Assembly (NCBI GenBank): GCA_965215605.1
Contig: OZ244070.1
Span: 3,104,001 to 3,168,000 of the forward strand
Length of the DNA stretch: 64,000 nt
Direction: 5' to 3'
DNA from: an uncultured Candidatus Binatia bacterium
GTDB taxonomy: Bacteria; Desulfobacterota; Binatia; UBA9968; JAJDTQ01
The notes below the pieces were generated by a model. The model searched no databases. It had not been told where the DNA came from and was given only the letters and a program-made list of their open reading frames with translations. Positions 1-64,000 of this stretch are shown one piece after another (the first letter of the stretch is position 1; each line of letters begins with the position of its first letter). The position numbers and the translations under genes are program-made.

Positions 1-899
1 GGCATGCGCGGGTCGTCCCATCCCGCCACGTGCTTCTCCTCCACCAACTCCAGCAGCCGGCGCTTGCTCATGACGGTGTAGTCGAGGTTCAGCCGCGCGA
101 ACTCGATCTGCCGGGGCTGGGAGGGAACGTCCACCTGGCCGAGAATCCAGTCGTAGAACTCGCGGTTGTTCTCGAACTCCAGGGTGCAGAGCGAGTGGGT
201 CACCCCTTCCAGCGCGTCCGACAGCGGATGGGCGAAGTCGTACATGGGGTAGATGGGCCAAGCGTCGCCGGTGTGGTGGTGGGTGACGTGACGGATGCGG
301 TAGATCACCGGGTCGCGCATCTTCATGTTGGGCGAGGCCATGTCGATCCTGGCGCGCAGCACGTGGGCGCCGTCGGGGAACTCGCCGTTGCGCATGCGCG
401 TGAAGAGATCGAGGTTTTCATCCACCGAGCGGTTGCGGCAGGGGCTCTCCTGGCCCGGCTCCGTGACCGTGCCCCGGGTCTTGCGGATGTCGAGTTCGCT
501 CAGGCTGCACACGTAGGCGCCGCCGCGCTCGATGAGCTGGACGGCGAAGCGGTAGAGTTTCTCGAAGTAGTCGGAGGCGTTGTAGAGTCCCTCGCCCCAG
601 TCGAACCCCAGCCAGCGGATGTTGTCCTTGATGGCCTCGACGTAGAGCGTATCTTCCTTGGCCGGATCGGTGTCGTCGAAGCGCAGGTTGCAGCGGCCGC
701 CGAACTCGCCGGCGGCGCCGAAGTTGAGGCAGATGGACTTGGCATGCCCGATGTGGAGAAAGCCGTTGGGCTCGGGCGGGAAACGCGTCACCACCCCCGA
801 ATGCCTGCCGTTGGCCAGATCGTCCCGGATGATGGCGCGAATGAAGTCCAGGGGCGGCTCGCGCCGGGCGGTGCTGTCGGTCTTTTCCGTCGTGCTCAT
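1..899 (-). CDS. glnS: Glutamine--tRNA ligase, N-terminal part (runs off the window start)
   Basis: Manual reverse-strand translation from ATG 899 gives [10 protein letters not shown]...DFIRAII...[26 protein letters not shown]...LRFDDTD, the class I HIGH motif in GlnRS context. It is absent from the ORF track because no stop falls in the window. Confidence 0.95.
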
Positions 900-1046
900 G
901 AGTCTGATCGGGGCCTGGAATGCAAACGATCCAGATGGGACACCAGTGTACCTGATCCCACGCCGCTCATGAAGCCGTTGCGTCTCTCCATGTCCTTCGC
1001 TTCGTCTTCGGGGTATAGACTGGCTTATCTGACAAGGAGGTGCGCG

Positions 1047-1442
1047 ATGCCGCTGCTCGACCACGTGGGGGTCAAGGTCACCGACCTCGACCGTTCCATC
1101 CGTTTTTACAGCGATCTCTTCGGTTTCGAGATGGTGGACCGCCGCATGCTCGGAAACAGCAACGTCGAGGCGGCGGCGATGCAGGTAGGCGGGAGCATCA
1201 TCTTTTTGCTGCACACGGCGTCGTTCCAGGCACACGGCCCGGAGGAGCACGGCGGCGTGGACCATTTCTGCCTGACCTTCACCGACCCGGAGTTCCAGGA
1301 GATCCTCGACCGCATCAAGGCAATGGGCGTGAAGCTCGAAGGCGGGGTGGTTCCCCGTACCGGCGCCACCGGACGCAGTGACTCACAGTACATCCTCGAT
1401 CCGGACGGCAACCAGATCGAGGTCAAGACAGGTTTGACCTGA
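1047..1442 (+). CDS. VOC/glyoxalase family protein
   Basis: C-terminal part of track ORF 30..1442. AAGGAGG precedes ATG 1047. Motifs [23 protein letters not shown] and [11 protein letters not shown]. Confidence 0.88.
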
Positions 1443-1505
1443 CCCGCGATCCGAGAAACCTCCGGCGCTGCTGACGGTGAGGGGCTGCGGGCCGTCCGTG
1501 TCCGC

Positions 1506-2363
1506 TTACGCCTGCAGCCGGTCCTTGCCGGCCACGGTCGTGCGGCGCAAGAGCCGGCGCTCGGTGTCCGGGTAGAACGTGCGGGCGTGGATGGAGCAGA
1601 AGTTGTCCCACATCAGCAGGTCTCCCACCTCCCAGATGTGCTCGTACCGGACGCTCGGGTCCTCGGTGATATCGAACAGCTCGCCGAGGATCGCGTCGCT
1701 CTCCGCCCGCTCCATTCCCTCGATGCGCACCGACATCATGCGGTTTACGTAGAGCGCCCTGCGGCCTGTCACCGGGTGGGTGATGAAGATGGGCTGCACG
1801 TAGTAGCGGGCGCCGCTGAGGTCGATGTCGGCGTCCACCGTGTGCCGCTGGTAGTCGTAGACCTGCAGCACCTGGCATCCCTCCAGCTTCGCCTTGAGGT
1901 CCGCCGGGACATTGTCGTAGGCGGCGCACTGGTTCGTTACCATGGTATGGCCGCCCTGGGTCGCCACCTCGATGCCGTACAGGATGGTGACGTGGTCCGG
2001 TATCTCGTGGAACGCGGTGTCCTGGTGGAATCCCATCTCCCTGTCGCCGTTGGCGGAGGCGCCCGCGAGCGGCTTGCCGTCCTCCTTGATGTTGCTTACC
2101 ACCATCACCGGCGTCGTGTAGATGTCGTCGGCGGACTTCCGCAGCCGCGGCCCCACCGTGCGCTTGCCGATGTCGCCGAAGGTGGTGGTGAAGCGGTTCT
2201 GCTGCTCCACCGTCATGTTCTGCCCGCGGAAGAGCAGCGCGACGTGCTGGTAGAACTCGGCGAGAATTTCGTCCCGCACCTTCCCGTCCAGGGGCTCGCT
2301 CACGTCCAGTCCGAGAATTTCCACCCCCAGGGCCGGCGAAAGCGGTCTTGTCGTCAGGCTCAT
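1506..2363 (-). CDS. TauD/TfdA family Fe(II)/2-oxoglutarate dioxygenase
   Basis: PLSPALGVEILGLD N-terminus, FHQD (HxD), THPVTGRRALYVN, WDNFCSIHAR, RLLRR. Confidence 0.92.
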   Translation of the reverse strand: MSLTTRPLSPALGVEILGLDVSEPLDGKVRDEILAEFYQHVALLFRGQNMTVEQQNRFTTTFGDIGKRTVGPRLRKSADDIYTTPVMVVSNIKEDGKPLAGASANGDREMGFHQDTAFHEIPDHVTILYGIEVATQGGHTMVTNQCAAYDNVPADLKAKLEGCQVLQVYDYQRHTVDADIDLSGARYYVQPIFITHPVTGRRALYVNRMMSVRIEGMERAESDAILGELFDITEDPSVRYEHIWEVGDLLMWDNFCSIHARTFYPDTERRLLRRTTVAGKDRLQA

Positions 2364-2394
2364 GGTCTTCTCCTTGTTTCCGAAACTCCCGTCC

Positions 2395-3249
2395 TCAAGC
2401 GTGGACCGGTTCCTTCCCCGCCACGGTGCAGCGTCTCAGGATGCGGCTTTCCTCGGGCGGGAAGTCCGTGCGCGCGTGGGTGGAGCAACGGTTGTCCCAC
2501 ATCAGGAGATCGCCCACGCGCCACTCGTGGTCGTAGACGAGGCGGTCGTCCTCCGCGATGTCGAACAACTGGTCGAGGATGGCATCGCTCTCGGCCTGGT
2601 CCATCCCTTCGATGCGCGCGGTCATGGTGCGGTTCACGTAAAGTGCCTTCTTGCCTGTCACCGGATGGGTGATGAAGATGGGCTGCGCGTGGCTCCGGGC
2701 GCCCGCCATGTCCACGTTGGGGTCGATGCGGTAGCGGTTGTAGTCGTACACCTGGAGGACGGTGCGGCCCTCCAGCCGGTCGCGAAGCTCCCGGGGGATA
2801 TTGTCGTAGGCCCGGTACATGTTCGAAACCCGCGTCAGCCCCCCTTCGCTGGTGACCTCGATGCCGTAGAGCATGGTGACGATGTTGGGGACCGGGTAGA
2901 AGCAGGTGTCGTGGTGGAACCACATCTCGCCGTCGCCGAAGGAGGCCGTGTTGCCCGTGGGTCCGTCGTCGCTGCGGTTGGTGACCATCATGATCGGGCT
3001 GGCGTAGGTATCCTTCGGGGATTTTACGAAACGGGCCCCCACGGTGCGTTTGCCCAACTCGCCGAAGGTCAAGGCGAAGGCCGTCTGCTCCAGCTCCGTC
3101 AGGTCCTGGCCCCGAAACAGCAGGAGGACATGCTCGTGAAACGCGTCCAGGATGGCCTCGCGGGTCTTGCCGTCCAGCGGCTCCCGCAGGTCCAGGCCCT
3201 CTATCTCCGCGCCGATGGCGGGACTGACGGGTTTGATGGTCAGGCTCAT
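2395..3249 (-). CDS. TauD/TfdA family dioxygenase (tandem paralogue)
   Basis: Start re-assigned to MSLTIKP (ATG 3249, AGGAGG upstream). FHHD, THPVTGKKALYVN, WDNRCSTHAR. Confidence 0.92.
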   Translation of the reverse strand: MSLTIKPVSPAIGAEIEGLDLREPLDGKTREAILDAFHEHVLLLFRGQDLTELEQTAFALTFGELGKRTVGARFVKSPKDTYASPIMMVTNRSDDGPTGNTASFGDGEMWFHHDTCFYPVPNIVTMLYGIEVTSEGGLTRVSNMYRAYDNIPRELRDRLEGRTVLQVYDYNRYRIDPNVDMAGARSHAQPIFITHPVTGKKALYVNRTMTARIEGMDQAESDAILDQLFDIAEDDRLVYDHEWRVGDLLMWDNRCSTHARTDFPPEESRILRRCTVAGKEPVHA

Positions 3250-3340
3250 GCGCAATTCCCTCCTGTAACGGCGGGTTTGAACCCCGCGGGCGGTCACACC
3301 GGGCCGTCGGCCCACAGAGACTCTTCTGTGCTTCAGCCGG

Positions 3341-4378
3341 TCATCGCAGCTCTTCGGGGATGATCTTGCCGTCGTCGACGATCATCTCCCCGTCGAGATG
3401 GAATACGGCCCGGCGCAGGATCAGGTCCTCGTGGGCCAGCGTGGTGTTCTTCCCGCCCAGGGCGTAGTTGGCGCCGAAGGCGATCTGTACGTTGCCGTAG
3501 GTCGAGCGGGCGTCCCGGGCTCCTTCTTCGGTGCCGCGTTGAGCCACCTCCACCCAACGGGCGCGGGCGTCCGTGCCCCAGCCGATGTGCGAGATGATGA
3601 AGGCCTCGGAATCCCCCGACTGCTCCAGGTGCTCCTTGAGCAGGATGGCGTCCACGCCGCCCTCGACGCCGGTGATGAGTCCTTCCTTCACTTCGATGCG
3701 CACGGGCTCCTGTACGTAGCGGCCGAGCATCACCAGCAGATCACCGGGATCCAGCATCAGCGTGCCGTTGGCGCTGTCCTCCAGCGGCGCGCAGTAGAGG
3801 AAACCCGAGGGCCAACTGTCCCAGCGTCCGGGCACGTCGCTGATGCCGTACTGGGTGACGCCGCGCCGGCCGTCCTTGCGCATGGAGAGGTCGGTGCCGG
3901 TGCCGGTGGTAACGCGTATTTCCCCGGCCTGCTCCAGTTTCCGGGCGCCGTTCAGGGTCCGTTGCCGCACCGCATCGTCCGGGAAGCAGCGCCTGAGCTG
4001 GTCCTCGGTGCCCCGGACCTGGAGCACCCGGGTGCCGCCGGACAGCACGTCGGCGAGACGCTTGCTGTAGAGGTACAGCACGCCGCCGGTGGTGAGGTCC
4101 ACCACGAGCTGTGCCGTCTTGAGGATCTCCACCACCGGCGTCACGTCGGTGTCGCCCCCCGCGGTGTCGGGCAGCAGCGGGATCTTGATTTCGAACGCGC
4201 TGCCGGCCACTTCCTTGGCGGCGGCCAGGAACGCCGCGGCGTAGTTGGTGTTGGTCCGGGTGTCGGTGAAGATCACCACGGTCTCCTCGGACGTGGTCTT
4301 GCACAGCGTAAGCTCGCGCAACACCATGCCGTAGAGATCGCCCGCGATGGCGCCGGTGATGGGAAATCGTACCGTCAT
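3341..4378 (-). CDS. NicX-like protein (2,5-dihydroxypyridine 5,6-dioxygenase / M29-peptidase-like fold)
   Basis: PGRWDSWPSGF, EDSANGTLMLDPGD, SHIGWG, DARSTYGN and HEDLILR align by eye with remembered NicX motifs. Confidence 0.7.
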   Translation of the reverse strand: MTVRFPITGAIAGDLYGMVLRELTLCKTTSEETVVIFTDTRTNTNYAAAFLAAAKEVAGSAFEIKIPLLPDTAGGDTDVTPVVEILKTAQLVVDLTTGGVLYLYSKRLADVLSGGTRVLQVRGTEDQLRRCFPDDAVRQRTLNGARKLEQAGEIRVTTGTGTDLSMRKDGRRGVTQYGISDVPGRWDSWPSGFLYCAPLEDSANGTLMLDPGDLLVMLGRYVQEPVRIEVKEGLITGVEGGVDAILLKEHLEQSGDSEAFIISHIGWGTDARARWVEVAQRGTEEGARDARSTYGNVQIAFGANYALGGKNTTLAHEDLILRRAVFHLDGEMIVDDGKIIPEELR

Positions 4379-4619
4379 GAAGAATCAGCCATTCGGGTCG
4401 GACCGGTTGCGGGGGTCGGGAATTCTGGCGCCGTCCGCCTCCGCGTGTTTCCCGCGCGAGCGGGAATCCATGACCGCGACTCTATCCCCGCGTCCTGGCG
4501 AGTGTCAAGTTTCCGCGCTTCCCGCCGGCGTTCGCATTCTGCCGCGCTCTACCCTAAAAGGGGTGCAAGGGCCGGGCGCAACCGCGCTCCGCATCAATCG
4601 CCGGGAGGAGGAGAAGTCC

Positions 4620-5417
4620 ATGCAATGGCTTGAGAACGAAGTGGCGGTCGTGACCGGGGCCGGGTCGGGGATCGGCAAGGCCGTGGTGGCGCGTTTCGTC
4701 GAAGAAGGCGCCAAGGTGGTGGCCTTCGACCTTTCCGGAGAACGGCTGGCCGCGCTCAAGGGTGAGGTGGGCGACGGCGTGGCCGTGGTTTCCGGCGACG
4801 TGCGCAGCCTGGAGGACAACCGGCGGGCGGTGGCCGCGGCGGTGTCGGAGTTCGGCCGGCTGACCGTGTTCGTGGGCAACGCCGGCATCCACGACGCCCG
4901 GCGTCCCCTGGCGGAGCTCTCGGACGAAGAGCTGGAGCAGGGCTACGACGAGGTGCTCGGGGTCAACGTCAAGGGCTACTTCCTGGGCGCCAAGGCGGCG
5001 ATACCCGAGTTGATGAAGACCCGGGGCAACATGGTATTTACGTTGTCCACGTCGTCCTACTACGTGAGCGGCGGGACCCTCTACGTTGCCTCCAAGCACG
5101 CCGCCTTGGGCATGGTGCGCCAGTTGGCCAACGAGCTGGCGCCCACGGTCCGGGTCAACGGCGTGGCGCCGTCCGGCACCGCCACCGGCCTGCGGGCGGC
5201 GCCGTCTCTTGCCGCCGGCGCCGGCGGGGACGACGTCTTCGGCGCCCCCCGGCCGCCCGCGGGGCTCGGCAAGAACCTCCTCGAGGTCGCCGTCGTCCCC
5301 GAGGACCACGCCGCCGCCTACGTGATGCTGGCCTCGTCCCAGTCCCGCATCATGACCGGCGAGGTGATCCACACCGACGCCGGCCGCGGGGTCACGTCGG
5401 TCCTCACGCCCGCGTAG
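4620..5417 (+). CDS. SDR, cis-dihydrodiol dehydrogenase (BphB/HcaB)-like
   Basis: GGAGGAG RBS before ATG 4620. TGAGSGIG, GDVRSLED, NAGI, VNVKGY, YVASKHA (YxxxK), ELAPTVRVNGVAP. Confidence 0.85.
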   Translation: MQWLENEVAVVTGAGSGIGKAVVARFVEEGAKVVAFDLSGERLAALKGEVGDGVAVVSGDVRSLEDNRRAVAAAVSEFGRLTVFVGNAGIHDARRPLAELSDEELEQGYDEVLGVNVKGYFLGAKAAIPELMKTRGNMVFTLSTSSYYVSGGTLYVASKHAALGMVRQLANELAPTVRVNGVAPSGTATGLRAAPSLAAGAGGDDVFGAPRPPAGLGKNLLEVAVVPEDHAAAYVMLASSQSRIMTGEVIHTDAGRGVTSVLTPA

Positions 5418-5420
5418 CGT

Positions 5421-5909
5421 TCACGGCTCAAAGAGTGCCGCCAGGAACGGCTCGGGCCAGGGCACGTGGAGGATGTGCTCGAACACGCCGTAGACGAAGG
5501 CCCAGGCCACGGCGGCCAGGAGGCAGGCGAGGAACCAGCTTGCGCCGTAGGTCTTGGCGTAGCTGATGACGAACAGCGGCACGGCGGTGGGGAACCCGAT
5601 GATCCGGATGGCCGCATAGAAGCCCAGGATCCAGCCCCAGATTTCGAAGTTGCCCCAGCGGCTTCCCGACTGCAAGGACGGGGCGTCGAAGTGAATACCC
5701 TCCGCTTGCGGTCCGCCGGGGCGTGAGCGCAGGTCCATGACGATCTGGACCGCGGCCAGACAGACGCCGATGCCGCCCAGGAGGAAGATGATGATGGAAG
5801 CCCGCAACTCGTCCCAGCCGTGGGCCACGCGGAGCGCCCACAGCAGCACCAGCCCGATGACCACCGCAAAGAGCGCGCCCTCGTAGTGTAACCGCCGGTC
5901 CCTGTTCAT
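5421..5909 (-). CDS. tctB: Tripartite tricarboxylate transporter small membrane subunit TctB
   Basis: C-terminal part of track ORF 5421..6662. ATG 5909 overlaps the tctA stop (ATGA). Four to five hydrophobic segments, ending ...VFEHILHVPWP. Confidence 0.8.
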   Translation of the reverse strand: MNRDRRLHYEGALFAVVIGLVLLWALRVAHGWDELRASIIIFLLGGIGVCLAAVQIVMDLRSRPGGPQAEGIHFDAPSLQSGSRWGNFEIWGWILGFYAAIRIIGFPTAVPLFVISYAKTYGASWFLACLLAAVAWAFVYGVFEHILHVPWPEPFLAALFEP

Positions 5910-7408
5910 GTCTGGCTCCCGCCGGGTCCGGCGGCGCGCTGTTGGCGCTCCTGCCGTGCCTTGAGCATGGGGTAGCAGAGTGACGCCGCCACCAGGATCA
6001 GCAGGATGATCACCGCCGGGCGCAGCAGCCATTCGAATCCGTAGCGGGTGTAGGAAAGCCACAGGTAGGTCTCCATCTTGGTGCCCAGCACCACCCCCAG
6101 CAGCAGCGGCGGCCGCGGCCAGCCGTGCCGCCGCATCATGAAGCCCAGCAGCGAGAACACCAGCAGCGCCCGCAGGTCGTTGACGCTGAAGTTGGCGGCG
6201 AAGGCGCCGATGAAGACGAACACCGCCACGAGCGGGACGATGCTGTGGAAGGGCATGAAGCATGCCCGTGCCATGGGCTTGGCGAGGAGCCCGCACAGCG
6301 CCACGGCGATGACGTTGCCGATGACCAGCGTCCAGATCACCGCGAAGGTGAGGTCGAGCTGAGTGGTCAGCATGTCCGGTCCGGGCTTGATGCCGACGGC
6401 GACGAAGGCGGTGAGGATCAATGCGGTGGAGGTGCTGCCCGGGATGCCGAAGGCCAGGGTGGGGATGTAGCCGCCGCCTTCCTTGGCGTTGTTGGACGCC
6501 TCCGGGGCGATCACTCCGCGGATGTCGCCCTTGCCGAAGCTCTCGGTGTTCCTTTCCGTCTGCACCGCGTGGGCATAGGCGAACCAGTCCGCCACCGAGC
6601 TCCCCAGGCCAGGCAGGAACCCCACCCACGCGCCGATGGCGGAGGACCGCACCATCAGCCACCAGTGGCGGAACACGTCCTTGATGCCCTCCAGAAAGCC
6701 GCTCCCCAACTCCTCATGCTCGGCGATGCTGGTCTTGCGGCTCGCCAGGTCGATGATCTCGGGTATGCCGAACAGGCCCAGGGCGACGATGATGAGGCTG
6801 ATGCCGTCCCAGAGATAGTCGTAGTCGAAGTCGAAGCGCGGCATGCCCGACTTGACGTCCATGCCGATGGTGGCGACGAGCACCCCGATGATGCCGGCGA
6901 TGATGCCCTTGACGGGGGCGTTGCCGCTCAGCACCGCCACCATGGTCAGGCCCCACAGCGTCAGCACGAAGAACTCCGGCGAGCCGAAGGTGAGCACCAG
7001 GGGCCGCAGCACCGGCAGGGAGGCCACCAGCACGAATGCCCCCACGAAGCCCCCCAGCAGCGAGGCCGCGAAGGATGCGCTCAACGCCCGGGCGGCCTGA
7101 CCCTGCTTGGCCAAGGGATAGCCGTCGAGGATGGTGGCCTGGGAGCCGGAACTGCCGGGTATGGAGATGAGGATGGAGGGGAAGGCGCTGGCGGTGTTGC
7201 CCACGGCGTCCAGGCCCACCAGCAGCGCGATGACCGGATAGGGATCCTTCATGGTCATCACGAACGGGAGCATGATGGCCAGGGTGGTGGGGCCGCCGAT
7301 CCCCGGCAGGAACCCCACCAGGCTTCCGATCAGCACTCCCAGGGCCATCATGCCCAGGGAGTGCAGAGTCAGAATGCCGAGCAGGCCGTCAACGGCGGCT
7401 TCAAGCAT
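5906..7408 (-). CDS. tctA: Tripartite tricarboxylate transporter large permease TctA
   Basis: GFLPGIGG, ILISIPG, LDGYPLAKQG, FGKGDIRGVIAPEASNNA, PTLAFGIPGS. Confidence 0.93.
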   Translation of the reverse strand: MLEAAVDGLLGILTLHSLGMMALGVLIGSLVGFLPGIGGPTTLAIMLPFVMTMKDPYPVIALLVGLDAVGNTASAFPSILISIPGSSGSQATILDGYPLAKQGQAARALSASFAASLLGGFVGAFVLVASLPVLRPLVLTFGSPEFFVLTLWGLTMVAVLSGNAPVKGIIAGIIGVLVATIGMDVKSGMPRFDFDYDYLWDGISLIIVALGLFGIPEIIDLASRKTSIAEHEELGSGFLEGIKDVFRHWWLMVRSSAIGAWVGFLPGLGSSVADWFAYAHAVQTERNTESFGKGDIRGVIAPEASNNAKEGGGYIPTLAFGIPGSTSTALILTAFVAVGIKPGPDMLTTQLDLTFAVIWTLVIGNVIAVALCGLLAKPMARACFMPFHSIVPLVAVFVFIGAFAANFSVNDLRALLVFSLLGFMMRRHGWPRPPLLLGVVLGTKMETYLWLSYTRYGFEWLLRPAVIILLILVAASLCYPMLKARQERQQRAAGPGGSQT

Positions 7409-7414
7409 CCACTA

Positions 7415-8473
7415 CTACTTTTTCTTCTTGCCCGTGGGCAGGCCGTGCTCCTTGCGGATGTTGAAGAGGAAGTCCTTCACTTCCTGGGAAGCGTTGGTGA
7501 CTTCCAGCACCAGCTTGGCCGTGGCCGGGCCGTCTCGTGTCCTCCAGGCCTCGCCGAAGAACTTGGTGGCCTCCGTCTGGAACGCGGCGTCCTTCACCAT
7601 ATTGGCCCAGGCCCCGTGCAGCGTCTTCATGACGCTTGCCGGCGTCCCCTTGGGGGCGTGCAGAAACTTGTCCACGTCCGAGGGTCCGGCCCACACCTTG
7701 AAGGCCTGCCACGCCACGCCCGAGGGCTTCTTGTCGCCGAGCGTTTCCTCGAAGGTGGGTATGTCGGGGAAGTCCCTGCGGCGCTTGTCCGTCAGAAGCA
7801 CGAGGGGGTCCACCACGCCGTCCCTCTGGAGGTCCCGGATGAGCTTGGCGTTGCCGGTGCCCCACATCTCGATCTCGCCTTGCCGCAAGGCCAGCACCAT
7901 CTCGCCGGTGCCCGCGTAGCCGAAGATCCAGCGGTTGTTCCAGTCGAGGTACTTGGCCCCCCACACGGTCATGGCTACCCAGGTGCGGATGCCGTCCGAA
8001 TCGCCCACCACCACCGGCTTGGCCTTGGGATCGGTGAGGCGCTTGCGCGCGTCCCTGCGCACCATGAGGATGCTGCCGCCCCGCATGATGGAGCCGATGT
8101 ACGAGTACTCCCTGGGATTGAACTTGACCCGCTTGCCGCCGCGCACGTAGGTGCTGAGGGCTGACGAGGAGTCCTGCAGCAGGGTCAATCCGTCCGGCTT
8201 GGCCCGGCGCGTGTAGTAGTTGTTGACCACGGTGCCGCCGCCGCCCGGCATGTTCTGCACGATGGTCTTGGGGTTGCCGGGTATGAACTTCGGCAAGAAG
8301 CGCGAAACGAGCCGCGCGGTGGCGTCGGTGCCGCCGCCGGGACTGGAGGAGACCAGGACCGTGACGGTCTTGCCCGCGTAGTAATCGTCCGCCGCCATTG
8401 CGCCGGCGGCGCACAGCACGACTCCGGCAAGCACGGATGCGAGAACGGTCGCGCGATATCTGAAGCTGCTCAT
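7415..8473 (-). CDS. tctC: TctC/Bug-type substrate-binding protein
   Basis: Signal peptide followed by YYAGKTVTVLV, PGGGTD and VQNMPGGGG, AKPDGLT. First gene of tctCAB. Confidence 0.9.
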   Translation of the reverse strand: MSSFRYRATVLASVLAGVVLCAAGAMAADDYYAGKTVTVLVSSSPGGGTDATARLVSRFLPKFIPGNPKTIVQNMPGGGGTVVNNYYTRRAKPDGLTLLQDSSSALSTYVRGGKRVKFNPREYSYIGSIMRGGSILMVRRDARKRLTDPKAKPVVVGDSDGIRTWVAMTVWGAKYLDWNNRWIFGYAGTGEMVLALRQGEIEMWGTGNAKLIRDLQRDGVVDPLVLLTDKRRRDFPDIPTFEETLGDKKPSGVAWQAFKVWAGPSDVDKFLHAPKGTPASVMKTLHGAWANMVKDAAFQTEATKFFGEAWRTRDGPATAKLVLEVTNASQEVKDFLFNIRKEHGLPTGKKKK

Positions 8474-8545
8474 GGTTGTATTTCTCCTTTGCTGGCTCGC
8501 CCTGAATATTATGGTTGGTCGCGCACTGTCAAATCGGCGGAGCCG

Positions 8546-9598
8546 TCACATGCCCGCGCCGGATTGCTCCATGCCCTCCTGGCGGTGCAGCCCGAAGGCT
8601 TCCAGCACCGGGATATCGTGCATGGAAAAGAGCAGCGCCTCCTCGCCGGTCGAGCGGTTGGCGTGCTCGTGCCAGCTCCACAGCGGCACGATGAAGGTGT
8701 CTCCCTGGCTCCACTCCAGGGTCTCGCCGTTGATCACGGTGGCGCCGCTGCCCCGGAACGCGTGGTAGATGCTGGTGCTGTTGTGGCGGTGAGCGCGGGT
8801 GCGTTCGCCTGGGCGCAGCATCTGCGCCCAGCACGACAGGGTCGGCAGCGTCCTGCCGCCGGTGAGCGGGTTGACGTATTCGAGGGCGACGCCGTCGTAG
8901 GGGTCGGCCGGCGTCTCGGCCAGCGCCCGGAGCGCGCGGTAGGTGTCTTGCCAGCGGTAGTGGAGCGGCATCGGCGCCGGCTGCTCGCCGGAGCGCACCG
9001 GGCGGGTCATGCCGAAATGGGATGCTTCCTGCACGCTCGCATGGGTGGCCTGTTTCTCCTCCGAACAGGGCTCGTACGAGATCACCTGCAACGACTGGAT
9101 CAGCGGCACGTCCAGCCCGTCGAGCCAGACCATGGGCTCGCTCCCCTCGTGGCCGTGGTCGTGCCAAGTCCACTGAGGCGTGAGAATCAGGTCGCCTTCG
9201 GTCATCGGGAGCTTCTCGCCGTTGACCACGGTATAGGCGCCTTGGCCCTGGACGATGAAGCGGATGGCGGCCATGGTGTGGCGGTGGGCCGGGGCCACCT
9301 CGCCGGGCTGGATCAACTGGCAGGCCAGCAGCATGGTGTGGCTGGTCATCTCGATGTGCCGCATCCCGGGGTTGACGAGGCGGATGGTGCGGCGCTCGGT
9401 GCGGCCCTTTTCGATGCCGATGCGGTCACGGGTCCGGAGAAGGCTGTCGTAGACGTCGTTCCATTTCCAAAGATGGGGCACCACTTTCGTCTTGGGGTCC
9501 GGCGTGCGCTCGTGCCGGTCGAGCTTCCACAGCCCCGAGAGCCAGCGGTCGGCCAGCAAGCTGTCCAGATCCGTCAAGTCTTGCGTTTCGGTCTTCAT
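8546..9598 (-). CDS. Bicupin ring-cleaving dioxygenase (gentisate 1,2- / 1-hydroxy-2-naphthoate dioxygenase family)
   Basis: ERRTIRLVNPG, PGEVAPAHRH, LTPQWTWHDH, WLDGLDVPL, second HRH and PLWSWHEH. Confidence 0.9.
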   Translation of the reverse strand: MKTETQDLTDLDSLLADRWLSGLWKLDRHERTPDPKTKVVPHLWKWNDVYDSLLRTRDRIGIEKGRTERRTIRLVNPGMRHIEMTSHTMLLACQLIQPGEVAPAHRHTMAAIRFIVQGQGAYTVVNGEKLPMTEGDLILTPQWTWHDHGHEGSEPMVWLDGLDVPLIQSLQVISYEPCSEEKQATHASVQEASHFGMTRPVRSGEQPAPMPLHYRWQDTYRALRALAETPADPYDGVALEYVNPLTGGRTLPTLSCWAQMLRPGERTRAHRHNSTSIYHAFRGSGATVINGETLEWSQGDTFIVPLWSWHEHANRSTGEEALLFSMHDIPVLEAFGLHRQEGMEQSGAGM

Positions 9599-9667
9599 AG
9601 GCCGGGCGATATCAGCACGCCCCGGCCGAGGCTGTCAAGCGCGACGCCCGGATGCGGCCGGTGAGGA

Positions 9668-10048
9668 TCATTCCTTCCGAGGCAGTCGATCCCGTTTTAC
9701 CACGACCCGCTGGTGGCGACCTTCACCGATCTTCTCCCGTTCGTTGTACGCCTCCACGGTGAAGGTGAGCCGGCGCCCTTCGACCTCCACGAGTCGGGCC
9801 GAGGTGCGGACGGTCTCGCCGATCCGGGTCCCGGCGATGTGGGAGATTTCAACGCGGACCCCCAGCGACACCTCGTCGTCGTCGAGGAACGGAGCGACGG
9901 CCTCCACGCAGGCGCGCTCCATGTGCCCCACCATGGCCGGCGTCGAATACACCACGAAGCCCTCGTCGGCGATGTGGGCCGCCGCCATTTCCTGGGTCGT
10001 TTCGATGATCCACTGGCCTTCGAGCCCTTCCTTGAGTTCGTCTTTCAC
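9668..10048 (-). CDS. Hot-dog thioesterase (FlK/fluoroacetyl-CoA thioesterase-like)
   Basis: VYSTPAMVGHME, SLGVRVEISH, IGEGRHQR. Confidence 0.85.
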   Translation of the reverse strand: MKDELKEGLEGQWIIETTQEMAAAHIADEGFVVYSTPAMVGHMERACVEAVAPFLDDDEVSLGVRVEISHIAGTRIGETVRTSARLVEVEGRRLTFTVEAYNEREKIGEGRHQRVVVKRDRLPRKE

Positions 10049-10148
10049 CCTACCTCCCGGACTATGGTCCTCGTGCTGTCTGATTGCCTGTTCCCCGTTC
10101 CCTACTATTGGCGATATCGTCTATACTGTGAACCGGTCACGATCCATC

Positions 10149-10340
10149 ATGGAAAAGGTCGTTCGAAAATTCGCATCCTTCGCCGAGGAAGAAGAAGCGG
10201 AGTACTCTTACTACCGCCGGCTCTCTGGTGCCGAAAAATTGCAAATCCTGCTTGACCTGATCATGCCCGAGAATCCCGATGCGGGAACTATCGACCGATC
10301 TGCGCGAGTTCATCCACTTGCTGAACACGAGCCGTGTTAA
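10149..10340 (+). CDS. Small (63 aa) hypothetical protein upstream of the nucleotidyltransferase
   Basis: C-terminal part of track ORF 9492..10340: MEKVVRKFASFAEEEEAEYSYYRRLSGAEKLQILLDL. TATACT -10-like hexamer at 10122-10127. Overlaps the next gene. Confidence 0.6.
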   Translation: MEKVVRKFASFAEEEEAEYSYYRRLSGAEKLQILLDLIMPENPDAGTIDRSARVHPLAEHEPC

Positions 10341-10734
10341 GTACATGCTCGTAGGTGCATGGGCACTGGCTCTTCATGCCCGGCCTCGCTATACGGCCGA
10401 TGTGGACGTGTTTGTGGAGCGAAGCCCGGAGAACGCCGGGAGACTGATGGAAGTTATCGAAAAGTTCGGGTTTGGCGGCATCGGGATTGAAGCGGCGGAT
10501 TTCCTGCAGGTCGACTGCGTGATCCAGCTCGGCAGGGCGCCGAACCGAGTCGATCTTCTCACGGGTATCAGTGGAGTCGGCTTCGATGAAGCCTGGGAAG
10601 ATCGGGTCACGGCGACCCTGTCCGGTGTCGAGGTGGCCGTCATCGGCCGAGAGCATCTGATCCGGAACAAGCGGGCTGTGAACCGCGCGAAGGATCGCGC
10701 CGATATCGAGTGGTTGGAGCGCACCGGTCGGTAG
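10279..10734 (+). CDS. Minimal nucleotidyltransferase (Pol-beta-like fold)
   Basis: YMLVGAWAL, PRYTADVDVFV (DxD), VDLL, LIRNKRAVNRAKDRADI. Confidence 0.85.
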   Translation: MRELSTDLREFIHLLNTSRVKYMLVGAWALALHARPRYTADVDVFVERSPENAGRLMEVIEKFGFGGIGIEAADFLQVDCVIQLGRAPNRVDLLTGISGVGFDEAWEDRVTATLSGVEVAVIGREHLIRNKRAVNRAKDRADIEWLERTGR

Positions 10735-10770
10735 CCTTGACGGGCTCGTGAAAGGAAGGTGTCCTGAATC

Positions 10771-11952
10771 ATGAACGCGGCATTGCAGGGGACCATGGCG
10801 CTGGATCTGAGCGGCCACGTGGCCGGGCCCTTTTGCGGGAGCCTGCTGGGAGACCTCGGGTGCGACGTGATCAAGGTGGAATTGCCGGACGGAGGTGACA
10901 CCCACCGTGGCCGGAATCCCTTGTACGAGGGCTACGGGCCGAGCTTCCGGGCGCTCAACCGCAACAAGCGGAGCCTGACCCTGGACCTCCGGAAGCCCCA
11001 GGGCAAGGAGATCCTGCTCAAGCTGCTGGAGAAGGCGGATGTCCTGCTGGAAAACTTCCGTCCCGAGACGCGGGTGAAGCTGGGGCTCGACTACGGGCGC
11101 CTGTCGGAGCTCAACCCGAGGCTGGTCCATTGTTCCATCACCGGCTACGGGCAGGAGGGCCCCTACCGCGACAAGCCCGGGTTCGACACCATCGGCCAAG
11201 CCCTGAGCGGCATGCTGAGCCTGATGACCGACTTCGACAAGCCCAAGGTGGTGGGGGTGTCGGTCACCGACCATTCCACCGGAGTGTTCGCCGCCTACGG
11301 TATCCTGGCCGCGCTGATGGCGCGCCACCACACTGGCCGGGGCCAGTTCGTGGACGCCTCGCTCCTGCGCATCAGCCTGGCGTTCATCGAGTCCCACATG
11401 GCCGACTACCTGAACGGCGGCGAGGCCATCACCCGTGAGAACTTCCCCCGGGGGCGGATCTATTGTTTCGTTCCCAGCGACAAGAAAGCCCTGGTGATCC
11501 ACCTCTCCGGACACCAGAAGGCCTGGGAAGGGCTGGTGACCGCGGTGGAGCGCCGGGATCTGCTGGACGACCCGCGCTTCGCCACCCGCAACGACCGCTG
11601 GCACCATCACTACGACATCGTCCCGATCCTGCAGGCGGAGTTCGAGAAAAAGCCGCGGGACCACTGGCTCGCGGCGCTGGACGCCGTCAGCGTGCCCAAC
11701 GCGCCCATCTACAAGATTGAAGAGGTGCTGGACGACCCGCAGGTGAAGGAGCTGGGACTGCCGCAGGAGATCCGCCATCCGACGATGGGGGCCAGCAACC
11801 TCATCGGTAACGCCATCCAGCTTTCCGACACTCCCATGCAGTTCCATCGTGCCGCGCCCCTGTTGGGCGAGAACACCGAAGAGATCCTGCGCGGTCTGGG
11901 CTATGACGATGCGGCGCTGGCGGAGTTGCGCGAAGACGGGGTCACTTCATAA
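10771..11952 (+). CDS. CoA-transferase family III (CaiB/BaiF)
   Basis: LDLSGHVAGP, LGDLGCDVIKVE, NRNKRS, ENFRP, catalytic Asp in SVTD, APLLGENT. Confidence 0.93.
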   Translation: MNAALQGTMALDLSGHVAGPFCGSLLGDLGCDVIKVELPDGGDTHRGRNPLYEGYGPSFRALNRNKRSLTLDLRKPQGKEILLKLLEKADVLLENFRPETRVKLGLDYGRLSELNPRLVHCSITGYGQEGPYRDKPGFDTIGQALSGMLSLMTDFDKPKVVGVSVTDHSTGVFAAYGILAALMARHHTGRGQFVDASLLRISLAFIESHMADYLNGGEAITRENFPRGRIYCFVPSDKKALVIHLSGHQKAWEGLVTAVERRDLLDDPRFATRNDRWHHHYDIVPILQAEFEKKPRDHWLAALDAVSVPNAPIYKIEEVLDDPQVKELGLPQEIRHPTMGASNLIGNAIQLSDTPMQFHRAAPLLGENTEEILRGLGYDDAALAELREDGVTS

Positions 11953-11964
11953 CGGGGGCAGTCC

Positions 11965-12612
11965 ATGACCAGCAAGGAGTTCGTTCAGGAGTTGCGGGAC
12001 AAGGTCAAGACCTTCTGCGCCACGTTGGACGACCGCCCGCCCGCCTACAGCTACGTTCCTCTCACCACCGACGAGGAGCGCGTCCGGGTGATGAAGAGCC
12101 GGCTGTGGAACGAACTCCGCGCCGCCGATCTCTTCGGCGGCTGGCTCAAGACCACCCCGGAAATCGAGGTCAAGACCATGATGGCGCGGTCCGCCCACGA
12201 GGAGATGGTGCACGCCGGGCTCCTGTCGGCGCGCATCCGGGATCTCGGCGCGGACCCCTTCGACTACCGTCCGCTGCCGGCGCAGATGTCCATGTTCAAC
12301 GCCATGGAGGGACTCCCGGACAGTTGCCAGCGGCTGGCCGGCTTCTCGATGGGCGGCGAGGGGATAGCCAACTACCTCATCGAGAAGTGCCTGGCCGCGC
12401 CCTCGGTCCCGGACTGGATCAAGGCCCCATACAAGCGCATCCTCGCCGACGAGGAGGGCCACGGCAGCGGCCCCGAGGAGATCCTGGAGCGTTATGCCAC
12501 AACCCCGGAGGTCCAGGACGCCGTGCGCCGGGCGGTGGCCATGCGCCTCATCTTGATGCGCGAGTACCTCGGCAGCCTGGACCGCTGGGCCATGAAAGAG
12601 GCGGAATGGTAG
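11965..12612 (+). CDS. Ferritin-like (di-iron carboxylate) protein
   Basis: Ligand pattern E...EEMVH...E...DEEGH (NELRAA, HEEMVHA, GEG, DEEGHG). Confidence 0.75.
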   Translation: MTSKEFVQELRDKVKTFCATLDDRPPAYSYVPLTTDEERVRVMKSRLWNELRAADLFGGWLKTTPEIEVKTMMARSAHEEMVHAGLLSARIRDLGADPFDYRPLPAQMSMFNAMEGLPDSCQRLAGFSMGGEGIANYLIEKCLAAPSVPDWIKAPYKRILADEEGHGSGPEEILERYATTPEVQDAVRRAVAMRLILMREYLGSLDRWAMKEAEW

Positions 12613-12656
12613 GAGGTCGGAACCCGCGCAGGGCGAATTTCGCACGGACGCGAATC

Positions 12657-12686
12657 TTGACGGCTCAAGACCGGTAATGCTAGTGT
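12657..12686 (+). promoter_or_regulatory. Putative sigma70 promoter for the amidohydrolase
   Basis: TTGACG-18 nt-TAGTGT with extended -10 TG, 45 nt upstream of ATG 12732. Confidence 0.4.
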
Positions 12687-12731
12687 CAAGTGCGCGAAAA
12701 TCTATGAAACGTTCACAAGGGGGTAGATCAA

Positions 12732-13793
12732 ATGGCCGATAACGGAACACTGCCGGGCTGTGAAGTCATTGTCTCGTCGGATTCCCACGTCATGGAGCCG
12801 TCGGAAATCCTGGTGGAAAGGGCTCCCAAGGGTTTCAAGGATCAGGTGCCGCGCTTTCCCCAGTTGAAGTTGGGGGAGAGCTTTCAGACCCAGCCGGGTG
12901 GATCGGATCCGGACAAGCGCATCGCCGAGATGGAGACCGACGGCGTGAGCGCGGAGGTGCTCTTCCCGACCTACCTGCTGCCGCACTTCGCCATGGACGA
13001 CGCCAAGCTGCAACAGGTGTCGTTCCACGCATACAACGACTGGGTGATGGACTATTGCTCGGTGGCGCCCAACCGTCTGGTGGGGGTCGGCGCCATCTCC
13101 ATGTACGACATCGACGAGGCGGTCAAGGAGTTGGAGCGTTGCGCCAAGATGGGCCTCAAGGGCTCGCTCATCTGGCAGGCGCCGCACGCGGACCTGCCGT
13201 TCCACTCCGACCACTACGAGCGGTTCTGGGCCGCTTCCGCGGATCTCAAGATGCCGGTGCACCTGCACATTCTCACCGGCCACGGCTACCACAAGCAGAC
13301 GGTGTTCGGTAACAAGCGCATCGGCGTCGAGCCGTACCGCGGCAGCGTCAACCTGAAGCTCCAGGAGATCATCAACGCGGTCTTCGATTTCATCTTCTAC
13401 GGCATCATGCATCGCCATCCCGACCTCAAGTTCGTGTGCGTCGAGAACGAGATCGGCTGGATGCCGTTCATGCTGCAGCAGTGGGACTACTACTGGAACC
13501 GGTTCAAGGGCGAGAACCCGATCTCCATCGACAAGAACCCCAGCGAGTACTTCAACGGGCAGTTCTACGGCACGTTCTTCCGCGACACGGTCGCCGGGCA
13601 CAACTTCGAGTGGTGGGGCCAGGACAATTGCATGTGGTCCAACGACTACCCGCATGCCAACTCCACTTGGCCGGACTCCAAGAAGTACATCGACCGCGAC
13701 CTGGGGCACCTGCCGACGGACATACGGAAGAAGCTGGTCTACACCAACGTCAGGAACCTCTACCAGCTCGACATTCCGGACCCGGTTCAATAG
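12732..13793 (+). CDS. Amidohydrolase_2 family protein
   Basis: SSDSHVMEP, DGVSAEVLFPT, AYNDW, PVHLH, ENEIGW, WSNDYPH. Confidence 0.9.
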   Translation: MADNGTLPGCEVIVSSDSHVMEPSEILVERAPKGFKDQVPRFPQLKLGESFQTQPGGSDPDKRIAEMETDGVSAEVLFPTYLLPHFAMDDAKLQQVSFHAYNDWVMDYCSVAPNRLVGVGAISMYDIDEAVKELERCAKMGLKGSLIWQAPHADLPFHSDHYERFWAASADLKMPVHLHILTGHGYHKQTVFGNKRIGVEPYRGSVNLKLQEIINAVFDFIFYGIMHRHPDLKFVCVENEIGWMPFMLQQWDYYWNRFKGENPISIDKNPSEYFNGQFYGTFFRDTVAGHNFEWWGQDNCMWSNDYPHANSTWPDSKKYIDRDLGHLPTDIRKKLVYTNVRNLYQLDIPDPVQ

Positions 13794-13804
13794 TCCAATG
13801 GTTC

Positions 13805-13838
13805 GAAAGCCGCCCGCCTCCGGGCGGCTTTCCTTTTT
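13805..13838 (+). terminator. Rho-independent terminator
   Basis: 12-bp stem GAAAGCCGCCCG/CGGGCGGCTTTC, 4-nt loop, then a T-tract. Confidence 0.75.
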
Positions 13839-13913
13839 CCGCGGGGATGCGCGACGGAGGCCAACAGGCTCATCGCGGTGCCCGCAAAGTGCCTTGGGGA
13901 AAGGGGCAAGCTC

Positions 13914-15032
13914 ATGGGCAGGAACGGTTTCAAAGTATTCGACAGCGACATGCACATCATGGAACCCCCGGATCTGTGGCTTCGGTATCTGGCGCCGGAG
14001 TTTCAGGCACAGGCTCCGTTGGGGCGCACGTCCGAGAACGTTCGGGACCTGGGGCTGAGCTTCCCCGACAAGGCGGCTGAGGCGCGCCGCACCGGCACGG
14101 AGGAGCATCGTGGCCGCAATTACGAACAGAAACAGAAAGTCTTCCGTGACCACTCCGAAAGGGGCTGGACCGGCGAGGTGCAGCTCGAGGCCATGGAAGT
14201 GGAGGGCATCGACGCCGCGGTGCTGTTTCCGACCCGGGGCCTCCATGTGCTCACCTTTCCGGGACACACGCCGCACTTCGCCGCGGCTCTGGCGCGGGCC
14301 TACAACGACTGGCTCCACGACTTTTGCCGCGCTGACCCGAACCGGCTGTTCGGCGCCGGCATGATTTCGGTCTACGACATCAACGACGCGGTGGAGGAGA
14401 CGCACCGGGTGGTGGGCGAGTACGGCTTCCGCACGGTCTTTCTGAGGTCCAACCTCGTCAACGGCAAGCCCCTGCACGACCCGTACTACGAGCCCCTGTG
14501 GAATACCCTGGAGGAGTTGGCCCTTCCCATCGGCTTCCACGAAGCCACCACTTCCCGCGCGGCCCAGGCCGGCGAGCAGTTCGAGCCCAACTTCGGCCTG
14601 AGGCGCGTCTATTCCCAGCCCCTGGAGCAGATGATGGGGCTCGGGAGCTTTGTTGGCGGCGGCGTGCTCGCGCGTCATCCCAAGCTCCGAGTGGCATTCC
14701 TGGAAGCCAACTGCTCGTGGCTGCCGTGGCTCCTCTGGCGCTTCGACGAGGGTTACGAGCGGGAGGGCGACGTCTACATGCCCGATCTGGACCGGAAACC
14801 CAGCGACTACTTCAAGGACCAATGCTGGATTTCCATCGAGCCGGACGAGACCCCGGCGCGGTTCACCATCGAGGAGTTCGGCTGCGACCAGTTGGTCTTT
14901 TCCACCGACTATCCCCACGGCGACTCCAAGTATCCCCACGCCGTGGAGGGATTCCTGGAACTTGATCTGTCCGATGAGGCAAAGCGCAAGATCCTGTGGG
15001 ACAACTGTGCGCGGTTTTATGGTTTTGACTAG
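13914..15032 (+). CDS. Amidohydrolase_2 family protein
   Basis: FDSDMHIMEP, EGIDAAVLFPT, AYNDWL, LEANCSW, FSTDYPH. Start set at MGRNGF. Confidence 0.9.
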   Translation: MGRNGFKVFDSDMHIMEPPDLWLRYLAPEFQAQAPLGRTSENVRDLGLSFPDKAAEARRTGTEEHRGRNYEQKQKVFRDHSERGWTGEVQLEAMEVEGIDAAVLFPTRGLHVLTFPGHTPHFAAALARAYNDWLHDFCRADPNRLFGAGMISVYDINDAVEETHRVVGEYGFRTVFLRSNLVNGKPLHDPYYEPLWNTLEELALPIGFHEATTSRAAQAGEQFEPNFGLRRVYSQPLEQMMGLGSFVGGGVLARHPKLRVAFLEANCSWLPWLLWRFDEGYEREGDVYMPDLDRKPSDYFKDQCWISIEPDETPARFTIEEFGCDQLVFSTDYPHGDSKYPHAVEGFLELDLSDEAKRKILWDNCARFYGFD

Positions 15033-15071
15033 TGTCCGGTCCCACATTTATCCGACCCGAAGGAGGGCGCG

Positions 15072-15905
15072 ATGGCGAAACCCCAAGAGGCGGCACAACC
15101 GGAATACATCCAGGGCGTGGTCAATTACCTCGAAAGAGAAACCGAGGCCCCCGCGAGCTATGGCGGCATGAGCCAGAAGGAGGCCGACCGCAAGCGCCGG
15201 GGCAACTACGAGAGCCACGCGGTCACGATCCACAACGCGCGGCTCCTGGCCGATGAGCTTTCGCTGGAGCGCCAGGGTTTCGTGCTGGTGCGGCACGACA
15301 CCCGGATGAAGGACTTCTATGACGACGAAGAGGTACGCACGGTCTACTACAAAGAGACCGAGGAGTTGGTGAAGCGTACTTCGGGGGCGAAGCGCGTGGT
15401 GGTGTTCGATCACACGCTGCGCTCGGGCGACGAGGCCACGCGGGAGGCGAAGCAGGTGGGCGGCCCGGTACGCGGCGCCCACAACGACTACACGGACTGG
15501 TCGGGGCCGCAGCGGGTGCGCGACATCCTGCCGGACGAGGCCGAGGAGCTGCTCAAGGGCCGGTTCGGCGTGATACAGACCTGGCGGCCCATCAACCGCC
15601 CGGTGATACGGGACCCCCTGGCCATCTGCGACGCGCTCAGCACCGGCATGGAAGGCGCCATCCCCACCGCGCGCATCTACCCGGACCGGCGCGGCGAGAC
15701 GCTGCACTACACCTTCAATCCGAAACATTACTGGTACTACTTCCCGCACATGGAACGTCACGAGGCGGTGGTGTTCAAGACCTTCGAGTCCGAGAAGGAC
15801 GGACGTGCCCGGTGGACCCTGCACTGCGCCTTTGACGATCCCGACACGCCTGCCGATGCGCCGGCCCGGGAGAGCATCGAGATGCGCACGCTGGCTTTCT
15901 TTTAG
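15072..15905 (+). CDS. CmcJ/NvfI(AsaB)-like oxidoreductase
   Basis: LERQGFVLV, VFDHTLR, HNDYT, WRPI, PLAICDA, TLHCAF, RESIEMR. Confidence 0.85.
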   Translation: MAKPQEAAQPEYIQGVVNYLERETEAPASYGGMSQKEADRKRRGNYESHAVTIHNARLLADELSLERQGFVLVRHDTRMKDFYDDEEVRTVYYKETEELVKRTSGAKRVVVFDHTLRSGDEATREAKQVGGPVRGAHNDYTDWSGPQRVRDILPDEAEELLKGRFGVIQTWRPINRPVIRDPLAICDALSTGMEGAIPTARIYPDRRGETLHYTFNPKHYWYYFPHMERHEAVVFKTFESEKDGRARWTLHCAFDDPDTPADAPARESIEMRTLAFF

Positions 15906-15943
15906 GAACATCTCTCACGTCCGGAGCCCTTGACTTGGCGTCT

Positions 15944-16022
15944 TTCGACTTCGCTACGCTACGCTCAGGACGAACGGCTTGGTTGTCTCAGGACCGTTCG
16001 TCCTGAGCGTAGCGTAGTCGAA
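15944..16022. repeat. Long intergenic inverted repeat (REP/MITE-like)
   Basis: Perfect 24-bp arms, CTACGCTACGCTCAGGACGAACGG at 15954-15977 and its complement at 15994-16017, with outer TTCGA/TCGAA. Confidence 0.85.
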
Positions 16023-16058
16023 GGATGACAAATTCCGACAGACTCCCAGGAGGCATCC

Positions 16059-17534
16059 ATGAGCAACTTCGACGTGGTCGACACCACGATAGACGCGGTC
16101 CACAAGGCGTATGAATCGGGGCAGCTTACCCCCAGGGAGCTGGTGCAGGCGTACATCGACCGGATCGAGGCCTACGACAAGAAGGGTCCGGCCCTCAACT
16201 GCATCATCACGGTCAATCCCGATGCGCTGGAGGAAGCCGGCCGGGTCGGCGCCTCGCCCCTGACGGGACCGCTTCACGGCATCCCCGTCATTTTCAAGGA
16301 CCAGGGCGACGCCAAGGGGATGCCCACCACCCTGGGGAGCGTGCTGTTCAAGGACTACTACCCTGACCGCGACTGTTTCGTGGTGGAGCAGCTCAAGAAG
16401 GCCGGCGCCATCATCCTGGCCAAGGCCACTCTCGGGGAGTTGGGCGGAGGCGACACCCACGGCTCGCTGTTCGGCTCCAGCCGCAACCCCTACGATGTCG
16501 AGCGCACGGTGGGCGGCTCCTCCGGCGGCTCCGGCGGCGCCGTGGCCGCCAACTTCGCCACCGTGGCGGTGGGGCAGGAAGGCTACGCTTCCATCCGCCG
16601 TCCCTCGACCTGGAACTGCGTCGCCGGCATGCGCCCCACGCCAGGACTGGTGAGCCGCGGCGGCGTATACGACGGCTGGCCCGACATGACCGGCTCGCTG
16701 GGCCCCATGTGCCGCACGGTGGGGGATATGGCCCGGCTGCTGGACTCCATGGTCGGCTACGACCCCGAGGATCCGGTGACCGCCCGCGGCGTCGGCCACG
16801 TACCCCCGAGCTACACCGACTTCCTGGACGCAGGCGGGCTCGAGGGCGCGCGTCTGGGCATCCTGCGCGAGCCCATGGGCTTCATGTCGGAACCGGACAC
16901 CGACGACTTCCGGCAGATCACCGAAGTGTTCGACAAGGCGGTGGCGGACCTCCAGGCCGCCGGCGCCGAGGTGGTGGATCCGGTGGAGATACCACAACTG
17001 AACGAGCTGTTGGCCAAGCGGTCGTGGAACCCCACCAACGGCGACCAGGCCTTCAAGCTGTACTACGGCCGGAGCGCCAGGCGGCCGTTCGAGTCGCGCC
17101 AGGAAGCCATGGCGTCGCCGGACTTCGCCAAGGTCCACTACAACGCCCAGAACCGCTGGAAGGCGCCCCTGGACGCGGACAAGCATTACGAGTACCTGCT
17201 GGCCCGCGAGACGCTCACGGGCAACCTGTTGAAGGTCATGGCCGACCACCGGCTCGACGCCATCGTGCACAAGTCGGTGGAGCACCAGCCGACGCTCATT
17301 ACCGAGGGCATCAAGCCGCCGTGGGTCAACATGAGGGGGGTGCCCCACATCAACACGTTCCTGATCTTCGTTTCGTCGGTGGTGGTGCCCGGGGGCTTCA
17401 CCCGGGACGACCTCCCGGCCGGGATCACCTTTCTCGGACGGCCCTACGACGACGGCCGCATGATCAAGTTCGCCTACGCCTACGAGCAGGCCACGCACCA
17501 CCGCAAGCCGCCGGCCACCACGCCGGCGCTGTGA
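16059..17534 (+). CDS. Amidase signature family enzyme
   Basis: GPLHGIPVIFKD (Lys), GGSSGGSG, ASIRRPS (nucleophilic Ser). Confidence 0.92.
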   Translation: MSNFDVVDTTIDAVHKAYESGQLTPRELVQAYIDRIEAYDKKGPALNCIITVNPDALEEAGRVGASPLTGPLHGIPVIFKDQGDAKGMPTTLGSVLFKDYYPDRDCFVVEQLKKAGAIILAKATLGELGGGDTHGSLFGSSRNPYDVERTVGGSSGGSGGAVAANFATVAVGQEGYASIRRPSTWNCVAGMRPTPGLVSRGGVYDGWPDMTGSLGPMCRTVGDMARLLDSMVGYDPEDPVTARGVGHVPPSYTDFLDAGGLEGARLGILREPMGFMSEPDTDDFRQITEVFDKAVADLQAAGAEVVDPVEIPQLNELLAKRSWNPTNGDQAFKLYYGRSARRPFESRQEAMASPDFAKVHYNAQNRWKAPLDADKHYEYLLARETLTGNLLKVMADHRLDAIVHKSVEHQPTLITEGIKPPWVNMRGVPHINTFLIFVSSVVVPGGFTRDDLPAGITFLGRPYDDGRMIKFAYAYEQATHHRKPPATTPAL

Positions 17535-17578
17535 GACCATGCGCTGGCTCGATTCCGTGTGAAGGGAAGGAATTGAGA

Positions 17579-18133
17579 ATGCCCCGCATACCGGAGCTCA
17601 CCGAACGGGAGGCCATTCCCGAGGATCAGCGGCACCACTACGACGCCATCATGGCCAGCCGGAAGCGCATCGGCGCGCCCTACGCCAACCTGCTCCACTG
17701 CCCGGACCTGGCCGCCCGCACCGCGCACTTGGTGGGATACTCGCTGCACACCTCGGACTTTCCGCTGAAGGAGAAGGAGCTGGTCATCTGCACGGTGGCC
17801 AGGGAGATGGACTGCGTCTACGAGTGGGCCGCCCACTCGGGCCACGCCCTGGAGGCGGGGGTGCCGGAGGCGACCGTGGCGGCCATCCGTGACGGCATCG
17901 CTCCCGAGGGGCTCGACGAGGACGAGGCGCCTTTCGTGAAGTACGTGCAGGAGCTTCTGCGTCCGCCCCATCGTGTCACCGAAACGACCTTTCAGGCGCT
18001 GCGAAGGCGCCTGGGCGATCACCGGCTGGCCGAGCTTACCGGCATCGTCGGGGGTTACGCCGGCCTTGCCTGTTCCCTCAACGCGTTCGGGATCGGCGCG
18101 CCCGAAGGCATGCCGGTCCTTCCCACGGGGTGA
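17579..18133 (+). CDS. Carboxymuconolactone decarboxylase/AhpD-like protein
   Basis: C-terminal part of track ORF 16709..18133. KELVICTVAREMDCVYEWAAH. Confidence 0.85.
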   Translation: MPRIPELTEREAIPEDQRHHYDAIMASRKRIGAPYANLLHCPDLAARTAHLVGYSLHTSDFPLKEKELVICTVAREMDCVYEWAAHSGHALEAGVPEATVAAIRDGIAPEGLDEDEAPFVKYVQELLRPPHRVTETTFQALRRRLGDHRLAELTGIVGGYAGLACSLNAFGIGAPEGMPVLPTG

Positions 18134-19194
18134 GCGGGGTGTTCATGGACTGCCGGGAGCCAGAGATCGACGCCGCAATGCAGAGCGGCATCCCCGTGCT
18201 GAGAGTCGGCGACTTTCTTGCCGGCGTTCCCGGCGCCCGGGAACGGCTGGCGGCCGAGTTGCGCCACGCCCTCGAGCGCGTGGGTTTCTACTACATCCAC
18301 GGCCACGACGTGCCCCAGGCGCTCATCGACGGCGTCTTTGCCGAGTGCGTCCGCTTCCACGCCCGGCCGCTGGCCGAGAAGATGGCGGTCCGCGGCAACG
18401 AGCACAACGTGGGATACATGCCGGTGAACGGGTACGTGTCCCGGAGCTCCCGTGTGGAGAAGGCCACCCGTCCGAACTTCGTCGAGGCGTACTTCCTGAA
18501 GCGGGACCTGCCCGCGGACCATCCGGACGTGGCGGCGAACGTGCGCTACCGTTGCGCCAACCCGTGGCCGGACCCTCGCGTCCTGCCGGGGTTCCGGGAG
18601 ACGGTGGTGGCCTATCTGGACGTCATGGAACGGCTCTGCAGGCGCATGTTGCCGCTCTACGCCACGGCGCTGGAGCTGGCGCCGGACTACTTCGACGAGG
18701 CTTTCGCGGAACCCCAGTACACCTTGAGGATGTCGCACTACCCGCCGGCCGAGCACGGCGACGCCGAGCAGTACGGGCTGGCGCCGCACACGGATTCGAG
18801 TTTCCTCACCATGCTGCCGCAGTCCGAGTTGCCCGGTCTGGCCATCCGCATGCCCTCGGGCGAGTGGAGCGATGCGCCGGCGGCGCCCGGCACCTTTCTG
18901 GTCAACTCCGGCGACATGCTGCGCCGGTGGACCAATCACCGCTTCCTCTCCACCCCGCACCGGGTGGTGAACTGCAACGCCGGCCGGGACCGCTACGCCA
19001 TCCCGTTCTTCTTCGATGCGACCCACGATTTCGTCATGGAATGCCTGCCCACGTGTCAGGGGCCGGACAACCCGGTGCGCTACGAGCCCATCACCTACGG
19101 CGAATACATGCGCTGGTTCGCGCGGCAGTATGACCACGTGCGGGACCATGACCGTCATGAGCCCGAAGCCCCGGGCGTGCCCACGGTCGGATAG
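18130..19194 (+). CDS. Isopenicillin N synthase-like 2OG-Fe(II) oxygenase
   Basis: VGFYYIHGH, LRMSHYP, PHTD (HxD), WTNHRFLSTPHRV, RYAIPFF. Start could be 18130, 18145 or 18178. Confidence 0.9.
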   Translation: MSGVFMDCREPEIDAAMQSGIPVLRVGDFLAGVPGARERLAAELRHALERVGFYYIHGHDVPQALIDGVFAECVRFHARPLAEKMAVRGNEHNVGYMPVNGYVSRSSRVEKATRPNFVEAYFLKRDLPADHPDVAANVRYRCANPWPDPRVLPGFRETVVAYLDVMERLCRRMLPLYATALELAPDYFDEAFAEPQYTLRMSHYPPAEHGDAEQYGLAPHTDSSFLTMLPQSELPGLAIRMPSGEWSDAPAAPGTFLVNSGDMLRRWTNHRFLSTPHRVVNCNAGRDRYAIPFFFDATHDFVMECLPTCQGPDNPVRYEPITYGEYMRWFARQYDHVRDHDRHEPEAPGVPTVG

Positions 19195-19467
19195 GTCGCG
19201 GACGGGATACCCGTGCGTCAATGTCAAGACACGACGTCAATTTGGTAACAGGTTCTGTGGAAAAACCCTGTGCATATCTCCTGAACGCGAGCCAAATGCC
19301 CCTGTTCATCCGGGATTCAGCGGATTGCATCATTTTTGCGCACTGATTTTTGGTGGAAAACCGAATAGTTGCGAAGATTGGGTTCAACGGACCTCGCGTA
19401 TGCGGCGCCTGCCCACTCTGCGCGGCCAGGGCCGGTTTGCCGCTAAGTTACTGATTCCCAACAGACT

Positions 19468-21588
19468 ATGAGCCCGAACGCCAACATGCGCGCTTTACTT
19501 CGGCCCGACTCGGTCGCCGTGGTCGGCGCATCTCCCAAAGCCAGCACCGGTGGACGGCTGTTGGATAGCCTCCTTTCCTCCGGTTTCCGGGGGGCCGTCT
19601 ATCCCGTCAATCCGAATTACACCGAGATGAGGGGCAAGCCCTGTTATCCGTCGCTCAAGGCGCTCCCCGAGGTGCCGGATTGCGTGGTGGTGGCATTGCC
19701 TGTCACCAGCGTGCTGCCCGTGATCGAGGAAGCCGCGGCCGCCGGCGTGCCCTCGGGGGTGGTGGTCGCCGAGGGTTTTGCGGACGGCGATACCGCGGAA
19801 GGCCGCCGCCGGCAACTCGAGCTCCAGCGCCTTGCGGACGCCAACGGGATGGCCATCACCGGGCCGTGCTGCATGGGCCTTGCCAGCCTCCAGTACGGTT
19901 TCGCCAACTCCTACTTCGCCATCCCCGACGACGCCGTCCCGGGCGGAGTCTCCCTGATTTGTCAGAGCGGCGGCTTGACCAGCGCCGTCACCGAGCTCGG
20001 CGCCAGCCGCAACGTCGGTTTCAACTACATTGTTTCGAGCGGCAACGAGGCCGTGGTGGAGATGGGCGACTATATCGAGTATTTCGCCGACGATCCCGAG
20101 ACCCGGGTCATCGCCTGCATCATGGAAGGGGCCAAGGACGGGGCGAAGCTGCGCCGGGTCTTGGCATCCACCACCCGGAAGAAACCCGTGGTGGTGCTGA
20201 AGCTGGGCCGCACCGAGTCGGGGAGGAGGGCCACCGTAGCCCATACCGGCACGCTGGCCGGGCAGCAGGAGGCCTACGCGGCGTTGTTTCACGAGACCGG
20301 CGTGTCGCTGGTGGACAGCATCGACGAGCTGGTGGAGACCGCGGGACTCTTCATCCACGCGCCTCGTCCCGCCGGCGGGAACGTCGTGTTTCTTACCATC
20401 TCCGGCGGGGCCACGGCACTCATCAGCGACGTGAACGGGACCGTGGGGCTCCAGTGCCGGACCTTGAGCGCGGCGACGAACTCGAGGCTCCAGGAGATCC
20501 TGGAGGTGGACCGGCCCTTCGGCAATCCCATCGATACGGTGGGGATGCCGCGCGCCGCGCGGGGAACGAATCTTACGGCGGTGCTCGATACGCTCCTGGA
20601 CGACGACGAAGTCGACCTCGTGGGACTGGCCCTCAGCATGAAGCGCGAGACCGGGCCGGGTCAGCAGCACCTTCTGGATCAACTGGCGGCGCGCTCCCGG
20701 ACCACGCCGAAGCCCATCTTCGTGCTGTCGTTGGCCTCCAACAGCCTCACCCATGATTACCGGGCGTTTTCGGAGCAGACGGGCGTCCCTCTCTTGGAGG
20801 ATGTGGCCCGGGGGATGAAGGCGGTGCGCAAGCTCGTCGACTACGCGACGTTCCGCCGCAGGGATAAGCCGGCCCGTAAACCGGCGCCGTCCGTGGATTT
20901 CCGTCCGCCGGACGGCGCGGGCGCCCTTACGGAATACGACAGCAAGAGAATACTGGCGCGTGCAGGCATCACCATGACGCGGGAACAGCTCGCCGAAACT
21001 CCCGAGCAGGCCGTCGAGATCGCGGAGAGCCTCGGCCATCCGGTGGCCCTGAAGGCCCAGTCGCCCGACGTGCCTCACAAGTCGGATGCTGGCGGGGTCT
21101 ATCTCGGAGCCGCCACCGCCGAGGAAGTCGAGACGGCGTATCTCCGCGTCATCAGGCGCGTCAAGGCGGTCCACCCGGACGCCCGCATCGACGGCGTGCT
21201 GGTGCAGGAAATGGTCTCCGACGGGTTGGAGGTCATCATCGGTATGGTGCACGACCCGCAGTTCGGCCCGCTGGTGATGCTGGGGCTGGGGGGCATCTAC
21301 GTGGAAGTGCTCAAGGACGCCGCCTTCCGGCTGCCGCCGCTGGACGAGGAAGACGTGCGCGAGATGCTGGCGGAGTTGAGGGGCGGCGCGCTGCTGAGCG
21401 GTCTGCGGGGCCGGGAGCGCCGGGACGTGGACGCCCTGGTCGGGTGCGTGGTCCGATTCGGCGACTTCGTGACCCACAACGCCGGCCGCTTCACCTCGGT
21501 GGAGATGAACCCGGTGATGGTGCGTCCCGAGGGCCGCGGGGTGGTGGTGGCGGACGCCCTGATCACGGTGTCCGCCGAGCCGGGGTAG
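19468..21588 (+). CDS. Acetate--CoA ligase (ADP-forming) family protein, fused CoA-binding and ATP-grasp domains
   Basis: VAVVGAS, YPVNP, SGNEA, phospho-His in AHTGTLAG, HKSDAGGV, FGPLVMLGLGG, EMNP. Confidence 0.92.
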   Translation: MSPNANMRALLRPDSVAVVGASPKASTGGRLLDSLLSSGFRGAVYPVNPNYTEMRGKPCYPSLKALPEVPDCVVVALPVTSVLPVIEEAAAAGVPSGVVVAEGFADGDTAEGRRRQLELQRLADANGMAITGPCCMGLASLQYGFANSYFAIPDDAVPGGVSLICQSGGLTSAVTELGASRNVGFNYIVSSGNEAVVEMGDYIEYFADDPETRVIACIMEGAKDGAKLRRVLASTTRKKPVVVLKLGRTESGRRATVAHTGTLAGQQEAYAALFHETGVSLVDSIDELVETAGLFIHAPRPAGGNVVFLTISGGATALISDVNGTVGLQCRTLSAATNSRLQEILEVDRPFGNPIDTVGMPRAARGTNLTAVLDTLLDDDEVDLVGLALSMKRETGPGQQHLLDQLAARSRTTPKPIFVLSLASNSLTHDYRAFSEQTGVPLLEDVARGMKAVRKLVDYATFRRRDKPARKPAPSVDFRPPDGAGALTEYDSKRILARAGITMTREQLAETPEQAVEIAESLGHPVALKAQSPDVPHKSDAGGVYLGAATAEEVETAYLRVIRRVKAVHPDARIDGVLVQEMVSDGLEVIIGMVHDPQFGPLVMLGLGGIYVEVLKDAAFRLPPLDEEDVREMLAELRGGALLSGLRGRERRDVDALVGCVVRFGDFVTHNAGRFTSVEMNPVMVRPEGRGVVVADALITVSAEPG

Positions 21589-21657
21589 GCAGGGGGCCTT
21601 CTCGCCGGCAAGGTGCAACCCCCGGCCGCCGTCCGTAACGGTACACAAGGAGCTTCG

Positions 21658-22458
21658 ATGAGCTACGACAACATCCTCTATGAAGTGACCGACCATGTGG
21701 CCACCATCACCCTCAACCGGCCGGAGTCGATGAACGCCATCAACTACAAGACCCGCGACGAGTTGCACGCCGCGTGCGGACAGGTCTCCACGGACCCCGA
21801 CGTCTGGGTATGCATCATCACCGGCGCCGGAGAACGGGCTTTTTGCACCGGGCTCGACCTGAAGGAGCGGGCGCGGGAAGTGGACGATTCAACGTTTTTC
21901 GAGAAGCGACGGGTACGCAACCGGTCAAGCATGCACGGCCAGAACCTGCCGGTGGCGACTATGGAAAAACCCACTATCGCGGCCATCAGGGGCTACGCCG
22001 TGGGCGGCGGTCTGGAGCTGGCGCTGGCCTGCGACATCCGGGTGGCCGCGGAGGACGCCAAGCTCGGCATGTTCGAGGTCCGGCGCGGCCGTCTGGGGGG
22101 CGGCGGCGGCACCCAGCGCCTGCCGCGGCTCATCGGCATGGCCAGGGCGCTGGAGCTGAGCCTGACGGGCGAGGCCGTGGGCGCCGAGGAGGCCCTGCGC
22201 ATCGGTCTCGTGAACAAGGTGGCGCCGGTGGACGGCTACATGGACGTGGCGCGGGAGATCGCCGCCAAGATCTGTCTCGGCGCGCCGTTGTCGGTCATCG
22301 CCATCAAGGAAGCCATCACGAAGGGGATCCAGCTTCCCCTGGAACAGGGCCTGAAGCTCGAGAGCGACCTGGGCCTGGCGCTGTCCACCACCGAGGACCA
22401 GAAGGAAGGCTCCCGCGCCTTCGCCGAGAAGCGTCCGGCGGTGTGGAAGGCCCGTTAG
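21658..22458 (+). CDS. Enoyl-CoA hydratase/isomerase
   Basis: ITLNRPE, AFCTGLDL, GGGLELALACDIR, GMFEV, GGTQRLPR. Confidence 0.92.
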   Translation: MSYDNILYEVTDHVATITLNRPESMNAINYKTRDELHAACGQVSTDPDVWVCIITGAGERAFCTGLDLKERAREVDDSTFFEKRRVRNRSSMHGQNLPVATMEKPTIAAIRGYAVGGGLELALACDIRVAAEDAKLGMFEVRRGRLGGGGGTQRLPRLIGMARALELSLTGEAVGAEEALRIGLVNKVAPVDGYMDVAREIAAKICLGAPLSVIAIKEAITKGIQLPLEQGLKLESDLGLALSTTEDQKEGSRAFAEKRPAVWKAR

Positions 22459-22482
22459 GCCATCGAATACACAGGAGGAACC

Positions 22483-23655
22483 ATGAGCACCAATCTGAGC
22501 GGAAAATACGCCATCGCCGGCGTGGGACAGAGCCCCTTGGGCAAGGTGCCCGAGCTCGGCCCCATCGGACTCTTCGCGGTGGCGGCCAAGAACGCCATCG
22601 AGGATGCCGGCCTGAAGAAGGAGGACGTGGACGGCCTTATCACCCGCGGACCGGACGACGTCTACTGCCACCACCAGCGCGTGGGAGAAGCGTTGGGACT
22701 GAACGTCACCTTCAGCACCTCCACCGCCAACGGCGGCGCGAGCCAGACCATGGCCGTGGCGATGGCGTGCATGGCCATCGAGGCCGGCGTTTGCAACACC
22801 GTGGTGGTGGGTTACGGCCGCGACACTTGGTCGCGGACCCATCGCAACGCCGAGGCCAAGCAGGCGGTGGCTTCCAGCCCGCGGACGTACTCGGAGTTCG
22901 GTTCCGAGTTCGGCCGGTTCGGCGCGCCGGTGAACTACGCGGTTTCGGCCCGGCGCCACATGGAGCGTTTCGGCACTACCAAGGCACAGCTCGGCGCCAT
23001 CGCCGTGGCGTTCCGAAACCACGCCGGCAAGAACCCTCACGCCTTCATGAAGAAGCCCCTGACCCTGGACGAGTACCTGGGCGCGCGGCTCATCGTGGAC
23101 CCGCTCTGTCTTTTCGATTGCAGCGTGTTCATCGACGGCGCCGGGGCGGTGGTGGTGACCAGCGCGGAGCGCGCCCGGGATCTCCGGCAGCCGCCCGCCT
23201 ATGTCCGCGGCTTCGGTTTCGGCAACCGCCTGAGCGGGTGGTACAACGACGACAACATGATCAACACCGGCGCCAAGGAAGCGGGGGAGGCGGCCTACAA
23301 GATGGCGGGCATCGGCCCCCGGGACGTGGACACCGCCCAGATCTACGACTGCTTCACCCACATGGTGCTGCTGCAGCTCGAGGACTACGGCTTCTGCGCC
23401 AAGGGCGAGGGCGGGCCTTTCGTCGGCTCCGGGGCGTTGGAATTCGACGGCGTCCTGCCCACCAACACCTCCGGCGGCCAGCTCTCGGAAGGGCACATCG
23501 AGGGCATGCTCCAGGTGCTGGAAGGCGCCCGTCAGGTCCGCCGCGAGCACACCCCCGACCGCCAGGTGAAGGACTGCAATATCGCCTTCGTGTCCGGTCA
23601 CGGCGGCAACACGGTGTGCCAGTCGGCGTTGATCCTGGGGAGGGAGGCGGGATGA
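22483..23655 (+). CDS. SCP2/Ltp2-type thiolase-fold protein
   Basis: NGGAS (no nucleophilic Cys), IYDCFT, PTNTSGGQLSEGH. Coupled to the DUF35 gene. Confidence 0.88.
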   Translation: MSTNLSGKYAIAGVGQSPLGKVPELGPIGLFAVAAKNAIEDAGLKKEDVDGLITRGPDDVYCHHQRVGEALGLNVTFSTSTANGGASQTMAVAMACMAIEAGVCNTVVVGYGRDTWSRTHRNAEAKQAVASSPRTYSEFGSEFGRFGAPVNYAVSARRHMERFGTTKAQLGAIAVAFRNHAGKNPHAFMKKPLTLDEYLGARLIVDPLCLFDCSVFIDGAGAVVVTSAERARDLRQPPAYVRGFGFGNRLSGWYNDDNMINTGAKEAGEAAYKMAGIGPRDVDTAQIYDCFTHMVLLQLEDYGFCAKGEGGPFVGSGALEFDGVLPTNTSGGQLSEGHIEGMLQVLEGARQVRREHTPDRQVKDCNIAFVSGHGGNTVCQSALILGREAG

Positions 23656-24077
23656 GCGAGTACAACAAGCCGCTGCCGCCGCCGACCGTGGAATCCGAGC
23701 CCTTCTGGGACGGGTGCAAGCGCCACGAACTGGTGGTGCCCCGCTGCGACGCCTGCTCGAACCACTGGTTCCCTCCCACCGCCACCTGCCCCGAGTGCTG
23801 GAGCACCGAGTGGACATGGACCCGGGTGAGCGGCAAGGGAAAGGTCTATTCGTTCGGCGTCTACCACCGGGCCTACCACAAGGGGTTCGCCGACGAGCTG
23901 CCTTACGCCCTGGTGGTGGTGGAACTGGAAGAGGGTCCGCGGCTCACCACCAACGTGGTGGGCTGCAAGCCCGACGAGTTGAGCTGCGACATGCCGGTGG
24001 AGGTGGTGTTCGAGGAAGTCACCGACGACCGGACCCTGTACAAGTTCAAACCCGTGAACGATAGTTGGCGGAGGTAA
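23652..24077 (+). CDS. DUF35 Zn-ribbon/OB-fold protein (ChsH2-C-like)
   Basis: ATG overlaps the thiolase stop. PFWDG, CDAC...CPEC, VELEEGPRL. Confidence 0.9.
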   Translation: MSEYNKPLPPPTVESEPFWDGCKRHELVVPRCDACSNHWFPPTATCPECWSTEWTWTRVSGKGKVYSFGVYHRAYHKGFADELPYALVVVELEEGPRLTTNVVGCKPDELSCDMPVEVVFEEVTDDRTLYKFKPVNDSWRR

Positions 24078-24079
24078 TC

Positions 24080-25249
24080 ATGCTGCACAGCACCGAACGC
24101 ATTCTTGTGACCCATACCGGCAGCCTGCCGCGCCCGCGACAGCTCATCGACATGATGCTGGCCGAAAACGAGGGCAGCCCCGTCGATCCGGCGGAGTACG
24201 AGGACAAGCTCCGGGGCGCGGTCCACGACATCGTGCGCCGGCAGATGGACCTGGGCGTCGACATCGTCGACGACGGCGAGCTCAGCAAGCGCGGGTTCGC
24301 GGTCTATGCCCACCAGCGGCTCGACGGCCTCAGCCCCACCGGCCGGGTGCGGGTGTCGCCCTGGGACAACTCCCGGGAATCCCAGGCGTTCCCGGAGCAC
24401 TACGGGTACTACAGCCCGGTGCCCGGAGCCAAGCCCAACCCCAGCAACATGCAGATGGCCTGCACCGGCCCCATCGCCTACAAGGCCCAGGAGCGCGTGA
24501 CGCAGGACCTGGCGAACCTGAAGGCCGCGGTGGAGGAAGCCGGAGCCGCGGAGGCCTTCGTGCCGGCCATCTCCCCCTGCGACGTGGCCGGTAACCAGGA
24601 GAACGAGTACTACAAGAGCGACGAGGAGTTCCTGTTCGCCATCGCCGAAGCCCTCAGCGTGGAATACCGGGCCATCGTCGACGCCGGCTTCCTGCTCCAG
24701 ATCGACGACCCGCTGCTCATCAACTACTACGTCAAGAACCCGGAACTGAGCATGGCCCAGTGCCGCGCCTGGGCCGAAGGTCAGATCGAGGCCATCAACC
24801 ACGCGCTGCGTGACATCCCCGAGGACCGGGTGCGCTACCACACCTGCTACGGCATCAACATGGGTCCCCGGGTCCACGACATGGAGATGAAGGACTACAT
24901 CGACATCGTGCTCAAGATCCGCGCCGGCGCCTTCTCCTTCGAGGCCTCCAACCCGCGCCACGAGCACGAGTGGACCATCTGGAAGGACATCAAGCTGCCC
25001 GACGGTAAACTCATCATCCCAGGCGTCATCACCCAGTCGTCGGTGGTGGTGGAGCACCCCGAGCTCATCGCCCAGCGCCTCGAACGCTTTGCCAGCGTGG
25101 TGGGCCGTGAGAACGTCATCGCCGGCAGTGACTGCGGCTTCGGCACCCAGGCTCTGGAGGTCCCGGAAATCCACCCCGCTATCGTCTGGGCCAAGTTCCA
25201 GGCCATGTCGGAGGGGGCAAGGCTGGCGAGCGAGCGGCTGTGGGGGTGA
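24080..25249 (+). CDS. Cobalamin-independent methionine synthase II / epoxyalkane:CoM transferase-like protein
   Basis: THTGSLPRP, DDGE, QIDDP, Zn ligands in YHTCYG and DCGFGT, EASNPRHEHE. Confidence 0.88.
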   Translation: MLHSTERILVTHTGSLPRPRQLIDMMLAENEGSPVDPAEYEDKLRGAVHDIVRRQMDLGVDIVDDGELSKRGFAVYAHQRLDGLSPTGRVRVSPWDNSRESQAFPEHYGYYSPVPGAKPNPSNMQMACTGPIAYKAQERVTQDLANLKAAVEEAGAAEAFVPAISPCDVAGNQENEYYKSDEEFLFAIAEALSVEYRAIVDAGFLLQIDDPLLINYYVKNPELSMAQCRAWAEGQIEAINHALRDIPEDRVRYHTCYGINMGPRVHDMEMKDYIDIVLKIRAGAFSFEASNPRHEHEWTIWKDIKLPDGKLIIPGVITQSSVVVEHPELIAQRLERFASVVGRENVIAGSDCGFGTQALEVPEIHPAIVWAKFQAMSEGARLASERLWG

Positions 25250-25355
25250 GGATGGCAGCTTAATCGGATAGAAATCTCGAATTCCGCCGCCCGGAGCCGC
25301 TGATCCGCATTCTGGACTACGCGCAAAATGGACCGCGGCCGTCGACTGGCGTTCC

Positions 25356-25413
25356 GACCAAAATACGATATATCGTAGAATTATCTTGACCAAAATACGA
25401 TGGTGTGCATAAT
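25356..25413 (+). promoter_or_regulatory. Promoter with direct repeats and a palindrome
   Basis: GACCAAAATACGAT at 25356-25369 and 25388-25401. Palindrome TACGATATATCGTA at 25364-25377. TTGACC-16 nt-CATAAT ends 8 nt before ATG 25422. Confidence 0.65.
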
Positions 25414-25421
25414 GGTCAGGC

Positions 25422-26630
25422 ATGGATGCGGAATCGCGCGTCTACGATGCGTTACTGGCCGAGCATTTGGCTGCCAACCGGCAGATGGCGTTCGTCAGCG
25501 GGCCACGGCAGGTAGGCAAGACTACGACGTGCCGGCGTCACGCCGACAACTACTGCAACTGGGACAATCTCGATGACCGGGAACTGGTGCTGGCGGGTCC
25601 GGCCGACCTTGCCGTCGCCATGGGGGCGAACCGGCTCTCCAGCGCAACGCCGGTGGCGCTCTTCAATGAGCTTCACAAGTTCCCTTCCTGGAAGCCGTTC
25701 CTGAAAGGGTTGTTCGACACCTACGGAGACGGGCTTCGCGTCATCGTCACCGGCAGCAGGCGACTGGACGTCTACCGCCGGGGCGGTGACAGCCTGATGG
25801 GGCGGTACTTCGCCTATCGGATGCATCCGTTCTCCGTGGCCGAGGTGGTAAGCAGGGAGCTTCCCGACGCGGAGCGGATCGTCCGGGCTCCGGGCCGGAT
25901 CGACGCGGCCGATTTCGAAGCGCTGTGGCGTCACGGAGGATATCCGGAGCCGTTCCTCAAGCGCGACATGCGTTTCAGCCGCAGGTGGCGTTCGCTGCGC
26001 CTCGCGCAACTGGTCCGGGAAGACATCCGCGACCTCACCCAGGTTCAGCAGATCGACCAGTTGGAGGTGCTGGTCCAACGATTGAGCCGGCAGTCCGGGC
26101 GTCAGCTCGTGTACGGCAACCTCGCCAGGGAGGTACGCGTGTCAGCGGATACGATCCGCCGGTGGGTGGCCGCCTTGTGTGATTTCCACCTGGGCTTTCT
26201 GGTCAGGCCGTGGTTCCGGAACGTCTCGCGATCGTTGCGCAAGGAGCCCAAGTGGTACCTGAGAGACTGGGCGGACATCGCGGATGCTGGGCAGAAGGCG
26301 GAGACTTTCGTCGCGTGTCACCTCCTCAAGGCAGTCGACGGCTGGAACGACATGGGCCTCGGCCGGTTCGAGCTCGGCTATCTGCGTGACCGGGAGAAGC
26401 GGGAAGTGGATTTTCTTGTTACCCGCGAGGGGAAGCCTTGGTTCCTCGTCGAGGTCAAGCACCGCGACGAGTCCATGAGCCGGACGCTCAAGTACTACCA
26501 GGAACATCTCGGCGCACCGTTTGCGTTCCAGGTGGTCGTCGATGCCGACTATGTCGACGCCGACTGTTTCGCAAGGCCGGGGCCGCCGCTCGTCGTGCCG
26601 GCCAAGACCTTCCTGTCCCAGCTCCTGTAA
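25422..26630 (+). CDS. AAA_14/DUF4143-type ATP-binding protein with a C-terminal PD-(D/E)xK-like domain
   Basis: GPRQVGKT Walker A, IVTGS, GGYPEP, KEPKWY, EVDFLV...VEVK. Confidence 0.88.
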   Translation: MDAESRVYDALLAEHLAANRQMAFVSGPRQVGKTTTCRRHADNYCNWDNLDDRELVLAGPADLAVAMGANRLSSATPVALFNELHKFPSWKPFLKGLFDTYGDGLRVIVTGSRRLDVYRRGGDSLMGRYFAYRMHPFSVAEVVSRELPDAERIVRAPGRIDAADFEALWRHGGYPEPFLKRDMRFSRRWRSLRLAQLVREDIRDLTQVQQIDQLEVLVQRLSRQSGRQLVYGNLAREVRVSADTIRRWVAALCDFHLGFLVRPWFRNVSRSLRKEPKWYLRDWADIADAGQKAETFVACHLLKAVDGWNDMGLGRFELGYLRDREKREVDFLVTREGKPWFLVEVKHRDESMSRTLKYYQEHLGAPFAFQVVVDADYVDADCFARPGPPLVVPAKTFLSQLL

Positions 26631-26632
26631 CT

Positions 26633-26674
26633 TTGTCAACGCCGTTGACAACACGAATGCCCCTTCGGTAATGT
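26633..26674 (+). promoter_or_regulatory. Palindromic operator overlapping the -35 of the selenoprotein operon promoter
   Basis: TTGTCAAC-GCC-GTTGACAA at 26633-26651. TTGACA at 26645-26650, 18-nt spacer, TAATGT at 26669-26674. Confidence 0.55.
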
Positions 26675-26697
26675 CTCGCAGATAGCTCACGCGTGCG

Positions 26698-27300
26698 ATG
26701 GAGGGCCTCATGGGAAAGCTGGAGATGCTCGATCCGCGGGCCGATGTTCTCCTGGAGAACCATCCGCCCGTTCCGGGTTTGGATGATTTGACGGGGAAAG
26801 TGGTTGGGATCATCGATAACGGCCAAGCCAACTCGAGCCCGATGTTCGAGGAGTTGGCGCGGCTCATCGAGGAACAGACGGGCGCCGCGGAGGTGCTGCT
26901 GCGGAAGAAGCCGAGCCACATGAATGCGGCGCCGGGGGAACTGATCGAGGAGATGCTGAGCCGGTGCGACGCGGTCGTCACCGGCCTCGGTGCTTGAGGG
27001 TCCTGCACGTCGTGGAGTGTCCACGACGCCATCGAGATCCAGAAGCGCGGCACCCCTACGGTGACCCTGTGCCAGACCATCTTCATGGAGCTGGGCCGGA
27101 AGGAAGCGGTGTTCTTCGGCATGCCGCAACTGCCGCTGGTGCAGATCCCGCACCATCCGAGCGGCGGCGCCCGGCCGGGTGAGCACGCCGAGGATGCGAG
27201 AATCGCCATCGGTCCGGTGCGCGAGACCCTGACGGACGCCGATGCGGCCGAGTCTGAGCCGGCCGGCGCCGCGGGAGTTGAAGCCCAAGCGGCCAAATAG
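26698..27300 (+). CDS. UGSC-family selenoprotein (TGA 26995-26997 = Sec; UxxC motif)
   Basis: Track ORFs 26698..26997 and 27061..27300 are in the same frame with no other stop between them. Read-through gives DAVVTGLGA-U-GSCTSWSVHDAIEIQKRGTPTVTLC. A hairpin follows the TGA. Alternative start ATG 26710. Confidence 0.88.
26998..27040 (+). promoter_or_regulatory. Bacterial SECIS-like hairpin
   Basis: Upper stem CGTCGTGGA (27008-27016) / TCCACGACG (27020-27028) with loop GTG. The loop G lies 20 nt after the TGA. Possible lower stem GGGTC/GATCC. Confidence 0.75.
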
Positions 27301-27340
27301 TGCATCGGCGGACATCCGACACCACGCGCACCCTTCACGC

Positions 27341-28432
27341 ATGGCTACCGATACCCCACAGGTGAAGCTCGTTTCCGAAGTCATCGAGGTAGAGGACTCG
27401 CTGGAGGCGGTCAACGACTGGTTCTGCGACCGCCAGCTAAGCGACGGCCTGCCCATCGTTCCGCCCACCCGGGAACGGGTGGAGCGGATGCTCACGGGCA
27501 CCCGCCGCGATCCCCAGGAGATCATCGGGCAGGTGCCGCCCAAGTGGGCGCCGGCCACCGTGGAGAAGATCGCCGTCAGCAGCGTGATGGCCGGGTGCCT
27601 GCCGGAGTACCTGCCGGTGGTCATCGCCGCGGTGGAGGGGATCATGGAGCCCCGCTTCAACCTCTACGGCGTCCAGGCCACTACCGGTTACGCAGGTCCG
27701 GCGCTGCTGGTGAACGGTCCGGTCCGCAACGAGCTGGGCATCAACTGCGACGCCGGGGTGTTCGGCCCGGGCCATCGCGCCAACGCCACCATCGGCCGCG
27801 CCATCCGTCTGATCCTCATCACCGTCGGCGGCGGCTATCCCGGCGATACCGACCGCGCCACCTTCGGCTGGCCTGGCAAGTACAGCTTCTGCTTCGGCGA
27901 GAACGAGGAGAAGAGTCCCTGGGAGCCCTACCACGTGAGCCGGGGCTACAAGCCCGAGCAGAGCACGGTCACCGTGTGCGGCATCAACGGCTTCATCCCC
28001 ATGCACACCGCCGGGAGTACGGGCCAGGAGGCGCTGTCGTCGCTGGCCGAGGTCATCGCCATGCATCACGGCGGCAGCCACCTGGACGTGGGCAGCTTCG
28101 GCGGCGGCACGCCGCTGGTGGCCCTGTGCACCGAGGACGCGGAGATCATAGCGCGGGACGGCATCACCCGGGCCGACATCCGCGAGTACCTCTGGGAGCA
28201 TTCCACAATCACCTTCGCCAGCATCCCGGACCGCCGCAAGGGCACCAAGAACGACGAGGAACTGCTGCGGGAGTCGCCCAACGTCACCCCCGACGGCATC
28301 GTGCACCTGGCCACCCGGCCCGACGACATCATGGTGATCGTGACCGGCGGCAAGCACCGGCACTGCGTGCTGTTGCCGATGTGGACGGGTCGGAACACGC
28401 TGGCCGTCACCAAGCCCATACGGACGGCATGA
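27341..28432 (+). CDS. Conserved hypothetical protein, partner of the UGSC selenoprotein
   Basis: SDGLPIVPPT, TVEKIAVSSVMAGC, GVQATT, NATIGRA, CFGENEEKSPW. Coding-like codon usage, 40 nt after the selenoprotein stop. Confidence 0.8.
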   Translation: MATDTPQVKLVSEVIEVEDSLEAVNDWFCDRQLSDGLPIVPPTRERVERMLTGTRRDPQEIIGQVPPKWAPATVEKIAVSSVMAGCLPEYLPVVIAAVEGIMEPRFNLYGVQATTGYAGPALLVNGPVRNELGINCDAGVFGPGHRANATIGRAIRLILITVGGGYPGDTDRATFGWPGKYSFCFGENEEKSPWEPYHVSRGYKPEQSTVTVCGINGFIPMHTAGSTGQEALSSLAEVIAMHHGGSHLDVGSFGGGTPLVALCTEDAEIIARDGITRADIREYLWEHSTITFASIPDRRKGTKNDEELLRESPNVTPDGIVHLATRPDDIMVIVTGGKHRHCVLLPMWTGRNTLAVTKPIRTA

Positions 28433-28498
28433 CGATCCCGCCTCTCGTTATCCTCACTACGATTTCAGGAAGGTCGCGTTAGCGAACAAGGAGCGTCC

Positions 28499-29713
28499 AT
28501 GGATTTCAATCTGCAAGAAGACTCGCCGGAGATGACCGAATTCCGCAAGGAAGTCCGGGCCTGGATGGAAGAGAACATGAAGGGCTCGGAGCACCTGAGG
28601 TGGTCGGCGTCGTGGTCCACCCGGGAGGACGAGGAGGAGTACGGCTTCCGCCGCGGCCTGGGCGAGAAGCTGGGCAAGAAGGGCTGGCTGTTCCCGATGT
28701 ATCCGGAGGAGTACGGCGGCGCCGGCCTCACCGTGGACCACCAATTCGTGCTGGAGACCGAGCTGGCGCGTTACGGCCTCAACCTCACCCACATCTTCTA
28801 CACTCTGGCGCGCATCGTCGCGCCGGTGCTGCTCCACTGGGGCAGCGAGGAACAGAAGCGCGAGTTCCTGCCGCCCATCGCCCGGGGCGAGATCGTGGTG
28901 TGGCAGGTGCTGACCGAGCCCCAGAGCGGCAGCGACGTGGCCAACTGCCAGACCCGCGCCATCCGCGACGGCGACGACTACATCGTCACCGGCCAGAAGG
29001 TGATGGTGGGGCACCACCTGCCGCCGGACGTCCTGTGGACGCTGGTGTGCACCGACCCCGACGGCAAGCGCCACGAGAACCTGGGCTGGCTGCACATCCC
29101 GGCCAACCTGCCGGGGATCACGATTCAGCACATGCACCTGATGATGGGCATCAAGAACGCGGTGTTCTTCGACGGCGTGCGGGTGCCCGCCAAGTACCTT
29201 GTCGGCGGCGAGAACAACGGCTGGAAGGTGGCCCACACACACCTGGAGCTGGAGCACGGCGGCGACGGCCGAGTGGGCACTGACCCGGTGGTGGACCGGG
29301 TGGTGGAGTACTGCCGGAACCACGAGGTGGGCGGCAAGCCGCTCATCGAAGACCCCCACGTGCGCGACACCATCGCGGACATGATCCTGGAGATCAACAC
29401 GGTCAACCGCATGAACCGGCGCATCTTCTGGCACCGTTTCGTCAAGGAGCCGCACGCCTACGGCGGCGCCCAGTTCCGCTACTACCAGCGCATGGCCCGG
29501 CTCAGGAACGGCGAGCGGCTGCAGAAGATCATGGGCGCGGACGCGCTGATCCCGGACCACAGCGTGCACGAGGTGCTGGACTTCGAGTACGTCATCCGCA
29601 GCGGCCCGGGCCAGCTTCACGGCGGCGGCACCCTCGACACCGACCGGCTCATCTTCGCCCGTCGCGCCGGCATCGGCCGCCAGACCAGGGAGAAGGCGCC
29701 GGATACGGTGTAG
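28499..29713 (+). CDS. Acyl-CoA dehydrogenase family protein
   Basis: PEEYGGAG, LTEPQSGSDVA, VTGQK, VFFDGVRVP, GGENNGW, GGGT. Confidence 0.9.
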   Translation: MDFNLQEDSPEMTEFRKEVRAWMEENMKGSEHLRWSASWSTREDEEEYGFRRGLGEKLGKKGWLFPMYPEEYGGAGLTVDHQFVLETELARYGLNLTHIFYTLARIVAPVLLHWGSEEQKREFLPPIARGEIVVWQVLTEPQSGSDVANCQTRAIRDGDDYIVTGQKVMVGHHLPPDVLWTLVCTDPDGKRHENLGWLHIPANLPGITIQHMHLMMGIKNAVFFDGVRVPAKYLVGGENNGWKVAHTHLELEHGGDGRVGTDPVVDRVVEYCRNHEVGGKPLIEDPHVRDTIADMILEINTVNRMNRRIFWHRFVKEPHAYGGAQFRYYQRMARLRNGERLQKIMGADALIPDHSVHEVLDFEYVIRSGPGQLHGGGTLDTDRLIFARRAGIGRQTREKAPDTV

Positions 29714-29793
29714 GGACGCCGGCATTGTCAGAGGTAGGATTAATTTCAGAGCATAACTAAGCGAATTCTATAAGAAGCGGATTTGGTGGAATT

Positions 29794-30915
29794 ATGGATT
29801 TGAGACTCAACGAAGACCAGGAGATGTTCAGGAAGGTGGCCGCGGACTTCGTCCAGGCGGAGGCGCCGACCACCATGCTGACACAGCAGTTCCTCAAGAA
29901 GGAGACCTTCCTGCCGGACCTGTACGCCAAGATCGCCGGGCTGGGCTGGCTCGGCATGCTCATGCCGGAGCAGTACGGCGGCGCCGGGCTGTCCTACCTG
30001 GACAGCGGCGTGGTCTTCGAGGAACTGGGGCGGGCGCCGGTGCCCGGGCCGGTCTTCTCGTCCGGCGTGCTGGCGGCCCAGATCGTCCATGACGGCGGCT
30101 CCGACGCCCAGAAGCAGGAACTGCTGCCGGCCATCTGCGGCGGCGAGGCCATCGTGATCCCGGCCATCGGCGACCACGGCGCCCACTGGGGACCGGAGAC
30201 GGTGGCCACCACGTGTTCGCAATCCGGCGACAGCCTGACCCTCCAGGGCACCAAGCGCCACGTCTACGACGCCGAGGGCGCCACGGCGTTCCTGTGCGCG
30301 GTCCGCGGCGGCGACGGTGGGGTGTCGGTGGTGCTGGTGGACCGCAACGCCTCGGGCGTGACGGTGAAGCCGCACAACGGTTTCATGGTGTCGGTGAGCG
30401 AGGTCGCCTTCGACGGCGTCCAGGTGCCGGCCGCCAACCTCATCGGCGCCGCGGGCGCGGGGTGGGAGATGCTGGACAAGGCCGCGGAAAAGGCCATTCC
30501 GATCCTGTGCGCCTACAAGGTGGGGGCGTGTCAGGAGATCTACGAGTTCACCGTCCGGTACACCAACGAGCGCCGCGCCTTCGGCCAGCTCATCGGCCGT
30601 TTCCAGCGGGTCCAGGACCACTGCGTGGAGCTTTCGATCCACATGGACCGGGCGCGGATGGCCACCTACGAGACCCTGTGGGAGCTCGACCAGGGAATGC
30701 CCGCGGAAGCCGGCATCCACGAGTCCAAGGCCGCGGCCAGCGAGGGCTACCACCAGGCGTGCAGTTACTCGCACATGGTGCACGCCGGTCCGGGCACCGA
30801 CTACCTGCACCCGCTCATGGTGCACAGCGTGCTGGCGCACACGCTGTACCAGTATCTGGGCACGCCGGACTATCACAAGCGCCGCATGGTCGACGCGCTC
30901 TATCCGAGCGCGTAA
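29794..30915 (+). CDS. Acyl-CoA dehydrogenase family protein (likely second subunit of a heteromer)
   Basis: PEQYGGAG, FEELGR, RRAFGQLIGRFQ, HMVHAG. Degenerate FAD motif (AIGD in place of TEP). Confidence 0.88.
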   Translation: MDLRLNEDQEMFRKVAADFVQAEAPTTMLTQQFLKKETFLPDLYAKIAGLGWLGMLMPEQYGGAGLSYLDSGVVFEELGRAPVPGPVFSSGVLAAQIVHDGGSDAQKQELLPAICGGEAIVIPAIGDHGAHWGPETVATTCSQSGDSLTLQGTKRHVYDAEGATAFLCAVRGGDGGVSVVLVDRNASGVTVKPHNGFMVSVSEVAFDGVQVPAANLIGAAGAGWEMLDKAAEKAIPILCAYKVGACQEIYEFTVRYTNERRAFGQLIGRFQRVQDHCVELSIHMDRARMATYETLWELDQGMPAEAGIHESKAAASEGYHQACSYSHMVHAGPGTDYLHPLMVHSVLAHTLYQYLGTPDYHKRRMVDALYPSA

Positions 30916-31032
30916 GGTGTTTGGGGGCGGGTCTCGGACCCGCCCGGGTTGAGCAACGGGAAGAAGCAGGTGAATATCGGGTTCATTGGTATCGGGTCAA
31001 TCCGTGAGACGCACGGAGAAAGGGAATCCGCC

Positions 31033-32082
31033 ATGAGACAGATACGCTTTGCCATCGCCGTCTTGTTCGTCCTCTTGCTTGCCGGTCAGGCGGCCGCGCA
31101 GGACGTGAACTTCAAGGGCAAGACCGTCAACCTGGTCGTCGGCACCGGCGCCGGCGGCGGTTACGACATTATCGCCCGCCTGTTCGCCAAGGTGGCCCCC
31201 AAGCACTTGCCGGGCAGTCCCCGGTTCATCGTACGCAATGTTCCCGGCGGCGCCGGCCTCAAGGGGACCCAGTACATCAACCGCAGAAAGCCGGACGGCC
31301 TCACGGTCGGGCCGCACTTCACCAGCCTGGTCATGAAGGAGCTGGCAGGGGTGGACGTGCCGGGCTTCGACGTCAAGGAACTCATCATCCTGGGAGCGCC
31401 CACGCTGGTGGACGACAGCTACACCATCTGCGCCGACCGGAAGGTCGTCAAGTCCTGGGAAGACATGCTCAAGATGGGCCGGCCCCTGCGCATGGCGTCG
31501 CAACGGCCCGGCATCGGCCGGGTCCCCATGGGCGGCGAGTTCGTGCAACTCGTGGGCGGTCCCATGAAGCTCATCTACGGCTACAAGTCCACCGCCGAGG
31601 AGTTGGCGGCCTTTGCCCGCGGCGAGACCGAGGTGGTGACCTGCCTCGAGCGCCGCTTGCCGCGCCTGTATCCGGAGCTGGTGGAGAAGAAGCGGCTGCT
31701 GCCGATCTTCTGGTGGAACGCTCCGCCGAGCGAGGGGTGGATGAAGCGGCTGGAAGCCGAGGTGCCGCGCAACATCCTCAAGCTGCCCGGTCTCAAGATC
31801 AGCGAGTCCCAGAAGTTGGCGTTCAACACGGCCGTGAACATTCACCAGTCCCTGAGGGCCTTCATGCTTCCGCCGAAGACGCCCCAGCCCATCGTGGATG
31901 TCTGGCGCAAGGCGTTCAAGGCCACCATCGAGGACCCGGAGTTCGTGAAGATCGCCACGGTCGCCGGCTACGACGTGGGCTACGGCTCTCCGGAGCATTA
32001 CGAGAAACAACTCGCCACCATCAAGGATCTGCCTCCTGACGGCGCGCTGTTCTTCCAGAAGCTGATGGGCGAGAAGCGCTAG
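31033..32082 (+). CDS. tctC: TctC/Bug-type substrate-binding protein
   Basis: Signal peptide MRQIRFAIAVLFVLLLAGQAAA, then FKGKTVNLVVG, GGGYD, RNVPGGAG, KPDGLT. Confidence 0.88.
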   Translation: MRQIRFAIAVLFVLLLAGQAAAQDVNFKGKTVNLVVGTGAGGGYDIIARLFAKVAPKHLPGSPRFIVRNVPGGAGLKGTQYINRRKPDGLTVGPHFTSLVMKELAGVDVPGFDVKELIILGAPTLVDDSYTICADRKVVKSWEDMLKMGRPLRMASQRPGIGRVPMGGEFVQLVGGPMKLIYGYKSTAEELAAFARGETEVVTCLERRLPRLYPELVEKKRLLPIFWWNAPPSEGWMKRLEAEVPRNILKLPGLKISESQKLAFNTAVNIHQSLRAFMLPPKTPQPIVDVWRKAFKATIEDPEFVKIATVAGYDVGYGSPEHYEKQLATIKDLPPDGALFFQKLMGEKR

Positions 32083-32114
32083 GCACGCGTCCGAGCTATA
32101 GACTTGTAGCGATC

Positions 32115-32142
32115 GTAGGGGCGACGGGCCGGTCGCCCCTAC
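32115..32142. repeat. GTAG-family REP element
   Basis: GTAGGGGCGAC-GGGCCG-GTCGCCCCTAC palindrome with GTAG/CTAC ends. Confidence 0.8.
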
Positions 32143-32217
32143 CGGGTTCCGCCGCAGTGTAGGGCGCCAGCGTTCCGGGACGGCTTCCAGAACGCTGGCG
32201 CCTTGCCGGGAGCCTTC

Positions 32218-34344
32218 ATGCTCGAAGCTTCCGTTGACGCCTTCTTTCATCTCTTCTCGCCGGGGCCGCTGCTGGCGATGCTCCTGGTGCTGCCGGTTGC
32301 GCTGTTCTCGGGGCTCATGCCCGGAGGCGGCCTGCCGGTGTCCGTGGTGGTCCTGAGCCTGGCGGTCCACCTCGACCCCTGGGTCGCCATCACCATCGTG
32401 GTGTTCCACATGGCGGCCAGCGACATCACCGAGCCCATCCCCGCCATCCTGTTCGGCGTGCCCGGCGCCCGCTCGGCCCAGGCCACCGTGCTCGACGGCT
32501 ATCCCATGGCCCAGCAGGGCCTGGCCGGGGTGGCGCTGGGGGCGAGCTACACCACCACCATCGTGGGCGGCGTCATCGGCGCCGTCGCGCTGCTGCTGGC
32601 GCTGCCGGTGAGCCGGCAGCTTCTGGAGTGGTTCGGCTCGGCGGAGTTCTTCCTGCTGACGCTCATGGGGGTGCTGGCGGTGGCCGTGGTGAGCGCCGGG
32701 GCCTTCGTCAAGGGCATCCTCACCGCGGCTTTCGGCATTGCCATCGCCATGGTGGGCTACGCGGACCTGGGCGGCAATGTGCGCGCCGCCATGGGGTTCG
32801 ACTTCTACCTGTGGGACGGGTTCGGACTGGTGCCGGTGGTGGTGGGCCTGTTCGCGTTGCCGGAGGCCATCGCGCTGGTGGTGGGGGACACCACCATCGC
32901 CCGGGCACGCCTGGACACGCTCCTGCGGGAGGCCAAGGCCGACGTGTGGCGCGGCATGTGGCAGGCCTGGAACCACAAGTGGCTGATGGTGCGCTCGTCG
33001 CTCATCGGCGTGTTCGTGGGCATCATGCCCGGGGTGGGCGGCAGCGCCGCCCACTGGATCGCCTACGCCCAGGCGCGCCAGACCGAGCCCGGCGGCACCG
33101 AGACCTTCGGCAAGGGCGACGTCCGCGGCGTCATCGCCTCCGACGCCGCCAACAACTCGGTGGACGGCGGCGTGCTAATCCCCACCGTGGTGTTCGGCAT
33201 TCCCGGCAGCGGCGGCATGGCCATTGTCCTTGCCATCCTCATCCTCACAGGGATCACCCCGGGCCCGCTCATGCTCACGCGCCACCTCGACCTCACCGTG
33301 AGCATGGTCTACACCATCGCTTTCGCCAATCTCGTCGTGGTGCCCATCATGCTGGCCTTCGCGCCGACCCTGTGCCGCATCGCGGTGATCCCGCCCAACA
33401 TCCTGGCGCCGGTGGTGGTGGGCATCGTCTCGCTGGCGGCGCTGGCGGCCAGCGGCTCCCTGGGCGACCTCGGGGCGGTGCTGGCCTTCGGCCTGCTAGG
33501 CGTCTTCATGAAACGCTACGGCTGGCCCAGGCCGCCCATCCTCATCGCCGTGGCCCTGGCGGACATCCTGGAGCGGTTCCTGTGGATCTCGGTGAGCAAC
33601 TACGGCTGGGGAATGCTCCTGCGGCCGCAGTTCCTGGTCATCCTCGCATTCATGGTCGCGGTGACCCTGTTCAGCCTGCGGGCCCAGCGCGGCGCCCGGC
33701 AGGCCATGATGTCCATGACCGAGGGGGAGGAGTCCGAGCCGGTGGCGGAAGGCGGCGCCCCGGGGCGGGGAGCCGTGGCGGCGGCAGGGGACGCCGCGGC
33801 GGAATCAACGGCAGCCGGCGACAAGGACGGAGACGGTCCGCTCAAGCGCCGCTTCACCCTCGAGGCCGCCGGAGAGGCCGCGCTCCTGCTCGCGGTGGGC
33901 GGGTTCTTTCTCTACATGTTCATCGATTCGTTCAGTTATCCGGAAGGCGCCGACCTGATGCCGAGGCTCGCGGTGCTGGTGGGGACCCCGTTCTGGCTCA
34001 TCCGCGCGTGGACCCTGTTGAGAGGCACTCCGGAAAAGCGCATCGAGGAAGGCGACATCATGGACACGGGCTTCATCCTCGGGGACGATCCCAAGAGCGA
34101 GGGCCGGCGGTTCGCGCGCATCTTCGGTTTCACCGCGCTCATGTACGTGGCCATCTGGCTCATCGGCGTGCACATCGCCCTGCCGGGGATGCTGTTCCTC
34201 TACCTGATGTACTACGGCAAGGCGGGATGGTTGTGGTCCGCGGGGCTCGCCCTCGCATTCCTGGCGCTGATCGTCGGCTTCTACGACTTCGCCCTCCACA
34301 TCGTCTGGCCCGAGGCGCCCTTCGGCCTCTGGCCGACGGGCTAG
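32218..34344 (+). CDS. tctA: TctA permease with a fused C-terminal TctB-like domain
   Basis: LDGYPMAQQG, FGKGDVRGVIASDAANN, FGIPGS, then an acidic linker and 4-5 TM segments ending ALHIVWPE. Confidence 0.88.
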   Translation: MLEASVDAFFHLFSPGPLLAMLLVLPVALFSGLMPGGGLPVSVVVLSLAVHLDPWVAITIVVFHMAASDITEPIPAILFGVPGARSAQATVLDGYPMAQQGLAGVALGASYTTTIVGGVIGAVALLLALPVSRQLLEWFGSAEFFLLTLMGVLAVAVVSAGAFVKGILTAAFGIAIAMVGYADLGGNVRAAMGFDFYLWDGFGLVPVVVGLFALPEAIALVVGDTTIARARLDTLLREAKADVWRGMWQAWNHKWLMVRSSLIGVFVGIMPGVGGSAAHWIAYAQARQTEPGGTETFGKGDVRGVIASDAANNSVDGGVLIPTVVFGIPGSGGMAIVLAILILTGITPGPLMLTRHLDLTVSMVYTIAFANLVVVPIMLAFAPTLCRIAVIPPNILAPVVVGIVSLAALAASGSLGDLGAVLAFGLLGVFMKRYGWPRPPILIAVALADILERFLWISVSNYGWGMLLRPQFLVILAFMVAVTLFSLRAQRGARQAMMSMTEGEESEPVAEGGAPGRGAVAAAGDAAAESTAAGDKDGDGPLKRRFTLEAAGEAALLLAVGGFFLYMFIDSFSYPEGADLMPRLAVLVGTPFWLIRAWTLLRGTPEKRIEEGDIMDTGFILGDDPKSEGRRFARIFGFTALMYVAIWLIGVHIALPGMLFLYLMYYGKAGWLWSAGLALAFLALIVGFYDFALHIVWPEAPFGLWPTG

Positions 34345-34389
34345 GAACGACCTGGACAAACCCGCCTACTCCTCAAAGGCGCCCAACTC

Positions 34390-35388
34390 CTACAGCTTCA
34401 GCAGCCTCCGCGCATTCGCCTCCAGGATCGCCAGCTTCTCCTCCTCCGGGCAGTCCAGCGCCTCCACCTTCTCCACCGCGTTCCAATCACCCAGCGGGTA
34501 CGGGTAGTCCGTCCCGACCATCAGGTGCTCCCACCCCAGCAGGCTCTTGAGGTACTCCAGGGTGTCCACCCGGTAGACCAGCGCGTCAGAGTACAGGTTT
34601 TTGAGGTAGGCGCTTGGCTTGTCCTGGGCCTCGGCGTCCGCCGCCCCCGGCCGTACCCCGAAGCCTTGGTCGAAACGCCCGAGGTGGTAGGGGAAGAAGC
34701 CGCCGCCGTGCAACGTGCAGAGTTTCAGATCGGGAAACCGGTCGAACACGCCGCTGTAGGTCATGAAGCCCAGCGAGAGGGCGGTGTCCGCGGGGTTGCC
34801 GCAGATCAGGAACAGGCCGTAGGCGCCCATGCGCTCGAGCCCGGCGATGTCCTCAGGGTGCATGACGATGAGGGCGTCCAGTTCCTGCGCCTTGCCCCAG
34901 AAAGCATCGAACTCATGGCTCCTGTAGTACTCGCCGTTGACGTTGGTGCCGATGTAGGCCCCCGCCAGCCCGTGCTCGAGGATGCCGCGCTCCAACACCT
35001 TCGCGGCCCGCTTGGGGTCCTGCAGCGGCACCGCCGCCAGCGCGGTGAACCGGTCCGGGTGCCGGGTTCTGAGCTCCATCAAACCCTCGTTGTAGAGGTT
35101 GCACCAGGTCTCTCCCTGCTCCGGGTTCAGCCGGTAGCCGAGGCAGGCGGTGTGGGGTTCCAGGGTCGCCAGGGCGATCTTGCCCTTGTCCATGTTCGCC
35201 AGCCGCTTCTCCACGTCCATGAGCGGCGGCGGCACCACGAAGCTCGGTCCGCCGCCGATGGTGACGGTGTTGAGGCCTTCCGGGGTGCTGCCCACCTCCG
35301 TGCCCACGGCCTTGCCGTGGGCCTTCAGCTCCTCGATCAGGCCCGGAGGCATGTAGTGGTGGTGAATGTCGATGGCACAGGTATGCAT
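34390..35388 (-). CDS. Amidohydrolase family, ACMSD-like decarboxylase/hydratase
   Basis: IDIHHHYMP, AVPLQDP, IVMHP, GVFDRFP, HGGGFFP, VGTDYPY. Confidence 0.9.
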   Translation of the reverse strand: MHTCAIDIHHHYMPPGLIEELKAHGKAVGTEVGSTPEGLNTVTIGGGPSFVVPPPLMDVEKRLANMDKGKIALATLEPHTACLGYRLNPEQGETWCNLYNEGLMELRTRHPDRFTALAAVPLQDPKRAAKVLERGILEHGLAGAYIGTNVNGEYYRSHEFDAFWGKAQELDALIVMHPEDIAGLERMGAYGLFLICGNPADTALSLGFMTYSGVFDRFPDLKLCTLHGGGFFPYHLGRFDQGFGVRPGAADAEAQDKPSAYLKNLYSDALVYRVDTLEYLKSLLGWEHLMVGTDYPYPLGDWNAVEKVEALDCPEEEKLAILEANARRLLKL

Positions 35389-35499
35389 TGGCGCAAGTCT
35401 CCTTCACTGGGGTGTGGTGTCGATCTGGAATTGTTCCATCATCGGAGCCGGTATGCTAGTCTCCTGACATCACCAAGTACACTCGGAGGTCAGGTCATC

Positions 35500-36366
35500 A
35501 TGTTGCGGAAGATCAGAGTCACCAGCGAAGGAACCGTGTGGACGTTGCCTTGGGACGTGGGGGTAGAGAGGGGCTTCATGGCCGCGGAAGGCATCGACGC
35601 CGAGGTGGTGACGCCGGACTCGCAGCTCCAGCCCGCCGGCGTGTTCGAGCGTCCCATTGCCTCGGACTACGAGTGCGGTGACCTCGAAGGCTACAACAAG
35701 TGCGAATGGGGCGTGATCAAGCGTGCCGCCGACGGCGAGCGCGACGGCTGGATCCTCGGACGCCGCGAGAGCGTGGCCACCATGGCCATCATCGTCAAGG
35801 GCGATTCTTCCTACCACCGGTTGGACGACCTCGCGGACGTGCCCCTCTCGATTCAGGACCAGACCGGCTCCCATTACATGACCTACAAAATGCTCGAAGG
35901 CCACTGCGACAAGGACCGGGTGCGGTTGCGGCACGATGGCGGACCCGCCATCCGCACCCGCATGTTGCTCAACGGCGAAGTGGAGGCGGCGACCCTCATG
36001 GAGCCGTTCATCAGCCTGGCCGAGAAACGCGGCTGCCGCGTCCTGGCGGAGTCCAAGTACTGGGGCCTCCTGTTCGTCAACAGCGACGACGCCGAGGACA
36101 CCCGGGAGGCGATCTTCCGCGCCCTCCGCCGTTCCGTGGACGAGATCAACTCGGACCTCAAGAAACACGCCGCGCTCCTGCTGCGCGACATCCCCGAGGA
36201 CCTGATCGGCGATTTCAAGTTCGAGGACCTGAACCTCAACCGGCTCGACTACGTCTACCCCGAGGACTACACCGAAGAAGAGTTCAACCGGGCGCGCAAC
36301 TGGATGGCCGGCTACGGCCTCAAACCCGATTCCCAGGCCAGCTACTCGGATCTGGTGAAGCTGTAG
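35500..36366 (+). CDS. Type 2 periplasmic-binding-fold protein (NMT1/SsuA-like) without a signal peptide
   Basis: C-terminal part of track ORF 34525..36366, GGAGG RBS. GFMAAEGIDAEV, GEVEAATLMEP. Confidence 0.75.
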   Translation: MLRKIRVTSEGTVWTLPWDVGVERGFMAAEGIDAEVVTPDSQLQPAGVFERPIASDYECGDLEGYNKCEWGVIKRAADGERDGWILGRRESVATMAIIVKGDSSYHRLDDLADVPLSIQDQTGSHYMTYKMLEGHCDKDRVRLRHDGGPAIRTRMLLNGEVEAATLMEPFISLAEKRGCRVLAESKYWGLLFVNSDDAEDTREAIFRALRRSVDEINSDLKKHAALLLRDIPEDLIGDFKFEDLNLNRLDYVYPEDYTEEEFNRARNWMAGYGLKPDSQASYSDLVKL

Positions 36367-36388
36367 GCACCAGGGCGCCTGAGAACGC

Positions 36389-36422
36389 AGAAAGCCCCTC
36401 CAAAAGGAGGGGCTTTCTTTTT
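36389..36422 (+). terminator. Rho-independent terminator
   Basis: 13-bp stem AGAAAGCCCCTCC/GGAGGGGCTTTCT, AAAA loop, T-tract. Confidence 0.85.
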
Positions 36423-36470
36423 GACGAGAAAATGCGGACCCTTGTGTTGCGGCCCCCTGCTGGATGTCGA

Positions 36471-36542
36471 GGGTGCCGGGGTCAGGCCCCGGGATGACGT
36501 TGGGTCCGCCCTCCGGCATCACGGGGCCTGACCCCGGCACCC
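36471..36542. repeat. Intergenic inverted repeat (REP-like doublet)
   Basis: Perfect 21-bp arms, GGGTGCCGGGGTCAGGCCCCG at 36471-36491 and its complement at 36522-36542. Confidence 0.8.
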
Positions 36543-36603
36543 GGAACCGCCGCCGTGTCCGGACCGCCGCCGTCCGCAACGCTTCCTTCAACCGCCGCTT
36601 GCC

Positions 36604-37920
36604 ATGACCAACACCCTTGCACGCATCGGCGACAAGCTGGACGTCTTCCGCGTGCTCAAGTACCGCAGCTTCCGGCTCTACTGGTTCGGCCACCTCACCG
36701 CGGTGGCCGGCCACCAGATGCTGATCCTCGCGCACGGGTGGCTGGCCTGGGAGTTGACGGGGTCCGAGTACGTGCTGGGCGCCCTGGGGCTGGTGGCCGC
36801 CGCCCCGGCGATAGCGCTGACGCTCTTCGGCGGCGCCGCCGCCGACAAGCTGGAGCTCCGGCGCTTCCTCATGCTGCTCCAGTACGTCACCGCGCTGCTG
36901 CTGCTGGCGCTGGCCACGCTGGTAACCACCGGACTGGTGCAGGTCTGGCACGTGTTCGCCGTCGCCGCCATCCACGGCGGCATACAGGCCTTCGACCATC
37001 CCGCCCGCCAGGCCCTCTTCCCGCACCTCCTGGACCGTGCGCACCTGATGAACGCGGTGAGCCTCAATTCCATGATCTGGCCGGGGACGCGCATCTTCGG
37101 CCCCGCACTGGCGGGTTTCACCATCGACTACGTGGCGGACTACACCGGCGCCCCCCTGTCCGGCGCCGGCGCCGCCTACTACGTAGCCGCGGCCACCTAC
37201 CTGGCGTTCGGCCTGTTGCTCCTTCCCGTAAGGGTGCCGTTCATCGAACGCACCCGGGGCGGCAATTTCATCCGCACTCTCCTGGGCGGGCTCTCGTTCG
37301 TCTGGACCCGCAAGCTCTTCCGCTCCCTCATCGGACTGAACTACCTGGACATCTTCTTTCTGGCGTCCCACACTGCGCTCCTGCCGGTTTTCGCCGACGT
37401 CGTGTTTCGCGGCGACGGCTCCACCCTGGGTACCCTGTACGTGGTCAGCGGCATCGGCGCCCTGCTCGGCGCCCTGGTGGCCGCCAACCTCGGTTACTTC
37501 CCGAAGCGCGGATGGCTGATTCTCCTGGGCGCCGGAATCCATGCCTTCTTCCTCACGCTGTTCGGTTTTTCCGGCGCCTTTCCGCTGGCATTGGGCATGC
37601 TGCTGATGGCCGGCGTCGGCCTCTCCTTCTTCATGGTGAGCACCCAGACCTCGGTTCAGACCCGCGTGCCCGACCAGTACCGCGGCCGGGTCATGGCCAT
37701 CTGGGGCATGAACTACAGCGTCGTCCTCCCGCTGGGGCAACTGCAGATGGGCGCCGTGGCGGGCCTGTCCCGGGACCACCTGGGCGCGTTCCTCGGCCGC
37801 CTCGCCGGCGCCCCGTCCGCCGTGATCCTGAGCGGGGTCTCGATGCTCGCGGTGGTGGGGATCACCGCGGTTGCCAACCGCGGGGTGCGGGAGTTGAGGC
37901 CGGAGGGACCGACGGGGTAG
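36604..37920 (+). CDS. MFS transporter (EntS/H+ antiporter-like)
   Basis: FRLYWFG, WLAWELTGS, GGAAADKLELRR, AFDHPARQAL, VPDQYRGRV. About 12 TM segments. Confidence 0.9.
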   Translation: MTNTLARIGDKLDVFRVLKYRSFRLYWFGHLTAVAGHQMLILAHGWLAWELTGSEYVLGALGLVAAAPAIALTLFGGAAADKLELRRFLMLLQYVTALLLLALATLVTTGLVQVWHVFAVAAIHGGIQAFDHPARQALFPHLLDRAHLMNAVSLNSMIWPGTRIFGPALAGFTIDYVADYTGAPLSGAGAAYYVAAATYLAFGLLLLPVRVPFIERTRGGNFIRTLLGGLSFVWTRKLFRSLIGLNYLDIFFLASHTALLPVFADVVFRGDGSTLGTLYVVSGIGALLGALVAANLGYFPKRGWLILLGAGIHAFFLTLFGFSGAFPLALGMLLMAGVGLSFFMVSTQTSVQTRVPDQYRGRVMAIWGMNYSVVLPLGQLQMGAVAGLSRDHLGAFLGRLAGAPSAVILSGVSMLAVVGITAVANRGVRELRPEGPTG

Positions 37921-38020
37921 GCAGGGTCGGGAAGCTTGCCTGTTGCTATGTTCTGAGGTGGTCCTGGAAAATCGGACAGGTTGCTAAGGTGTATTCCACC
38001 GACTTAGGGAGGGATACGCA

Positions 38021-38302
38021 ATGAGCACACGACGAAGGTTCAGCGGAGAGTTCAAGGCGAAGGTGGCGCTGGAGGCGCTGCGGGGGGACAAGACGATCCA
38101 GGAGATCGCTGTGCGGCACAAGGTTCATCCGAACCAGGTGAGCACGTGGAAGCAGCGTGCGGTGGAGGGGATGAAGGAGGTTTTCACGAAGGGTGCGGAG
38201 CGGACGAGGGGCGACCACGAGGGGGAGGTTCGGGACCTGCACGCGAAGATCGGGGAGTTGACGGTGGAGCGGGATTTTTTGGCCAAAGGGCTCAAGTGGT
38301 GA
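38021..38302 (+). CDS. IS3 transposase OrfA (HTH)
   Basis: RRRFSGEFKAKVALEAL, VHPNQVSTWK, KIGELTVERDFL. Confidence 0.93.
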   Translation: MSTRRRFSGEFKAKVALEALRGDKTIQEIAVRHKVHPNQVSTWKQRAVEGMKEVFTKGAERTRGDHEGEVRDLHAKIGELTVERDFLAKGLKW

Positions 38303-39222
38303 GCCGGGAGAAGCGCCGGGGGATGATCGAGCCCGGCCATCCCAAGCTCAGCTTGAGCCGTCAATGCCATCTGCTTCGAGTGAGTCGATCCTCCGTGTAC
38401 CACAGGCCCAAGGGCGAGAGCGCGGAGAATCTGGCGCTGATGCGCCGGATCGACAAGCTGTTCCTGGAGTACCCCTTCTACGGCAGCCGCCAGATGGTCC
38501 GCCATCTGTGGCGGGAGGGCGACCGTGTGGGTCGTCACCGGGTGCGGCGTCTGATGCGCCTGATGGGTCTCCAGGCCATCTACCAGGCGCCGCGGACCAC
38601 CCGACCGCATCCCGAGCACCGGGTCTACCCCTATCGGCTCAAGGGGGTCGCCATCGAACGGCCCAATCACGCGTGGACCGCAGATATAACCTATATCCCT
38701 GTCCAGAAGGGCTTCCTGTACCTGGTGGCGGTGATGGACTGGGCCACCCGCCGGGTGCTCTCCTGGAGGCTGTCGAACACCCTCGATGCCCGCTTCTGTG
38801 TCGAGGCCCTCTCAGAGGCTCTGGAACGCTACGGCCCTCCCGAGATCTTCAACACCGACCAGGGCAGCCAGTTCACCAGCCTGGAGTTCACCTCCGTGCT
38901 CAAGGACGCCGGCGTCGCCATCTCCATGGACGGCAGGGGCCGGTGCATGGACAACATCTTCATCGAGCGCCTGTGGCGCTCCCTCAAGTACGAGGCCGTC
39001 TACCTGCACGAGCTCTCGGACGGCTTCGCCGCCCAAAGGACCATCGCCAACTGGCTCCACTTCTACAACACCCAAAGGCCTCATTCCGCCCTCGCCGGCT
39101 CCACCCCGGCGGAGGCCTACGAACGAGGACTCCAGAGGCAGGCCGGACCTCACACCCCGCCCGCCCCTCTGCCAGTTCCATCGGAACACGAAGACGTGAT
39201 AAACGGCACCTTGGCAGCATGA
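38299..39222 (+). CDS. IS3 transposase OrfB (DDE integrase), -1 frame relative to OrfA
   Basis: WTADITY, NTDQGSQF, DNIFIERLWRSLKYE. Slippery T TTT TTG at 38275-38281 and GTGA overlap at 38299. Confidence 0.93.
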   Translation: MSREKRRGMIEPGHPKLSLSRQCHLLRVSRSSVYHRPKGESAENLALMRRIDKLFLEYPFYGSRQMVRHLWREGDRVGRHRVRRLMRLMGLQAIYQAPRTTRPHPEHRVYPYRLKGVAIERPNHAWTADITYIPVQKGFLYLVAVMDWATRRVLSWRLSNTLDARFCVEALSEALERYGPPEIFNTDQGSQFTSLEFTSVLKDAGVAISMDGRGRCMDNIFIERLWRSLKYEAVYLHELSDGFAAQRTIANWLHFYNTQRPHSALAGSTPAEAYERGLQRQAGPHTPPAPLPVPSEHEDVINGTLAA

Positions 39223-39447
39223 TCGAACGTCTGGAATACACCTTATCTCCGCCGCCTACCTGTCCTACAAACCAGGACCACCTCAACTGACCCCATTGAC
39301 TGGAAGGTCATCTTTAAAGCCGGTTGAGTCCCCGCCGGGGTTTTGGATAATCCGCCATTAATGGGTTACGGTTGGCCCCTGCGACCGGCGGCGGGCGCCT
39401 CGCGCGCGAGCACCGCAAGACAGACGGTCGTAGGGAACGATGTCGTG

Positions 39448-40659
39448 GTGAAACGGAACAGCAGACTTCGCGCCATCGGCAGGGACCGGCTGGCGCTCCT
39501 GGGCTACGTTACCGGCGGGCATTTCGCCGTGCACTGGTTCGGACAGCTCTTTCCCATGATCCTGCACCCCCTGGAGGTGGCCCTGCGGCTGAGCTATGTC
39601 CAGGTGGGTTTCCTGACCACCATCCGGGAACTGACCACCGGGCTCACGAACCTGCCGGCGGGGTTTCTGGGGGACCGCCTGGCGCGTCATCGGACCGCGA
39701 TCCTTTCCTCGGCCCTCCTCGCGTTTGGAGTGGCATACCTCACCTTCGGCCTCGCCCCCGGCTACCTCTACGCGCTGGTGGCGGCCGGGCTGGTGGGGGT
39801 GGGAATCGCCCTGTGGCACCCCACCGCCATGGCGTCGCTTTCGAGCCGGTTCCCGGAACACCGGGCCACGGCGTTCGCTATCCACGGCATGGGAGCGACC
39901 ACCGGCGACACCATCACGCCGCTGGTGGTCGGCATCCTGTTGAGCCTCTACCCTTGGCGCAGCCTCATGGCGTTGCAGTTCCTTCTGGCCGTGGCGGTAA
40001 GCGTTCCCTTGTGGCTCGGCTTGCGGGGGGTCTTTGCCGCGGCGCCGGCCGAATCCCGGACCGGGAGCGGGCAGGGGTCGGGGCTGGGCGAGTTCCTCCG
40101 CAATCCCGCCTTTCTGGGCGTGGCCTTGGCCAACGGCCTCATGAACGCCGGCCGGATACTGATCATCACCTTCTTCCCCCTCTACGTGCAGGAAACACTG
40201 GGCTACGGCTCCACGGGACTGGGCTACTACTACGCGTTGCTGCACGTGTTGGGCACGGTCTCCCAGCCCGTCCTGGGCTACCTCTCGGACCGCCTGGGCC
40301 GGAAGGCGGTGCTGCTGCCGTCGTTCCTGGTGCTGGCGGTGCTCTACACGCTGATTCCGTTGGTGCGTCCGGGGATTCCCTTGGGAATCGTGGTGACCCT
40401 CATCAGCCTGTTCTTCTACACCCTCAGCAACATTACCGCCGCCGCGGTCGTGGACGTGGCCGGCTCGCGCATACAGGCCACCTCGCTGGGCATCACGTTT
40501 CTCTCCAACAGCCTGTTCACTCTGCCTGGTCCGGTCATCGCCGGATACATGGTCGGTTTCTACGGCATGAGCTCGGTGTTCTACCTGTCCGGGGGCTTCC
40601 TGCTGGCAGCCGCGGCCGCGATTGCGCCGCTGCGGCTCTACAGGGGTTCGGGACGGTGA
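39448..40659 (+). CDS. MFS transporter (Fsr-like)
   Basis: GHFAVH, GFLGDRL, LWHP, GYLSDRLGRK. Start uncertain. Confidence 0.88.
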   Translation: MKRNSRLRAIGRDRLALLGYVTGGHFAVHWFGQLFPMILHPLEVALRLSYVQVGFLTTIRELTTGLTNLPAGFLGDRLARHRTAILSSALLAFGVAYLTFGLAPGYLYALVAAGLVGVGIALWHPTAMASLSSRFPEHRATAFAIHGMGATTGDTITPLVVGILLSLYPWRSLMALQFLLAVAVSVPLWLGLRGVFAAAPAESRTGSGQGSGLGEFLRNPAFLGVALANGLMNAGRILIITFFPLYVQETLGYGSTGLGYYYALLHVLGTVSQPVLGYLSDRLGRKAVLLPSFLVLAVLYTLIPLVRPGIPLGIVVTLISLFFYTLSNITAAAVVDVAGSRIQATSLGITFLSNSLFTLPGPVIAGYMVGFYGMSSVFYLSGGFLLAAAAAIAPLRLYRGSGR

Positions 40660-41414
40660 CGCCCACGACCCACTGGTCGCCTCCGGCGGCCAACCTGGCG
40701 CTGGGGCACGATACGGTCCACGTCTGGCGTGCGGCCACCGAGGTGCCCGCTTCCCGAGTGGCTCCCTTGTACGGGCTGCTGGCGCCCGACGAGCGCGCCC
40801 GGGCGGGCCGGTTCCTCTACGAGGAGGACAGGCGGCGGTACACGGTGGCACGGGGGGTGTTGCGAAGCCTCCTGGCGCGCTATCTCGACGTGGAGCCTGC
40901 CGCCCTCGAGTTCCGCTACGGCACCCATGGGAAGCCGTCGCTCGCGGAAACCCCTGGCGGCAGGGACGTGCGCTTCAACCTGTCCCATTCCTGCGGGTGG
41001 GCGGTGCATGCCTTCGCCATCGGCCGCGAAGTCGGCGTCGACGTCGAGCGCGTGCGCCCGGACACCGACATCATGGGGGTCGCCCGGCACTCCTTCTCAC
41101 CGGCGGAGGTGGAAGCCCTGACGAGTCTCCCCCCGGGACAGCGGCGGGAGGCGTTCTTCAATTGCTGGACGCGGAAGGAAGCGTTCATCAAGGCCCATGG
41201 CGAGGGCATCGCGCTGGGGCTGAGCCGGTTCGACGTGACCCTGCGGCCGGACGAGCCCGCGGCACTGCTGCGGTTCGAGGGAGACCCGGCGGAGGTGTCG
41301 AGGTGGTCCATGCGCGCACTGGACGGGGGCGAGGGTTACAAGGCGGCGTTGGCGGTGGAGGGGGATGGTTGGTATCTCAAGTGCTGGGACTATCCGGCTC
41401 AAGGGCTGATGTAG
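40656..41414 (+). CDS. Sfp-type 4'-phosphopantetheinyl transferase
   Basis: HGKP, RFNLSHS, VGVDVE, FFNCWTRKEAFIKA. GTG start overlaps the MFS stop. Confidence 0.92.
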   Translation: MTPTTHWSPPAANLALGHDTVHVWRAATEVPASRVAPLYGLLAPDERARAGRFLYEEDRRRYTVARGVLRSLLARYLDVEPAALEFRYGTHGKPSLAETPGGRDVRFNLSHSCGWAVHAFAIGREVGVDVERVRPDTDIMGVARHSFSPAEVEALTSLPPGQRREAFFNCWTRKEAFIKAHGEGIALGLSRFDVTLRPDEPAALLRFEGDPAEVSRWSMRALDGGEGYKAALAVEGDGWYLKCWDYPAQGLM

Positions 41415-41483
41415 GAGCGGGTTCCAACCCCGCCGGCGGCTGCACGGCGCTGCAGGAAAAACACACAACAGGAGGGTGTTCAC

Positions 41484-42035
41484 ATGGCGCGTATCGCGAG
41501 TATCAAGGGGAAGGAAGATCTGGGCCCGGAGCACCATGCGGTGTTCGATGCCATCGCGCAGAGCCGGGGCGCGGTGCAGGGGCCGTTTACCATGTTGCTG
41601 AACAGTCCGGAGCTGGCCGCCCGCGTGGCCCACCTCGGCAGCCTCGTCCGTTTCGAGATGGAGCTTCCCCAGAAGCTGAAGGAGCTGGTGATCCTCACCG
41701 TGGCGCGGGAGGTGGATTGTCTGTTCGAATGGTCGGTGCACGCCGGACACGCCAGGGCGGCGGGTATTTCGGACGAATGCATCGAGGCGGTGCGGGAGCG
41801 CCGGGAGCCGCCGGGGCTCACGCGGGAGGAGGCGGACCTCCGCCGGTTCACGCAGGAGCTGCTGCGCTCCCATCGCGTGAGCGAGCCCACCTTCGCCGCC
41901 GTGGAGAAGGCCTTGGGAGCCACGGCGTGCGTGGAGCTTGCGGCCTTCATCGGATACTATGTGTTGCTTGCCTGCGTCCTGAACGCCATGGAGGTGGAGC
42001 CGAAGGAGGGCGAGAAGCCCCTGGATCCACAGTGA
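41484..42035 (+). CDS. Carboxymuconolactone decarboxylase/AhpD-like protein
   Basis: GPFTMLLNSPELA, KELVILTVAREVDCLFEWSVH. Paralogue of 17579..18133. Confidence 0.87.
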   Translation: MARIASIKGKEDLGPEHHAVFDAIAQSRGAVQGPFTMLLNSPELAARVAHLGSLVRFEMELPQKLKELVILTVAREVDCLFEWSVHAGHARAAGISDECIEAVRERREPPGLTREEADLRRFTQELLRSHRVSEPTFAAVEKALGATACVELAAFIGYYVLLACVLNAMEVEPKEGEKPLDPQ

Positions 42036-42141
42036 TATCCGCAGGCGGGTGACTGGCCGCCGGCCTCGAAAACACGCGATCAGCCGCGCAGAAGACACGA
42101 GGACGTTGCACCAGCGCGACAAGAGACACGGACGGAGCGAG

Positions 42142-43737
42142 ATGAGCGATCAACCCAATTTCCTTTTCATCATCACCGACCAGCACCGGGCGGACCATCT
42201 GGGTTGCTATGGCAATCCGGTGGTGCAGACGCCGCACATCGACGGGCTGGCGTCGGCGGGTACCCGCTTCGAGCGGTTCTACACGGCCACGCCCATCTGC
42301 ATGCCCAATCGCGCGACGCTGATGACCGGCCGGATGCCGTCGCTTCATGGCGTCCGGCACAACGGCATCCCGCTTTCCCTGGAGGCCACGACCTTCACCG
42401 ACGTCATGGCCGCCGCCGGGTACCATACGGCGCTCATCGGCAAGTGCCACCTCCAGAGTATCAGGGACGATGTCCCGGTCATCGGCATGCCGGAGCCGGA
42501 TCCGCAGCGCGTCCGCCCGCCCGACGTGCTCCGCGAGGCAAGGAAGAAGACCGGCGGGCGCTACGACCAGGAGTTGCCGTCCACGTGGGCGCGGGACCCG
42601 GAGTTCGAGCCGGTGTCTCCGTACTATGGTTTCCAGCACGTGGAGTTGTGCATCAAGCACGCCGACCAGGTGGTGGGACACTACGAGCGGTGGCTACGAG
42701 CCCGCCATCCCGATCCCGAGTCGCTCCGCGGGCGGAAGAACCAGCTTCCGGGCAACCATTGCCAGGCGCCGCAGGCATGGCGCACCCGGGTGCCCGAGGA
42801 ACTCTATCCCACCAGCTACGTGGCCGAGCGCACCATGGCGTTCCTGGAGGAGCACGCGCGCTCCGGGCGGGAGCGGCCCTTCTTCCTCCAGTGCTCGTTC
42901 CCCGACCCGCATCACGCGTTCACACCCCCCGGCCGGTACTGGGACCTCTACCGTCCGGAACAGATTGAGTTGCCGGCCTCGTTCCATCGCGGGGAGCATC
43001 CGGTGCTGCCGCATCTGGCGCGGCTCTACGAGGAGCGGGACCGGGGTGAGGCCAACCGCGACGGCCAGCGCGGCTTCGCCATCACGGAAGGGGAAGCGCG
43101 CGAAGCCATAGCCCTGACCTACGGCATGATCACCATGATCGACGACGCCATCGGCCGCATCCGGGCGCGGCTCGAGGCCTTGGGGCTGGCGGACGACACG
43201 GTCATCGTCTTCACCAGCGACCACGGCGACTTCATGGGCGACCACCAACTCCTGCTCAAGGGCGCGCTCCACTACCGCGGGCTCGTGCGGGTGCCGTTCA
43301 TCTGGACCGACCCGGCACACCAGGGCAGGGGGGTGGTCAACCCCGGGCTGTGCGGCACCCTGGACCTGCCAGGCACGATCCTGCACAGGGCCGGCCTGGA
43401 AGGACCCAACGGCATGCAGGGGCTGAGCCTGCTGCCGGCCATGGACGGCTCGGGCACGGGCTACGATTCGTTGCTCATCGAGGAGCACCAGCGCCGGGGC
43501 TACATGGGCTTCGACAACAATTTCCGGGCCCGCACGCTGATCACGCCGGACCGGCGCCTGACCCTCTACGAGGGCGCGGACTGGGGAGAGGTCTACGATC
43601 TCGATAACGACCCCGACGAGATGCGGAACCTGTGGGAGGAGCCGGGCTCCCGGCGCGCCGAGCTCACCGAGGCGCTGGCGCGCAAGATGATGGCGCTTAC
43701 CGACACGAGCCCCTTGGCCACGCATCATGGACCGTAG
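42142..43737 (+). CDS. Cys-type (formylglycine-dependent) sulfatase
   Basis: PNFLFIITDQHR, CMPNRATLMTG (CxPxR), GKCH, DPHH, SDHGD. Confidence 0.92.
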   Translation: MSDQPNFLFIITDQHRADHLGCYGNPVVQTPHIDGLASAGTRFERFYTATPICMPNRATLMTGRMPSLHGVRHNGIPLSLEATTFTDVMAAAGYHTALIGKCHLQSIRDDVPVIGMPEPDPQRVRPPDVLREARKKTGGRYDQELPSTWARDPEFEPVSPYYGFQHVELCIKHADQVVGHYERWLRARHPDPESLRGRKNQLPGNHCQAPQAWRTRVPEELYPTSYVAERTMAFLEEHARSGRERPFFLQCSFPDPHHAFTPPGRYWDLYRPEQIELPASFHRGEHPVLPHLARLYEERDRGEANRDGQRGFAITEGEAREAIALTYGMITMIDDAIGRIRARLEALGLADDTVIVFTSDHGDFMGDHQLLLKGALHYRGLVRVPFIWTDPAHQGRGVVNPGLCGTLDLPGTILHRAGLEGPNGMQGLSLLPAMDGSGTGYDSLLIEEHQRRGYMGFDNNFRARTLITPDRRLTLYEGADWGEVYDLDNDPDEMRNLWEEPGSRRAELTEALARKMMALTDTSPLATHHGP

Positions 43738-44746
43738 CCCGGTCACGGCTCGCGGCCTCGAACTCGGCCTGGGCCTGCGCGCGCGGCATCCGTCCGTGTT
43801 GGCCGAGCATTCGCGGCAGGCGGAGGACGCCGGATTCAGCCACGTTTGGCTTTACGATTCGCCCCGGTGCGCGGAGCCCTACGTCTCGCTGCCGTACTGT
43901 GCCATGGCCACCTCCCGCGCCGTCGTCGGCATGGCGGTGACCAACACCCAGACCCGCGACCCCACGGTGGTCGCCAACAGCTTCGCCACGCTCGCCATCC
44001 TCACCGGCGGCCGGGTCAAGCTCGGTCTGGGGCTCGGCGACAGCGCAGTGAAGTTTCTCGGCAAGAGGCCGTCGCGGTTCGACGCCTTCCGGGAAGGCGT
44101 CGAGGTGGTGCAGGGGCTGTTACGGGGGGAGAGCGTGCCGTACAACGGCCGCCGGTTGACGCTGCCCGCGGTGCCGGAAACGAAGCCGCCGCTGTTGCTC
44201 GCCGCCGAAGGCCCGCGGACCTTCGCTTTCGCGGGGGCGGCCTCGGACGGCGCCATCATAAGCCCGGGCGGGTCGCCGCGCTTCCTGCGCTACGCCATCA
44301 GCAAGATCCGCGAGGGGGCCGTACGGGCCGGGCGTGATCCGGAAACGCTCCACGTCTGCGCCTGGACCCACTGCGTGGTGGCGGAGACGACGGAAGGGGC
44401 CATGGACGCGCTGGCGCCCGAGGTGGGCCGGACCCTGGTGAAGGCCTCGGTGCGGATTCCTCCCGAGGTCCTCGGCGCATCCGAGCCGCTGCTGTCCGCG
44501 GAGTTGCAGGCCCACGTGCTGGAGGAAGCCACGCGGCAGGACCACGAGTACGATCTGGCCCGGACCATGCGTTCGGCCCTGGGCGACGACCTGTTCAGAG
44601 AGATGACCCTGGTGGGGACCCCCGACGACTGCGCCCGCAAGATCGCCGAGCTGAGACAAGTGGACGGCCTCAGCCAGATCATCGTCAACATCTACGGCGA
44701 AGACCGCGAGTTCGCGCTGAAGGCGTTGGCGGCCTCCAGCTTCTAG
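43727..44746 (+). CDS. LLM-class flavin-dependent oxidoreductase (Mer-like)
   Basis: AEDAGFSHVWLYDS, VTNTQTRDPTVVA, GRVKLGLGLGDS, AAEGP. Confidence 0.85.
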   Translation: MDRSPVTARGLELGLGLRARHPSVLAEHSRQAEDAGFSHVWLYDSPRCAEPYVSLPYCAMATSRAVVGMAVTNTQTRDPTVVANSFATLAILTGGRVKLGLGLGDSAVKFLGKRPSRFDAFREGVEVVQGLLRGESVPYNGRRLTLPAVPETKPPLLLAAEGPRTFAFAGAASDGAIISPGGSPRFLRYAISKIREGAVRAGRDPETLHVCAWTHCVVAETTEGAMDALAPEVGRTLVKASVRIPPEVLGASEPLLSAELQAHVLEEATRQDHEYDLARTMRSALGDDLFREMTLVGTPDDCARKIAELRQVDGLSQIIVNIYGEDREFALKALAASSF

Positions 44747-44763
44747 TCTCCTGTCCCGCCTCG

Positions 44764-45693
44764 CTACAGCGGCACCGCCTCGCCTCCCGCCGGGACCTTG
44801 TCCTTGTCGAGTTGCTTCAGCGCCTGATAGACGAAGTCGTGGCCGAACAGCTCGGTCCAGCCTTTCTGCAACCTTCCCACCACGGGGCCGGGCTTGCCCT
44901 CGCCGATGGCGTTGCCGTTGATGCGGGTGAGCGGCAGCACGCAGCGGGAGGTGGTGGTCATGAACGCTTCGTCGGCGTTCATGATGTCGTACAACTGGAA
45001 GTCCGTCTCCTCCACCGGGATGCCGGCGTGTTCGGCGACTTCCAGCACCGCGCCCCGGGTGATCCCCGAGAGGATGTTCTGCACCGGGGCCGTGACCAGG
45101 GTGCCGTTGCGCACGATCCAGAAGTTGGCCGCGGTAAGCTCGGTGACGTTGCCCTCCAGGGTCAGCAACAGGGCATAGGCCTCGGGATCCACCAACTGGG
45201 CCTGCTGCTCCGCCAGCCACAGGTGCATGCGGCTGGTGCTCTTGATCTTGGGGTCCCACACCTGGTTGGGAATGGCGCGGACGCTGGTGGTGACCACGTG
45301 GCCGCCGTAGATGTAGTGGTGGGCGAACTTGTGGAAGGCGATGGGCTCGCACAGGATCACCACCGTGGCCCGTCCGGCCGTGTCAGGCCCCCGGCTGACG
45401 TAGTGGCCCACGAAGTAGTCCTCGTCCGGCCCCAGCAGCCCGCGGTTCTGCTTCACCAACTCCAGGGTAGTCTCGTTCATCTCCTCGTCCGTGAGGCCGG
45501 GGTCCAGCCGCACCGCCTTGAGCGACCGGTAGAGCCGGGCGACGTGCCGGTCCAGGTGAAAGACCTCGCCGCCGAAGGTCCGGGTCCTCTCGAACACCCC
45601 CAGACCCGACAAGAACCCCCGGTCATAGATTGAAATGCTCGCCCGACTCTCGGGCAGGAACTCGCCGTTGACGTATGCCATGCGCTCTGCCAT
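44764..45693 (-). CDS. PLP-dependent aminotransferase class IV
   Basis: SIYDRGF, HLDRHVARL, IKSTSR (PLP Lys), ILSGITR, ADEAFMT. Confidence 0.9.
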   Translation of the reverse strand: MAERMAYVNGEFLPESRASISIYDRGFLSGLGVFERTRTFGGEVFHLDRHVARLYRSLKAVRLDPGLTDEEMNETTLELVKQNRGLLGPDEDYFVGHYVSRGPDTAGRATVVILCEPIAFHKFAHHYIYGGHVVTTSVRAIPNQVWDPKIKSTSRMHLWLAEQQAQLVDPEAYALLLTLEGNVTELTAANFWIVRNGTLVTAPVQNILSGITRGAVLEVAEHAGIPVEETDFQLYDIMNADEAFMTTTSRCVLPLTRINGNAIGEGKPGPVVGRLQKGWTELFGHDFVYQALKQLDKDKVPAGGEAVPL

Positions 45694-45799
45694 GGGTAAC
45701 CCCCTTCAGGTATTGTCTTGCCCTACATCGTAGGACGTTCGACGGGCATCTGTAAACCGGCCGCCCGAGGCGCCCATCGCCGACGGTGCCAGGCCGGCG

Positions 45800-46432
45800 T
45801 CAGCGCGCTTCGAGCAGCAACTGGCACAGCTCCCGGGGCGAATCCACGATGAAATCGGGGTCCTCTTCGGCGAGCGTCGCCCGTGTTTGATAGCCCCAGG
45901 TGACGCCGACGGTGCGGACGCCGGCGCTCCTTCCGTGGCGGATATCGCCGCGGGTATCGCCGATCATGAAGCCTCCGTCCGGAGGGACGCCGAAACACCC
46001 CAGCGCGTGTCGGATCTTCTCGCTCTTGGCGCCCGGCTGTTTGGCATCGAGCACGAGGGAGACGCATTCGTCCACGCCGTTCCGGACCAGGCCCTGCCTT
46101 ACCAAGTGTTCGTAATTGGCGGTGACGATGGCGATGGTATGGCCCTCGGACAGGGTTCTCAGGAGATCGGCGATGCCCGGGAACATGACCGGCTGGTAGC
46201 CCTCCGCTTCCAGGAACGCGTGGGTCCGGCGGGTGTAGCGATCGATGTCGGACTCCGGCACCCCCAGCAGCGCCGCGAGGCCGGCGGCATTCAGGTCCTC
46301 GATGGTCTCGAAGTCGTTCCGGGTGGGCGGCCGCCCGAGTCCGGTGTCCACGGCCGTCCGCCGGAAGGCGCTCAGGAGTTGGTCGAAGGAATCGACGAGG
46401 ACGCCGTCATAGTCGAAATGGAGCAGGTTCAC
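45800..46432 (-). CDS. HAD-family hydrolase
   Basis: FDYDGVLVDS, IVTAN, MIGDTRGDI, VGVTWG. GTG start overlaps the MoxR stop. Confidence 0.88.
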   Translation of the reverse strand: MNLLHFDYDGVLVDSFDQLLSAFRRTAVDTGLGRPPTRNDFETIEDLNAAGLAALLGVPESDIDRYTRRTHAFLEAEGYQPVMFPGIADLLRTLSEGHTIAIVTANYEHLVRQGLVRNGVDECVSLVLDAKQPGAKSEKIRHALGCFGVPPDGGFMIGDTRGDIRHGRSAGVRTVGVTWGYQTRATLAEEDPDFIVDSPRELCQLLLEAR

Positions 46433-47457
46433 GCCGCGGCGTTGCCCTCCGCCGCGGGCCGGACCTCCTCCATCAGTCGTGCGATGATGTCCAGCGACGA
46501 GAGCCCCTCGGCCTGGGCCTTGAAGTTGGGGATGATGCGGTGCCGCATCACCGACGGCGCCATGGCCTGCACGTCTTCCACCGACACCGCGAAGCGGCCG
46601 TCCAGGATGGTCCGTGCCTTGCTTCCCAGCACCAGGAACTGCGACGCCCTCGGCCCCGCGCCCCATTCCACGTAGTTCTTCACCACCTCGGGGGCCTGGG
46701 GGTTGCCGGGACGGGTGGCCTGGGCTAGGGACACCGCGTAATTCACCACGAAGGGCGACACCGGCACCCGGCGCACGAGCTCTTGGTAGCCGGTGATGGC
46801 CGGCCCGTCCATCACCTTGACCGGCGCCGGCTTGTCCGAGGAGGTGGTCTGCAGGACGATCTGGACCTCGTCTTCCAAGGACGGGTAGGACACCTCGATG
46901 TTGAGCATGAAGCGGTCGAGCTGGGCTTCCGGCAGCGGGTAGGTGCCTTCCTGCTCGATGGGGTTTTGGGTGGCGAGGACGAAGAACGGCAGGTCCAGCG
47001 GGTAGGTGGTGCCGCTGGCCGTGACCCGGTACTCCTGCATGGACTGCAGCAGCGCCGCCTGGGTTTTGGGCGGGGTTCGGTTGATCTCGTCCGCCAGCAG
47101 CACGTTGGTGAAGATCGGCCCCCTCAGGAACTGGAACTGCCGCCGTCCGGTGGCGGCGTCCTCCTGGAGGATGTCGGTGCCGGTGATGTCGGACGGCATC
47201 AGGTCGGGGGTGAACTGGATCCGGTTGAATTCCAGGTCGAGCACCTCCGCCAGGGTGCCGATGAGCAGGGTCTTGGCCAGCCCCGGCACTCCCACCAGCA
47301 GGCAGTGGCCCTTGGAGAAGAGGGCGATGAGCACCTCCTCGATGACCTTGTCCTGCCCGACGATGACCTTGCCGATCTCCGCGAGCATGGTCCGGCGTTT
47401 CTGTCCGAAGTCCTCGATGGCCGCCAGTTCCTGATCCAACAATTGCGTCTCGTCCAT
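46429..47457 (-). CDS. moxR: MoxR-family AAA+ ATPase
   Basis: VIVGQ, GVPGLAKT, RIQFTPDLMPSDITG, LLADEINR, ATQNPIEQEGTYPLPEAQLDRF. Confidence 0.95.
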   Translation of the reverse strand: MDETQLLDQELAAIEDFGQKRRTMLAEIGKVIVGQDKVIEEVLIALFSKGHCLLVGVPGLAKTLLIGTLAEVLDLEFNRIQFTPDLMPSDITGTDILQEDAATGRRQFQFLRGPIFTNVLLADEINRTPPKTQAALLQSMQEYRVTASGTTYPLDLPFFVLATQNPIEQEGTYPLPEAQLDRFMLNIEVSYPSLEDEVQIVLQTTSSDKPAPVKVMDGPAITGYQELVRRVPVSPFVVNYAVSLAQATRPGNPQAPEVVKNYVEWGAGPRASQFLVLGSKARTILDGRFAVSVEDVQAMAPSVMRHRIIPNFKAQAEGLSSLDIIARLMEEVRPAAEGNAAA

Positions 47458-47521
47458 GGTGGCAAGCTTCCTTCCGTTGCCTGGAGCCTCGATCGGCCGG
47501 CGGCGTGTCCGCCCCCCGTCC

Positions 47522-49123
47522 CTATGAGGCGGGCAGCTTCCTCATGACCTCGCGGGTCTTGCGCACCCCCGCGTCGTCTCCCGTGGCCTCGTAGACCCCC
47601 ACCAGGACCCGATAGACGCCGGGGTGAAACGGATTGATCTGGAGCGCCTCCAGCAGGGCGCCGCGCGCTCGTGTGTGGTCGCCGGCTTCGTGGTGGAGCC
47701 GCCCGGTCAGGTAATAGGTGTGCACCGCGTCGGGGTCGAGATGCCGGGCCTTCTCCAGGTGCGGCAGGGCCTCGTCGTAGCGCCGGGACTGGATCAGGGT
47801 CTCGCCGAGCCGGTTGAGGATGACCGTGGAGTCGGGCCCGGCCCGTAGCGCCCGGCGGTACTCGGCGCTGGCGGCCCGCAGCCGGCCGCGCTGGCGCAGC
47901 CGGTCTCCCAGATGGGTGCGGTTCCGGGCGATCTCCGACCGGATTTCGGTGAGGTCCACGGAAACCGGCTGGTCTTCCTGCTCCGCGATCTTGAAACGGC
48001 GGATGCGGCTGCCTTGCACGACCGTGAGCCCCTGGCCTTCCACGAAGCGCCGCCAATCCGCCTCGAAGCCGTCCAGCGGCGTACCCATGACCGCTTCGAT
48101 GGCTTCCGCGGTGGAGAGCCGGTTTACCAGCGAAAGCACGTCCCGGATGCCTCCGGGGCCCTTTTGCCGGGTGATGTAGTCCACCGCCGAGGCCACCTCC
48201 GCGTAGGCGAGCTGGACCTGCTCCGGAGTGTCCAGGCGAATGAGGGAGGGCTCCATGTCCTTGAAGCTGACGAACTCCTGCCGTTCGACGGCCGTGGCGA
48301 GCAGGGTCTCGTTGGCCGGCGTGAGGTAGTCCGGCCGCTCGCCTTGCACCGGGTTCCGCCACACGGTTTCGTAGTAGCGCGCGATGCCCTCGTGCAGCCA
48401 GATGGGCGCCTTGTTCCGCGTCATGTTGACGATGACCAGGTGGATGTATTCGTGGACGAGAGAGTCGAGCCACCGGTACCCGTGGGCCATTACCCGCGGC
48501 GAGATGATCATGACCTTGTTGAACTTGCACAGCCCGATAGCGCCGGTCCCCTCGATGTCCCGTTGCGTGAACGTGGTAATGGCGGTGAAGGACTGCACGT
48601 CCGGGGCGATCTCGATCCGCACCTTGCTGCGCGGCTGGTGACCGAGCGCGCGCCCAACCTCCCGGTGCGCCTGTTCCAGCGCCGCCAGCGCGGGTTCCGC
48701 CAGGATGCCGTCGCTCTCTTCGTGGAGGAGAAGCACGAAGTGATCGCTCTCGTAACGCTTGAAGTGCCGGGTGGCGTCGTGTGTCTGCTGCAGCAGCAGC
48801 CGCAGGGCCTGCCGCGGCTCGTTCTCGGCATCGATGGCCAGGGCCTTCTCCACGGTGGCGAGGGCTTGGGCGTAGGAACCTTCGTAGTAGGCCAGCAGCG
48901 CCGCCAGATCCAGCGCGTCCACCGATTGCGGTTGCGTTTCCAGGAGCTGTTCGATGACGGGGCGGGCGTCCTCGACCCGCCACTCTCCCAGGAGCTCTCG
49001 CGCCGTCTCGACGCCGGAACCGTCCGGCGCCGGAGCCGCGGCGTGTCCGGGGGCGGCGGCGAGGAGCATCGCGAGCCACAGGGCTTGGCAGGCGCGTTTC
49101 AGGGATATGGAAGGTGTCGTCAT
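47522..49123 (-). CDS. Secreted TPR protein with a peptidase MA-like HExxH domain
   Basis: Signal peptide, TPR-like helices at both ends, LVHEYIH...PIWLHEGIA. Confidence 0.85.
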   Translation of the reverse strand: MTTPSISLKRACQALWLAMLLAAAPGHAAAPAPDGSGVETARELLGEWRVEDARPVIEQLLETQPQSVDALDLAALLAYYEGSYAQALATVEKALAIDAENEPRQALRLLLQQTHDATRHFKRYESDHFVLLLHEESDGILAEPALAALEQAHREVGRALGHQPRSKVRIEIAPDVQSFTAITTFTQRDIEGTGAIGLCKFNKVMIISPRVMAHGYRWLDSLVHEYIHLVIVNMTRNKAPIWLHEGIARYYETVWRNPVQGERPDYLTPANETLLATAVERQEFVSFKDMEPSLIRLDTPEQVQLAYAEVASAVDYITRQKGPGGIRDVLSLVNRLSTAEAIEAVMGTPLDGFEADWRRFVEGQGLTVVQGSRIRRFKIAEQEDQPVSVDLTEIRSEIARNRTHLGDRLRQRGRLRAASAEYRRALRAGPDSTVILNRLGETLIQSRRYDEALPHLEKARHLDPDAVHTYYLTGRLHHEAGDHTRARGALLEALQINPFHPGVYRVLVGVYEATGDDAGVRKTREVMRKLPAS

Positions 49124-49198
49124 GGAATCCGGTCGGGGCGGCAGCGCGGGCGGGCTTCAAGCCGCCCCAACATTGGCCTCGTGGGGCCTTTTCCCCGG

Positions 49199-52100
49199 TT
49201 ATTGCGACAGCTCCTTGAAATAGCGTTCGACCTGTTCCTTGTAGCGGTCCGGGACGCCCTGCTTCAGCGACTCGAGGACCTCCTGGCGAAACCGCTCGGG
49301 CTTGTAGTCGTCTTTTCCGGGGAGCTTGAACTTCTCCGTATCCAGGCCCGTGAGGTTCTCGTCGATATCGTGGTCGGGGAACTGCGGGGTCCCGGTCGGC
49401 GGCAAGAACTGCCCGGAGGGCAGGAACCGGCCGCGGCGGAACATGCGCACCAGCGGTACCCGCCCGAACCGCCCGCGCTGGGCCATCCGCTGCATGGCCT
49501 GCTGCATCTGCTGGCTCGACTGGGAGAGACGGTTGATGGCTTCCTGTTCCGGCGGAATGGCTTGTCCCGGGCGGAGCGAACCCAGCTCGTGGGCGGCCAC
49601 GCCCATGAAGTCGCCCGCCTCGGCGATGTTGTTGACGATCTTCGGATCCAGCGAGGGGAAGAGCTGGAACAGATGCCGCAGCCTTTCGACCAGGTCCCGG
49701 GTCCGGGCCGCCAACACGTCTTCCCGCGTGGCGAGCTCCCGGACCTCGCCCTTCTGGGGCGGGGTCAGCTCTGGATAGGGCAGGTCCTCGATGGCCCGGT
49801 ACTCCCTCGCCAGCGCCGCCAGTATCGCCAGGGCCGCCTTCTGCGTCTCGTCCAGGGCGCCGATTTCCGCGAGCTCTTCGGTCACCGGCTCCAACTGCTT
49901 GGACAGCGCGTCGAAGTCCCGGTTCTCGGTCATGTCCCGCAGGCCCGACAACAGCCCGCGGACGGCCGCATTCCGCTCGCGTTCCGCCGGCGGCCGGGCC
50001 CGGTCGCTTTCCAGATCGGGAGCGGCGAGCAGATGGGCCAGCACCGCCCTGTCGACCTGGGCGCTGGCCGCAAGCCGCTGAACGGCCTGTTCACGCTGCC
50101 CGTCGATTTCTCGAGTGTTGTCCTTGTGGGTGTTCTCGGTTCCCAGCAGGATTTCCTGCTGTTCCTGGAGAATCTGCTGCAACTCGCCGCTGGAGCGGTT
50201 CATGGCCTCCTGCATGCGGGACATCATGGAACCCTGAGCCTGTTGCTGTCCGCTCCGGAGGGAGGCCGCAAGCTGCGCCATCTGGTTGAAAAGCTCCCGC
50301 GCGAGCTGCATGGCGCCCTCGATGTCGCCTTCCCGGAGCTTTTGGCGGATCTGGTCCATCATGGAGCGCATGTCGGAGAACGGCATGTCGCGCAGGTTGG
50401 CGGGGTTGACGAACTGGTCCGGGACCTGGCTCGCGAACTGCATGAGCGAGGCCTGCAGCTCCTGGAGCTGCAGGGAGAGCTTCGACAGTTCCTTCAGCAC
50501 CTCGTCCAGCTCCTTGTTGCCGCTCCGCAGCTTGTCCAGCGAGTCCAGGAAGCGCTCCTGGTCCTTGACCATGTCCCTGGCAGTGGCCGCCATCTCCTGG
50601 CCGGCAAGCCGTCTGCTCACGTCCTCGCTGAGCATCGACAGTCTTTCGAGTTCCGTGGCCATGGCGTCGTGGGCCTGCTCCCGTTCGGCCGGCGAAACCG
50701 CCTGCCGCATCCCTTCCATGAGCTCGGACCGCGCGTGTTCGAGGTTGCTCTTCAGGGTCTCGAGGTCCGCCCAGGTGGCGAAATCGCTGATGCGGTCCGT
50801 GCGGGTGCGCTCCATGGCCTCGTCCACCCGCTGCATCATCCGGTCGAGGCCCTCCGCCAGCCGCGGCGCCGGGTCGCCCTCCGTCGTGTCGTCGGGAGGG
50901 GCTTCGAGGTGGTCGCCCAGCAGGTCCACCATCTTGTCGGCGATGTCGCGGATCATCTCGGCCACCTGGCGGTGCTCGGCCTTGAGGTTCTTGAGACGGA
51001 GGCTCAGGGGCCGGGACTTGACGAGCTTGGGCCCGGAGATGGTGTCGTTGTCGAGCACTTCCAGGTGGTAGACCACGACGTCGCCTTCCTCCAGGCGAAT
51101 GGTGTCGAGATCCCAGATGAAGGTTTCCTGGAGGGTCCGGGCAGCCTCGTCCCGCCACACCGGGATACGCTCTTCCCGCTCGCCGACGACAGCCACCAGG
51201 GTGATTTCCCGGATCCCGTAGTCGTCGCCGGCGCGGTACTCCAGGGCCAGCCTCTCGTCACCGTTCACCTCCAGGTCTTCCGTCGGTTTGAGCAGCTCCA
51301 CCAGCGGAAAGCCGTCGGGGACGGCCACCATCTCGTAGGGGGCCGGCAGGTTCTCGAAGCCGAAGGCATCCTCCAGGCGGATGCGGTACGGCTGCGAGCG
51401 GAACAGCACGACACTCCCCTGAACGGTGTCGCCGGTGATCTTCAGCGGCACTTCCCGGCCGTCGCCCAAGGCGATGACGGCATGGGTCACGTTCTTGTTG
51501 GCGGCGGCGGAAAAGCTCAGGGTCGAGCCTTTGACGCCGCGGACGTTGCCGCTGTTGAAGGTCTCGTCGGCGAGTCCGGTGTAGTGGGGCGGGTAGAGGG
51601 TCACCTCGAGGCCGGTGACGGCCGGTCGTTCCACCGCCGTGATCGTGTACCACGGGGACTCGAACGGCCCGGTCACGACCTGGTAGACGAGGTCTTCCGA
51701 GACCTCCGGAAGCGTGGCCGCGTACCGGCCGTCTTCAACCTTGTCCATGCCGACGGTCTCAGCCGCCTCGGCCGTCTTCCCGGAACGCGCGGGCTTGAAG
51801 ACGAGCTCGACTCGATCCGGACGGGCTCCGGACGTGGCGGCCTGGACCGGCACCGCGTCACCGCGAATGACGCGCACGTCCCGGGTCGCGACGTGAATGA
51901 AGATGTCCGCCGGCGGCAGGTGTTCCAGCGGGTGCGCCACCAGCGCCAGGGTGCGGCCCGGGAAGTCCGGCTGCCACATGGCCAGGGCGAGCACCGGAGC
52001 GGCCGCCAATGCCAGCAGCCGGGCCTTGGCCCGCAGCGGCCCGACGTCCACCAGGGACGCAGGTTCGATGCGGCGAATCTGTTCGCGGGTCTGGCGGATG

Positions 52101-52489
52101 AGCGCGAGGATCATGGGGGCCGAGGAGCCGGCCGGCCGCGCGGGGTCCGAGAGTTGCGGGTATAGCTGCAGCGAGTTGATGAGATTGTTGCGGAGTTCCG
52201 GCCGTTGCCTCTCGACGGCCCGCGCGGCCCAGGAAAGGCTCCGGGAGGACAGGAAACGCAGCAGCGTCCGCCCCGTGACCAGCAGGACCGTGATGACGGA
52301 GAGTACGCTGAATGCCAGGGGAGCATAGGGCAGGAGCTCCTTGAGTGCGTCCACACCCATGCCCAGGGCCGCCAGTGCTGCCACCGCGGTGCCGGCAAGG
52401 CACAGCGACTCCAGGCCCTGCACCCTCCGTAGCCGGCTCACGAACCGCTGCAGGAAATCGTCTATTGGACGGTAGTCTTCTTCGTGCAT
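49199..52489 (-). CDS. Large membrane-anchored coiled-coil protein (DUF4175-like)
   Basis: N-terminal TM segments, PPHYTG, AGDDYGI, DNDTISGPK, long Gln/Glu-rich helical region, C-terminal PDRYKEQVERYFKEL. Confidence 0.75.
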   Translation of the reverse strand: MHEEDYRPIDDFLQRFVSRLRRVQGLESLCLAGTAVAALAALGMGVDALKELLPYAPLAFSVLSVITVLLVTGRTLLRFLSSRSLSWAARAVERQRPELRNNLINSLQLYPQLSDPARPAGSSAPMILALIRQTREQIRRIEPASLVDVGPLRAKARLLALAAAPVLALAMWQPDFPGRTLALVAHPLEHLPPADIFIHVATRDVRVIRGDAVPVQAATSGARPDRVELVFKPARSGKTAEAAETVGMDKVEDGRYAATLPEVSEDLVYQVVTGPFESPWYTITAVERPAVTGLEVTLYPPHYTGLADETFNSGNVRGVKGSTLSFSAAANKNVTHAVIALGDGREVPLKITGDTVQGSVVLFRSQPYRIRLEDAFGFENLPAPYEMVAVPDGFPLVELLKPTEDLEVNGDERLALEYRAGDDYGIREITLVAVVGEREERIPVWRDEAARTLQETFIWDLDTIRLEEGDVVVYHLEVLDNDTISGPKLVKSRPLSLRLKNLKAEHRQVAEMIRDIADKMVDLLGDHLEAPPDDTTEGDPAPRLAEGLDRMMQRVDEAMERTRTDRISDFATWADLETLKSNLEHARSELMEGMRQAVSPAEREQAHDAMATELERLSMLSEDVSRRLAGQEMAATARDMVKDQERFLDSLDKLRSGNKELDEVLKELSKLSLQLQELQASLMQFASQVPDQFVNPANLRDMPFSDMRSMMDQIRQKLREGDIEGAMQLARELFNQMAQLAASLRSGQQQAQGSMMSRMQEAMNRSSGELQQILQEQQEILLGTENTHKDNTREIDGQREQAVQRLAASAQVDRAVLAHLLAAPDLESDRARPPAERERNAAVRGLLSGLRDMTENRDFDALSKQLEPVTEELAEIGALDETQKAALAILAALAREYRAIEDLPYPELTPPQKGEVRELATREDVLAARTRDLVERLRHLFQLFPSLDPKIVNNIAEAGDFMGVAAHELGSLRPGQAIPPEQEAINRLSQSSQQMQQAMQRMAQRGRFGRVPLVRMFRRGRFLPSGQFLPPTGTPQFPDHDIDENLTGLDTEKFKLPGKDDYKPERFRQEVLESLKQGVPDRYKEQVERYFKELSQ

Positions 52490-52704
52490 GAGCGCCCTCG
52501 CGATGGTGGCCGTTGTGGGGCACCTCTCGGGGTCCGTGCCGTCCTGCTCATTCTAGAACTTTTTTTCGGATACACAAGGGCGCCGGACCCGTCGCGGGTG
52601 AGGCGGAAGCCGTCCGCGGCCAATCTGGCAACTCACCTGGGCTTGTGCTATGAACCATGCCTTGCCTGCACTCCCCATGGACCCCGTTGAAAGGACCCTG
52701 TTGA

Positions 52705-54285
52705 ATGGACCGCGACTTCACGGAAACGCCCCTCGTCTGTCACGAAGGACACGAAGACCACGACCATGACGCGCCTCTGCCCGACGAAGACCACCCCATG
52801 TGGCGGTCCGAGCGCATCTCGTTGACCTCCGTCGGCATCGATATCGGCTCGTCCACTTCCCATCTCATCTTCTCCCGATTGATCCTCCGCCGGCAGGGCA
52901 TCTCCCTGTCCAGCCGCTTCGTCGTGATCAAGCGGGAGGTCGTCTACGAGTCGCCGATCCTGCTTACGCCTTACGTCGACAAGCTGACCATCGATACGGA
53001 GAAGCTGAACGACTTCATACACGACGCCTACGCCCGCGCCGGCCTTACCCGGAGCGATATCGATACCGGCGCGCTGATCGTCACCGGCGAGGCCGCCAAG
53101 AAGAAGAACGCCGAGGCCATCGCGGCCTTGTTCGCGGAGGAGGCCGGCAAGTTCGTCTGCGCCACCGCCGGCCACAACCTCGAGGCGATCCTGGCCGCGT
53201 ACGGCTCGGGTGCGGTGGCGGCGTCGACCCGTGACGGCGAGGTCGTATGCATGAACGTGGACGTCGGCGGCGGCACCAGCAAGATTGCCATCACCCGCGG
53301 CGGACAGGTGGTGGACACCGCGGCGCTGGAGGTCGGCGCCCGTCTGGTGGCCATGGATGAGAGTCGGAAGATCAACCGGCTCGAGGATGCCGGCGCCCGG
53401 ATCGGTGAGGCCAGCGGGTTGTCGCTGGTCCTCGGCGCGAAGCTGGACGAGGGCGACAAGGAAAGGATGGCCGGCACGTTGAGCGGCTGTCTCCTGGAAG
53501 TGTTGGGCCGCGGACCTTTGTCTCCCTTGACCCAGGAGCTCATGCTGACGCCGGCGCTGTCCTATCGGGAGCCGATTCACTCCGTCCAGTTCTCCGGCGG
53601 AGTCTCGGAGTATGTCTACGGCTACGAGACCGCGGACAAGGGCGATCTGGGCAACCATGTGGGCCGGAAGATCCGCGACGGCGTCGTGGAGTTGGCGACC
53701 CGTGAATCGTGGGAGTTCAAGGAACCCGAGGTGCGCATCCGCGCCACGGTCATCGGCGCTTCCCAGTACACGGTGCAGGTGAGCGGCAACACCATCTTCC
53801 TTTCCGACGAGTCCCTGCTGCCGTTGCGCAATCTCCAGGTCATCACGCCGCGCTTCCGTCAGGCCGAGCCGCTGACCACGGAGGACGTCCGGAGTTCCGT
53901 CGAAAGCGCGCTGCAGCGGTTCGATATGGCCGACGGCGATCGCGGAGCCGCGCTGGCGCTCCACTGGGAGCTGGGGCCTTCCTATCCCCTCATCAAGACG
54001 CTGGCCACCGGAGTGGTGGAAGGCATGAGGGCGCATCTCCGCCAAGGCCGGCATCTCGTGCTGGTGTTCGATGCCGACATCGCCAAGTTGGTGGGTAACA
54101 TCATCGACAAGGAGATCCGTCCCGGCACCGGGGTCATCTCCATCGACGGCATCGACCTCAAGGATTTCGATTTCGTTGACATCGGCGAGGAGTTGCCGGA
54201 CGCCAAGGCCGTGCCGGTGGTGATCAAGTCGCTGATCTTCCGTCACGAGGAATGGGGCAGGGGGCGTTTGCTGGCCAACGGCTGA
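52705..54285 (+). CDS. eutA: EutA-like ASKHA ATPase (B12-enzyme reactivating factor family)
   Basis: SVGIDIGSSTSHLIFS, SPILLTP, TGALIVTGE, FVCATAG, DVGGGTS, FSGGV, IRATVIGAS, VPVVIKSLIF. Confidence 0.85.
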   Translation: MDRDFTETPLVCHEGHEDHDHDAPLPDEDHPMWRSERISLTSVGIDIGSSTSHLIFSRLILRRQGISLSSRFVVIKREVVYESPILLTPYVDKLTIDTEKLNDFIHDAYARAGLTRSDIDTGALIVTGEAAKKKNAEAIAALFAEEAGKFVCATAGHNLEAILAAYGSGAVAASTRDGEVVCMNVDVGGGTSKIAITRGGQVVDTAALEVGARLVAMDESRKINRLEDAGARIGEASGLSLVLGAKLDEGDKERMAGTLSGCLLEVLGRGPLSPLTQELMLTPALSYREPIHSVQFSGGVSEYVYGYETADKGDLGNHVGRKIRDGVVELATRESWEFKEPEVRIRATVIGASQYTVQVSGNTIFLSDESLLPLRNLQVITPRFRQAEPLTTEDVRSSVESALQRFDMADGDRGAALALHWELGPSYPLIKTLATGVVEGMRAHLRQGRHLVLVFDADIAKLVGNIIDKEIRPGTGVISIDGIDLKDFDFVDIGEELPDAKAVPVVIKSLIFRHEEWGRGRLLANG

Positions 54286-54373
54286 CGGGTGGCACGCACC
54301 TCGCGGTCAGTGAACGGACTGTTGGGAGTGGAGGGGCCGGTCAAGCCTGGCCCGACCCCAGCCGCGGACGCGA

Positions 54374-55027
54374 CTAGTGCGCCACTTGGGCCATCGCCAT
54401 GGTAATGGACACTTCGATCTCGGCGATGACGCTGCCGACCTCGCGGCCGATGAGGTCCATGACGCGGAGTTGCTCGATGCGGGGACGGACCCGCTCCATC
54501 TCCCGTTCCGAGAAGATGTCGCCCAGAATGTCGCAGGCGTCCACCAGGCAGACTAGCGCGATGTCCCGCGGGTCGGGCATGTCGTCGGACAACAGCACGT
54601 CCTCCATGCGCAGCTTCACGGCCCGTTCCGTGCGTCCGTCGATGGTGGGATAGCGGCGGGAATGGAACACCCACAGGAACTTCTCGTCCTTGGACTCGAG
54701 AATGCCGTGCTCGATGAGGTTGTTCATGGCCCGCTGGCGGATATCGCCGGCCTGCTCTCTGGCCAGCAGCTCCACCCACCCCTTGGTATCCAGGGTCGCT
54801 TCCGACCGTGTGATGCGCCCGAGTGCCCCGTCGAGCAGCGGGTTGCCGGTCGGTGTCGGGTCGATCACCTGGAGCTTCTCGGGATCGGTGTCGATGCGGT
54901 TGGCGAAGGCGAGGTCCATCAGCACGGCGCCCACCAGGACCTGCTCCACGGCTCCGCCCCGGACCGGCAGGAACAGGCCGTCGTCGTCGAGCATTAGCAG
55001 CAGGATTTCTTCGGTGAATGTAAGCAT
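54374..55027 (-). CDS. GPP34/GOLPH3 (Vps74) family protein
   Basis: LTFTEEILLLMLDD, GAVLMDLA, PTGNPLLD, LIEHGIL, RRYP. Confidence 0.85.
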   Translation of the reverse strand: MLTFTEEILLLMLDDDGLFLPVRGGAVEQVLVGAVLMDLAFANRIDTDPEKLQVIDPTPTGNPLLDGALGRITRSEATLDTKGWVELLAREQAGDIRQRAMNNLIEHGILESKDEKFLWVFHSRRYPTIDGRTERAVKLRMEDVLLSDDMPDPRDIALVCLVDACDILGDIFSEREMERVRPRIEQLRVMDLIGREVGSVIAEIEVSITMAMAQVAH

Positions 55028-55040
55028 GGCGCCGCCTCAC

Positions 55041-55373
55041 CTATTCCGCCGCCAGGGCGGCATCACGGGTTTCGTGGTACTCGAGCATGTTGAGAAATCC
55101 GCTGACCTCCATGACCGACTTGCATGAAGGCTGCAGCGCGCATACGGCCAGCTTGCCGCCTTCCTTCTGGCACTTCTTGGCGCTGACGAGAACCACCCGC
55201 AAGCCCGCGCTGCTGATGTATTCCATGTTCTGGCAGTCCAGCAGCACGCGGTGGTCGCCACGTTCGATGATATCCGAGATTCGTTTCTCGAGCTCGGGGC
55301 TGGTGAAGCCGTCAACCCTCCCGCTCGGCGTCACCACGACGAGCGATCCCCGTGTTTCCTCTTGAATGTCCAT
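55041..55373 (-). CDS. STAS-domain anti-sigma factor antagonist
   Basis: SGRVD, LLDCQNMEYISSAGLRV (phosphorylatable Ser), EVSGF. Confidence 0.92.
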   Translation of the reverse strand: MDIQEETRGSLVVVTPSGRVDGFTSPELEKRISDIIERGDHRVLLDCQNMEYISSAGLRVVLVSAKKCQKEGGKLAVCALQPSCKSVMEVSGFLNMLEYHETRDAALAAE

Positions 55374-55595
55374 TCGACACCTTTTCCCTGGTTCCGAAAG
55401 ATCCTGTCCGAAAGACTCTGCGAACAGACGGCGCTACGCCTCTGTCGTCAATTCATCCATCCATACCACCGCGCCACCGCGGCCCAACCGTATCACAGCG
55501 GCCGGACGCGGGCAACAAAACCTCGGGGCTGCGTTGTCGCCGTTTGCGAATCATGTTTCCACGCGCGGTGAACGGGCCGGGGCGAGCTCGCCCCG

Positions 55596-57164
55596 CTACT
55601 TCTTCCCGGGCTCGAATCCTCCCTGCTCGTGGTACACGACCTTCTTGTCTTCCTCGAAGGCCCGGACCGTGGGAATCGTTCCCCGGAGCCCGAGCTCCTT
55701 CCAGCGGCCCGCCACCTGGTCGTACATCTCCCGGCTCAACGTGGTTCTCTTGGAGAACACCGGCAGGTAGCGGTGCTCCTTGCAGGCGTTGATCAGCGCC
55801 TTGGAGCCGTAGGGCCGCTCTTCCGGGGGGTTCTGGGTGGGATCCAGCCAGGTGCTCCAGGTGTTGCGCAGGATGTCGATGTCCTCGATGGGATGGCAGC
55901 GGCTGCTCATGGCCCAGATCACCTGGTCCATGTCCGTGGGATCGATGTCCTCGTCCACGGCGATGATCCACTTGGTGTAGTAGGCGCCGCCGGGCACCTG
56001 GGCCGCCAGGGCAAGGCACTGGGCCGCGTGGCCGGCGTAGCGCTGTTCCAGGCTGATGACCGTCATGCCGAAGCCGCCGGCCCCGGCCGGGTGCGCGTAG
56101 ACGCCCTGGACGCCGGGGATGCCGAGCTTGTCCAGGTCGTCCCAGATGCGCGCCGAACGGATGACGGCGAAGAAACCGCTCTGCTCGCAGGACGGGTAGT
56201 CGGCCATGATGGCGTTGGTGAGCACCGGGTTGGTGCGGTAGTGCACCCGGGTGATGTCCACCAGCGGGCAGCCCGCCTCCGGCCTGCCGTAGTAGCCGGG
56301 AAACTCTCCGAAGGGGCCCTCGGTCTTCACCGAATTGGGGTGAATCACCCCCTCGACCACGAGCTCGGCGTTGGCCGGCAGCAGCAGGTCGCTGGTCTGG
56401 GCGCGCACCACCGGGATCGCCTCGCCCTTGATGCCGCCGGCGAACTCGTACTCCGACACGTTCTTGGGGAAGGTCTGGGAACCCACCAGCATGAACAGCG
56501 GGTCGATGCCCCAGGCCGCGGCCACGGGCACGGACTTGCCTTGTTCCCAAGAGCGGGTGATGTGAAGCCGCGCGTCCTTGCCCGGCGACAGGTAGAGACC
56601 CACCTGATTCTTGCCCTGGAGCATCATGCGGTATGTGCCGACGTTCAGGTATCCGGAATCCGGGTCGCGGGTAAAGACCGCGTCCGCGGTGCCCGCGTAA
56701 CGGCCTCCGTCCAGCGGCCAGTGCCTGGGAATGGGCAACTGCTCCAGGTCGATGTCCGCTCCGGCGAGCGTGTTCTCGAACACCGGGGCTTCGGTCTCCG
56801 GCACTTCCCGCGGCGGGATCCGGTCCTTCATCTTCTCCTTGAGCCGCCGGATGAGCTCGAGCGTCGGCGTTTCCGGCGGCTCCTCGATGGTGAGGGCGAT
56901 GCGCTTCGAGCTGGGCCCCAGGATGTTCCACAGCATCCGGGCGCCGATGGGGCTGTCTTCATACCCCTTGGGGTTGTCGAAGAGGATGGCCGGGGACGGG
57001 TCCTGCTTGGCCACCAGATAGGTGATGGCGCTCATCTCCTCGTCCCGGTCCACCGGCTTGTCGATCTGAATCAGCTCGTTGATGCCTTCCGCGCGGTCCA
57101 GCCATTCGCGGATGTCCTGAATCGGGCGGCCCGCGGCCGGCGCTGGCCTGTTCGCCTCAGCCAT
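55596..57164 (-). CDS. UbiD-family prFMN-dependent (de)carboxylase
   Basis: DGGRY, NVGTYR, AELVVEG, EGPFGEFPGYY, AVDEDIDP. Confidence 0.92.
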   Translation of the reverse strand: MAEANRPAPAAGRPIQDIREWLDRAEGINELIQIDKPVDRDEEMSAITYLVAKQDPSPAILFDNPKGYEDSPIGARMLWNILGPSSKRIALTIEEPPETPTLELIRRLKEKMKDRIPPREVPETEAPVFENTLAGADIDLEQLPIPRHWPLDGGRYAGTADAVFTRDPDSGYLNVGTYRMMLQGKNQVGLYLSPGKDARLHITRSWEQGKSVPVAAAWGIDPLFMLVGSQTFPKNVSEYEFAGGIKGEAIPVVRAQTSDLLLPANAELVVEGVIHPNSVKTEGPFGEFPGYYGRPEAGCPLVDITRVHYRTNPVLTNAIMADYPSCEQSGFFAVIRSARIWDDLDKLGIPGVQGVYAHPAGAGGFGMTVISLEQRYAGHAAQCLALAAQVPGGAYYTKWIIAVDEDIDPTDMDQVIWAMSSRCHPIEDIDILRNTWSTWLDPTQNPPEERPYGSKALINACKEHRYLPVFSKRTTLSREMYDQVAGRWKELGLRGTIPTVRAFEEDKKVVYHEQGGFEPGKK

Positions 57165-57227
57165 GCTTCACCTTCCTTGTCGTGTGATGTTTCAGGCGGC
57201 CCGCGTCGCCGGCCGCCCGTGGGACGA

Positions 57228-57995
57228 TTAATCTTCTTTCAGTTCGTCCGGCATGAGGCCGGTGAAATACGCGAACGCGTGATGGGCGCGCCCGCGGTTG
57301 GTGGCCGCCATGATGGCGGTGTTGCGGCCCGGCATGGATGCCGCTTGTCCGATGGTGCTGGCCACCCACTGAATTTGAGCCGTCCGCTCCAGGTAGACGG
57401 CGTGAGAGGCGGCCTGCTCGACGCTGTCGCCCACCGTGGTGATGCCGTGTCCCTGCATCAGCAGCGCCATGCAGTCGCCCAGCGTCGCCGCGACCTCGAT
57501 GCCGTCCTGGACCGTGTAGATCAGCCGGGGGCTGTGGAAGATGGGCGTCTCGGGGGCGAAGGCCGCGGCCTGGTTGTAGATGGGCCGGATCGGCACGCCT
57601 GCGACGGCGAACGCCGTGGCCAGCGGCTGGTGCGTGTGGACCACCGAGTTGACGTCCGGCCGGGACTCCATGATGGCAGCGTGGATCATGGTCTCCCGGG
57701 GCGGCACCTTGAGCTTGATCACCGCCTTCTGGTCGCCCGCCTTGGCCCAGTTGGCCTCGCAGTTCTTCTTGTAGTCGTCGATGTCCACTTCCATGATGTC
57801 TTTGCTCTTGATGGAGCCCAGGGGCGCCAGCACCGGCTTGATCAGCAGCCGGTTGGTGCCGGGAATCCTGGCGCTGACGTGGCCGTGGTAGTCGGCAAGG
57901 CCTTGATGAAAGAGCATGCGTGTGGCCAGGGCGACGGTCTTCCTGAGCCGTCCGAGCTCGCGCGCGCCGGGTCTGCCTTTCTGGGACTTGGCCAT
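57228..57995 (-). CDS. Class II aldolase/adducin family protein
   Basis: GHVSARIP, ETMIHAAI...RPDVNSVVHTH, LLMQGHG. Start set at MAKSQK. Confidence 0.9.
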   Translation of the reverse strand: MAKSQKGRPGARELGRLRKTVALATRMLFHQGLADYHGHVSARIPGTNRLLIKPVLAPLGSIKSKDIMEVDIDDYKKNCEANWAKAGDQKAVIKLKVPPRETMIHAAIMESRPDVNSVVHTHQPLATAFAVAGVPIRPIYNQAAAFAPETPIFHSPRLIYTVQDGIEVAATLGDCMALLMQGHGITTVGDSVEQAASHAVYLERTAQIQWVASTIGQAASMPGRNTAIMAATNRGRAHHAFAYFTGLMPDELKED

Positions 57996-58315
57996 GGAGG
58001 TTCCTCCTCGATAACGCCGAACCAAGCCCCGCGCCGGGATTCGTTGCTCACACGGATGAACGGAAGGCGGAACGCTTCTTCAGCGGGAATGGGAACGAGC
58101 GGAAAGCCCGTTGGAATCGGGGTTTTCATAGCACACGGGACCTCGTGAATCCAGCCGTTCCCGTAGACTCCCGGAGCGGCTTTGTGTTACAAATGCTTCG
58201 GGAGGGATTTGAGAAGGGACGATCCTCCTGGCTCCCGCCTCATCGGCACCCAATTCCCCATATGACCGTTTCGGCGCTCCGGAAGTCGCTCGCCGGCAAG
58301 TGAGGGACGAAGTTC

Positions 58316-61225
58316 ATGGATTACAAAGACACGCTGAACCTTCCCAAGACCACGTTCCCGATGCGCGGCAACCTGCCGCAGAAGGAGCCGTCGTGGGTGG
58401 AGAAGTGGGAGCGTGAGGCCCTTCACGAGAAGATGGTGGAGGCTCGCCGGGGCGCTCCCAAGTTCATCCTGCACGACGGTCCGCCGTACGCCAACGAGCG
58501 CATCCACATCGGGCATGCGCTCAACAAGGTCCTCAAGGACATCATCGTCAAGTACAAGAGCATGCGGGGCTACTGCGCGCCCTACATCCCGGGCTGGGAC
58601 TGCCACGGACTCCCCATCGAGCTCCAGGTGGAGAAGAGCCTGGGCCGGGAGAAGAAGAACCGGCTCAGCAAGGTAGAGGTCCGCAAGCTGTGCCGTGCCC
58701 ACGCGGAGAAGTTCATCGGGGTCCAGCGGGAAGAGTTCAAGCGGCTGGGCGTGCTGGGCCGTTGGGCGGAGCCGTACCGGACCATCGACTTCGAGTACGA
58801 GGCCGCCGAGGTCCGCGAGCTCGGCAGGTTCATGGCCAGCGGTTCCATGTACCGGAGCAAGAAGCCGGTCTACTGGTGCGCTTCCTGCGCCACCGCGCTG
58901 GCGGAAGCCGAGGTGGAGTACGACAACCAGCGGACCCCGTCGGTCTACGTGAAGTTCCCGATCAAGGACGCCAAGGGGAAGCTGCCGGACGATGCGGACG
59001 GCGCCTTCGCCATCTGGACGACCACGCCCTGGACGCTGCCGGCGAACCAGGCCATCGCCCTGCACCCACGGATGCGGTACCGCCGCGTGCGAACGCCCGC
59101 GGGCGTGCTGGTGGCGGCGGAGGAGTTGCTGTCGTCGCTGATGCAGGACTTCGGGTATGAGAGCGGAGATTTCGAGGTGCTGGAGGGTTCCTGGTCCGGG
59201 GCCGATCTCGAGGGCATCGTCTGCTCGCATGCTTGGCTCCATCGGGACGTCCTCGTCATCCTCGGAGAGTTCGTCACCGCGGACCAGGGCACCGGCTGTG
59301 TCCACGTGGCGCCGGGACACGGGCACGAGGACTTCGAGGCGGGCCAGCGCTACGGCCTCGACGCCTATGCGCCGGTGGACGGGAAGGGAAGGTTCACCGC
59401 GGAGGCGGAGGAGTTCGCGGGCCAGATGGTCTTCGACGCCAACCCGCGGATCGTCGCCAGGCTGGAACAAGAGAAGAGTTTGCTCGGCTCCCGGGACATC
59501 GACCACAGCTACCCGCACTGCTGGCGCTGCAAACAGCCGGTGCTTTTTCGCGCCACGGAGCAGTGGTTCATTTCCATGGTTCACACGGGCTTGCGGCAAG
59601 GCTCCCTCGACGCCATCGGGCGGGTGCAATGGATTCCGCCCTGGGGGCAGGACCGCATCACCGGCATGATGGCCAACCGGCCGGACTGGTGCATCTCACG
59701 GCAGCGTTCCTGGGGCGTGCCCATTCCCGTGCTGTACTGCGCGGACTGCGGCGAGACGCACTTGAGCGAGGCCTTGTGCGAGCACGTGGCCGGGCTGTTC
59801 GAACAGGAAGGATCCGACGCCTGGTTCCTGAGGCCGCCGGACGAGCTGGCTCCTGCGGGTTTCCGCTGCCAGGCCTGCGGCTCCGCGCGGTTCTCCAAGG
59901 AAGAGGACATCCTGGACGTCTGGTTCGACTCGGGCGTGAGCCATGCCGCGGTGGTAGAGCGCCATCCCGAGCTCGGCGGCAGGGCGGACCTCTACCTCGA
60001 GGGCAGCGACCAGCACCGCGGCTGGTTCCACACCTCGCTGCTGACGTCGGTGGCGAACCGGGGCCGGGCGCCCTACGACGGCGTTCTCACCCACGGGTTC
60101 GTGCTGGACGGCAAGGGACACAAGATGTCCAAGTCCCTGGGCAACGTCACCGCGCCGCAGGAAATCATCAAGAAGTTCGGCGCCGACATCATCCGGCTCT
60201 GGGTGGCGGCCGAGGACTACCGGGACGACGTCCGCATCTCCGACGAGATCCTGAAGCGGCTGGTGGAGTCGTACCGGCGGCTGCGGAACACCGCCCGTTT
60301 TCTCCTCGGCAACCTCCACGACTTCGACCCTGGCGCCGACGCGGTGAGCCCCGATGCCCTGGAGCCCCTGGACCGCTGGATACTCGACCGCAACCAGCGA
60401 CTGCTCGAGCGCTGTCTCGAAGCCTTCGACAAGTTCGAATTCCACTTCGTCTATCACGCGTTGAACAACTACTGCAGCGTGGACCTGAGCTCCCTCTACC
60501 TGGACATGGTCAAGGACCGGCTCTACTGCGAGGGACCCGGATCCGCCGGCCGGAGATCGGCGCAGACCGCGCTCCACGGCATCCTGCAGACCCTGGTCCA
60601 CCTGATGGCGCCGATCATTTCCTTCACCGCCGAGGAGATCTGGGAGCACGTGCCCGGCGCGGCGACCCGCCCGGACAGCGTCCTGCTCTCGCTCATGCCC
60701 GAACCGGACGAAAGGCTGTCGGCTCCGGTTGTGGCGGCGGAGTGGGGGCTGCGCCTGGAACTGCGCGGGGAGGTGCTCAAGGCGCTGGAAGTGGCGCGTC
60801 AGTGCGGCGCCATCGGCCATTCGCTGGACGCCCGGGTGGCGCTCTATCCGGATGCCTACGGGAAGGCTCCGGCGATTCAGGAGTTGTTGCGCGCCGGCGC
60901 GCCGATGCCGTGGGAAGACATCTTCATTGTCTCGCAGGTATCGGTGGTCCCGGGGGAGCCGTCGGGCGGCCTCGTCTACCCGGAGCGCGACGCGGGAGGC
61001 GCTGCCGGCGCCAGGGACGGCGACGCCGCGCCCGGGCAGGGCACCGGCTACGAGAGCACGGCCCTGGGCGGACCCGTGGCGGTCTATCCGGCCGACGGCG
61101 GGAAGTGCGAGCGGTGCTGGAAGTATCACCCGGGCGTGGGAGGGGACGCCGTCCATCCGGGGGTCTGTCCCCGTTGCGCGGAGGTGTTGCGATCTTTACC
61201 GCAGGCCGAAAACGCGCACGCATAA
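58316..61225 (+). CDS. ileS: Isoleucine--tRNA ligase (type 1)
   Basis: [44 protein letters not shown]-terminal CERCW...CPRC. Confidence 0.98.
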
Positions 61226-61704
61226 TCGTTCTGCTGGCCGTGATCCTGCTGCTCGACCAGGGCACCAAGCTGCTCGTTGACCATACGATCCCGCGGCATC
61301 GCTCGATTCCCGTCATCGAGGGCTGGATGGACCTGACCCATGTCCGCAACACCGGCGCCGCGTTCGGGTTGCTGGCGGGTCAGCGCCGGGCCCTCGCTTC
61401 CTACTTCCTGATCGCCTTCTCGCTGGTGGCCATCGGTTTCGTCGTCCACCTGCTTCGCCGCCTTTCGGAGACGGACACCGGCCTCATCCTCTCGTTGACG
61501 TTCATCCTGGCAGGGGCCTTGGGCAACCTGGTGGACCGCCTGTTCTACGGCGAGGTGATCGATTTTGTCGACGTCTACTGGAATGCCTACCACTGGCCGG
61601 CGTTCAACGTAGCGGACAGCTTCATTACCGTCGGCGGCGTGTTGTGTTTCTACTTTCTCATGCGAACCAAGGGCCGGGACCCGTTCTCCCGGGACGCTGA
61701 CTGA
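61174..61704 (+). CDS. lspA: Lipoprotein signal peptidase II
   Basis: [35 protein letters not shown]. Follows ileS. Start uncertain (TTG 61174 or GTG 61240). Confidence 0.93.
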
Positions 61705-61715
61705 CCCCGGTACCG

Positions 61716-62480
61716 ATGGAACAACAGGTCGCGTTCGGCAATGGCAGGGGCGGACATCTCGCGGGGGTTCTCCACCTGCCCGAGAGGGAGGCCAATTCCT
61801 TCGCTGTGATTCTGTGCCACGGCATGGAGTCGAGCAAGGAGAGCCTCAAGCTCCGGCACTTGGGCGAGTCCCTCAGCGGGGCCGGCTTTACGGTGCTGCG
61901 TTTCGACTTCACCGGCGCCGGCGAGTCCGCCGGCGAGTTCGAGTCCATCACCTGCACCCGGCAGGTGCAGGATCTCGAGGCCGCCCACGAACTGCTGAAA
62001 GACCGCGGGGCAGCGGAGGTGGCGGTCATCGGGTCCAGCATGGGAGGGACCACGGCGCTCATGTATGCGGGCGGAGCGGAAAACGTGGCGGCCGTGGTGA
62101 CCCTGGCGGCTCCCTTCGATCCACGGGCGCTCCTGGAGCGCGACTTCCCGCCCAAGGCCGTGGCGCTGTGGCGCGACCAGGGCTTCATGGAGTTCAACGG
62201 CCGCCGGCTTCAGACGGACTTCCTGGAGGAGGCCCTCGCCATCGACGTCGCCTCGGCGGCGGCGCGGATCGCCTGCCCGGTGCTGGTGATCCACGGCGGC
62301 GCGGATCCGACCGTGCCGGTTGCCCAGGCCGTGGCGCTCCACGACGCTCTGCCCGGCGAGACGGAGTTGTGCATCCTGCCGGGCGCAGACCACCGTTTCA
62401 CGCGTCAGGAAGACCGCGACACGGCCCTGAGCCGGACGGAAGCGTGGGTCGTTCGGTGCCTGACGAGGTCCGCGGCGTGA
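61716..62480 (+). CDS. Alpha/beta hydrolase
   Basis: LCHG, RFDFTGAGES, GSSMGG (GxSxG), IHGGADPTVP, GADHRF. Confidence 0.88.
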   Translation: MEQQVAFGNGRGGHLAGVLHLPEREANSFAVILCHGMESSKESLKLRHLGESLSGAGFTVLRFDFTGAGESAGEFESITCTRQVQDLEAAHELLKDRGAAEVAVIGSSMGGTTALMYAGGAENVAAVVTLAAPFDPRALLERDFPPKAVALWRDQGFMEFNGRRLQTDFLEEALAIDVASAAARIACPVLVIHGGADPTVPVAQAVALHDALPGETELCILPGADHRFTRQEDRDTALSRTEAWVVRCLTRSAA

Positions 62481-62875
62481 CCCGGCTCGGCGTGTTGTGC
62501 GCGGTCCTCCTGTTCCTGTCCGCCGGCTGCAAGGGGGAAGGCGACACCACGCCGCAGGGGGTGGCGGAGGCCTTCCTGGACTCGCACTACGTGGAGATCG
62601 ACCTGCCGGGGTCCCGGGAGTACACCGTGGGGCTGGCCCGGAGCAAGGTGGACGAGCAGCTCCGGCTGACCTCGGGGCACGCCATCGACGCGGGCACGCG
62701 CAAGCCTCGGGTCTACTATGAGCTGCTGGAACAGCGGGAGTCGGGCGGGCGTACAGCCTTCCTCTACCAACTCACCATCCGGTCGGAGGGTGCGGGCGAA
62801 TTCTCCCGCAAGCTGCTCATCCGGGTGCGCCGGGAAGAGGCGGGGTGGCGGGTGTCCAACTACATGGAATACTGA
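62477..62875 (+). CDS. Putative lipoprotein (NTF2-like?)
   Basis: GTG overlaps the previous stop. Hydrophobic signal ending LSAGC (lipobox-like), C-terminal GWRVSNY. Confidence 0.7.
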   Translation: MTRLGVLCAVLLFLSAGCKGEGDTTPQGVAEAFLDSHYVEIDLPGSREYTVGLARSKVDEQLRLTSGHAIDAGTRKPRVYYELLEQRESGGRTAFLYQLTIRSEGAGEFSRKLLIRVRREEAGWRVSNYMEY

Positions 62876-62901
62876 CGCGTCAGTTGTTATGAATAGGTGC
62901 C

Positions 62902-64000
62902 ATGAATTTGAGTGAACAAGGGCCTCTGTCACCTTACCGTATCCTGGATCTGACCGATGAGCTGGGCTTTCTCTGCGGCAAGACGCTGGGCGACCTGGGC
63001 GCGGACGTCATCAAGGTGGAGCGTCCGGGAGGGGACGCCGCCCGGTCGATCGGTCCTTATCTCGACGGCGAGCGCGATCCGGAAAAGAGCCTTTACTGGT
63101 TCGCGTTCAACAACAACAAGCGCGGCGTCACCCTCGACCTCGAGGCCCCCGAGGGGCAGGCGCTGTTCAATCGACTCGTGGGGACGGCGGACTTCGTGCT
63201 GGAGACCTTCCGGCCGGGCTGGCTGGAGGCGATCGGCCTCGGCCACGACGTCATCCGGGCCGCCAATCCCGACACGGTGCTGGTATCCATCACGCCCTTC
63301 GGCCTCACCGGCCCCTACAGCCGTTACCGGGCCACGGACATCGAGATCATGGCCATGAGCGGCTGCATGTCGCTCACCGGCGACCCCGACAAGCCGCCCC
63401 TCCGGGTAAGCTTCCCCCAGTCCTATCAGTGGACCGGCTCCTACGCCGCCATGGCGGCGTTGGTGGCCCACACCCAGCGCCGGCGCACCGGGCGGGGCGA
63501 GCACGTGGACGTGTCGGCCCAGGCGTGCATGCTCTGGGGCTTCTCCCACGCCCATACGTTCTGGGATCTCAACCGGTCGGTGGAGAAGCGGGCCGGCTCC
63601 TTCATGACCGGGCGCACCATCACCGGCGCGAAGATGCGGGTATTCTGGCCCTGCAAGGACGGCTACCTGAACTTCATCATCTACGGCGGCGAGGCAGGCC
63701 GCAAGACCAACCAGGCGCTGGTGGAGTGGATGGCCGAGAAGGGTGAGGCCCCCGCGTTCCTGCTGGAGAAGGACTGGAGCACATTCAACATCGAGCAGGT
63801 GACCCAGGAAGAGATCGACGTCATGGAGGAACCCATCGCCGAGTTCTTCACCGGGGTCGCCAAGGCGGAGTTCTTCGAGGCGGTGACCGGCCGCGGCATG
63901 CTGGGCTATCCCGTGTCCACGGCCCAGGAGCTGCTGGCGGACCCGCAGCTCAAGGCCCGGGACTTCTGGCAGCAGGTCGAGCATCCCGAGCTCAACCGCT
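62902..64000 (+). CDS. CoA-transferase family III (partial, runs off the window end)
   Basis: Manual translation gives MNLSEQGPLSPYRILDLTDELGFLCGKTLGDLGADVIKVE...NNNKRGVTLDL. Confidence 0.92.
   Translation, partial: MNLSEQGPLSPYRILDLTDELGFLCGKTLGDLGADVIKVERPGGDAARSIGPYLDGERDPEKSLYWFAFNNNKRGVTLDLEAPEGQALFNRLVGTADFVLETFRPGWLEAIGLGHDVIRAANPDTVLVSITPFGLTGPYSRYRATDIEIMAMSGCMSLTGDPDKPPLRVSFPQSYQWTGSYAAMAALVAHTQRRRTGRGEHVDVSAQACMLWGFSHAHTFWDLNRSVEKRAGSFMTGRTITGAKMRVFWPCKDGYLNFIIYGGEAGRKTNQALVEWMAEKGEAPAFLLEKDWSTFNIEQVTQEEIDVMEEPIAEFFTGVAKAEFFEAVTGRGMLGYPVSTAQELLADPQLKARDFWQQVEHPELNR

Follow-up and report, generated by a model that had tools for sequence, protein, structure and literature searches.

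The window, a stretch of DNA of 64,000 nt, contains on its plus strand two neighboring small open reading frames (ORFs), 26698-26997 (99 aa) and 27061-27300 (79 aa), and raises the question whether they are two genes or a single gene in which the TGA codon at positions 26995-26997 is decoded as selenocysteine (Sec, U). The two ORFs were obtained by mechanical listing. The original prediction, according to which ORF callers split one frame at this TGA, was borne out by the sequence and by its translation with TGA as U: from ATG 26698 to the stop codon TAG 27298-27300, TGA 26995-26997 is the sole internal stop. The read-through product from ATG 26698 has 200 residues and contains ...CDAVVTGLGA-U-GSCTSWSVHDAIEIQKRGTPTV..., with the peptide DAVVTGLGA-U-GSCTSWSVHD around the Sec position. 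Since GGAGGG is present at 26700-26705 and the nearest homologues start at a Met that aligns to ATG 26710, ATG 26710 is the likelier start of the gene (26698-27300, plus strand). With this start, the protein would have 196 aa. The Sec of the U-G-S-C motif is U100 when counted from ATG 26698 and U96 when counted from ATG 26710. The 67-nt gap 5' of the gene harbors the perfect palindrome TTGTCAA-CGCCG-TTGACAA (26633-26651, no strand assigned), which may be an operator or a -35 region. A scan of positions 26400-28700 for consensus promoters and terminators found none.

The read-through protein matched the Pfam family PF24696 ("UGSC") with 146.7 bits (cut-off, 25), residues 9-179 covering profile positions 1-171 of 172. 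With the NCBIfam equivalog model NF041046 it scored 111.5 bits, which is under the cut-off of 125; a fused relative (locus L032) scored 135.6 bits with the same model. The motif of the family, U/C-G-S-C, is present as GA-U-GSC. In an alignment of 24 sequences, S102, C103, T104, S105, and D110 were invariant, and G101 was invariant or nearly so. According to the accessible parts of the literature, the "UGSC-containing protein" was described as a selenoprotein of unknown function by Zhang and Gladyshev in 2007 (PMC1976440) and was analyzed again by the same authors in 2008 (PMC2398784). The latter article counts, in the GOS data, 255 forms with Sec and 21 with Cys, places UGSC among the most abundant predicted selenoprotein families of aquatic metagenomes, and lists a fusion of UGSC with an unnamed domain ("UGSC/Unknown_1"). 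The family is also included in a review from 2022 (PMC9312934) and in one from 2026, where the functions of such families are called still largely uncharacterized (PMC13188914). Thus, the assignment to the UGSC family agrees with both the Pfam match and the published descriptions. The gene had also been called hidden, and this is true for ORF callers only, because the family is already catalogued and some of its members are named by NCBI. With the family in print, the window protein shares the full-length PF24696 match, the U-G-S-C motif, the alternation of Sec and Cys, and the SECIS-like hairpin; it differs in belonging to a soil-type subfamily (GLGA-U-GSC) that lies below the NF041046 equivalog cut-off.

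An AlphaFold2 model of the UGSC protein, based on 24 sequences (pLDDT 87.2, pTM 0.81), showed five parallel strands alternating with helices in an alpha/beta sandwich. In this model, strand 92-98 is followed by Sec100 and by helix 101-116, the third helix, in agreement with the predicted placement of the redox motif after a strand and before a helix. Structural matches were generic, of the flavodoxin, CheY, and periplasmic-binding types (Foldseek TM ≤ 0.47; VIA Z 9.3-11.2). Thioredoxin was absent among the listed Foldseek and VIA matches, an absence from a list that does not exclude the fold. When the UGSC profile was compared to PDB sequences, nothing meaningful was retrieved (best E 0.24).

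Downstream of the UGSC gene, 40 nt from its stop codon, lies a gene for a 363-aa protein (27341-28432, plus strand), which we refer to as the partner. No Pfam or NCBIfam family matched the partner above cut-off, and the same was true for 60 of 60 homologues, although such homologues are numerous (at least 6576 at E ≤ 0.001 among 8000 candidates scored). Both the UGSC gene and the partner gene are single copy in their own genome. Over 323 aa, the partner shares 40% identity (E 6e-78) with the C-terminal portion of the fused relative mentioned above, a 542-aa protein that carries the UGSC domain with its TGA at the N terminus and is thus a natural fusion of the two. Of the UGSC copies, 79 had sufficient flanking sequence; among these, the partner was found downstream within 800 nt or fused in 76 and directly upstream in 2 (L022 and L023); the remaining copy (L048) had no partner within 800 nt, though 2029 nt of downstream DNA was available. 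Furthermore, in a scan of a genome collection seeded with Cys-form homologues of UGSC, which yielded 80 loci mostly labeled Acidimicrobiia or other Actinomycetota, the partner gene immediately precedes UGSC, in the same orientation, in all 80 of these actinobacterial-type loci. The pairing of UGSC and partner is therefore nearly universal: it is found across distant lineages, in both gene orders, and in some cases as a fusion. Within the genus of the window, the gap between the two genes measures 40-50 nt. Among the nearest relatives from metagenomes, UGSC and partner are separated by a 137-aa ORF (L050:878-1291; gaps of about 500 nt match it in 48 copies of UGSC), which by eye we take to resemble a DUF559-type endonuclease.

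An alignment of the partner revealed an invariant Cys86 in A-G-C-x-P-E-Y, a nearly invariant Cys184, and the invariant residues N148, R153, K180, E187, and W194. Its AlphaFold2 model was of high confidence (pLDDT 92.3, pTM 0.92). In the comparison of this model to the PDB, no convincing relative was detected: the best Foldseek match, a class I fumarate hydratase, had an E of 2.1e-3 at TM 0.25, and the best VIA match reached Z 6.1 over 91 residues.

We consider it very probable that the locus encodes a UGSC-family protein of about 196 aa with a UGA-decoded Sec. This protein would form an enzyme of two parts with the partner and serve as its redox subunit. A genuine selenoprotein could also act alone, as a thioredoxin-like thiol-disulfide oxidoreductase, with the partner as a mere passenger. 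UxxC is indeed a classic redox motif, and clusters with relatives of the partner are automatically named thiol-disulfide oxidoreductase or thioredoxin in the ESM Atlas. However, the five-stranded parallel sandwich of the UGSC model has its best matches elsewhere, as described above, and against a mere passenger stands the near-universal pairing with UGSC, which spans distant lineages and either order of the genes. We therefore regard a protein acting alone as improbable. A redox role in an enzyme shared with the partner remains the preferred reading.

The conservation of the TGA was analyzed in several sets of homologues. The UGSC family was present in 52 of 61 related genomes, including 27 of 27 from the same genus. 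Together, the 61 genomes contained 85 UGSC matches, of which 82 had exactly one in-frame TGA; the other three were partial and lay on one side of the TGA site. The TGA was also present at the Sec site in all 80 metagenome loci that were fetched with one of the four closest public proteins. More distant homologues have Cys instead: DCGSC or HCGSC was found in 18 of 18 full-length homologue rows without a TGA-derived W, and among the 80 loci of the scan seeded with Cys forms, the site was TGC or TGT in 75 and TGA in 5. Thus, the UGA is conserved among orthologues and is replaced by Cys in other homologues, which was among the checks that the original prediction had proposed. As a side observation, one genome of the same order (G029) contained 12 UGSC matches; several fall within ORFs of 535-590 codons and are fused forms. 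This points to a strong paralogue expansion of the UGSC module.

These data also bear on the reading of the TGA as a true stop, in which case the locus would either encode two distinct proteins, one of 99 aa and one of 79 aa with GTG 27061 as its start, or be a pseudogene. Mechanical ORF calling yields exactly these two ORFs, and TGA is a normal stop codon in this genome. However, the family's most conserved peptide is encoded in the 63 nt that separate the TGA from GTG 27061, decay would not keep a TGA in frame throughout the related genomes, and the Cys homologues are single, uninterrupted proteins. Moreover, the two halves were never observed as separate genes, since in every full-length copy the frame runs through the TGA. 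We consider a true stop very unlikely.

The genome encodes the machinery for decoding UGA as Sec, the presence of which had been proposed as a check. The genes selA, selB, and selD are contiguous (C1:1984272-1988341), and a tRNA-Sec with the anticodon UCA was also found; all scored above the curated cut-offs. The selD gene (C1:1984272-1985198, L018) itself has one in-frame TGA, and because of this codon, selenophosphate synthetase is probably also a selenoprotein in this genome. At the same time, TGA terminates 14 of 33 long nonoverlapping ORFs of the window, including the partner gene, so the organism has no general sense reading of TGA.

In the four closest public protein calls (P0002-P0005), the Sec site is occupied by W, which would mislead a homology test for Cys or Sec if the DNA were left unchecked. 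Since the underlying DNA has TGA in all 80 metagenome loci, this W is, judged by the codon, an artefact of gene callers using a table in which TGA means Trp, and there is no Trp codon. Decoding of the TGA as Trp or a different standard residue, by an alternative code or by near-cognate read-through, is consequently hardly credible: what speaks for it is the W of these four proteins, whose DNA has TGA and not TGG, whereas TGA regularly ends other genes of the window, Trp never occurs at the site in the distant homologues, which have Cys, and a complete Sec system is at hand. Public gene calls thus cut such genes in two or translate them with Trp, and in either case a probable selenoprotein goes uncounted. 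In summary, the observation was confirmed, and the interpretation given to it by the original prediction is supported; each of the refuting conditions named there was examined, and none applied. The gene is very probably a real selenoprotein gene of a catalogued family with its usual partner; as a discovery it is ordinary, and it is a sound and well-documented example.

A SECIS-like hairpin is located in the coding sequence (plus strand, positions 27008-27028), in the codons for T-S-W-S-V-H-D, and was analyzed by folding and by comparison. It has a 5' arm at 27008-27016, a GUG loop at 27017-27019, and a 3' arm at 27020-27028, with nine Watson-Crick pairs. There are 10 nt between the UGA and the stem, which begins at the 11th nt, so stem length, loop, and start are exactly as originally predicted. 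The apical loop starts 19 nt past the UGA, inside the range of 16-37 nt given for bacterial SECIS elements in the accessible part of PMC10778597.

Folding of the single sequence gave no excess stability. The energy of a 66-nt segment had a z of -1.40, with 16 of 200 shuffles as good, and that of a 42-nt segment had a z of -0.85, with 36 of 200 shuffles as good; this DNA has 66% G+C. RNAalifold, applied to 80 distinct homologous stretches, kept no more than three pairs, those at the apex (-1.16 kcal/mol), and the hairpin matched no Rfam family, apart from a single chance hit with E 4.9. Thus, in the proposed check by RNA folding, the hairpin forms, but its single-sequence energy is no better than that of shuffled sequences; its support is comparative.

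When the nine pairs were examined in 80 distinct sequences, standard pairs were present in 90.6% of the cells compared to 86.0% after shuffling, and none of 500 shuffles reached 90.6%. Changes on both sides were found in seven of the nine stem pairs, and the covariation score was 0.122 versus 0.056. If the 3' partner was shifted by 1-3 columns, pairing dropped to 16-51%. The two outer pairs were weak (60 and 52 of the 80 sequences), and the inner seven were paired in 74-77. These sequences share ancestry, and one of them served as the source of the structure; the statistics are therefore indicative and are not to be read as probabilities.

Several paralogues have a hairpin at the same place in spite of a completely different peptide. 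In L140, T-P-A-V-V-R-A replaces T-S-W-S-V-H-D, yet an 8-bp hairpin is present at this position (z -3.66); a hairpin is likewise kept there in L136 (z -3.13), L024 (z -3.83), and L125. Two other paralogues fold poorly (L022, z +0.50; L141, z +1.31). Among the 80 loci of the scan seeded with Cys forms, all 5 TGA forms had every one of the inner seven pairs; of the 75 Cys forms, only 4 did so, and their mean was 4.05 of 7 over the whole set.

In addition, codon usage was compared between Sec and Cys forms that encode the identical peptide GSCTSWSVHD (48 and 12 distinct sequences, respectively). The Ser codon of the loop was AGT in 48 of 48 Sec forms but in 0 of 12 Cys forms, all of which had AGC. 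Likewise without exception in the Sec forms (48/48 each), Val was encoded by GTC, another Ser by TCG, and His by CAC, while the Cys forms used these codons in 4, 10, and 11 of 12 cases, respectively. Within this comparison, synonymous sites are frozen only where a UGA must be recoded, which matches the prediction of an RNA signal; because the compared sequences are akin, the figures from shuffling and from Fisher tests treat them as more independent than they are. Energy aside, the predicted hairpin is supported by comparison, namely by compensatory changes and by the fixation of synonymous codons.

The SECIS of Escherichia coli requires an apical G/U and a bulge. In common with an E. coli fdhF-type SECIS, the element in the window lies within the ORF shortly downstream of the UGA, forms a hairpin, and has a G in the apical loop. 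It differs in its 3-nt loop and its perfect 9-bp stem without a bulged U. By analogy to the known bacterial mechanism, the hairpin at 27008-27028 would recruit SelB together with Sec-tRNA(Sec), leading to insertion of Sec instead of termination.

The UGSC protein was also compared to GrdB/PrdB, the selenoprotein B of glycine/sarcosine/betaine reductase and of D-proline reductase, for which the models Pfam PF07355 (GRDB) and TIGR01917 exist. An hhalign comparison of UGSC to a GRDB profile built from ten PF07355 genes gave a probability of 93% (E 3.4e-7); the alignment spans 86 columns, places the two Sec residues opposite each other, and pairs UGSC residues 89-182 with GRDB residues 338-426. 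In line with this, a pairwise BLASTP comparison matched UGSC to a GRDB-type protein (E 2e-4 over 30 residues), and TIGR01917 gave weak matches across the Sec region of UGSC. When the 24 UGSC sequences were compared to the Pfam GRDB model itself, none gave a match at E ≤ 10. This model stops just before Sec in the GRDB genes of the same genome, and in 30 of 30 PF07355 genes examined in the order, the Pfam match ends at the TGA. UGSC and GrdB/PrdB have in common a strand, U-G-[ST]-[CS]-T, a helix, and a G-x-P-T-V strand, with a UxxC-type motif in both. In contrast to GrdB/PrdB (about 430 aa), UGSC has about 200 aa and lacks the N-terminal 340 residues modeled by Pfam GRDB, and the likeness is confined to the C-terminal 86 columns. 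Judged by profiles, the C-terminal half of UGSC is similar to that end of GrdB/PrdB-type reductases which carries Sec. As far as the retrieved text portions go, a full-text literature search found no published link between UGSC and GrdB/PrdB.

The genome of the window has three PF07355 genes of its own, C1:684606-685890 (L222), C1:1888261-1889560 (L223), and C1:3429883-3430932. The first two continue past an in-frame TGA for 81-85 more residues, and their read-through products contain ...VILTST-U-GTSTRSGAA... and ...VILTSA-U-GTCTRCGAA..., respectively. A GRDB-family protein of this genome had no match among PDB sequences at E ≤ 0.01. The partner was also considered as a counterpart of the N-terminal GRDB region, and this was rejected (hhalign probability, 0.1%). 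Since the partner has no similarity to the GRDB family, a GrdE- or PrdA-like role for it is unsupported.

The nearest mechanistic model for UGSC is the Sec-bearing C-terminal module of GrdB/PrdB-type reductases, in an analogy to glycine and D-proline reductases that extends to the shared Sec module only. Sec would be positioned at the N terminus of the third helix, with the Cys of U-G-S-C three residues on, and the two could cycle between the selenol/thiol and selenenylsulfide states. UGSC and partner would form a complex in which UGSC, as the redox subunit, supplies reducing equivalents for reactions at conserved residues of the partner (Cys, Arg, Lys, and Glu). UGSC would then be recycled by a thiol system; no thioredoxin gene was found among the window ORFs scanned. 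A more specific proposal, which we make tentatively and rate slightly below an even chance, is that UGSC and its partner of about 360 aa constitute a widespread Se-dependent two-subunit reductase of aerobic soil and water bacteria, in which the Sec subunit derives from the module at the GrdB/PrdB end, the catalytic partner is without a relative of solved fold, and the substrate is a small molecule. The family itself has, according to the accessible literature, been in print since 2007-2008. The gene points to an unsolved enzyme. Its near-obligate partner and its kinship with the GrdB/PrdB Sec module provide a concrete two-protein target for biochemistry.

Other genes around the pair in the window are a MetE-like gene (24065-25249), a gene for an AAA_14/DUF4143 ATPase, an acyl-CoA dehydrogenase gene, TctC/TctA transporter genes, and an Amidohydro_2 gene (34390-35388). 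At other loci, the neighbors include Amidohydro_2, luciferase-like, MmgE/PrpD, cupin, and binding-protein genes. Beyond the UGSC-partner pair, only Amidohydro_2 recurred, in two clusters with 41 and 21 of 200 loci; the ORF clustering behind these counts put pieces of UGSC and of the partner together in a single cluster and gives a rough guide only. The ATPase gene (25422-26630) lies between the MetE-like gene and the UGSC gene. In eight loci from the same genus, it was complete in four and partial in two, and at two loci (L034 and L039) the MetE-like gene is directly upstream of UGSC in its place. Judging by this patchy presence, the ATPase gene appears to be an insertion that varies among loci.
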